Assembly: GCA_013812695.1 (NCBI GenBank)
Contig: JACCSZ010000180.1
Span: forward strand, 1-38,868
Direction of reading: 5' to 3'
Length of the DNA: 38,868 bases
DNA from: Gemmatimonadales bacterium
GTDB taxonomy: Bacteria; Gemmatimonadota; Gemmatimonadetes; Gemmatimonadales; GWC2-71-9
The position numbers were made by a program, and so were the translations under genes. How positions within the stretch are numbered: the stretch's first letter is position 1; each line of letters opens with the position of its first letter. The notes beneath the pieces were generated by a model that saw only the letters and a program-made list of their open reading frames with translations, made no database searches and was not told where the DNA came from. Below, piece after piece: positions 1 to 38,868 of this stretch.

Positions 1-1853
1 GTCCCCTTAAAGATTCCCTCGCGGATGCGGACGGCCTTGGCCGACGCTCTCGGATCGAGATCCAGCCGGCTCTCCACCCGCGCCGCCAGCCGCACGGTGC
101 CGTTGAGCGTCTGCGTCTGCCCCTCGCGCCGGATCTGGATCGGGAGCGGCTGGCCCTCCGCCGTGCGAAACCGTTCGCGGAACTTGGCCCCGAACTCGGG
201 ATCGGTGATCGCGACGTCGCCGAGCGCGAGCAGAACGTCGCCGGTGCGGACCCCGGCCTCCTGCGCGGCGCCGCCCGGCAGCACCTGTACCACCACGATC
301 GCGCCGGCCGAATCCCGACCAGCGGCGAGCCCCAGCCTCGGTTCGCGGATGGTGTCGGAGACGGCCCGAAGGCCGCCCAGCGGCAGGGTCTCCGCCCACG
401 GGTACGGCTCCCGGCCGTCCACGTACCGGGCGGCGAACTCGGTGAAGCTGCGGCCGCCGGCGGCCTTCGTCACGGCCCGCCACCACTCCGCGCCGGTGAA
501 GCCGCGCCCGGCCTTGTAGGTGGTGCGGTAGACCTCGCGCATCACCTCGTCGAGCGACCGGCGATTGTCGCTGGCGTCGCGGATCAGGATGTCGAGCAGG
601 AAGCCCGCGAGCGAGCCTTTCTGGTAGTAGATGTACTGGCTGCCGTCGGTCGAGTGAATCCAGGTCGAGAGCGACGCATCCTCGAGCGCGGTCGGGGGGT
701 TCTGTGCCACGGCCGCGATCTTCCCACCCGTCGCGCGCAGGAACTGCTCGACCCCGACGATGCCGCCACGCAGGATGGCGAGGTCCGCGTAGTAGTCCGT
801 GATCCCCTCGCTCACCCACAGCCAGACCGTGGGCGCGGGCCGGTCGTATCGGTAGGGCACGAGGTCGGCCGGCCGAAGCCGCTTGACGTTCCAGGCGTGA
901 AAGATCTCGTGTGCGGTGATCGAGGCCAGGACCGGGTCGCCAATGAACCCGGGGCTGTAGATCCCGACATGCGAGTTCCCGTGCTCGAGCGCGCTGCCGC
1001 CGCCGAACGCGGAGTCGAAGATCATCATGACGGTGTAGTGCGGCCAGGGCGTCTCCTTGAAGACGGCGGCCTGGGGCGGGATCATCTTGCCGATCTGGTC
1101 CCACACCTGGCTCCGCGCCGACCCGGCCAGCGCGCCGGCCGGATACGTTGCCAAGCGCGTCCACACCCCCGCCACCCGGGTGCTGTCGAAGTCGACCCGG
1201 CCGATGAAGAACGGCTTGTCGACCAGGTCGTGGTAGTTGGCTTCGCGGTACGTTCCCGCCTGCTGCGGCACCGCCTGCATCCCGGTGGCCACGAGCCAGG
1301 CCGGCTCGGTCCTGACGACCACCGTAGCGGGGAAGTTGGTGCCACGGCCTTCGGGGTACGGCAGCACGTTGGTGCCGTTGAACAGCGCGAAGTCGCGCCG
1401 GGCCCAGGCCATCGCGTTGTCGAGCGTGTCAGCCAGGTAGTCGAAGCGGACGCTGACCGACTTGGCCCCGGCCGGCTGCACGCGCCAGGTGTCGTAGTCG
1501 AGCTTGTCCCACACCAGCGCGGGGGCGTCCGCTCGCGCGTCGGTGCCGGCCACGGGCCTGAAGCCTGAGACCCAGCGCGCGAAGTAGCTCAGCTCGTATG
1601 CGCCAGGAGTCCACGCCGGCAGCGACAACAGCACCGGGCCCGGACCGGCGACGTCGAAGCGCATGACGACCTCGAGCGTCCGGCGCTGCGCGGTGCTGGA
1701 ATCAAAGGTGATCTCGTAGCGCAGGTTGGTGAGCGGGGCGGAGTGCGGCGCCGCCACCGGCTGCTGCGCGGTCACCGTCGTGCACGCGGCGGTCATCCAC
1801 ACCGCGGCGAGGCAAGCGGAGTACGTCACTCGGGGTCTTTCGATGTTGGTCAT
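1..1853 (-). CDS. M61 family (glycyl) metalloaminopeptidase with C-terminal PDZ domain; 3' end runs off the window
   Basis: Missing from the ORF track because there is no stop in the window. Translated by hand from ATG at 1853: signal-like N-terminus, LSLPAWTPGAY, SALEHGNS, HEIFH (HExxH) then AWNVKRLRP, LWVSEGITDYY, YYQKGSLAGFLLDI, PDZ-like GGAAQEAGVRTGD. The frame stays open to position 3. Confidence 0.9.
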   Translation of the reverse strand, partial: MTNIERPRVTYSACLAAVWMTAACTTVTAQQPVAAPHSAPLTNLRYEITFDSSTAQRRTLEVVMRFDVAGPGPVLLSLPAWTPGAYELSYFARWVSGFRPVAGTDARADAPALVWDKLDYDTWRVQPAGAKSVSVRFDYLADTLDNAMAWARRDFALFNGTNVLPYPEGRGTNFPATVVVRTEPAWLVATGMQAVPQQAGTYREANYHDLVDKPFFIGRVDFDSTRVAGVWTRLATYPAGALAGSARSQVWDQIGKMIPPQAAVFKETPWPHYTVMMIFDSAFGGGSALEHGNSHVGIYSPGFIGDPVLASITAHEIFHAWNVKRLRPADLVPYRYDRPAPTVWLWVSEGITDYYADLAILRGGIVGVEQFLRATGGKIAAVAQNPPTALEDASLSTWIHSTDGSQYIYYQKGSLAGFLLDILIRDASDNRRSLDEVMREVYRTTYKAGRGFTGAEWWRAVTKAAGGRSFTEFAARYVDGREPYPWAETLPLGGLRAVSDTIREPRLGLAAGRDSAGAIVVVQVLPGGAAQEAGVRTGDVLLALGDVAITDPEFGAKFRERFRTAEGQPLPIQIRREGQTQTLNGTVRLAARVESRLDLDPRASAKAVRIREGIFKG

Positions 1854-1871
1854 GAGACTTAAGCCCTCGCC

Positions 1872-1968
1872 GTCATCCTGAGCGGAGCGAAGGATCGGGC
1901 AGTCGAGCGAGTGAGCCTCGAGCGTCACTCGCATGCGTCAGCCGATCCTTCGCTCCGCTCAGGATGAC
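1872..1968. repeat. REP-like palindromic element, copy 1
   Basis: Perfect 27-bp inverted repeat GTCATCCTGAGCGGAGCGAAGGATCGG (1872-1898) / CCGATCCTTCGCTCCGCTCAGGATGAC (1942-1968), with an inner stem GCGAGTGA/TCACTCGC. The same arms recur at about 15595 and 24470. Confidence 0.9.
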
Positions 1969-1978
1969 AGGGCGCACC

Positions 1979-3253
1979 TCAAGCATCCGACCCCGCGGGC
2001 ACAGCGGCATGCCCGGGCTGGAAGGCGGACATAGGCGTCTCCGTTCCGAGCTCCCCCTCCCACCGGGCCATGACCGCCGTGGCCAGGCAGTTGCCGACCA
2101 AATTCACCATGGTGCGCGCCATGTCCATCAGCTCGTCCACGCCCAGAATGACCGCCACGCCCTCGAGCGGCAGGCCGAACGCCGTGAGCGTGCCCGAGAG
2201 CACCACCAGCGAGGCCCGCGGCACGGCCGCGATGCCTTTGCTGGTGATGAGCAGTGTCAGCATCATCAGGAGCTGCTGGCCGACCGTCAGCTCGACGCCG
2301 GCGGCCTGGGCCACGAAGATCGATGCGACGCCCAGATAAAGCGTCGAGCCGTCCAGGTTGAAGGAGTAGCCGGTCGGCATGACGAAGGCCACGATGCGTC
2401 GCGGCACCCCGAACTCGGTCATCCGCTGCATCGCGAGCGGGAGCGCGGCGTCGGAGGACGTCGTGGTGAAGGCGATGATCGCGGGGTCCTTCACCGCGCG
2501 TATGAACCGGGGGATCGAGATCCGGGCGATCAGCGCCGCCGGGACCAGCGCCACCAGCGCGAAGACGATCAGCGCACCGTACAGCGTCGCCACCAGGAGC
2601 CCGAGATTCTTGAGCACCTGGATGCCGCTGTGGCTCACCGTGACCGCCATGGCGGCACCGATGCCGATCGGGGCGTACCGCATGACGATCCCGACGAACT
2701 TGAACATCACCTCCATCAGTCCTTCGGAGACGCCGAGGATGACTTCCTTCGGCCGGCCGCGCACCTGGGTCAGCGCAATGGCGAAGAGAGTGGCCCAGAA
2801 GACCACCTGCAGCACCTCGTTGTCCGCCGCCGCCTCGAAGAAGCTCCGGGGCACGACGTGCTCGAGAAACCCGCCGAAGGTGGTGGGCGCCGGCTTGGGG
2901 ATCGCGGCGTTGGCGTCCGGGGCCGGGAGGATCACGCCGATGCCGGGCCGGGTGAGGTTGACCGCAACCAGGCCGATGGCCAGCGCGACCGTGGTCATCA
3001 GCCAGAAGTAGCTGATCGACTTGACCGCGAGGCGGCCGATGCGCTTGAGATCGTCGCCGTGGCCGGCGATCCCGACGACCAGGGTCCCGAAGATGATCGG
3101 CACCACGACCGACTTGATCATCCGGAGGAAAACGTTCGACAGCGGCTTGAGCGACGCCGCAAACTCGGGGGCCAGCCAGCCGACCAGGATGCCCACGCCC
3201 ATCCCGATGAAGATCCACCAGGTGAGCGACAGACTCCGAAGCGCGCGGAGCAT
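1979..3253 (-). CDS. Dicarboxylate/amino acid:cation symporter (DAACS, GltP/DctA family)
   Basis: [17 protein letters not shown] start overlaps the tal stop (TGATG). Motifs FLRMIKSVVVP, AFTTTSSDAALP, GYSFNLDGSTLY, LTSKG-like ITSKG, MDMARTMVNLVGN; many TM helices. Confidence 0.92.
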   Translation of the reverse strand: MLRALRSLSLTWWIFIGMGVGILVGWLAPEFAASLKPLSNVFLRMIKSVVVPIIFGTLVVGIAGHGDDLKRIGRLAVKSISYFWLMTTVALAIGLVAVNLTRPGIGVILPAPDANAAIPKPAPTTFGGFLEHVVPRSFFEAAADNEVLQVVFWATLFAIALTQVRGRPKEVILGVSEGLMEVMFKFVGIVMRYAPIGIGAAMAVTVSHSGIQVLKNLGLLVATLYGALIVFALVALVPAALIARISIPRFIRAVKDPAIIAFTTTSSDAALPLAMQRMTEFGVPRRIVAFVMPTGYSFNLDGSTLYLGVASIFVAQAAGVELTVGQQLLMMLTLLITSKGIAAVPRASLVVLSGTLTAFGLPLEGVAVILGVDELMDMARTMVNLVGNCLATAVMARWEGELGTETPMSAFQPGHAAVPAGSDA

Positions 3254-4380
3254 CAGCGGCCGACCAGTGCCTCGGCCTTCGCGTCGATCCCGTCCAGGAG
3301 CGACGCATACGACGCCGCGAACTTGGCGACCCCGTCCGTCTCCAGCTCCCGCGTGACCGCGGCGAGGTCGATGCCCAGCGCTCCCAGCGCCTCGAGCTGC
3401 GCCGGGGCCGCCGCCATTCCCTCCTGGATGCGCACTTCCGGGTTGCCATGATCGCGGTAGGCCGCGAACGTCTCCGGCGGCAGCGTGTTGACCGTGTGCG
3501 GCGCCACGAGTGCCTCGACGTAGTGCAGGTCGGAATAGCGCGGGTCCTTGGTGCTGGTCGAGGCCCAGAGCGGCCGCTGCGGGCGGGCGCCCGCCGCCGT
3601 CAGACGGTCCCAGCGTGCCGTGGCGATGGACGCCTCGAACAGGCGGTACGCGTCGCACGCGTTGGCGATGGCGATCCGGCCGCGGAGGCCCTTGGGGTCG
3701 TCGAGCCGGTCCAGCAGTGGATCGACCTTGCCGTCGACGCGGCTCACGAAGAAGCTCGCGACCGACGTGATCGGGCGGAGCGGCAGGCCCGCGTCGAGCC
3801 GGCGCTCGAGCCCGGTCAGAAACGCCTCGATGACCTCGGCGTAGCGCTCCACTGAGAATAAGAGCGTGACGTTGATGCTGATGCCGGCCGCGATGCTATC
3901 GGTAATCGCCGGCAGGCCCTCGGCCGTGCCCGGGATCTTGATCATCGCATTGGGCCGGTCGAGCGCGCGCCAGAGCCGTTCCGCCTCGTGGGTCGTCGCG
4001 TCGGTATCGTTGGCCAGGGTGGGCGATACCTCGAGGGAGACCAGGCCGTCGCCGCCGCCGGCCGCCTCGTAGACGCCCGCGAAGGCGTCGCACGCGGACC
4101 GCACGTCGGCGACGGCCAGGCGCTCGAAGATGTTCTGCGCGTCGCTGCCCGCGTCCGCCAGCGCGCGGATCTCGGCATCGTACAGCCGGCTGCCGGCGAT
4201 GGCTTTCTCGAAGATCGTCGGGTTGGAGGTCATGCCGCGGAGCCCGTCGTCCGCGATGAGGCGCGTCAGCTCGCCGGCCGTCACGAGATCGCGCGTGATG
4301 TAATCGTACCACGGGCTCTGGCCGAGCTCGCCCAAGCGCGCAAGCGGGTTTGCCCCCGGTGACTGCTGGTCGGTCGTCAT
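3253..4380 (-). CDS. tal: Transaldolase (long, mycobacterial/plant-type)
   Basis: Starts [13 protein letters not shown]. Motifs [33 protein letters not shown] (Schiff-base Lys), [34 protein letters not shown] overlap with tkt. Confidence 0.95.
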
Positions 4381-6482
4381 GTGCTTCCCTCGCTCCGGCT
4401 CGGGGCATGCCTCGTTGCGAGCAGCCGCCGCACGATGCCGGCGGCCCGCTCGGGGGTGAACTTGAACTCTTCGAACAGCCGGTCGCCGGGGGCGGAGGCG
4501 CCGAAGCCCTCCATAGCGAGCATCGCCCCGTCGTCGGTGGTCCAGCGCTCCCATCCGAACGGCGACGCCGCTTCGATGCCGAGCCGCACACGCACGCCCG
4601 GCGGCAGCACCTGATGCCGGTAGCTCTCGGGCTCGGCGGCGAACAGCTCCCACGAGGGCATCGAGACCACCCGCACGCGCACCCGGTCGGCCTGCAGCAG
4701 CCGCGCGGCGGCCAGCGCCACGTGCACTTCGGAGCCGGTGGCGATCAGGATCGCCTGCGGCGTCCCGCCCGGCGGATCGAGCAGCACGTACCCGCCGCGC
4801 GCCACGTGCCCGGCGGCGCCCAAGACCGTGCGGTCGAGTACGGGAAGCTTCTGCCGGCTGAGCACGAGCAGCGTCGGCCCGGCGGTCCGCGCGGCCGCCA
4901 CACGCCATGCCTCGATCGTCTCGGTGCCGTCGGCCGGCCGGAGCACCACCAGGTTGGGGATGGCGCGGAGCATCGCCAGATGCTCGATCGGCTGATGGGT
5001 GGGCCCGTCCTCGCCCACGCCGATGGAGTCGTGCGTTCCGATGATGATGACCGGCAGCCGCATGATCGCCGCCAATCGGATGGACGGCTTCATGTAGTCG
5101 GAGAAGACCAGGAAGGTGCTGCCGAATGGCCGGAGCCCGCCGTGCGCGGCGATGCCGTTGAGGCACGCAGCCATCCCGTGCTCGCGCACGCCCCAGTGGA
5201 ACGTGCGGCCCGTCGTGGTGGGGCCGAAGACCCCGGCTTGCTTGAGCATGGTGCCGGTGCTCCCGCCGAGATCGGCCGAGCCGCCGATCAGGTTGGGGAC
5301 CGCGGCGGCAATCGCCTGCAGCGCGAGGCCCGAGGCCTGCCGGGTGGCGAGGGGGCCGCTGTCGGGCGTGAGCGCGGGGAGTCCACGATCCCAGCCATCG
5401 GGCAGCGCGCCCGAGAGCCACTGCCGCAGCTCGCCCGCGGCCTCGGCGTGGTCGGCCGTGTAGGCGGCCAGACGCGTGCGCCACTCGGTCTCCGCCGCGA
5501 TGCCCCGTGGCACCGCCTCGCGCCAGTGATTCAGCGCGTCGTCGGGGACGTGAAACGCCGGCTCCACAGGCCAGCCCATGATCTCCTTGGTGCGGCGCAC
5601 CTCCTCGGCGCCGAGCGGCTCGCCGTGGGCCTTGGCCGTATTGCGCTTGGTTGGCGCCGGATCGGCGATGTAGGTGCGGACGATGACGAGCGTCGGCCGG
5701 CCGGTCTCGGCGATCGCCGCTTCGTAGGCGTCACCGATGGCGGCGAGATCGTTACCGTCGGCCACGCGGACGACGTGCCAGCCGTAGCCCTCGAACCGCC
5801 GTTGGACGTCCTCGCTGAACGAGAGCGCGGTGTCGCCGTCGATGGTGATGTGATTGTCGTCGTAGACCAGCGTCAGCTTGACCAGCCTGAGGTGCCCCGC
5901 GATCGAGGCCGCCTCGTGCGAGACGCCTTCCATCAGGTCGCCGTCGCTCACGATCGCCCAGGTGCGGTGGTCGACGATCCCGTGACCGGGCCGGTTGAAA
6001 TGCTCGGCCAGGAAGCGCTCGGCGATGGCCATGCCCGCCGCGTTCCCGATGCCCTGCCCCAGCGGGCCGGTCGTGGTTTCGACTCCCGCCGTGTGTCCCC
6101 GCTCGGGATGCCCTGGTGTCTTGGAGCTCCACTGCCGGAAGCCCCGGATGTCGTCGAGCGACAGGTCGTAGCCCGTGAGGTGCAGCACGGCGTAGAGCAG
6201 CAGCGACGCGTGCCCGCACGAGAGCACGAAGCGGTCGCGGTCGGGCCAGTCGGGATGGTGCGGCGAGTGCTTGAGGAAGCGGTGGTAGAGCACGTACGCG
6301 GCCGGAGCCAGCGCCATCGGGGTGCCCGCGTGCCCGGACTGCGCGGCCTCGACCGCGTCCATGGAGAGCGCGCGGATGGCGTTGATGCTCCGCCACGTCA
6401 CCGCCTCGGGCGCTGGCTCGGCGGCCTTGTGGGCGGTACCGGCGGCTCGCGAAGTGCGGAGGCGAGTGCTCTCTGCGGTCAG
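4377..6482 (-). CDS. tkt: Transketolase; start probably CTG at 6482 (the ORF track uses GTG at 6401)
   Basis: Motifs [37 protein letters not shown] (ThDP), [32 protein letters not shown] lies 6 nt before an in-frame CTG. Confidence 0.95.
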
Positions 6483-6673
6483 AACCGACTCCTTTCGCGC
6501 GGATCACTGCGCCGGGCGGCGAGCGAAGCAGCGGGGAGCCGGGAAGATAACTCGCCAGGTTGAATGGCGGAAAGACGGGATCATCTCTTCCTTTTGACGG
6601 TATAACCTCCTGTCGCTCCGCCCCGGCTGCCCCTACTTTATCCCTAGCCGATGAGTCCGCCGCCGCCACGCCA

Positions 6674-7540
6674 GTGACCCGACCCGACCGGACGTACGAG
6701 ATCCACGAGGTAGCCGAGCTGACGGGCCTGGCCGCCGCGCGTCTCCGGGCGTGGGAGCGGCGCTACGAGGTGGTCCGTCCGCAGCGGATGTCCAACGGCT
6801 ACCGGGCTTACACTGCCGGGCAAGTGGCGTTGCTGCGCGCGTACGCCCGGCTGATCCAGGGGGGCGAGCGGATCGGCGATCTGGCCACCCAGCCGAGCGA
6901 GGGCGTGCTCGCCCGGGCGGAAGCGCGGTCGCTCGATGGCTCACCCCACGCGGCGCTGATGGAAGCGGTCTGCGCTTTCGACCGCGAGCGGATTGAGGGA
7001 CTCGTGGCGCAGCAGCTCGCGCTTCGCGGCCTCCGCGCCTTCGCGGAAGAGGTGGTGATGCCGCTGGCCCGATCGGTCGGCGACCTCTGGGCGCTCGGCA
7101 GGATCCCGATCGCCGCCGAGCACCTGGCCAGCGAAGTGGTGCTGCATGCGCTGAAGGGTGGGCTTCGCATGTCGCGCGGGACGGGGCCGCTGGTGGTGGG
7201 TGCCTGCCTCCCGGGGGAGCGGCACGAGTGGGGCTTTCTGGCGACGCTCGCCGTCGTGCAGGAAGATGGCTGGCGCATTCATTACCTCGGGGCCGATCTC
7301 CCGGTCGACGAAGTCGTGCAGGCGGCCTGGAAGCTCCTGCCGCAAGGGGTCGCGTTCAGCAGCAGCGATCCGGCGATCGTCCGCGCCAGCCTGCCGGCGC
7401 TCGCGCGGGTGCTCGGCAAGCTCCCGCCCAGGACGACGGCCGCCATCGGCGGGGGCGGCGTGGAGCCCCATGCACGCGTGCTGCGCGGCTACGGCTTTGT
7501 GATCGGGCTCGAGGCATTCAACAAGGCACCACCGCGATGA
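6674..7540 (+). CDS. carH: CarH/LitR-type MerR-family adenosylcobalamin-dependent photoreceptor transcriptional repressor
   Basis: N-terminal MerR HTH with RAWERRY. W-x9-EH motif (WALGRIPIAAEH). B12 motif E-x-H-x2-G-x41-S-x-S-x27-GG (ERHEWG...SSS...GG). ATGA-coupled to crtI. The GTG start at 6674 is approximate. Confidence 0.88.
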   Translation: MTRPDRTYEIHEVAELTGLAAARLRAWERRYEVVRPQRMSNGYRAYTAGQVALLRAYARLIQGGERIGDLATQPSEGVLARAEARSLDGSPHAALMEAVCAFDRERIEGLVAQQLALRGLRAFAEEVVMPLARSVGDLWALGRIPIAAEHLASEVVLHALKGGLRMSRGTGPLVVGACLPGERHEWGFLATLAVVQEDGWRIHYLGADLPVDEVVQAAWKLLPQGVAFSSSDPAIVRASLPALARVLGKLPPRTTAAIGGGGVEPHARVLRGYGFVIGLEAFNKAPPR

Positions 7541-9081
7541 CGACGACGCGTCCCATCTCCACCGGCCGTCCGGCCGCTCGTGCGCCTTCCGTCCCGGAGG
7601 ACCCGGCGCGCCAGGTCCTCGTGATCGGCGCCGGGCTGGGTGGGCTGGCCGCCGCGATCCGGCTCCGGCACCGCGGCTTCCGGGTCACGGTGCTCGAGCG
7701 CCACCCGCACCCGGGTGGCCGCTGCGGACTGTGGGAATCGGAGGGGTTCCGGTTCGACACCGGCCCCACGCTGCTCCTGATGGTCGACTACCTGCGGGCG
7801 CTCTTCCGCGAAGTGGGCCGGCCGCTCGAGGACTATCTCGAACTGCGGCAGCTCGACCCCAACTACCGGGTCCACTACGCCGACGGCAGCACCCTCGACG
7901 TCACCAGCCGCCTCAACGCGCTGCTCGAGGGGGTCGAGCGGATCGAGCCCGGGGTGACGCCGCGGTTCCTGCGCTTCCTGTCGGCGACGGCGCAGCTCTA
8001 TCGCATCGGCCTCGACGGCTTCGTCGATCGCAACATCCACCGCCGCGGCGACTTCTTCAACTTGAAGAACGCGGGCCGCCTGCTGCGCGCGCGCGCCATG
8101 GAGCGGCTGCAGCGCATGATGCGCCGCTACTTCCGGTCGGAAAAGCTGCGGCACACGTTCAGCTTTCAGTCGCTCTACCTGGGCCTCTCGCCGTTCGACT
8201 CCCCCGCCATCTACAGCCTGCTCCCGTACACCGAAGTGGCCGGCGGCCTGTACTTTCCCATGGGCGGGATGCACGCCATGCCCCGCGCGCTGGCGCGGCT
8301 CGCCGAGGAGCTCGGCGTGCGGATCGAGTATGGCCGTGACGTCCGCGCCCTCGAGCGCGCGGACGGGCGCATCTGCGCGGTGCAGCTCGCCGACGGCTCG
8401 CGCCTGCCCGCCGACCTGGTGCTCGCCAACGCCGATCTTCCGTACGTGTACGAGACGCTGCTGAGAGAGAAATACCCGCGGATCGACCGCTTCGATTTCA
8501 GTTGCTCCGCGTTCCTGATGTACCTCGGCGTGAACCGTCGCTATCCCGACCTCACGCACCACGCGCTCGTGGTACCGCGTGACCTCCGGGCCACCTGCGA
8601 CGATATCTTCTCCGGGCGCGTGCCGGGGGATCCGGCGTACTACGTCTGCAATCCCAGCAAGACCGATCCGAGCCTCGCGCCGCCCGGCTGCGAGAACATC
8701 TACGTGCTGGTGCCCGTACCGAGCCAGTTGCCCGGCCGGGAGATCGACTGGTCCATCGAAGGACCCCGGCTCGAGGCGGCCATGCTGGAGCGGCTCGAGC
8801 GCTTCGGGCTGACGGACCTTCGCCGCCACATCGTCACGCGGCGCACGTTTTCGCCGGTCGACTTCACCCACGACTTCTCCGCCACCCGCGGGGAGGCCTT
8901 CGGGCTGGCGCACGGCATCGACCAGGTCGGCTTCTTCCGGCCGCACAACCGGCATCCGCGGTTCGAGAACCTCTACTTCGTGGGCCAGAGCACGCACCCG
9001 GGCTGTGGGATCCCGATGGTGCTGATTTCCTCACGGCTGGTTGTCGAGCGCATGGCCGCCGAGCAGGCGGTGCGGCCGTGA
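7537..9081 (+). CDS. crtI: Phytoene desaturase family (CrtI-type) FAD oxidoreductase
   Basis: VIGAGLGGLAAA dinucleotide fold, GFRFDTGPT, FSFQSLYLGLSP, FPMGGM, C-terminal NLYFVGQSTHPGCGIPMVLIS. Sits between carH and crtB. Confidence 0.88.
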   Translation: MTTTRPISTGRPAARAPSVPEDPARQVLVIGAGLGGLAAAIRLRHRGFRVTVLERHPHPGGRCGLWESEGFRFDTGPTLLLMVDYLRALFREVGRPLEDYLELRQLDPNYRVHYADGSTLDVTSRLNALLEGVERIEPGVTPRFLRFLSATAQLYRIGLDGFVDRNIHRRGDFFNLKNAGRLLRARAMERLQRMMRRYFRSEKLRHTFSFQSLYLGLSPFDSPAIYSLLPYTEVAGGLYFPMGGMHAMPRALARLAEELGVRIEYGRDVRALERADGRICAVQLADGSRLPADLVLANADLPYVYETLLREKYPRIDRFDFSCSAFLMYLGVNRRYPDLTHHALVVPRDLRATCDDIFSGRVPGDPAYYVCNPSKTDPSLAPPGCENIYVLVPVPSQLPGREIDWSIEGPRLEAAMLERLERFGLTDLRRHIVTRRTFSPVDFTHDFSATRGEAFGLAHGIDQVGFFRPHNRHPRFENLYFVGQSTHPGCGIPMVLISSRLVVERMAAEQAVRP

Positions 9082-9980
9082 GCGCCTGGGCGCTCGAGCG
9101 CAGCTATCTCCGGGCGGAGCGCGCGACGGCGGTGTGGGCGCGCAGCTTCTACTTCGCCAGCCGCTTCCTGCCCGCCGAGAAGAAACGGGCGGTATTCGCG
9201 CTGTACGACTACTGCCGCCATGCCGACAACCTGGTCGACGCGCGCGGCGATCGCGCGCGGGCGGAGGTGCTGTCCGACCTCGAGGCGCTCGGCGCCACGG
9301 TCCGCGCCCTCCACGCCGGCGCCGCGTCCCCCGGCGACCGGTGGCTCGCCCTGGCCGACACCCTGCGCCGCTGCGACGTCCCGCTCGAGCCGCTGCTCGA
9401 GCTACTCGACGGCGTGGCGATGGATCTGGACGACGTGGCGTTCCCCGACTACTCCTCGCTCCACCGCTACTGCCGGCTCGTGGCCGGGGGTGTCGGCCTC
9501 ATGCTCGGTCCGGTGCTCGGCGCCGCCCCGCACCGGTTCCGGGAGCCGGGCGTCGGGCTCGGCGTGGCCATGCAGCTCACCAACGTCCTCCGAGACGTGG
9601 GCGAGGACCTCGACGCCGGCAGGCTCTACCTCCCCGCCGACGAGCTGGCGCGGTTCGATCTCGGCCGGGCCGCGCTCGAGCGGCGCGAGGCCACGCCCGA
9701 ATTCGCGGCCTTCATGCGGTTCCAGATCTCCCGCGCCCGAGCCCTCTTCGACGCCGCCGACCAGGTCGTCGACCTGTTCCCGCCCGACGGCTCCCGGGTC
9801 ACCGTCCGCCTGCTGCAGCGCACGTACGCCGGAATTCTCGATGGCATCGAGCGACTCGGTTACGACGTGTTCCGGACGCGCGCGTACGTGTCCGGCCCGC
9901 GGAAGCTGATCATCCTCGGCCGCGCCATATGGGCCGAGCGGCCGCTTCGGTCCACCCTGTCGTGGGCCCGGCCCGCGTAG
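9078..9980 (+). CDS. crtB: Phytoene synthase
   Basis: ARSFYFASRFLP, YDYCRHADNLVD, YCRLVAGGVG, AMQLTNVLRDVGEDLDAGRLYLP. GTGA overlap with crtI. Confidence 0.92.
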   Translation: MSAWALERSYLRAERATAVWARSFYFASRFLPAEKKRAVFALYDYCRHADNLVDARGDRARAEVLSDLEALGATVRALHAGAASPGDRWLALADTLRRCDVPLEPLLELLDGVAMDLDDVAFPDYSSLHRYCRLVAGGVGLMLGPVLGAAPHRFREPGVGLGVAMQLTNVLRDVGEDLDAGRLYLPADELARFDLGRAALERREATPEFAAFMRFQISRARALFDAADQVVDLFPPDGSRVTVRLLQRTYAGILDGIERLGYDVFRTRAYVSGPRKLIILGRAIWAERPLRSTLSWARPA

Positions 9981-10065
9981 CGGAAATGATCCGTAACCCC
10001 GCGCGCAGGGCAGCGCAACAGCCTCAGGTGTCGGACGTAGCCGAGCACAGACGACGGAGGCGACT

Positions 10066-11826
10066 TTGATCGGGAGACTGCTGGGCCGACGCGCGATTCT
10101 CTCGGAGCGCGAGCAGGAGCTCCGCTCGCGTGAGCAGGAGCTGCTCGACCGCCTCGCCACCGCGCTGGCTCGCTTCGGGACCGATGTCGACCCCGACGAC
10201 CTCCGGCGCTTTCGCGACGCCCGCGATCAGCTCACCGGACTCTTCCTCCTCGTCGTCGCCGGCGAGTTCAATTCGGGCAAGTCGAGCTTCATCAACGCCC
10301 TCCTGGGCGAGCGCGTGCTGCCCGAGGGCGTCACGCCCACCACCGACCGCATCAACCTGCTGCGCTTCGGCCCCGCGGTGTCGGAGCAGCTCCTCGAGGC
10401 GTTCCTGCTCGAACGCACTTACCCGTCGGACCTGCTCCGCGAGATCACGATCGTCGACACCCCGGGCACCAACGCCATCATCCGGCGCCACGAGGAGCTC
10501 ACCCGCGATTTCATCCCCCGCGCCGACCTCGTGCTCTTCGTCACCAGCGCGGACCGGCCGTTCACCGAGAGTGAGCGCGGGTTCCTGGAACAGATCCGCG
10601 AGTGGGGCAAGAAGATCGTGTTCGTGGTCAACAAGATCGACATCCTGACACGCCCCGAGGACCGGCAGCAGGTGCTCGATTTCGTGCGCCAGCACGCGCA
10701 GGCCCTGCTCGGCGAGGAGCCCCGCCTGTTTCCGGTGTCGGCGCGCGACGCGCTGGACGCCCGCACCGCCGGCTCGGCCGACGGCTGGGGCTCGAGCGGC
10801 TTCGGTGCGATGGACGAGTACCTCGTCCGGACGCTCGACCAGGAGGAGCGCGTCCGGCTCAAGCTCCTCAACCCGCTCAACGTCGGCCTCAAGCTCTCGG
10901 CCAAGTACAAGGATGTGGCGTTCCAGCGGCTCAAGCTCCTCACGCAGGACGTCGAGACCATCCAGAGCATCGACCGCCAGCTCGCGCTGGTGCACGACGA
11001 GCTGGTGCGCGACGTGGAGCCGAGGCTCGCGCGCCTGGATGTGCTGCTGTCGGACATGGAGCGCCGGGGGCACGGGTTCTTCGAGGAGACCATCCGGATC
11101 GGCCGGATCCGCACCCTGATGGACAGCGAGGGCGTGCGCCGCGCGTTCGAGCGCGAGGTCATCGGCGACACCGCCGCGCAGATCGAGGTGGAGACCGGGC
11201 GGATCATCGACTGGATCGTCGAGCGGAACCTCAAGGCCTGGCAGGACGTGAGCGGGTACATCGACCGGCGGCAGATCGACCGGCACCGCGAGGGGATGGT
11301 CGGTGAGGTCGGCACGAGCTTCACGTACAACCGCCAGGCCCTGCTCGACTCGATCGGCCGGGTGGCGCGCGAGGTGATCGGGACGTACGACCGCGAGGCC
11401 GAAGCGCGGGCCATCGCCAACGACGTGCAGGGAGCGTTCGCCACCACCGCGCTGGCGCAGGTCGGCGCGCTCGGCCTGGGGACGCTGGTGGTCACGCTGC
11501 TCACCGGCGCCGCCGCCGACGTGACGGGACTGCTCCTGGCCAGCGCGCTCGCGGTCAGCGGCTTCTACGTGATCCCGCGCCGCCGCCGCCAGGCGCAGCG
11601 CGAGTTCGCCGGCCGCATCGCCGATCTCAGGCGCCGCCTCCGCGACGGGCTGACCCGGCAGGTGCACCTCGAGATCGCCCAGTCGACCGAGCGGATCAAC
11701 GAAGCGATCGCGCCGTACCGGCGGTTCGTCCAGAGCACTCAGCAGGAGCTGACTGACGCGCGCGGCGAGCTGGTGGCCACCGAGGACTCGCTGCTCCGGC
11801 TCCGCACCGAGATCGAGCGCCCATGA
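10066..11826 (+). CDS. Bacterial dynamin-like GTPase (mitofusin/FZL-like) with C-terminal hydrophobic hairpin
   Basis: SD GGAGG then TTG start. G1 GEFNSGKS, G2 PTT, G3 DTPG, G4 NKID. Long helical stalk, two hydrophobic segments ending in IPRRRR, then a C-terminal coiled coil. Confidence 0.9.
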   Translation: MIGRLLGRRAILSEREQELRSREQELLDRLATALARFGTDVDPDDLRRFRDARDQLTGLFLLVVAGEFNSGKSSFINALLGERVLPEGVTPTTDRINLLRFGPAVSEQLLEAFLLERTYPSDLLREITIVDTPGTNAIIRRHEELTRDFIPRADLVLFVTSADRPFTESERGFLEQIREWGKKIVFVVNKIDILTRPEDRQQVLDFVRQHAQALLGEEPRLFPVSARDALDARTAGSADGWGSSGFGAMDEYLVRTLDQEERVRLKLLNPLNVGLKLSAKYKDVAFQRLKLLTQDVETIQSIDRQLALVHDELVRDVEPRLARLDVLLSDMERRGHGFFEETIRIGRIRTLMDSEGVRRAFEREVIGDTAAQIEVETGRIIDWIVERNLKAWQDVSGYIDRRQIDRHREGMVGEVGTSFTYNRQALLDSIGRVAREVIGTYDREAEARAIANDVQGAFATTALAQVGALGLGTLVVTLLTGAAADVTGLLLASALAVSGFYVIPRRRRQAQREFAGRIADLRRRLRDGLTRQVHLEIAQSTERINEAIAPYRRFVQSTQQELTDARGELVATEDSLLRLRTEIERP

Positions 11827-12593
11827 CGGGGCGATACCCGGCGCCGCCCAGCCGCACCGCCGCGCGCCTGTTCGACCGCTACATCCGCGGGCAGGTGCGT
11901 CGGTGCTTCACGGGCGTGCACTGGGCGGCCCGCGGACGGCCCGAGCGGTGGGACCGCGAGCTGCCGACGCTGTTCCTGGCCAACCACACCAACTGGTGGG
12001 ACGGCTTCCTGGCCTGTCTGCTGACCGGCCGCCTGGGACTGCGCTTTCAAGTACTGATGGAGGCGCAGCATCTGGCCCGGTATCCGATCTTTCTCCGTGT
12101 GGGCGCGCTGCCGATGCGCCGTCGCCGACCGCGCGAGGCCTATGAGGATCTGACCGCCGCCGCCGCCTACCTCGAGCCCGGCGTCGCGCTCTGGGTCTTC
12201 CCCCAGGGGGAGCGCCGGCCGCCGCGCGAGCCGCTGGCCGGCTGCGAGCGCGGCGCCGCGCACCTGGCGCTCCGGGCGGGGCGATCGATCCGGGTGTGCC
12301 CCGTGGCCTTTCGCTATGCATTCGTCGGCGAGCAGCTCCCCGACGCGTTTCTCCTCGTGGGCGACGAATGGCTGTGCGAGCCGGGCGCCCGCACTGAACG
12401 CGGACCGTTGATGACGGACATGGAAAGCCGCCTCGCCGCGACGGTGTCCGCGCTCGATGGGCTGCTCGACCAGGAACGGCTCGACGACTTCCGCCCGCTC
12501 GCCGACGGCAAGCTGTCGGTCAACAAGCGGCTGGACCGCTTTCGCCACGCCATCGGGCTGCTGCGGGGGCCGTTCGAGGCGCGGAATGGATGA
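11823..12593 (+). CDS. PlsC-superfamily acyltransferase, CruD-like (putative carotenoid-glycoside acyltransferase)
   Basis: Catalytic H-x4-D in ANHTNWWDGF, plus LWVFPQGE block. ATGA overlap with the dynamin gene; lies in a crt cluster. Substrate is inferred. Confidence 0.75.
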   Translation: MTGRYPAPPSRTAARLFDRYIRGQVRRCFTGVHWAARGRPERWDRELPTLFLANHTNWWDGFLACLLTGRLGLRFQVLMEAQHLARYPIFLRVGALPMRRRRPREAYEDLTAAAAYLEPGVALWVFPQGERRPPREPLAGCERGAAHLALRAGRSIRVCPVAFRYAFVGEQLPDAFLLVGDEWLCEPGARTERGPLMTDMESRLAATVSALDGLLDQERLDDFRPLADGKLSVNKRLDRFRHAIGLLRGPFEARNG

Positions 12594-13038
12594 GCTTGCG
12601 GTGCTCCGGACACTCCACGTGGCGGGTGCCGTGCTGCTGATCGGCAACGTGACCGTGACCGGGTTCTGGGCCACCTTTCTGTATCGCGAGCGAGCGACGG
12701 TGCCGTTCCGCCCGGTGGCGCGCGCCATCATGTGGGCCGACGTCGTCTTCACCCTCCTTGGCGGCACCCTGCTGACCATCAGCGGCATCCTGCTGGCCAT
12801 GCGGCGCGGGTATCCCGTGCTGGAGACCGCCTGGCTCATCCGCGGGATCGCGGCACTCGCGCTGTCGACGCTGCTCTGGCTGATCTTCCTGCTGCCCGAT
12901 CAATGGCGACTGGAGCGGGTCCGCCCGGATGACGACCGCGCGCTCCGGCGACTGTTCCTGCGATGGAGCGCGGTCGGGTGGGCGGCCACGGCCATCCTGT
13001 TTTACGGGCTGTGGTGCATGGTCGCGAAGCACACCTGA
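12586..13038 (+). CDS. DUF2269-like 4-TM integral membrane protein
   Basis: MDELAVLRTLHVAGAVLLIGN..., ADVVFTL, W-rich last helix ending MVAK. Overlaps the acyltransferase stop by 8 bp. Confidence 0.7.
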   Translation: MDELAVLRTLHVAGAVLLIGNVTVTGFWATFLYRERATVPFRPVARAIMWADVVFTLLGGTLLTISGILLAMRRGYPVLETAWLIRGIAALALSTLLWLIFLLPDQWRLERVRPDDDRALRRLFLRWSAVGWAATAILFYGLWCMVAKHT

Positions 13039-13058
13039 CGTTCCTCCTCGACCTTCGT

Positions 13059-13565
13059 TCACGCCGCGCTCGCCGCCGATGATCGGGATCGTGGCGCGCG
13101 GCGCCCGAGGGCCCCTGTGGCGTCCGGCGCCGACCGCCGTAGGGCGAACGCGCCGTCACCCACCCCGGCCTGCACGAGGAGTGCGGCGATCAGGAAGGCG
13201 ACATACTCCCAGCCGCCCTCCGGGGCGGTAAAGCTCCACCCGTTTGGCCAGTGGACCGTGAGGGCTCCGAGCATGACCGGTACGAGTGCGAGGGCCACCC
13301 AACGGGGCCAGGCCCCTGCGATCAGCGCGAGCCCGCCGAGGAGCTCCGCCGCGAACACCGGGTACGCGGTCCACCCGGGAAATCCGTGCGCGGCGAAGAA
13401 AGCGACGGTGCCGGGCAGCGTGAATACCAGGAGCTTGAGGAGCGCATGGGCGATGAAGACGGCGCCCAGCGCGAAGCGGAACGCGAACACTGCATAGGGT
13501 GCCGTCCGGAGGTCGATCGAGACGGAGGACGGTCGTGCCTCGGGGCGGTCGGGCGAGTACAGCAT
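13059..13565 (-). CDS. DoxX family membrane protein
   Basis: SD GGAGGG before ATG 13565. FRFALGAVFIAHALLKL, AELLGGLALIAG, HWPNGWSFTAPEGGWEY, GDGAFAL. Confidence 0.85.
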   Translation of the reverse strand: MLYSPDRPEARPSSVSIDLRTAPYAVFAFRFALGAVFIAHALLKLLVFTLPGTVAFFAAHGFPGWTAYPVFAAELLGGLALIAGAWPRWVALALVPVMLGALTVHWPNGWSFTAPEGGWEYVAFLIAALLVQAGVGDGAFALRRSAPDATGALGRRAPRSRSSAASAA

Positions 13566-13674
13566 GGAAGGTTCCCTCCGATAAAAGTTTTCGGCGGCCA
13601 GTGGCATTGCTTGTTTACAGGTAAGTCCTCACAACGACTAATAAACGGACGGGCGAAGCGACCGACCCGCCCCG

Positions 13675-14145
13675 TCACGACGCCGGCGTTCGAGCCAGCA
13701 CGAGAAGTTTGGCCAGCAGCTCCAGTTGCGCCCGACTCATGTGCGCGAGCTGCTCGCGGTGCAAGCGGGGGACGGCTGCGTCCAGCGGTTTCAGCAGCAC
13801 CAGTGCTTTCGCCGTAATCACCGCCACGACGACGCGCCGATCCTGCGCATGCCGGGAACGACGCACGAGCTCGCGCGCCTCGAGCCTATCGAGGAGACGC
13901 GTCACGTCCGGGTCGCGGTTGACCATGCGCTCGCCCACCTCACCACAGGTGGCCCCCTGTGGCCCCGCACCGCGAAGTATGCGCAGCACGTTGTACTGCG
14001 CGAACGTCAACTCCGTGGCCCGCAACGCCTGGGCCTCGCGCTGGAGCAACACATCGCCCGTGCGCAGGACATTGAGGAACACCTCTTCCTCGAGGTTGGC
14101 GAACGGCTTGCGCTGCTGAAGATCCCGGGCAAGTGCGGTCGGCAT
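13675..14145 (-). CDS. MarR family transcriptional regulator
   Basis: LTFAQYNVLRILRGAG, DVTRLLDRLEARELVRR, QDRRVV wing motif. Confidence 0.9.
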   Translation of the reverse strand: MPTALARDLQQRKPFANLEEEVFLNVLRTGDVLLQREAQALRATELTFAQYNVLRILRGAGPQGATCGEVGERMVNRDPDVTRLLDRLEARELVRRSRHAQDRRVVVAVITAKALVLLKPLDAAVPRLHREQLAHMSRAQLELLAKLLVLARTPAS

Positions 14146-14152
14146 ACCTGGG

Positions 14153-14181
14153 AAGTTATCTGTCACAACGAATGTCGTCAA
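14153..14181 (-). promoter_or_regulatory. Sigma70-type promoter of marR, probably leaderless
   Basis: Minus strand reads TTGACG-17 nt-TAACTT, 7 nt before ATG 14145, with no strong SD. Confidence 0.6.
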
Positions 14182-14320
14182 GAGGAGCAAGTGCCAGCAT
14201 CGCCAGGGCCTCCCGGGAGTGCCCAGCTCGTGCGTGGGGCACGCAATCGCTCAGCTTGGACGGACGCCGAACTATGTCGCTCGCGGAGGCTTCGGGCGAG
14301 ATTGGAGAGGGAGGAATCGG

Positions 14321-14944
14321 ATGGAATCGACCGAAGAACGCCAGAGCGGCCGCGGCCGGGACCGCGCCCGCCGCGGTGCCAGACCCTGGCTTGGAGCCTT
14401 CGTCGCCATCGTCGTGGTGCCGATCCTGATCGGGGCGGGTGTGGTGCTGGTGGCGGGGCGCGGGGTGGCGTTCGAGGCTATCCGCCGGCTGACCGCGCAC
14501 AAATTTCCCGACGTGCAGTGGATCGAGGCCGCCGAGCTGGCACGCTGGCGCGAGGATCCCGGGCGGACGCAGCCGCTGGTGCTGGATGCCCGTACCGCGG
14601 TGGAATACCGCGTGAGCCATCTCCGGGACGCCGTGCACCTCGATCCCCACCGGCCCAGCCTGCACCCGCTCCGAGGGCGCGCGAAGAACGATCCGCTGGT
14701 CCTCTACTGCTCCGTCGGCTACCGGAGCGCGCGCGTGGCGCACTGGCTTGCGGCGCAGGGCTACACCAACGTGTGGAATCTCTCGGGCAGCCTCTTTCAA
14801 TGGGCCAACGAGGACCGCCCGGTCTTTCGGGAAGGGCGCCCCGCGCTCCAAGTCCATCCGTACGACCGTCGGTGGGGACTGCTGCTCGAGTCGCGGTACC
14901 GGGCCTCCGTGCCAGAGGTAGAGACTCCGTTCGCGGCTCCCTGA
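14321..14944 (+). CDS. Membrane-anchored rhodanese-like domain protein
   Basis: SD GGAGG, an N-terminal TM helix, VLDART..EY.VSHL, active-site LYCSVGYRS, NLSGSLFQW. Confidence 0.85.
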   Translation: MESTEERQSGRGRDRARRGARPWLGAFVAIVVVPILIGAGVVLVAGRGVAFEAIRRLTAHKFPDVQWIEAAELARWREDPGRTQPLVLDARTAVEYRVSHLRDAVHLDPHRPSLHPLRGRAKNDPLVLYCSVGYRSARVAHWLAAQGYTNVWNLSGSLFQWANEDRPVFREGRPALQVHPYDRRWGLLLESRYRASVPEVETPFAAP

Positions 14945-15003
14945 ACGCCCCACCCTCGAATCCCCGATAAAGGCTCCACGCGGAGCCCGATCCTGAAGCC
15001 GGC

Positions 15004-15033
15004 CTGTCATTGTGGCGCTAATCTTGCTATGTT
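15004..15033 (+). promoter_or_regulatory. Putative extended -10 promoter upstream of the HNH gene
   Basis: TG-C-TATGTT at 15025-15033, with CTGTCA 18 nt upstream of the hexamer, in a locally AT-richer patch. Confidence 0.4.
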
Positions 15034-15161
15034 CCTAAGGCTCTTGAGGTCTGCGCAGCAGGCCCGCACGTTCACCCTCAATCTGGATCTTTGTGGCACG
15101 TAGATCACGCAGCCGTACCGCCGTTTCCCCTCCCAGTTTTCGCCGGTCACCCGGCCGCTCC

Positions 15162-15479
15162 ATGCAGTCCCACCGCGATTGGCTCCTCGACCTCCACGGT
15201 TCGGTGTGCGCCTATTGCGGTACCGAGACACCCGCCGAGACCATTACGCTGGACCATGTCCGTCCCCGCCGTGGGCAGACCGCCTACGACCGTCCGGACA
15301 ACCTGGTCCTCGCGTGCCGGGTGTGTAACGCGGCCAAAGCGGATACGCCGCTGGTCGCCTTCCTGATGCAGAAGCGCGCGCGTGGCGTGTACCTCCTGCA
15401 CTACGGAGATCATCTCTCGGATCCACTCAAGGAGCTGGCCCGTCAGGCGTCCGAACGGCCGATGCTGCCGAAGGACTGA
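15162..15479 (+). CDS. Small stand-alone HNH endonuclease-fold protein (McrA-like, zinc-binding)
   Basis: CAYC...TLDHVRP...DNLVLACRVCNAAK pattern; 105 aa from ATG 15162. Confidence 0.85.
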   Translation: MQSHRDWLLDLHGSVCAYCGTETPAETITLDHVRPRRGQTAYDRPDNLVLACRVCNAAKADTPLVAFLMQKRARGVYLLHYGDHLSDPLKELARQASERPMLPKD

Positions 15480-15504
15480 TCAGCAAGACGGAGACGGAGC
15501 GATG

Positions 15505-15533
15505 AAGGGCGGCCGAGAACGGCCGCCCTTTTT
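15505..15533 (+). terminator. Intrinsic terminator after the HNH gene
   Basis: AAGGGCGGCCG-AGAA-CGGCCGCCCTT followed by TTT. Confidence 0.85.
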
Positions 15534-15593
15534 GCGTGTGGTGGGCGGGGATCACAGACACTAGGCCGGGTGGATTGCATGATGGGCCGGTCG

Positions 15594-15661
15594 TGTCATC
15601 CTGAGCGCAGCGAAGGAGGCATACTTCGGGTCATGCCTCCTTCGCTCCGCTCAGGATGACA
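15594..15661. repeat. REP-like palindromic element, copy 2
   Basis: TGTCATCCTGAGCGCAGCGAAGGAGGCAT...ATGCCTCCTTCGCTCCGCTCAGGATGACA, followed by two more GATGACA end fragments up to about 15690. Confidence 0.88.
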
Positions 15662-15713
15662 ACCAAGGATGACAAGACCTGAGATGACACCACCCCACTC
15701 AGCGAGGACACCG

Positions 15714-16220
15714 ATGCGACATCGCAGACGGCACACCATAGGCGCAGATCTGATCAAGGGCGCGATCGCCGGTGCGGTCGCGACCTGGGTGATGGGCAAG
15801 GTGACCGACACCATGTACGAGCGCGAGAACCGGAAAGCCAGGCGGCAGGAGGACGAGGCGCGCGGGGGGAAGTCGGCGTACGGGGTGGCCGCGGAAAAGA
15901 CGGCGCGTGCGCTGGGATCGCCCTTGCGGGGGAAGCAGGGGGAACAGCTGGGCGCCGGACTGCATTGGGCGCTCGGGATCGGCGCCGGCGCCGCTTACGC
16001 CGTGGCTCGCCGCCGCTTCGAATCGGTCGGCCGCGCCGCCGGCTTCGGATTCGGCACGGCGTTCTGGGCGCTTGTGGACGAAGGAGTGGTGCCGGCGCTC
16101 GGACTGACGCCCGGACCACGGGCGTTCCCCTGGCAGGCCCATGCGCGCGGGCTGGCCGGCCACCTGACGTTCGGCACGGTCACGGACGGGACGCTGCGGC
16201 TGCTCGACGCGATCGCCTAG
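15714..16220 (+). CDS. DUF1440-like membrane protein
   Basis: SD GAGGA. KGAIAGAVATWVM, LHWALGIGAGAAYA, FWALVDEGVVPALGL, HARGLAGHLTFG. Confidence 0.7.
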   Translation: MRHRRRHTIGADLIKGAIAGAVATWVMGKVTDTMYERENRKARRQEDEARGGKSAYGVAAEKTARALGSPLRGKQGEQLGAGLHWALGIGAGAAYAVARRRFESVGRAAGFGFGTAFWALVDEGVVPALGLTPGPRAFPWQAHARGLAGHLTFGTVTDGTLRLLDAIA

Positions 16221-16226
16221 CCCGGA

Positions 16227-19961
<3,735 letters not shown>

Positions 19962-20186
19962 CCCGAGGGAAGGGTGCAGCGAAGGGGGCGCCGGCGCGGC
20001 CGGCGCCCCAGGATTGGGATGCTGAAAGATAACTGCCGTCCGTGGGGTTGCGAGCGAGATTCGAGCGGGCGTCCAAGCGGCGCGCGCCCGCACGTCTCCT
20101 ACGTGGTTGAGGCGGTTCGGTCTTGCGGAAGCTCATACGGCACGCAAGAATGCGTGTCAGGCCATCCGTTATCCAGGGAGCGTGGC

Positions 20187-20900
20187 ATGCAAAGATCGTG
20201 GAAGTGGACTGCTCGGGCGCTGGGCGTCGCGGCGGCGGTGCTGGCGGTTGGCGGATGCGGCGGCGGGGAGACCGATCCCAGCGTGCCCCCGGCCACCATC
20301 GCCAAGTCGCCCACCAAGAGCGGCGATGCGCAAACCGGTCCGGTGAGCCAGGCGCTGCCGCTCGAGCTGGTCGTGGTGATCACCCGAGAGGGCGAGCCCG
20401 CGCGGGACGTGACGGTCGAATGGGCCACCGCCAATGGCACGATCTCGCCGGCCAGCGATAAGTCCGACGCCGACGGCGAGAGCACCAGCCTCTGGACGCT
20501 CGGCGGCTCGCCGGGGCCGCAGACAGCTACCGCGAGCGTGACGGGGGGGACGGGGTCTCCGGTGACGTTTACGGCGACGGGCACCGGGGGCGGGGGCGGG
20601 GGCGGGGGCGGCACCACCACCATTCAGGTGGGGGCCCCGGGCAACCAGTTCAATCCCGCTTCGGTCACGGTGCTTGTGGGCACCACCGTTACGTGGGATT
20701 GGGCCTCCACGGGCGTCATTCACAACGTCGTCCCAGACGGAGCCACGCCCCCGACGAGCGGGCCGCTGACGGCTGGCCCGAACACCTACGCGTTCACCTT
20801 CAACACCCCCGGCACGTACCGATACTTCTGCCAGGCGCACGGCGCGAGCGGCGGCGTGGGCATGTCGGGCACGGTGATCGTGGAGACCGCACAGCCCTGA
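20187..20900 (+). CDS. Lipoprotein with Ig-like domain, poly-Gly linker and C-terminal cupredoxin (plastocyanin/azurin-like) domain
   Basis: SD AGGGAG, lipobox VGG-C, Ig-like SDADG...WTLG...Q, GGGGGGGG linker. Type-1 Cu ligands HNV and C-x2-H-x7-M (YFCQAHGASGGVGM). Confidence 0.85.
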   Translation: MQRSWKWTARALGVAAAVLAVGGCGGGETDPSVPPATIAKSPTKSGDAQTGPVSQALPLELVVVITREGEPARDVTVEWATANGTISPASDKSDADGESTSLWTLGGSPGPQTATASVTGGTGSPVTFTATGTGGGGGGGGGTTTIQVGAPGNQFNPASVTVLVGTTVTWDWASTGVIHNVVPDGATPPTSGPLTAGPNTYAFTFNTPGTYRYFCQAHGASGGVGMSGTVIVETAQP

Positions 20901-20997
20901 CGCGCGCGTGGGCGGGTGACGACCTCACCTGCCCGCGAACGCCGCGTGCTTCGCCTGTCCATCTTCGAGTTCGCCTCGTCCCACCCCTGTTCCGATG

Positions 20998-21025
20998 AAA
21001 AACCGGCGGTATTTCGTTCGCCGGT
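20998..21025 (-). terminator. Intrinsic terminator on the minus strand
   Basis: Minus strand reads ACCGGCG-10 nt loop-CGCCGG-TTTTT. Confidence 0.6.
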
Positions 21026-21026
21026 C

Positions 21027-21113
21027 TCAGATTCCGAGGCTCCCGGCGAGCCCGATCGGGTCCGCTTGGGTGAGCCGCCCGTTGACGGATCGCGGGACGA
21101 ACAGGGCGTTCAA
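21027..21113 (-). CDS. Candidate small protein (28 aa) MNALFVPRSVNGRLTQADPIGLAGSLGI
   Basis: SD GAAAGGA 4 nt before TTG, mostly G/C-ending codons, stop immediately before the terminator hairpin. No recognised family. Confidence 0.3.
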   Translation of the reverse strand: MNALFVPRSVNGRLTQADPIGLAGSLGI

Positions 21114-21132
21114 GTGGTCCTTTCCCGTCGCG

Positions 21133-21465
21133 TTACCTCACGAAGGTGATGAATCCCGCGGCATTAGTCACCGCCGCGATGTGTCCGCGCTGGCTGAAAG
21201 CGATCCGCCTCGGATTGCCGCCGACGTCGATGCTCTTCGTAAGCGTTCGCGTCTGCAGGGCAAATACCTGGACCAGGCCCGCGCCCGGAATCGTCACATA
21301 GGCTTGGCCGTCATCGGGGGTGACGCCGATGCCGAACGCGCCTCCGCGCAGCGGGATGGATGGCTGCGCCTGCCCGCTCCGCAGGTTGATGTCGTCGAGA
21401 TAGCCGGCTTCGTTTGCGACGTAGAGCCGGGTGCCCTTCCGATTGAGCGCCATCTGCGCCTCAGG
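21133..21465 (-). pseudogene. C-terminal remnant of a YVTN/YncE beta-propeller protein
   Basis: About three propeller blades only (MALNRKGTRLYVANEAG, FGIGVTPDDGQAYVT, GGNPRRIAFS). No signal peptide or SD; the 5' side abuts the TA promoter. Confidence 0.65.
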
Positions 21466-21516
21466 TCGAAATCGCCACGGCCCGGGCGCCAGCAGGCCTG
21501 AGGCCGACGCCAAAAC

Positions 21517-21551
21517 TTGCCAAGATGACCTGTTATGACTATCTTCTGACC
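21517..21551 (+). promoter_or_regulatory. Leaderless TA promoter with phased TGAC direct repeats
   Basis: TTGCCA (21517-22)-17 nt-TATCTT (21540-45)-6 nt-ATG. TGAC occurs at 21526, 21536 and 21547. Confidence 0.65.
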
Positions 21552-21821
21552 ATGAAAAATCTCCCGGCCACCGAGGTACGCCTGGCGGACTTCAAAGCGC
21601 GCCTGAGCGCCTACCTCCGGCGCGTCCGCGGGGGGCAGGTGCTCACCCTGCTCAACCGTGATACGCCAGTGGCCCGCGTGCTCCCGTGGGAGCCGAGCTC
21701 GACCGCGCTCCCCGTCCGGCCGCCGGTTCGCCGGCTCCGGGAGGTGGCCCTCCCCCGCCCATCGACCAGCGGCACGGACAGCCTCGCTGCGCTGCTCGAG
21801 GAGCGTCAGCGCGGTCTGTGA
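21552..21821 (+). CDS. Type II antitoxin, Phd/YefM family
   Basis: EVRLADFKARLSAYLRRVRGG...RDTPVARVLP; acidic C-terminus SLAALLEER; GTGA overlap with the PIN gene. Confidence 0.85.
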   Translation: MKNLPATEVRLADFKARLSAYLRRVRGGQVLTLLNRDTPVARVLPWEPSSTALPVRPPVRRLREVALPRPSTSGTDSLAALLEERQRGL

Positions 21822-22237
21822 TCGCGTACCTCGACTCGTCGGTCCTGCTGCGGGTTGCCTTGGGGGAACCAGGCCGGCTCGCGGAGTGGGAGACCATCGA
21901 GGACGGTGTGACGAGCGCACTGGCGGAGGTGGAATGCCTGCGCACCCTCGATCGCCTGCGCCTGCGCGGGGCCCTAAGCGACCCGGAGCTGGCGATTGGG
22001 CGGCGGGCGGTGTGGCAGATGCTCGAGGCGCTCGAACTCGTGCAACTCGCTCCCCCCGTCCTGCGCCGGGCCGCCGATCCGTTCCCGACGCCACTCGGCA
22101 CCCTGGACGCGCTGCACCTGGCGACTGCGTTGGCCTGGCGGGAGGAGCGCGGGACCGTCCTCGTGCTCGCCACCCACGACGCCGAGCTCGGTGTGGCCGC
22201 TGCTGCGTGCGGGCTCGACGTGATCGGTGTGACGTAG
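21818..22237 (+). CDS. vapC: Type II toxin, VapC/PIN-domain ribonuclease
   Basis: IAYLDSSVLL, AEVEC, LGTLDALHLATAL, LATHDAEL provide the acidic PIN residues. Confidence 0.88.
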   Translation: MIAYLDSSVLLRVALGEPGRLAEWETIEDGVTSALAEVECLRTLDRLRLRGALSDPELAIGRRAVWQMLEALELVQLAPPVLRRAADPFPTPLGTLDALHLATALAWREERGTVLVLATHDAELGVAAAACGLDVIGVT

Positions 22238-22260
22238 CCTCGTGGCGCCGTTCCACCCAC

Positions 22261-23868
22261 TCATCGCCCCGCAAACTCCTCGTACCGGCGCGCCTCCTCC
22301 ACCACCCGCGCTTCGTCCCACCCCCGCTCCCGCGCCATCAGCTCCGCCACGCGCCGCGCCGCCTGCACCCCGCGGTCCGGCGCCTCGTAGTACAGATGCG
22401 TGCGCCGCACCATCACGTCCTCCACCGTCTGCGCCATCTCGCGCCGCACGGCATGCACCACCTCGGCTTCGATCGCCGGATGCGGCACCGCGAGCCGGCG
22501 GAGCAACCGGCGCTCGCCGGCGCCGAGGTTGAAGATGCCGGCGGACTCGGTGCCGTAATGGCGAAGGAGGTGCTCCACGCTGTCGGGCGCGACGCCCAGC
22601 TCGAGTCCCTGTTGCCGGAATTGGGTCAGGTCCGCGGCCTCGCCGCCGGGAAGCGGCTCCTCGTCGGTGCGGGGGGCTTCCGAGCGCGGGCGGCCGTCCC
22701 GGAAGCGTAGCTCACGCGCGGCCCGATCCACGACCTCCGCCGCCATCGAGCGGTAGGTCGTGAGCTTCCCGCCCACCACCGTGATCATCCCGCCGGCGCC
22801 GTACACGATCGCGTGCTCGCGCGAACGGCTCGACGCCGCCTTCCGCTCCTTGTCGGCCACCATCGGCCGCAGCCCGGCCCACGACGCCCGCACGTCCTCG
22901 ACGCTGAGCCGGGCGTTCGGAAAGCGGGCGTTGGCCGAGCGCAGGAGGTAGACGATGTCGTCCGCCGAGACGGTGAGCCGGTCGGGCGGCTCGGTCGTAT
23001 CGGTGTCGGTGGTGCCGATATAGGAGAGCTGGCCCCACGGAAGGATGAACAGCACCCGGCCGTCGATCGGGCTGGTGAAGATGATCGCCGCGCGATGGTC
23101 CAGCCGGCTCCGGTCGACCACGATGTGCACACCCTTGGTGGGTTGGAGCAGCGGCACGGCGCCGCCATCCTCCAGCACCCGGAGCTTGTCGGCCCAGGGC
23201 CCGGTGGCGTTCACGACGACGCTGGCCCGGAGCACGGCGCGCGCGCCGGTGAGCCGGTCCTCGAGCTGGGCGCCGACCACCCGCCCGGCGGTGCGCTCGA
23301 GTGCCCGGACCGCAGTATAGTTGGCCACCAGCGCGCCGTGGTGCACCGCGGAGCGGACCGTGGCCAGCGTCAGCCGGGCATCGTCGCACTGGGCGTCAAA
23401 GAACCGGGCGCCGCCGAGCAGGCCGCGCTCGCGCAGCATCGGCTCGGCCTCCAGCAGAGCCCGCTTGCCCAGCATCCGGTGCGTTTGCACATTCCGGAAC
23501 AGGGCGAGCGCATCGTACAGCCACATCCCCGCGGCCAGCCGCCAGAGCGCGATCCGGTCGCCGCGGTGCAGCGGAAACACGAACGCCAGCGGCCAGACCA
23601 GGTGAGGCGCGATCCGCAGCAGCGTCCGGCGCTCGCGATTGGCCTCGAGCACCAGCTTGAGGTCGCCGGTCTCGAGGTAGCGGAGCCCGCCGTGCACCAG
23701 CCGGCTCGAGCGCGAGCTGGTGCCGGCACCGAAATCCTGCTGCTCGACCAGCACCGTACGCATCCCGCGCATCGCCGCGTCGCGCGCCACCCCGGCGCCG
23801 GTGATGCCGCCCCCAATGACGAGCAGGTCGGCGGGCTGGGCCGCGATCTGATCGAGCGTGGCCCGCAC
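22261..23868 (-). CDS. glpD: FAD-dependent glycerol-3-phosphate dehydrogenase
   Basis: LLVIGGGITGAGVARDAA, GTSSRSSRLVHGGLRYLE, DDARL, VNATGPW, IGTTD, WAGLRP, GGKLTTYR. The GTG start at 23868 has SD GGGAG but is approximate. Confidence 0.92.
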   Translation of the reverse strand: MRATLDQIAAQPADLLVIGGGITGAGVARDAAMRGMRTVLVEQQDFGAGTSSRSSRLVHGGLRYLETGDLKLVLEANRERRTLLRIAPHLVWPLAFVFPLHRGDRIALWRLAAGMWLYDALALFRNVQTHRMLGKRALLEAEPMLRERGLLGGARFFDAQCDDARLTLATVRSAVHHGALVANYTAVRALERTAGRVVGAQLEDRLTGARAVLRASVVVNATGPWADKLRVLEDGGAVPLLQPTKGVHIVVDRSRLDHRAAIIFTSPIDGRVLFILPWGQLSYIGTTDTDTTEPPDRLTVSADDIVYLLRSANARFPNARLSVEDVRASWAGLRPMVADKERKAASSRSREHAIVYGAGGMITVVGGKLTTYRSMAAEVVDRAARELRFRDGRPRSEAPRTDEEPLPGGEAADLTQFRQQGLELGVAPDSVEHLLRHYGTESAGIFNLGAGERRLLRRLAVPHPAIEAEVVHAVRREMAQTVEDVMVRRTHLYYEAPDRGVQAARRVAELMARERGWDEARVVEEARRYEEFAGR

Positions 23869-23883
23869 CGAGGATCGACTCCC

Positions 23884-24429
23884 GTGAGCCTGTCGCCCGC
23901 TCCCCGCCTGTCCCGCCCCAGCACCTGGTTTCTCTGGCACGCTCATCGGATCCGGCCCGGGATGCGGGTGCTCGATCTGGCCTGCGGCGAGGGACGCCAT
24001 GCGCTGGCCGCGGCGATGCTCGGCGCGGAAGCCGTGGGGGTCGATCGCGACGAAACGCGGCTGGCCACGGCGCGCGAGCTCGCGGCCACGCACGACCTGA
24101 GCGCTGAGTGGCGGGTCGTGGACCTCGAGGAGTCCTGGCCCGACCTCGGACGTTTTGATGCGGTTCTGCTCTTCAACTATCTTGACCGTGCGCGGATGCC
24201 GGCGGTTCGCGAGCTCGTGGCGCCCGGCGGGCTCCTGCTGATGGAAACGTTTCTGCTCGCCCAGCGCGCCCAAGGCTGGGGGCCCGCCTCTGAGGACCAT
24301 CTGCTGCGCCCGGGCGAGCTGGCCCGGCTCGCGGCCCCGCTCCGGATCGTGTACGGCCGCGAAGTGCTCGAGCCGGTGGATGCCGAGCGGTGGCGTGCGG
24401 TGGCGAGCGTGGTGGCCCAGCGAGAGTGA
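23884..24429 (+). CDS. Class I SAM-dependent methyltransferase (TehB-like, small)
   Basis: PSTWF...RVLDLACGEGRHAL, GVDRD, FDAVLLFNYLDR, PGGLLLMETF, LLRPGEL. It is the C-terminal part of track ORF 22813-24429. Confidence 0.8.
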   Translation: MSLSPAPRLSRPSTWFLWHAHRIRPGMRVLDLACGEGRHALAAAMLGAEAVGVDRDETRLATARELAATHDLSAEWRVVDLEESWPDLGRFDAVLLFNYLDRARMPAVRELVAPGGLLLMETFLLAQRAQGWGPASEDHLLRPGELARLAAPLRIVYGREVLEPVDAERWRAVASVVAQRE

Positions 24430-24462
24430 AAGGTAAAACGTCCGAGGTGAGAGGTAAGACGC

Positions 24463-24542
24463 GCAGCGAGTCATCCTGAGCGCAGCGAAGGAGCCATGCC
24501 GTGGGTTTCGGCTCCTTCGCGGTGCTCAGGATGGCTCGCTGC
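24463..24542. repeat. REP-like palindromic element, copy 3, inside a larger degenerate inverted repeat
   Basis: GCAGCGAGTCATCCTGAGCGCAGCGAAGGAGCC...GGCTCCTTCGCGGTGCTCAGGATGGCTCGCTGC, flanked by GGTGAGAGGTAAG / CTCACCTCTCACC. Confidence 0.82.
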
Positions 24543-24585
24543 TCACCTCTCACCGCTTGGCTCTCACCTTCACCAACAGGCATAC

Positions 24586-25880
24586 ATGCACGACTCCCGG
24601 CCCGGGCGGCGGGTGGCCATCGTGGCCGGCCTCCGGACGCCGTTCGCCAAGAGCGGCACCATCTTTCGCGACGTGAGTGCGACGGCCCTGGCACGCCACG
24701 CCGCGCGCGAGCTGCTGGTCCGGAGCGAGCTCGACGGGCACGAAATCGACGAGGTGATCTTCGGCCAGGTGGTCCCGTCGGTCAAGGTGCCCAACGTGGC
24801 GCGAGAGGTGAGCCTGCTGCCGCAGCTCCTGCCCAGCGTGCCGGCGTACTCGCTCAATCGCGCCTGCGCCTCGGCCGCCCAGGCCATCACCAACGCCGCC
24901 GACCAGATCGCCCTCGGCCACGCCGACACCGTGCTCGCGGGTGGCGTCGAGTCCCTCTCCGACATTCCCGTGCTGCACTCGCGCCGCTTCAGCCAGATCA
25001 TGGTCGATGCGGGGAAGGCCCGAAGCTTCGGCGCCCGGATCGGCGCGCTCGCCCGCGCGCGCCCGCGCGACCTCGTGCCCGTCACCCCCGCCGTCGCCGA
25101 ACCCTCGACCGGCGAGACGATGGGACAGTCGGCCGAAAAGATGGCCAAGGAAAACGGGATCACGCGCGAGGCGCAGGACCGCCTGGCCCTCATGAGCCAC
25201 CAGCGCGCCGCCGGCGCCACCGCCGACGGCCGGCTCACGGCCGAGATCGCACCGTGGTTCGGCGGGCCGCAGATGGACAAGATCGTCAACGCCGACAACG
25301 GCGTGCGTGCCGACACCTCGCTCGAGGCGCTGGCCCAGCTCCGCCCGGTGTTCGACCGCCGCTACGGCTCGGTCACCGCGGGGAACGCGTCGCCACTCAC
25401 CGACGGGGCAGCCGCGGTCCTGCTGATGGCCGAGGAAAAGGCCGCGGCGCTGGGCTACGAGCCGCTCGCCTATCTCCGGAGCTACGCCGTGGCCGCGGTG
25501 GATCCGGCGTGGCAACTGCTGATGGGCCCGGCCTACGCCGTGCCCCGCGCGCTCGAGCGCGCCGGCATCACGTGGAGCGAGCTCGGCCTGGTCGAGATCC
25601 ACGAAGCGTTCGCGGCGCAGGTGCTCTCGAACGTACAGGCGTGGGGCTCGACGGCGTGGGCCGAGCGGCTGGGGCTGCCCGCTCCCGTCGGCGAGGTGGA
25701 CTGGGATTGCACCAACGTGATGGGCGGGTCGATCGCGGTGGGGCATCCGTTCGGCGCCACCGGTGCCCGGCTCGTCACCACGCTCGCGCACGAGATGCGC
25801 CGGCGCGATGTCGCGCTCGGCCTCATCTCGATCTGCGCGCAGGGCGGGATGGGGTACGCGCTCGTGCTGGAGCGCGATTA

Positions 25881-25881
<1 letters not shown>
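24586..25881 (+). CDS. fadI: 3-ketoacyl-CoA thiolase (FadI type)
   Basis: AGLRTPF, NRACASA (catalytic Cys), TAGNASPLTDGAAA, HEAFAAQ, GHPFGATGAR, ICAQGG. Confidence 0.9.
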
Positions 25882-28010
<2,129 letters not shown>

Positions 28011-28035
28011 CCGGCCCGGCGGACGCGCTCGCCGC

Positions 28036-28887
28036 ATGGCCATCACCTTCCTTACGGCGTTCGCGGCCCTCTACCTCGGCCTGCTCCTCGTACTCCGCCT
28101 GTCGGAGGCCCGGTTGCTCTACGCGCCTGGGGCGAGGATGCTGGCGCCGCCACCACCGGCGCTCGGCCTTGCGCCCGAGCGGGTCGAGATCCCGAGCACC
28201 GACGGCGTGACGCTCGTGGCGTGGATCATCCGGGCGCCGCGTCCGGATGCCGCGGACCGCTGGCTGCTCATCTGCCACGGGAACGCGGGAAACCTCTCCG
28301 GCCCCGGGCGGCCGGACCACTACGCCGGGCTCCGCGCGCTGGGGCTCAACCTGCTGGCCTTCGACTACCGAGGGTACGGCGAGAGCGGCGGGCGGCCCGC
28401 GGAGCGCGGACTCTATGACGACGCCGAGGCGGCCTACCGGTATCTCCGTGAGACCGCCCACGTGCCGGCCGAGCGCATCGTGGTCTTCGGACATTCGCTC
28501 GGCTCGGCCGTGGCGGTCGAGCTGGCCACCCGGGCGCCGGCCGCCGGGCTGGTGCTGGACGGCGCGCTCGCATCGGTCGTGGCGCGGGCGCAGGAGGTCT
28601 ACCGGTACGTGCCGGTCCGGTGGATCGCGCGGAGCCGGTTCGCGTCCATCGAAAAGATCGTGCGGCTCCGGGTGCCCAAGCTGTTCCTGCACGCGCGTGC
28701 CGACGAGGTGATCCCGATCGCACACGGGCGGCGGCTGTTTGACGCGGCGCCGCCACCCAAGACGTTCGTCGCCCTGGCGGGCGGTCACGGGGACGCGTTC
28801 CAAGTGGACTCGGCGGTGTACTTCGGCGCGATCGCGCGGTTCCTGGGTGAGCTTACGCCGGCTGGGCCCGGTCACCCTGAGCCCTGA
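28036..28887 (+). CDS. Membrane-anchored alpha/beta hydrolase (ABHD13/17-like)
   Basis: N-terminal TM, HGNAGN, FDYRGYGES, GHSLG nucleophile, DEVIP, GGH. Confidence 0.88.
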   Translation: MAITFLTAFAALYLGLLLVLRLSEARLLYAPGARMLAPPPPALGLAPERVEIPSTDGVTLVAWIIRAPRPDAADRWLLICHGNAGNLSGPGRPDHYAGLRALGLNLLAFDYRGYGESGGRPAERGLYDDAEAAYRYLRETAHVPAERIVVFGHSLGSAVAVELATRAPAAGLVLDGALASVVARAQEVYRYVPVRWIARSRFASIEKIVRLRVPKLFLHARADEVIPIAHGRRLFDAAPPPKTFVALAGGHGDAFQVDSAVYFGAIARFLGELTPAGPGHPEP

Positions 28888-28967
28888 GCGGAAGGGTTGT
28901 TCGTCACGCTTTCTACCTTCCGCTCGTAGAGGGAGGACAGCTTCCTTCCGCGATCCAGGAGTCGGCC

Positions 28968-29495
28968 ATGTCGTCCCGGCACACCTCGTCCGCATTCGCA
29001 TTACTCCTTCCGCTGGCATTTCTGCCGAGTCCGCTGGTTGGCCAGAACACCCCTCCTCCCGGCCGATCGTGCGCCGCCGCCGAATATCACCAGTTCGATT
29101 TCTGGATCGGCCGATGGGACGTGACCTTGCCGAACGACAAGCGGGCCGGCTTCAATCGGATCGAGCCGATCCTCGGCGGCTGCGCGCTGCGTGAGACCTG
29201 GTCGGGGGCGGGAGGCAGCGATGGGACGAGCTACAACGCCTACGACGCCAGCCGCCGGCGCTGGCACCAGACCTGGGTGGACAACCAGGGAAACCTCCTG
29301 CTCCTGGAGGGCGGCTTCGCCAACGGTCGAATGACCTTGGAGGGCGAAACGCTCGACAGTACGGGCCAGGCACGGCGGCAGCGAATCGTGTGGCAGCAAA
29401 CGTCGCCGGGACACGTCCGCCAGCTCTGGGAGACGTCGGGCGACGGCGGCGCTACCTGGACCACGGCGTTCGATGGGCGCTACGTGAAGCGGTGA
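28968..29495 (+). CDS. Secreted hypothetical protein (DUF1579-like beta-barrel)
   Basis: SD AGGAG, signal peptide, QFDFWIGRWDV, WHQTWVDNQG, SGDGGATW...FDGRY. Confidence 0.7.
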   Translation: MSSRHTSSAFALLLPLAFLPSPLVGQNTPPPGRSCAAAEYHQFDFWIGRWDVTLPNDKRAGFNRIEPILGGCALRETWSGAGGSDGTSYNAYDASRRRWHQTWVDNQGNLLLLEGGFANGRMTLEGETLDSTGQARRQRIVWQQTSPGHVRQLWETSGDGGATWTTAFDGRYVKR

Positions 29496-29601
29496 CTCTG
29501 CGCCTCCGCCTGGTCGCGCGCGGCTTGTGCATCGGCGGGCGAACGGTTCCCTTGCAGGCACACCGTTGCCACTACTCGCGACGCCCGAACCCGAGCCCGT
29601 C

Positions 29602-31857
29602 GTGTCCGATATCGCCACCCGATTGCGCACCGCCCTCGGCGACCGCTATGTGATCGAGCACGAGATCGGCCGGGGCGGCGCGGCCACGGTCTTTCTGGCC
29701 GAGGACGTCAAGCTCGCCCGCAAGGTGGCCATCAAGGTGCTCCGGCCCGGCACGTCCGCCGGATACGAGCCGCAGCGCTTCCTGCGCGAGATCCGCATCG
29801 CCGCCCGCCTGGCCCATCCCCAGATCCTGCCGCTCCACGACTCGGGTGAGTGCGAGGGGCTCCTGTACTTCGTCATGCCGTACGCGGGGTGTGAGAGCCT
29901 GCGTGACCGGCTCGAGCGCGAGGGGCCGCTGCCGGTGGACGTCGCGCTTCGGATCACCGGCGCGGTGGCGGGCGCGCTGGCCTATGCGCACCGCCTGAAC
30001 GTCATCCACCGCGACATCAAGCCCGAGAACATCCTGTTGCAGGAGGGCGAGCCGGTCGTCGCCGACTTCGGCGTCGCGACGGCCATGTCGGCGGCGGCCG
30101 GCGAGAGCGTGTACATCACCGACCACGGCTTCGCCGTCGGCACGCCGGCCTACATGAGCCCCGAGCAGGCCAGCGCCGAAAGCGGCCTCGACGGACGCAC
30201 CGACCAGTACAGCCTGGCGTGCGTGCTCTACGAGATGCTGGCGGGCGAGCCGCCGTTCGCGGGCACCGGCCCGCGGGCCACCATGGCGCGGCACGCCATC
30301 GAGCCCCCGGAGCCGATCCGGTCCCGGCGGCCCGCGGTGCCGGTGGCCGTCGAGCTGGCCCTGCGGCGGGCGCTCGCCAAGTCGCCGGCGGAGCGGTTTC
30401 CGGGCATGCCCGAGTTCGTGGCTGCTCTCTCCGAGCCCAGCGTCGACGTGGCCGCGGCCGCCGCATACGCCGGGAGCGATGTCCGGGCGATCGCGGTCCT
30501 GCCGTTCGTCAATGTCAGCGCGGATCCGGAGAATGAATACTTCAGCGACGGGATCACCGAGGAGCTGATCACCGCGCTCAGCAAGGTCGAGGGGCTGCAC
30601 GTCGCGTCGCGAACCTCGGTCTTCGCGCTCAAGGGCGCGCGCGAGGACGTGCGCACTCTCGGGGCGCGCCTCGACGTGAGCACCGTGCTCGACGGGTCGG
30701 TACGGCGCGCGGGCCACCGGCTCCGTATCACCGCGCAGCTCACGAGCGTGCGCGACGGACGCACGCTCTGGTCGGAGCGTTACGATCGGGAGCTGGCGGA
30801 CGTCTTCGCGATTCAGGACGAGATCTCCCGGACCATCGTCGACACGCTTCGGGCCACGCTGCTCCAGGACCTCGGCGATCCGACCCCGGTGCGGTACCGG
30901 GCGAACCTGCGGGCGTACACCCTGTACCTCAAGGGGCGCTACTCGTGGAACCGGCGGACCCAGTCGGCGATCGCCGAGGGCATCCGGTACTTCGAGGCCG
31001 CCATCACCGAGGACGCCGGCTACGCCCTCGCCTACACCGGCCTCGCCGATTCGTACGCGCTGCAGATCGACTACCGCGGCGCGCCCGTCCAGGAGGGGCT
31101 CGAGCGCGCCCGCGCCGAGGCGGCGCGCGCGCTCGCGCTCGACGACACGCTCGCCGAGGCGCACACCTCGCTCGCGTGGGTGACGTTCATCTACGACTGG
31201 GACTGGCCGGCCGCCGCCCGGCACTTCCGGCGCGCGCTCGACCTCAACCCGCGCTATTCGGTGGCGCGGCAGTGGCACGCGTGGTTCCAGACCGCGATGG
31301 GACAGACCGAGCTGGCGCTCGCGGAAGGCCGGCAGGCGATCGCGCTCGATCCGGCCTCGGTGTCGATCCGCCGGAGCATGGGCTGGCTCCATTACTACGC
31401 CCGGCAGCCGGAGCAGGCGCTGGACCAGCTGCGGCGCGCGCTGGCCATGAACCCCACGGCCGAGGAGACCCACCGGCTGCTCGGGCTGGCGTACGCCCAG
31501 GTGCGGCAGTGGGACGAAGCGGCCGCGGCGTTCCGCGAGGCCGCCGGCGTGTCCGAGGCTCCCGAGCTGGCTCTCGCGGGGCAGGGCGCCGTCGCCGCGG
31601 CGCGCGGGCGGAGTGAGGAGGCGCGCGCCATCCTCGCGGACATCGAAGCGCGGCGCCGCGAGCAGTACGTGTCGCCGGTGGCGTTCGTCATGCTGCACGC
31701 CGCGCTCGGCGATGCCGATCGGGCGTTCGTCTGGCTCGATCGCGCCTTTGCCGAGCGGCGCGGGTGGCTCGCCTACCTGAACGTCGAGCCGATGCTCGAC
31801 GGCCTGCGCGGCGATCCGCGGTTCCGGCGGCTGCAGGAGCGGATGCGGCTGGTGTAG
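29602..31857 (+). CDS. Hanks-type Ser/Thr protein kinase with TolB-N-like domain and TPR repeats
   Basis: IGRGGAATV, VAIK, HRDIKPEN, DFG, GTPAYMSPEQ, then IAVLPFVNVSAD..NEYFSDGITEE and TPR helices ending GDPRF. Start is approximate. Confidence 0.9.
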   Translation: MSDIATRLRTALGDRYVIEHEIGRGGAATVFLAEDVKLARKVAIKVLRPGTSAGYEPQRFLREIRIAARLAHPQILPLHDSGECEGLLYFVMPYAGCESLRDRLEREGPLPVDVALRITGAVAGALAYAHRLNVIHRDIKPENILLQEGEPVVADFGVATAMSAAAGESVYITDHGFAVGTPAYMSPEQASAESGLDGRTDQYSLACVLYEMLAGEPPFAGTGPRATMARHAIEPPEPIRSRRPAVPVAVELALRRALAKSPAERFPGMPEFVAALSEPSVDVAAAAAYAGSDVRAIAVLPFVNVSADPENEYFSDGITEELITALSKVEGLHVASRTSVFALKGAREDVRTLGARLDVSTVLDGSVRRAGHRLRITAQLTSVRDGRTLWSERYDRELADVFAIQDEISRTIVDTLRATLLQDLGDPTPVRYRANLRAYTLYLKGRYSWNRRTQSAIAEGIRYFEAAITEDAGYALAYTGLADSYALQIDYRGAPVQEGLERARAEAARALALDDTLAEAHTSLAWVTFIYDWDWPAAARHFRRALDLNPRYSVARQWHAWFQTAMGQTELALAEGRQAIALDPASVSIRRSMGWLHYYARQPEQALDQLRRALAMNPTAEETHRLLGLAYAQVRQWDEAAAAFREAAGVSEAPELALAGQGAVAAARGRSEEARAILADIEARRREQYVSPVAFVMLHAALGDADRAFVWLDRAFAERRGWLAYLNVEPMLDGLRGDPRFRRLQERMRLV

Positions 31858-31889
31858 CCGCCCCGGCGATGGCGCGTGTAGGTTAGGTA

Positions 31890-32237
31890 ATGTACGCGAT
31901 CGTCAGTGAAGCCGACCTCAACTCGCTCCTCGCCGCGCCCCTCGCCGTGCTGTACAAGCACAGTCCGATCTGCCCCACCAGCAGCGTCGCCTACGACGAG
32001 ATGGTCGAGTTCCTCCGGCGCCGGAGCCGCGTCCCGGTGTTCCTTGTGGACGTGATCAGATACCGGCCGCTTTCACGTGCGCTGGCCGAGCGGACTGGCG
32101 TGGCGCACGCGTCGCCGCAGGCGATCATCCTGCGCGAGGGCGTCGCCGCGTGGCATGCCTCGCATTTCGAGGTTCAGGCGGAGGCGCTGGCGCGGGTGGT
32201 GGGAGACCTGGGGTTGGACGGAGGCGAGGAAGACTAG
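31890..32237 (+). CDS. ytxJ: YtxJ/BrxC-like monothiol bacilliredoxin (DUF2847, thioredoxin fold)
   Basis: YKHSPICPTS and HASPQAI motifs, WHASH. Confidence 0.8.
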   Translation: MYAIVSEADLNSLLAAPLAVLYKHSPICPTSSVAYDEMVEFLRRRSRVPVFLVDVIRYRPLSRALAERTGVAHASPQAIILREGVAAWHASHFEVQAEALARVVGDLGLDGGEED

Positions 32238-32271
32238 CCGGCGCACGCCGCGCCGTCGGCCGCGTTCGGGG

Positions 32272-32420
32272 TCAATCGCGCCCGCGCACGGCCCGCCGGA
32301 ACGCCGATGGCGAGACGCCCATCTCCCGCCGGAACAGGTTCGAGAAGTGGCTCTGGTCGGCGAACCCGGCTGCCAGCGCGATCTCGGCGAGCGAGGTGTC
32401 GGTCTCCGCCAGCGCCCGCG
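32272..32420 (-). pseudogene. Remnant: C-terminal HTH of an AraC-family regulator
   Basis: Manual translation RALAETDTSLAEIALAAGFADQSHFSNLFRREMGVSPSAFRRAVRGRD*. No start codon precedes the HTH; the frame is closed upstream by the topIB stop at 32461-63. Confidence 0.75.
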
Positions 32421-32460
32421 GGGCGGCGGAGGTGGCGGGTACGGATCGACATGACGCCGA

Positions 32461-33525
32461 TCAGGTGGCGACGTGCCGGAGGAGTCGCACCACCGACTGC
32501 TCCTCCGGCCTCAACGCCGAAGCCGCCGCCGACTTCGGCGCCCCGCCGTTCTGCAGCGCCTCGTGCAGCGTGCCGGCCTGGTAGGTGTCGAGCACCGCGG
32601 GGTGCACGTAATACTTCCGGCACACCGCGCGAGTGTTGTTGAGCCGCTCGGCCACCTGATCGATCGCCTTGAGGATGGCGGACTTGGCCTCGCGCTCCGA
32701 GGGGGCGGGGCCGAGCGCCTCGAGTGCGGCCACGGCCTGCAGTGTGCCGGCCCAGGTGCGGAAGTCCTTGGCCGTGAAATCCTCGCCGGTGAGCTCGCGC
32801 AAGTACTCGTTGACGTCCCCCGAGCCGATCGCCAGCCGCCCGCCCTCGTCGTCCTCGTACTGGAACAGGTCCGCCCCCGGCAGCGCCTGGCAGCGCGCCA
32901 CGATCTTCGCGAGCCGCCGGTCATTGAGCGCCACCCGATGTGTCTTCCCGCTCTTCCCCCGGAACTCGAACCGGAGCTTCGATCCCGAGATCTCCACGTG
33001 GCGGTCCTGCAGCGTGGTGAGTCCGAAGGAGCGGTTGGATCGCGCGTACTCGTCGTTGCCGACGCGGATGGCGGTGCACTCGAGGAGCCGCACGACGGTG
33101 GCCAGCACCTTCTCACGCGAGAGGCCTGGCTTGGCAAGGTCCTCGTCCACCCGCGCGCGGAGTCGAGGCAGCGCGTCGCTGAAGCTGAGCATGCGGCCGA
33201 ACTTGGTCTCGTCCCGCACCTCCCGCCACCGGGAGTGGTACCGGTACTGCTTCCGACCCCGCGCGTCTCTGCCCGTCGCCTGAAGGTGGCCGTTGGCCGT
33301 CGAGCAGATCCAGACGTCGGTATACGCGGGGGGGATGGCGAGGCTCCGGATGCGCGCGAGCGTGACCTTGTCGCGTACCGCCCGGCCATCGGAGCCGACG
33401 TAGCCGAAGCCGGTGCCCGACCGGCGGCGCCGGATGCCCGCCGACGCGTCGCTCACGTAGCGGAGCCCGGCGGCCTGGGCGGACGCCATCGGGTCGGGCG
33501 AATGCGTTGGCTTGCGGCGTGGCAT
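32461..33525 (-). CDS. DNA topoisomerase IB (bacterial/poxvirus-like)
   Basis: LAIPPAYTDVWI, GRDARGRKQYRYH, IRVGN, FRGKSG, TAKDFRTW, LNNTRAVCRKYYVHP give the R-K-R-N-Y catalytic set. Confidence 0.93.
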   Translation of the reverse strand: MPRRKPTHSPDPMASAQAAGLRYVSDASAGIRRRRSGTGFGYVGSDGRAVRDKVTLARIRSLAIPPAYTDVWICSTANGHLQATGRDARGRKQYRYHSRWREVRDETKFGRMLSFSDALPRLRARVDEDLAKPGLSREKVLATVVRLLECTAIRVGNDEYARSNRSFGLTTLQDRHVEISGSKLRFEFRGKSGKTHRVALNDRRLAKIVARCQALPGADLFQYEDDEGGRLAIGSGDVNEYLRELTGEDFTAKDFRTWAGTLQAVAALEALGPAPSEREAKSAILKAIDQVAERLNNTRAVCRKYYVHPAVLDTYQAGTLHEALQNGGAPKSAAASALRPEEQSVVRLLRHVAT

Positions 33526-33694
33526 GGACTCTCAGCTTAGCGTCTGCCGTGAGAGCGTAAGGTGACGCCAGTCACAGGGTTGCATAAAGATTCACCCCGC
33601 GGACCCCCTCTACACTCCCCGGCTTTCCCCCGCTAGCTTCGGAAGCGTTTCGGGCGACCGATGTCGCCCGCACAGCCTTCGACTAGGTGTCACC

Positions 33695-34630
33695 GTGATC
33701 ATGCGACAGGGCCTGCTCTGGCTGTCCGAACGGCAGGGCGTGTTCAACTTCGTTCGCAGCAACGGTCTGACCCGCCGGTTCGCCTCACGGTTCGTGGCCG
33801 GCGAGTCGATCGACCAGGGCGTCGAAGCGGCGCGCGAGCTGGGCCGCCGGGGCATCACCGCCTCGCTCGACCTCCTCGGCGAGAGCGTGGCGGAGGAAGG
33901 GGAGGCGGTCACCGCGCGCGACCAGTACCTCAGGATGCTGGACCGGATGGCCGCCAGCGGAGCCGAGGTGAACGTCTCGGTCAAGCTGACGCAGATGGGT
34001 CTCGACATCTCCGAGCCGTTATGCGCCGCCAACATGGGCGCGATCCTCGACAAGGCCGCCGCGCTGCAGGGCTTCGTCCGGCTGGACATGGAAGGTTCGG
34101 ACTACACTCAGCGCACGCTCGATTTCTTCCGCCACCGGCTGTTCGACCGCTTCGGCGCGCACTCCGGGGTCGTCATCCAGTCGATGCTCCGCCGCTCCGA
34201 GCGGGACATCGAGGATCTGATCGCCATGCAGGCGCGCGTCCGGCTCTGCAAGGGCGCCTATCTCGAAGCCCCGGCCGTCGCGTTTCCGGAGAAGGGGGAC
34301 GTGGACAAGAACTACGTCCGGCTCATGGAGCGCCTGCTGCTGGCCGGCAACTATCCCGGGATCGCCACGCACGACGAAACCATCATCGCGCACGCGCGCG
34401 ACTTCGCCCGGCGGCAGGGCATCGCGGCGGACCGCTTCGAATTCCAGATGCTCTACGGCGTGCGGCGCGACCTGCAGGAACGGCTGCGGCAGGCCGGATA
34501 CCGGCTCCGGGTCTACATCCCCTTCGGAACGCAGTGGTATCCTTATCTCATGCGACGGCTGGCGGAGCGACCCGCCAACATCGCGTTCTTCCTCGGCAAC
34601 ATGGTGCGGGAATCGGTCCCGGGACGATGA
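33695..34630 (+). CDS. Monofunctional proline dehydrogenase
   Basis: RFVAGE, LDLLGE, SVKLTQMG, RLDMEGS, RLCKGAY, IATHD, EFQMLYG, YLMRRLAERPAN. Start is GTG 33695 or ATG 33701. Confidence 0.92.
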   Translation: MIMRQGLLWLSERQGVFNFVRSNGLTRRFASRFVAGESIDQGVEAARELGRRGITASLDLLGESVAEEGEAVTARDQYLRMLDRMAASGAEVNVSVKLTQMGLDISEPLCAANMGAILDKAAALQGFVRLDMEGSDYTQRTLDFFRHRLFDRFGAHSGVVIQSMLRRSERDIEDLIAMQARVRLCKGAYLEAPAVAFPEKGDVDKNYVRLMERLLLAGNYPGIATHDETIIAHARDFARRQGIAADRFEFQMLYGVRRDLQERLRQAGYRLRVYIPFGTQWYPYLMRRLAERPANIAFFLGNMVRESVPGR

Positions 34631-34941
34631 GCGAGCTGACGCTGGGCGGGTACATGGCCAAACACGAGCGCGCCGCGGCCTTCGGCGGCAGCGACGGCCA
34701 GGCGTACTCGGTGGCCATCTACGTGGACGATGAGCCCGACCTCCGCGGCCGGTACGGCGCGGCGTTGCTGTTCGTCCGCTGGTCCCCGGGCGGCGACCAG
34801 CCCGTCGGCCACGTGGAGAGCGAGCTGCTGGCCTGGGGCAGGAGCGGGGCCGAAGCCGAAGAGCGGCTCCGGGCGCTGTCGCTCTATGACGTGAAGGCGG
34901 CGCTGGACGAGGCCATCGCCCGCGCGCCCTCGGAGTGGTGA
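34627..34941 (+). CDS. Hypothetical protein (104 aa)
   Basis: MSELTLGGYMAKHERAAAFGGSDGQAYSV...LSLYDVKAALDEAI. ATGA overlap upstream, overlap with rsgA downstream, coding-like codon usage. Confidence 0.75.
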   Translation: MSELTLGGYMAKHERAAAFGGSDGQAYSVAIYVDDEPDLRGRYGAALLFVRWSPGGDQPVGHVESELLAWGRSGAEAEERLRALSLYDVKAALDEAIARAPSEW

Positions 34942-35843
34942 CGGCGCTCCTGGGCACCGTGCTCGAGCGCGATGGTTCGGTGTACCGCGTCGCGACGGCC
35001 GACGGGCTGGTCCGCGCGATCCTCACCGGGAAGGCCAAGCGCGACACGACGCGCGTCGTCGTCGGCGACCGGGTGCGGCTCGAGTCCGACCCCGAAGCCG
35101 ACCTCCACGCGATCGTCGGCGTCGAGCCGCGGACCGCCCTGCTCGAGCGCCGAGTCCCCGAGGGCCGGGGCGCCCGGCCGGTTGCGGCCAACATCGACCA
35201 GGTCTTCGTCGTCACCGCCACCGTCGACCCCGCCCCGATCCCCCAGCTCATCGACCGCTTGCTGGTCGTCGCGGAGGCCAACGAGATCGCCGCGGCCGTC
35301 GTCGTCAACAAGGTCGATCTGGATCCCGGCGCCGCGCTGATCGAGCGTCTGCGAAAAGCCGGCTACGCGGTCTATCCGGCCAGCGTCCGGACGGGGGAAG
35401 GGATGGCGGAGTTCGCCGCCGCGCTGGCCGGCCGGATCTCGGTGGTGACGGGCCCGTCCGGCGCCGGCAAGTCGAGCCTGCTCAATCGCGTGCAGCCCGG
35501 CCTGCAGCTTCGCACCGCCGAGATCAGCGCCAAGGTGAAACGGGGCAAGAACACGACCGTATCGGCGGTCATGCTGCCGCTCGAGGCGGGTGGGTATCTC
35601 GTGGATACGCCGGGATTCAGCGAAGTGGGACTCTGGGGGATCGATCCGGGGCAGCTCGACACCTGCTTCCCCGAGTTCCGTCGGTTCCTCGGTGACTGCC
35701 GCTACGCCGACTGCCGCCATCGCTCGGAGCCCGGCTGCCGGGTGCGCGAGGCCCTCGACACCGGTGCGGTCGCCCGAGATCGGTGGGACAGCTATCTGGT
35801 GCTGCTGGAGGAGCTGGAGAGCGCGCCGGAGGAGTGGGAGTAG
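34935..35843 (+). CDS. rsgA: Ribosome small subunit-dependent GTPase A
   Basis: OB-like VVGDRV, AANIDQ, circularly permuted NKVD...GPSGAGKS...DTPG, Zn finger CRYADCRHRSEPGC. Confidence 0.93.
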   Translation: MVTALLGTVLERDGSVYRVATADGLVRAILTGKAKRDTTRVVVGDRVRLESDPEADLHAIVGVEPRTALLERRVPEGRGARPVAANIDQVFVVTATVDPAPIPQLIDRLLVVAEANEIAAAVVVNKVDLDPGAALIERLRKAGYAVYPASVRTGEGMAEFAAALAGRISVVTGPSGAGKSSLLNRVQPGLQLRTAEISAKVKRGKNTTVSAVMLPLEAGGYLVDTPGFSEVGLWGIDPGQLDTCFPEFRRFLGDCRYADCRHRSEPGCRVREALDTGAVARDRWDSYLVLLEELESAPEEWE

Positions 35844-35857
35844 GATGGAAGGCGAAA

Positions 35858-35876
35858 GACGGAACGTCGTTCCGTC
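35858..35876. terminator. Palindrome between convergent rsgA and the MazG-like gene (possible bidirectional terminator or stabiliser)
   Basis: GACGGAACG-T-CGTTCCGTC; no long U-tract. Confidence 0.4.
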
Positions 35877-35879
35877 GTT

Positions 35880-36203
35880 CTACCGTTCCCCCCTCCGCGT
35901 CCACCGATCCCCATCCCGCGTCTCCACCTTCGCCAGCATCCGCTCGAACGCGGCCTGCAGGTCGATTCCCTCGCGGTTGGCCATGCAGACGAGCACGAAC
36001 AGGATGTCCGCCATCTCCATGGCCAGATCGCCCTCGGGCTCGTCGTGCTTCTTGGTCTTCTCCCCGAACCGGTGGTTCACCTCGCGTGCGAGCTCGCCGA
36101 CCTCCTCGGTGAGCCGCGCGAGGTTGGTGAGCGGATGGAAGTAGCCCTCCTCGTACCGGCTCACCCAGGCGTCAACCCGGCGCTGTGCCTCGGCGAGCGA
36201 CAT
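35880..36203 (-). CDS. MazG-like nucleotide pyrophosphohydrolase (YpjD-like)
   Basis: GYFHPLTNLARLTEEVGELAREVNH, EMADILFV, RDGDRW. Start is 36203 or 36221. Confidence 0.9.
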   Translation of the reverse strand: MSLAEAQRRVDAWVSRYEEGYFHPLTNLARLTEEVGELAREVNHRFGEKTKKHDEPEGDLAMEMADILFVLVCMANREGIDLQAAFERMLAKVETRDGDRWTRRGER

Positions 36204-36240
36204 GCCGCCGGAGTGCGTCATCCCTTCGGCGAGCGCCACG

Positions 36241-36807
36241 CTAGCGCGCGGCGCCGGCCGCCGCAACCGCGGCCTCGCGGCCCGGGCGTCCGGACGCCAG
36301 GGCGCCGATCAGCGCGCGCATGAACTGCGGCAGGTCGGCGGGCGTCCGCGAGGAGATCAGATTGCCGTCGACCACCACGGGGCTGTCCTCCCAGAGCATG
36401 CCCGCGTTCACGAGGTCGTCCTTGATCGCGCCGACGCTCGTGCCGCGCTTGCCCCGCACGATCCCGGCCGAAATCGGGACCCAGCCCGCGTGGCAGATGA
36501 AAGCTACCGGCTTGCCGGCGTCGTAGATCCCGCGGGTGAGCTCGAGCAGCTTTTTCGATCGGCGCATGATGTCCGGCGCATAGCCGCCGGGGATGACCAA
36601 GCCGTCGAATTCGCCGGCATCGAGGTCGTCCACGTTCGCGTCGACCGTGAGGGGATACCCGCGTTTGCCCTGGTAATTGCGCTCGCCGGTGCCCGCGACG
36701 AGCGTGCGGGCGCCCTCCTCCTCCAGTCGGATCTTGGGATACCAGAGCTCGAGATCCTCGTAGAGTGGCCCGGCGAAGAATAGAATGGTCCTGTCTGACA
36801 GTGACAT
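36241..36807 (-). CDS. DJ-1/PfpI family protein (type 1 glutamine amidotransferase-like)
   Basis: YEDLELWYP, IPGGYAPD, FICHAGW nucleophile elbow, VVDGNLISSRTPADL. Confidence 0.9.
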   Translation of the reverse strand: MSLSDRTILFFAGPLYEDLELWYPKIRLEEEGARTLVAGTGERNYQGKRGYPLTVDANVDDLDAGEFDGLVIPGGYAPDIMRRSKKLLELTRGIYDAGKPVAFICHAGWVPISAGIVRGKRGTSVGAIKDDLVNAGMLWEDSPVVVDGNLISSRTPADLPQFMRALIGALASGRPGREAAVAAAGAAR

Positions 36808-36860
36808 GGGATGCGGCCGGGCTGAGGGTGGGCGGGAACTGGTCTGTGCCTCTCCAAAGG

Positions 36861-36866
36861 TATAAT
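36861..36866 (+). promoter_or_regulatory. Consensus -10 hexamer in the divergent pfpI / hypothetical gene spacer
   Basis: Perfect TATAAT, rare at this GC content; -35 is weak. Confidence 0.45.
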
Positions 36867-36907
36867 GTTTGACCGCCGGTGCAGGTGACCCTCACTTCCG
36901 TCGATCC

Positions 36908-37156
36908 ATGTCCATGCGCACACGTGACCGCATCCTGGGGAATCTCGAGGCGCTCTACCGCGAGTCCTACGACCGGGCCAAGTCGGCCGGTGACGGCGGC
37001 CGGATGATCGATCTCGACAGTGCCTACATGCGGGACCAGCTCATGCTCGAAATCCTGCTCGACATCCGCGACCTGTTTTCGGTAGCGCCGGCGGCGTCGG
37101 GCGGGAGCGCGCTCGAGAAGCTCGAAGCGATTCGCCGGCTCACCAAGCTGCGCTGA
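36908..37156 (+). CDS. Hypothetical small helical protein (about 82 aa)
   Basis: MSMRTRDRILGNLEALYRESY...RDQLMLEILLDIRDL...LEKLEAIRRLTKLR; strong GC3 bias. Confidence 0.75.
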   Translation: MSMRTRDRILGNLEALYRESYDRAKSAGDGGRMIDLDSAYMRDQLMLEILLDIRDLFSVAPAASGGSALEKLEAIRRLTKLR

Positions 37157-37166
37157 GAGGCCTCCC

Positions 37167-38858
37167 ATGAGCTTGACGCCCCCGCTTCCTGGCGCCCTGG
37201 GCCTGCTGGCGCTGACCGCGCTGGCCGCTTGCGGTCGCACCACCCCGCGCGCGGTGGCGGGGGCAGCGCCCGACCTTGTGGTCTATGGCCGGGTCTGGAC
37301 CGGCGACTCCGCCCGCCCCTGGGCGGAGGCCGTGGCGGTGTCGGGCGACACGGTGCGGGCCATCGGCGACAGCGCCGCCATCTCCGCGCTCGCAGGCCCG
37401 TCGACGCGCGTGCTGGGCGCCGGCACGGGAATGGTCGTGCCCGGCTTCATGGATGGGCACCTCCACTTCACCGACGGCGGCTTTCAGCTCGCCAGCGTGG
37501 ACCTCCGGCCCGCGAACTCGCCCGAGGAGTTCGTCGCCCGCCTCAAGGCCTATGCGCTCGAGCGCCGGCCTGGCGAGTGGATCCTCGGCGGCAACTGGGA
37601 TCACGAGCGCTGGCCCGGCGCGCCGCTCCCCCGGCGCGAGTGGATCGATTCGGTCACGCCGGACAACCCGGTTTTTCTCTACCGGTTGGACGGTCACATG
37701 GGTCTGGCCAACAGCGCCGCGCTCAAGGCGGCGCGCCTCGGGCGCGACACGAAGGACATCGCGGGCGGTGTCATCGTCCGCGACCCCAGCACGGGCGAGC
37801 CCACCGGCGTCCTCAAGGATGCCGCGATGGCGCCCGTGGATCGGGCCATCCCTCAGCCCACCGACGCCCAGCGAGACGCCGCATTGCGCCGCGCGCTCGC
37901 GTACGCGGCGTCGAACGGCGTGACCGCCTTTGCGCACGTGAGCGTGGTGCCGGCCGACCTGGGCACCTACCTCCGCGCCAAGGCGGCCGGCGCGCTCACC
38001 GCCCGCGCCGCGCTCTATTTTCCGCTCGAGACCTGGCGCGCCGTGGCCGACACCGTCGCCCGGCTCGGCCGCGGCGATGATTGGGTGTGGATCGGCGGCG
38101 TGAAAGGCTACGTGGACGGCTCGCTCGGCTCGACCACCGCGCTGTTCTACGCCCCGTACGCCGACGACCCGAAAACCAGCGGCGTGCTGGTCACGCCCGA
38201 GGATTCGCTCCGCGCCTGGATCGGCGCGGCGGACTCGGCGGGGCTGCAGGTCGCGGTGCACGCGATCGGCGAGCGCGCAAACGGGCTCCTGCTCGACATC
38301 TACGACAGCGTGGCCCAGGCGCATGGCGCGCGCGACCGCCGCTTTCGCATCGAGCACGCCCAGCACCTCCGGCGGCAGGATATCGACCGGATCGCCCGTT
38401 TGGGCGTGATCGCGTCGATGCAGCCGTATCACGCCATCGACGACGGCCGGTGGGCCGAGAAGCGGATCGGGCCCGAGCGGATCAAGACGACGTATGCGTT
38501 CCGCTCGCTGCTGGACCGCAACGTTCGGCTCGCCTTCGGCTCGGACTGGACCGTGGCGCCGATCGAGCCGATCCTCGGCATTCACGCCGCGGTGACCCGG
38601 CGGACGCTCGACGGCAAGCACGCGGCGGGGTGGATAGCCGAGGAAAAGATCGGGGTGGAGGAGGCGCTCCGGGCCTACACCAGCGGCGATGCCTACGGCG
38701 TCTTCGCCGAGCGGACTCGTGGGCGGCTGGCACCCGGCTACAAGGCGGACCTGGTCCTGCTGGATCAGGATCTCACCCGGATCCCGCCGGACGCCATCGA
38801 GCGGACGACGGTGCGGGCGACGGTGGTGGGGGGACGTGTCGTGTACCAGGCGCGGTAG
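37167..38858 (+). CDS. Amidohydrolase_3 (YtcJ-like) metal-dependent hydrolase, predicted lipoprotein
   Basis: Lipobox LAA-C, PGFMDGHLH, DGSLGSTTA, VAVHAIGE, RFRIEHAQ, FGSDWTV, G.LAPG..AD. Confidence 0.9.
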   Translation: MSLTPPLPGALGLLALTALAACGRTTPRAVAGAAPDLVVYGRVWTGDSARPWAEAVAVSGDTVRAIGDSAAISALAGPSTRVLGAGTGMVVPGFMDGHLHFTDGGFQLASVDLRPANSPEEFVARLKAYALERRPGEWILGGNWDHERWPGAPLPRREWIDSVTPDNPVFLYRLDGHMGLANSAALKAARLGRDTKDIAGGVIVRDPSTGEPTGVLKDAAMAPVDRAIPQPTDAQRDAALRRALAYAASNGVTAFAHVSVVPADLGTYLRAKAAGALTARAALYFPLETWRAVADTVARLGRGDDWVWIGGVKGYVDGSLGSTTALFYAPYADDPKTSGVLVTPEDSLRAWIGAADSAGLQVAVHAIGERANGLLLDIYDSVAQAHGARDRRFRIEHAQHLRRQDIDRIARLGVIASMQPYHAIDDGRWAEKRIGPERIKTTYAFRSLLDRNVRLAFGSDWTVAPIEPILGIHAAVTRRTLDGKHAAGWIAEEKIGVEEALRAYTSGDAYGVFAERTRGRLAPGYKADLVLLDQDLTRIPPDAIERTTVRATVVGGRVVYQAR

Positions 38859-38868
38859 CGCTCGAGGC

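Follow-up and report, generated by a model that had tools for sequence, protein, structure and literature searches.

Why does the gene for a bacterial dynamin-like protein (BDLP) lie within a carotenoid gene cluster, and is its product tied to the pigments, to the regulator that heads the cluster, or to neither? The locus in question is part of the window, i.e., the whole 38,868-nt stretch of Gemmatimonadales DNA analyzed here. In this window, six open reading frames on the forward strand translate cleanly, and profile searches against Pfam and NCBIfam identified them as carH (6674..7540; MerR_1, B12-binding_2, and B12-binding), a crtI gene of the phytoene desaturase family (7537..9081; TIGR02734 crtI_fam, 505.6 bits against a cut-off of 238.1, the sole match above cut-off in the window's genome), a crtB gene of the phytoene synthase family (9078..9980; SQS_PSY, 226.6 bits), the dynamin-like GTPase gene (10066..11826; 586 aa from a TTG start; Dynamin_N, 93.1 bits against a cut-off of 27), a gene for an acyltransferase of the LPLAT family (11823..12593; PF01553, 38.8 bits against a cut-off of 23), and a gene for a DUF2269 membrane protein (12586..13038; PF10027, 61.9 bits). 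The carH/crtI, crtI/crtB, and dynamin/acyltransferase pairs overlap by 4 bp and the acyltransferase/DUF2269 pair by 8 bp; crtB and the dynamin are separated by a gap of 85 bp (9981..10065). This layout is exactly as the initial annotation had described it. The upstream transketolase gene (tkt; 4377..6401, reverse strand; Transketolase_N, Transket_pyr, and Transketolase_C_1) runs divergently, so that carH heads the forward-strand block, and tblastn-based synteny among the relatives found tkt to be the conserved left flank in all locus configurations. On the other side, DoxX and MarR genes (13059..14190, reverse strand; Pfam) are convergent with the operon, lie outside it, and are particular to the window (singletons in the clustering of neighbors), and a rhodanese-domain gene (14219..14944, forward strand; Pfam) is, by synteny, the right flank that is conserved across the window's clade.

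All genomes compared are metagenome-assembled, such that a gene not found is not equated with a gene absent. The order crtB-dynamin-acyltransferase-DUF2269 was also found on contigs of six other species (loci L002, L004, L007, L011, L013, and L018), and a contig from an independent soil run spans 9576-10262; the arrangement is therefore not a one-off assembly product. These gene calls bear out the earlier claim that the dynamin lies within, and not just next to, a crt cluster headed by carH. Most of the runs that contain this stretch carry the label of a soil, biocrust, or sand metagenome, and one is labeled as sediment. Two runs labeled as RNA-Seq were judged to be probably DNA.

The identity of the dynamin-like protein is consistent across several lines of evidence. 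The GEFNSGKS, DTPG, and NKID motifs were recognized by eye in its translation and are invariant across 19 orthologues. In an AlphaFold model with a pLDDT of 79.6, an N-terminal GTPase is followed by a helical stalk; a hydrophobic segment around residues 460-500, predicted to be helical but with pLDDT below 50, is a candidate hairpin. A phmmer search against the PDB matched the Nostoc BDLP (2j68; E 4.5e-16), and the best Foldseek matches were BDLP (2j69 and 2j68), IniA (6j72), Campylobacter DLP (5oxf), and LeoA (4aur), with E values of 1e-17 to 2.5e-11. The identities in these alignments are 14-18% and the TM-scores are about 0.3, the low scores probably resulting from a different conformation of the stalk. 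The N-terminal dynamin GTPase is common to this protein and Nostoc BDLP, Mycobacterium IniA, Campylobacter DLP1/DLP2 (5owv/5oxf), Escherichia coli LeoA, and Bacillus subtilis DynA; according to the model, it also has the long helical stalk of known BDLPs and, before the last helix, a putative hydrophobic hairpin. We infer that the BDLP is a GTP-driven protein for membrane remodeling or possibly repair. Several of these named systems are pairs or fusions, whereas the BDLP here is a lone gene, present in a single copy in the window's genome and lacking a tandem partner. The carH/crt context is new among bacterial dynamin-like proteins; in agreement with the initial annotation, which was aware of no dynamin described in a crt regulon, the literature searched yielded no paper that connects a dynamin-like protein to CarH/LitR or to a crt operon.

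Among 120 other sampled genomes of the same family, 11 have an orthologue of the acyltransferase and four have one of the dynamin. For comparison, we used ten same-family genomes in which the acyltransferase orthologue does not adjoin a dynamin. In all ten, tkt on the reverse strand is followed by carH-crtI-crtB-acyltransferase-DUF2269 with no dynamin (L102 has no carH match), such that the acyltransferase and DUF2269 genes come directly after crtB. In one genome, G076, a dynamin is present on one contig and a dynamin-less cluster on another. A crtB tree rooted at its midpoint groups the six dynamin-bearing clusters as a single clade (support 89/99) that branches from within the ten dynamin-less clusters. 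Farther out, none of 59 more distant dynamin loci (40 of these with 3 kb or more of upstream and 1.5 kb or more of downstream sequence) had a match to carH, crtI, crtB, the acyltransferase, or DUF2269 at E<=1e-3; the genes that adjoin the dynamin there are unrelated ones, namely, UDG, DUF1097, a sigma-70 factor, DUF3618, and BrkB. The five-gene operon headed by carH is the older form, into which the dynamin was inserted in this clade specifically. The direction of this event, insertion, is suggested by parsimony and by the midpoint-rooted crtB tree, the support of which is moderate.

The later history of the locus is recorded in 22 loci of the window's clade: seven are full, nine have only carH and the dynamin, and six have only the dynamin. 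In the nine loci with carH and the dynamin, crtI/crtB and acyltransferase/DUF2269 are gone together; in three of them (L003, L006, and L009), remnants of the crtB 3' end still separate carH from the dynamin. In the dynamin tree, the reduced forms branch from within the full ones. These relatives later lost their pigment genes and kept the dynamin, often still beside carH. The dynamin tree may depart from the species tree, and if recombination moved alleles between species, then fewer independent losses of the pigment genes occurred. Searches for PF00494, the phytoene/squalene-synthase family, found no match in any of the five tested genomes with carH and the dynamin only, nor in four of the five with the dynamin only (i.e., in nine of the ten reduced genomes). 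The linkage to crt genes surveyed for this dynamin clade was thus present in seven of the 22 clade loci, and it was missing in the other 15 and in all 59 distant ones.

These patterns bear on the proposal of the initial annotation that light induces the BDLP and the pigments as one integrated system, in which the dynamin builds carotenoid-rich membrane domains or vesicles. In the seven full loci, its position, flanked by crtB and a carotenoid-linked acyltransferase, would fit such a role. However, the family's other genomes have ten clusters that manage without a dynamin, the 15 reduced clade loci keep the dynamin without crtI/crtB, no PF00494 gene was found in nine of the ten such genomes tested, and the distant orthologues have no crt neighbors. 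We consider this proposal very unlikely. Given the clade-specific insertion, the orthologues mostly unlinked to crt genes, and the retention in genomes where no gene of the phytoene-synthase family was found, the function of the BDLP does not depend on carotenoids.

The acyltransferase and DUF2269 genes show the opposite association. The pair follows crtB directly in the dynamin-less clusters, and neither gene occurs in any of the 15 clade loci without intact crtI/crtB or in any of the 59 distant dynamin loci. They are ancestral members of the crt operon and do belong with the carotenoid genes, so the assignment of the acyltransferase to the carotenoid cluster stands. The reverse assignment, that this pair serves the dynamin (e.g., by remodeling lipids for fusion) instead of the carotenoid pathway, could draw on the 4-bp and 8-bp overlaps that join the two genes to the dynamin in the window, but their linkage to crtB and their absence from the crt-less dynamin loci refute it for practical purposes, and we regard it as highly improbable. 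As for the enzyme itself, its translation contains NHTNWWD, in which H-TNWW-D corresponds to HX4D, the motif of the LPLAT family, and its close homologues have been automatically named "chlorobactene lauroyltransferase". CruD of Chlorobaculum tepidum and Chloroflexus aurantiacus acylates carotenoid glycosides (PMC13704108). Like CruD, the acyltransferase of the window is a PF01553 enzyme within a carotenoid gene cluster, and it is CruD-like by automatic naming only. The substrate of CruD is hydroxylated and glycosylated, steps that fall to CruF or CrtC and to CruC. A CruF-type hydratase (PF04240) was not found in the window's genome, which is 91.65% complete. Because the cluster itself has no glycosyltransferase, the substrate of CruD may not exist in this organism.

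The head of the operon encodes a candidate photoreceptor and repressor that would use adenosylcobalamin (AdoCbl). Its product contains a MerR-type helix-turn-helix domain (PF13411, residues 8-65), a four-helix-bundle B12-binding_2 domain (PF02607, 94-160), and a Rossmann B12-binding domain (PF02310, 173-269), each above cut-off, and the gene is single-copy in the window's genome. The Wx9EH (DLW-ALGRIPIAA-EH) and ExHxxG (GERHEWG) motifs were read by eye in the window and are kept in all 11 aligned carH orthologues; intact Wx9EH and D/ExHxxG motifs separate CarH from the B12-independent CarA (PMC9304148). The score against the CarH equivalog NF052513 is 117.9 bits, below the cut-off of 400, although this is still the best NCBIfam match (E 4.8e-34). 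As in the CarH/LitR operons of Thermus thermophilus, Myxococcus xanthus, other Myxococcales, and Bacillus megaterium covered there, a regulator combining MerR and B12-binding domains heads co-oriented crtI and crtB, with a divergent promoter region upstream of carH (PMC9304148). The crt content of the window's operon is limited to crtI and crtB, accompanied by the acyltransferase and DUF2269 and, in this clade, by the dynamin-like GTPase.

Upstream of carH, a block at 6594..6639 on the forward strand consists of TTGACG, GGTATAAC, CTGTCGC, 17 nt, and TACTTT. When the tkt|carH intergenic regions were aligned, the pattern GGTACAAY..CCTGTCGCTC..17 nt..TACCTT proved to be conserved in the ten carH-bearing loci and missing from the five loci without carH, and CTGTCGC-N17-TACYTT occurs only once in the window's genome, at 6610-6639. 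We propose this block as a candidate promoter and operator region of carH. The known CarH operator consists of tandem 11-bp direct repeats, nnnnTnnACAn, that overlap the promoter, and operators are described as plastic (PMC9304148). Unlike in those operons, no such tandem repeat was found upstream of the window's carH, and TnnACA was not found on either strand from -170 to +6 of carH in any of the 11 clade loci scanned. Given this plasticity, CarH may bind here even with the repeat missing.

For expression of the BDLP, two routes can be considered. A GGAGG ribosome-binding site precedes the dynamin TTG start in the 85-bp gap. As the initial annotation had stated, this gap has no apparent terminator: a simple pattern scan of 9981-10065 found no terminator-like or promoter-like site, and the RNA folds no better than shuffled sequences (z 0.33). 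The gap is about 25-40 bp in L004, L007, L011, L013, and L018 and about 100 bp in L002. The overlaps and the lack of a terminator pattern are compatible with a single six-gene transcript, and read-through from crtB into the dynamin is plausible, because the two ancestral genes downstream overlap the dynamin stop. A promoter-like element nevertheless occurs in the 3' end of crtB (9838..9866, forward strand; TCGATG-N17-TACGAC in the window), as opposed to the gap, where an independent start would have counted against the proposal of the initial annotation. The two observations named there as refuting are thus half in place: most orthologues are unlinked to crt genes, and the dynamin has a conserved promoter-like element, although inside crtB. 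The clade consensus is TCGACG-N17-TATGAT (TAYGAT); 16 of the 22 clade loci and none of the 59 distant loci have the element upstream of the dynamin. When the -35 was loosened by one position, the element was kept in 11 of the 15 crtB-deleted loci and was not found in the other four. Conservation in the crtB-deleted loci is 64/66 for the -35, 61/66 for the -10, 119/187 for the spacer, and 41-42% for the flanks, figures that are inflated because the pattern used for picking sites fixes four of the six positions in each hexamer. A weaker look-alike is present in seven of the ten dynamin-less crtB genes and comes from the same codons (LDxIExxxYD). The window's copy is the weakest of the clade and resembles the plain coding version of dynamin-less crtB, and the nearest relative, L002, fails the pattern.

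This element raises the alternative that chance alone brought the BDLP into the operon and that a constitutive promoter of its own drives it, its position having no regulatory meaning. Consistent with such neutral hitch-hiking, the element keeps its fixed 17-nt spacing after the loss of crtB while the spacer sequence has diverged, six loci are entirely without carH, and the orthologues occupy varied, unrelated contexts. Against it, co-regulation of the acyltransferase and DUF2269 with crtI/crtB needs operon transcription through the BDLP, because these two genes overlap its stop; the window's own element is weak; and L005 and L010 lack the internal element, their carH stop overlapping the dynamin GTG start by 4 bp. 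We find this alternative rather unlikely.

The same two loci speak for the idea that selection recruited the BDLP into the CarH regulon, making light control a selected function and not a by-product of position. CarH bound to AdoCbl would repress the genes from carH to the BDLP in the dark, and light would induce the BDLP to mend photo-oxidized membranes, with or without pigments. Of the 15 clade loci without crtI/crtB, nine still have carH beside the dynamin. Its dN/dS in the crtB-less genomes is 0.120-0.237 (vs. 0.107-0.122 among full loci), which indicates purifying selection, and both cobalamin-associated motifs are intact; with PF00494 not found in the five carH and dynamin genomes tested, no carotenoid target appears to be left. 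These loci also retain the conserved block upstream of carH, and the source runs come mostly from soil, biocrust, and sand. On the other hand, six of the 22 clade loci lost carH and would have the dynamin driven from the putative internal element alone, no carH orthologue was found elsewhere in the five genomes of carH-less loci tested, and the distant orthologues have no carH neighbor. CarH could also be retained for unlinked targets, and a TnnACA operator was not found upstream of carH. We therefore hold this selected light-gated repair to be possible, as a tentative alternative.

The explanation that we favor, and consider probable, is an old carH-headed crt operon with an inserted, carotenoid-independent BDLP that is expressed by read-through and from a co-opted promoter. 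The family-wide operon carH-crtI-crtB-acyltransferase-DUF2269 beside a divergent transketolase gene would have been the starting state, into which a stand-alone BDLP gene would have been inserted between crtB and the acyltransferase in one clade of Gemmatimonadales. The BDLP would most likely be transcribed in two ways: by read-through from the carH promoter, as the two ancestral downstream genes overlap its stop and have no other obvious promoter, and from its own promoter co-opted from the last codons of crtB, as suggested by the conserved promoter-like element. Control of the dynamin by CarH in response to light is possible under this explanation. Gene identities, the insertion, the joint absence of pigment genes, the scars of deletion, and the conserved promoter-like element follow from the sequences compared, whereas co-transcription, light control, and membrane repair are inferred. 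In many relatives, the pigment genes on both sides would then have been lost together, leaving the BDLP, often with carH, in lineages where it may continue to remodel membranes independently of carotenoids.

The locus structure is real and unusual. All six forward-strand ORFs translate without stops, and profile matches support their assignment as carH (6674-7540; Pfam MerR_1, B12-binding_2, and B12-binding), crtI (7537-9081; NCBIfam TIGR02734, 505.6 bits), crtB (9078-9980; Pfam SQS_PSY, 226.6 bits), a dynamin-like GTPase gene (10066-11826; Pfam Dynamin_N, 93.1 bits), an acyltransferase gene (11823-12593; PF01553, with the motif NHTNWWD), and a DUF2269 gene (12586-13038; Pfam). Neighboring genes overlap by 4, 4, 4, and 8 bp. 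The lone gap, 85 bp between crtB and the dynamin gene (9981-10065), contains no terminator-like or promoter-like pattern according to a pattern scan, and its RNA fold is unremarkable (z 0.33). Together, the translations, domain matches, and gap scan bear out the initial annotation of six co-oriented genes with short overlaps and an 85-bp gap that lacks a U-tailed terminator. The window corresponds to contig C250 in an assembly of 3.29 Mb (91.65% complete) and has a G+C content of approximately 70%; the assignment to Gemmatimonadales comes from the titles of related contigs. Sequencing runs that contain at least half of the window's words are labeled as soil, biocrust, or sediment metagenomes, or are unlabeled, and no run listed as containing the window is recorded as RNA. 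Two runs, X11 and X12, are labeled "METAGENOMIC RNA-Seq" but flagged "probably DNA"; both consist of contigs and so do not report on transcripts, start sites, or levels, and one X12 contig bridges 9576-10262.

A transketolase gene lies upstream of carH in divergent orientation, and DoxX and MarR genes lie downstream of the DUF2269 gene in convergent orientation, with a rhodanese gene beyond them. The DoxX-MarR pair (13059-14190, reverse strand) occupies this position only in the window, and both genes are singletons in a clustering of neighbors across 81 loci, suggesting that the pair was inserted here recently. Farther along, a 1288-aa ORF on the reverse strand (16227-20093) contains the catalytic domain of a 2-oxoacid dehydrogenase acyltransferase (E2) together with E1 component, Transket_pyr, and OxoGdeHyase_C domains. 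It is predicted to encode a fused E2-E1 2-oxoglutarate dehydrogenase, resembling the actinobacterial OdhA/Kgd type.

The dynamin gene, which is single-copy in the window's genome, encodes a bacterial dynamin-like protein (BDLP). Among solved structures, its best sequence matches are to Nostoc BDLP (E 4.5e-16), the Campylobacter DLP pair, IniA, and LeoA. A structure model derived from 19 orthologues (mean pLDDT 79.6) has an N-terminal GTPase and long stalk helices, plus a hydrophobic segment around residues 460-500 that is poorly predicted, and the top Foldseek ranks are taken by BDLP, IniA, the Campylobacter DLPs, and LeoA (E 1e-17 to 2.5e-11, TM approximately 0.3). Only four of the 120 other same-family genomes sampled have an orthologue (E ≤ 1e-30). 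For the survey of related loci we used the best 80 of 108 related stretches, with synteny based on tblastn searches with the window's proteins and gene calls that were crude (stop-to-stop ORFs plus a GC3 filter). These 80 loci are mostly from Gemmatimonadales, Longimicrobiaceae, or other Gemmatimonadota; seven are from Chloroflexota, and L072 is from a Candidatus organism. In 59 loci, dynamin identity does not exceed 77%, and tblastn (E ≤ 1e-3) found no match to carH, crtI, crtB, the acyltransferase, or DUF2269 in any of them; 40 of these loci include 3 kb or more of upstream and 1.5 kb or more of downstream sequence. The recurrent neighbors of these distant dynamins are of non-pigment types, namely UDG, DUF1097, a sigma-70 factor, DUF3618, BrkB, an FkbM methyltransferase, an M20 peptidase, and SAM_HAT.

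The window and the 21 loci with at least 83% dynamin identity constitute a clade with three forms, all of which have the transketolase gene as left flank and the rhodanese gene as right flank. The full form with all six genes is found in seven loci (the window, L002, L004, L007, L011, L013, and L018), carH and dynamin only in nine (L003, L005, L006, L009, L010, L012, L019, L020, and L053), and dynamin only in six (L008, L014, L015, L016, L017, and L075). Across these loci, crtI/crtB and acyltransferase/DUF2269 are invariably co-present or co-absent. Remnants of the crtB 3′ end persist between carH and dynamin in L003 (residues 248-294, recovered also by a second, independent search), L006 (241-298), and L009 (254-300), and the reduced forms thus derive from the full form by deletion. 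In the dynamin tree, reduced-form loci branch within the full-form ones, and dynamin-only loci in turn within those with carH and dynamin; because this is a gene tree and not a species tree, it leaves uncertain how many losses were independent. The transketolase genes of L005 (6256-8277) and L008 (7669-9688) match in two or three frame-shifting tblastn pieces, which may represent frameshifts or assembly errors.

The pigment genes do not appear to have been relocated elsewhere in the reduced-form genomes. The SQS_PSY family was not found in any of five genomes with carH and dynamin only (3.6-4.8 Mb) or in four of five dynamin-only genomes, and control genomes behaved as expected. The fifth dynamin-only genome holds a tandem pair (G130:C93:2721-4327), the sole family members among these ten genomes; such a pair is typical of hpnC/hpnD squalene/hopanoid genes rather than crtB.

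An orthologue of the acyltransferase was found in 11 of the 120 other same-family genomes sampled. In one of these (G021), it directly adjoins dynamin on contig C186. Around the other ten, for which approximately 8 kb on each side was examined, a reverse-strand transketolase gene is followed by a contiguous, dynamin-free carH-crtI-crtB-acyltransferase-DUF2269 cluster in all cases (L102 without a carH match). In G076, such a dynamin-less cluster and a 75%-identical dynamin are found on separate contigs. In the crtB tree, which is midpoint-rooted and of moderate support, the six dynamin-bearing clusters form one clade (support 89/99) nested among dynamin-less ones. Most simply, a carH-headed carotenoid operon of five genes would be ancestral in the family, and dynamin would have been inserted once, between crtB and the acyltransferase gene. 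The existence of the five-gene dynamin-less operon therefore places the acyltransferase and DUF2269 with the pigment genes, not with dynamin. A role of this pair as dynamin partners is rejected, since dynamin-less clusters keep the pair and the reduced forms lack it.

Many close homologues of the acyltransferase are automatically named "chlorobactene lauroyltransferase," a name that stands for CruD. In PMC13704108, CruD is described as esterifying carotenoid glucosides. The window's genome has one crtI-family gene above the cut-off, and no CruF-type hydratase was found in it, so a CruD role for the acyltransferase is a lead rather than a result. A protein-atlas search with the acyltransferase returned generic acyltransferase clusters only. 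A second crtI-family relative (G000:C399:37503-38960, forward strand, in the window's genome) is full-length but weak (100 bits, below the cut-off) and may be a further carotenoid desaturase or, alternatively, an unrelated amine oxidase.

The window's CarH has all three domains as well as the Wx9EH and ExHxxG motifs, which mark B12-dependent CarH according to PMC9304148. A conserved block, GGTACAAY..CCTGTCGCTC..17 nt..TACCTT, lies upstream of carH in the full and carH-dynamin forms and is absent where carH is absent; the corresponding elements in the window include GGTATAAC and CTGTCGC. Within the window's genome, the carH promoter is the sole match to the strict pattern CTGTCGC-N17-TACYTT, and this narrow test revealed no further regulon members. 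Canonical TnnACA repeats and TGTnnA were not found in the 170 nt upstream of carH in the window's clade (the methods of PMC9304148 use a looser pattern), so this block is no more than a candidate CarH site.

In the crtB-less genomes that have it, the carH orthologue adjoins dynamin and is intact, with dN/dS of 0.120-0.237 vs. 0.107-0.122 among full-form loci. In these carotenoid-less Gemmatimonadales, carH is intact and maintained by selection, and the BDLP gene is the sole conserved gene to which it remains linked in cis. In L005 and L010, the carH stop codon overlaps the dynamin GTG by 4 bp, and the two genes are predicted to be translationally coupled in these two species. Light control of dynamin finds its best indirect support in the purifying selection on carH and in this overlap. 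The best evidence against light control being essential to dynamin is provided by the six clade loci that have lost carH; no carH orthologue was found in the dynamin-only genomes. Between the carH promoter block and the carH start, L010 and L005 (8950-9110 in both) have approximately 100 bp of extra sequence with a long perfect inverted repeat, which looks like a small palindromic mobile element.

Aligning the 230-nt region that precedes the dynamin start in the 22 clade loci revealed a promoter-like block, TCGACG-17 nt-TAYGAT. In the full form, this block is part of the coding sequence at the crtB 3′ end, and it persists as non-coding sequence in most loci without crtB. By pattern search, it is present in 16 of the 22 clade loci and none of the 59 distant loci, with a constant spacing of 17 nt; when the -35 pattern was loosened by one position, 11 of the 15 reduced loci had the element. 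In the reduced loci, identity to the full-form consensus is 64/66 for the -35 hexamer and 61/66 for the -10 hexamer, values to be read with the search pattern fixing four of six positions in each hexamer, and 119/187 for the spacer and 41-42% for the 20-nt flanks. A weaker look-alike, mostly TACGAC, arises from the same crtB codons (LDxIExxxYD) in seven of the ten dynamin-less clusters. The element looks as if it was co-opted from coding sequence. In the window itself, the copy (9838-9866; TCGATG/TACGAC) is of the weak kind, L002 does not match the pattern, and the element is absent from L005, L010, L014, and L020. In L014, the intergenic region between transketolase and dynamin (3010-3335) is filled with short CCGTCC/TTCC-type repeats that replace the element of its relatives. 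At the crtB position matching 9861-9866 of the window, five of the seven full-form loci have the T-ending codons GGT TAT GAT in genes with a GC3 of 80-90%, and the dynamin-less clusters have mostly TAC GAC, a pattern that may reflect selection for an improved -10 box within the crtB coding sequence.

The explanation that best fits these patterns is that, in one lineage, a BDLP gene was inserted into a CarH-headed operon, where it would likely be expressed by read-through and also from a co-opted promoter. We regard this as reasonably probable, a judgment that applies mostly to its structural and evolutionary part. The remnant carH-BDLP module in pigment-less relatives is suggestive. A bolder reading, that the B12 photoreceptor CarH directly gates the BDLP in a two-gene, light-induced membrane-repair module, is tentative and rather unlikely. 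The initial proposal that dynamin builds carotenoid-rich domains or vesicles is not supported. A full-text literature search found no paper tying a dynamin-like protein to CarH/LitR or a crt operon; among the matches listed, the dynamin term appeared only in a plant plastoglobule study.

The role and triggers of bacterial dynamin-like proteins are still largely open, with the known examples suggesting a link to membrane stress caused by antibiotics or phage. If true, direct gating by CarH would be the first non-pigment, membrane-remodeling output of a CarH-family regulator and would give a BDLP a defined natural trigger. The natural series of full operon, carH with dynamin, and dynamin alone, with the BDLP under or just beyond a light-sensing repressor, allows a direct test of whether a BDLP is induced by light or photo-oxidative stress. 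The locus also clearly illustrates how a promoter was apparently recruited from coding sequence and then preserved after deletion of its host gene. Finally, it documents a conserved five-gene carotenoid operon of Gemmatimonadales with an uncharacterized acyltransferase and DUF2269 pair, and the absence of pigment genes in many soil lineages in which the photoreceptor has been retained.
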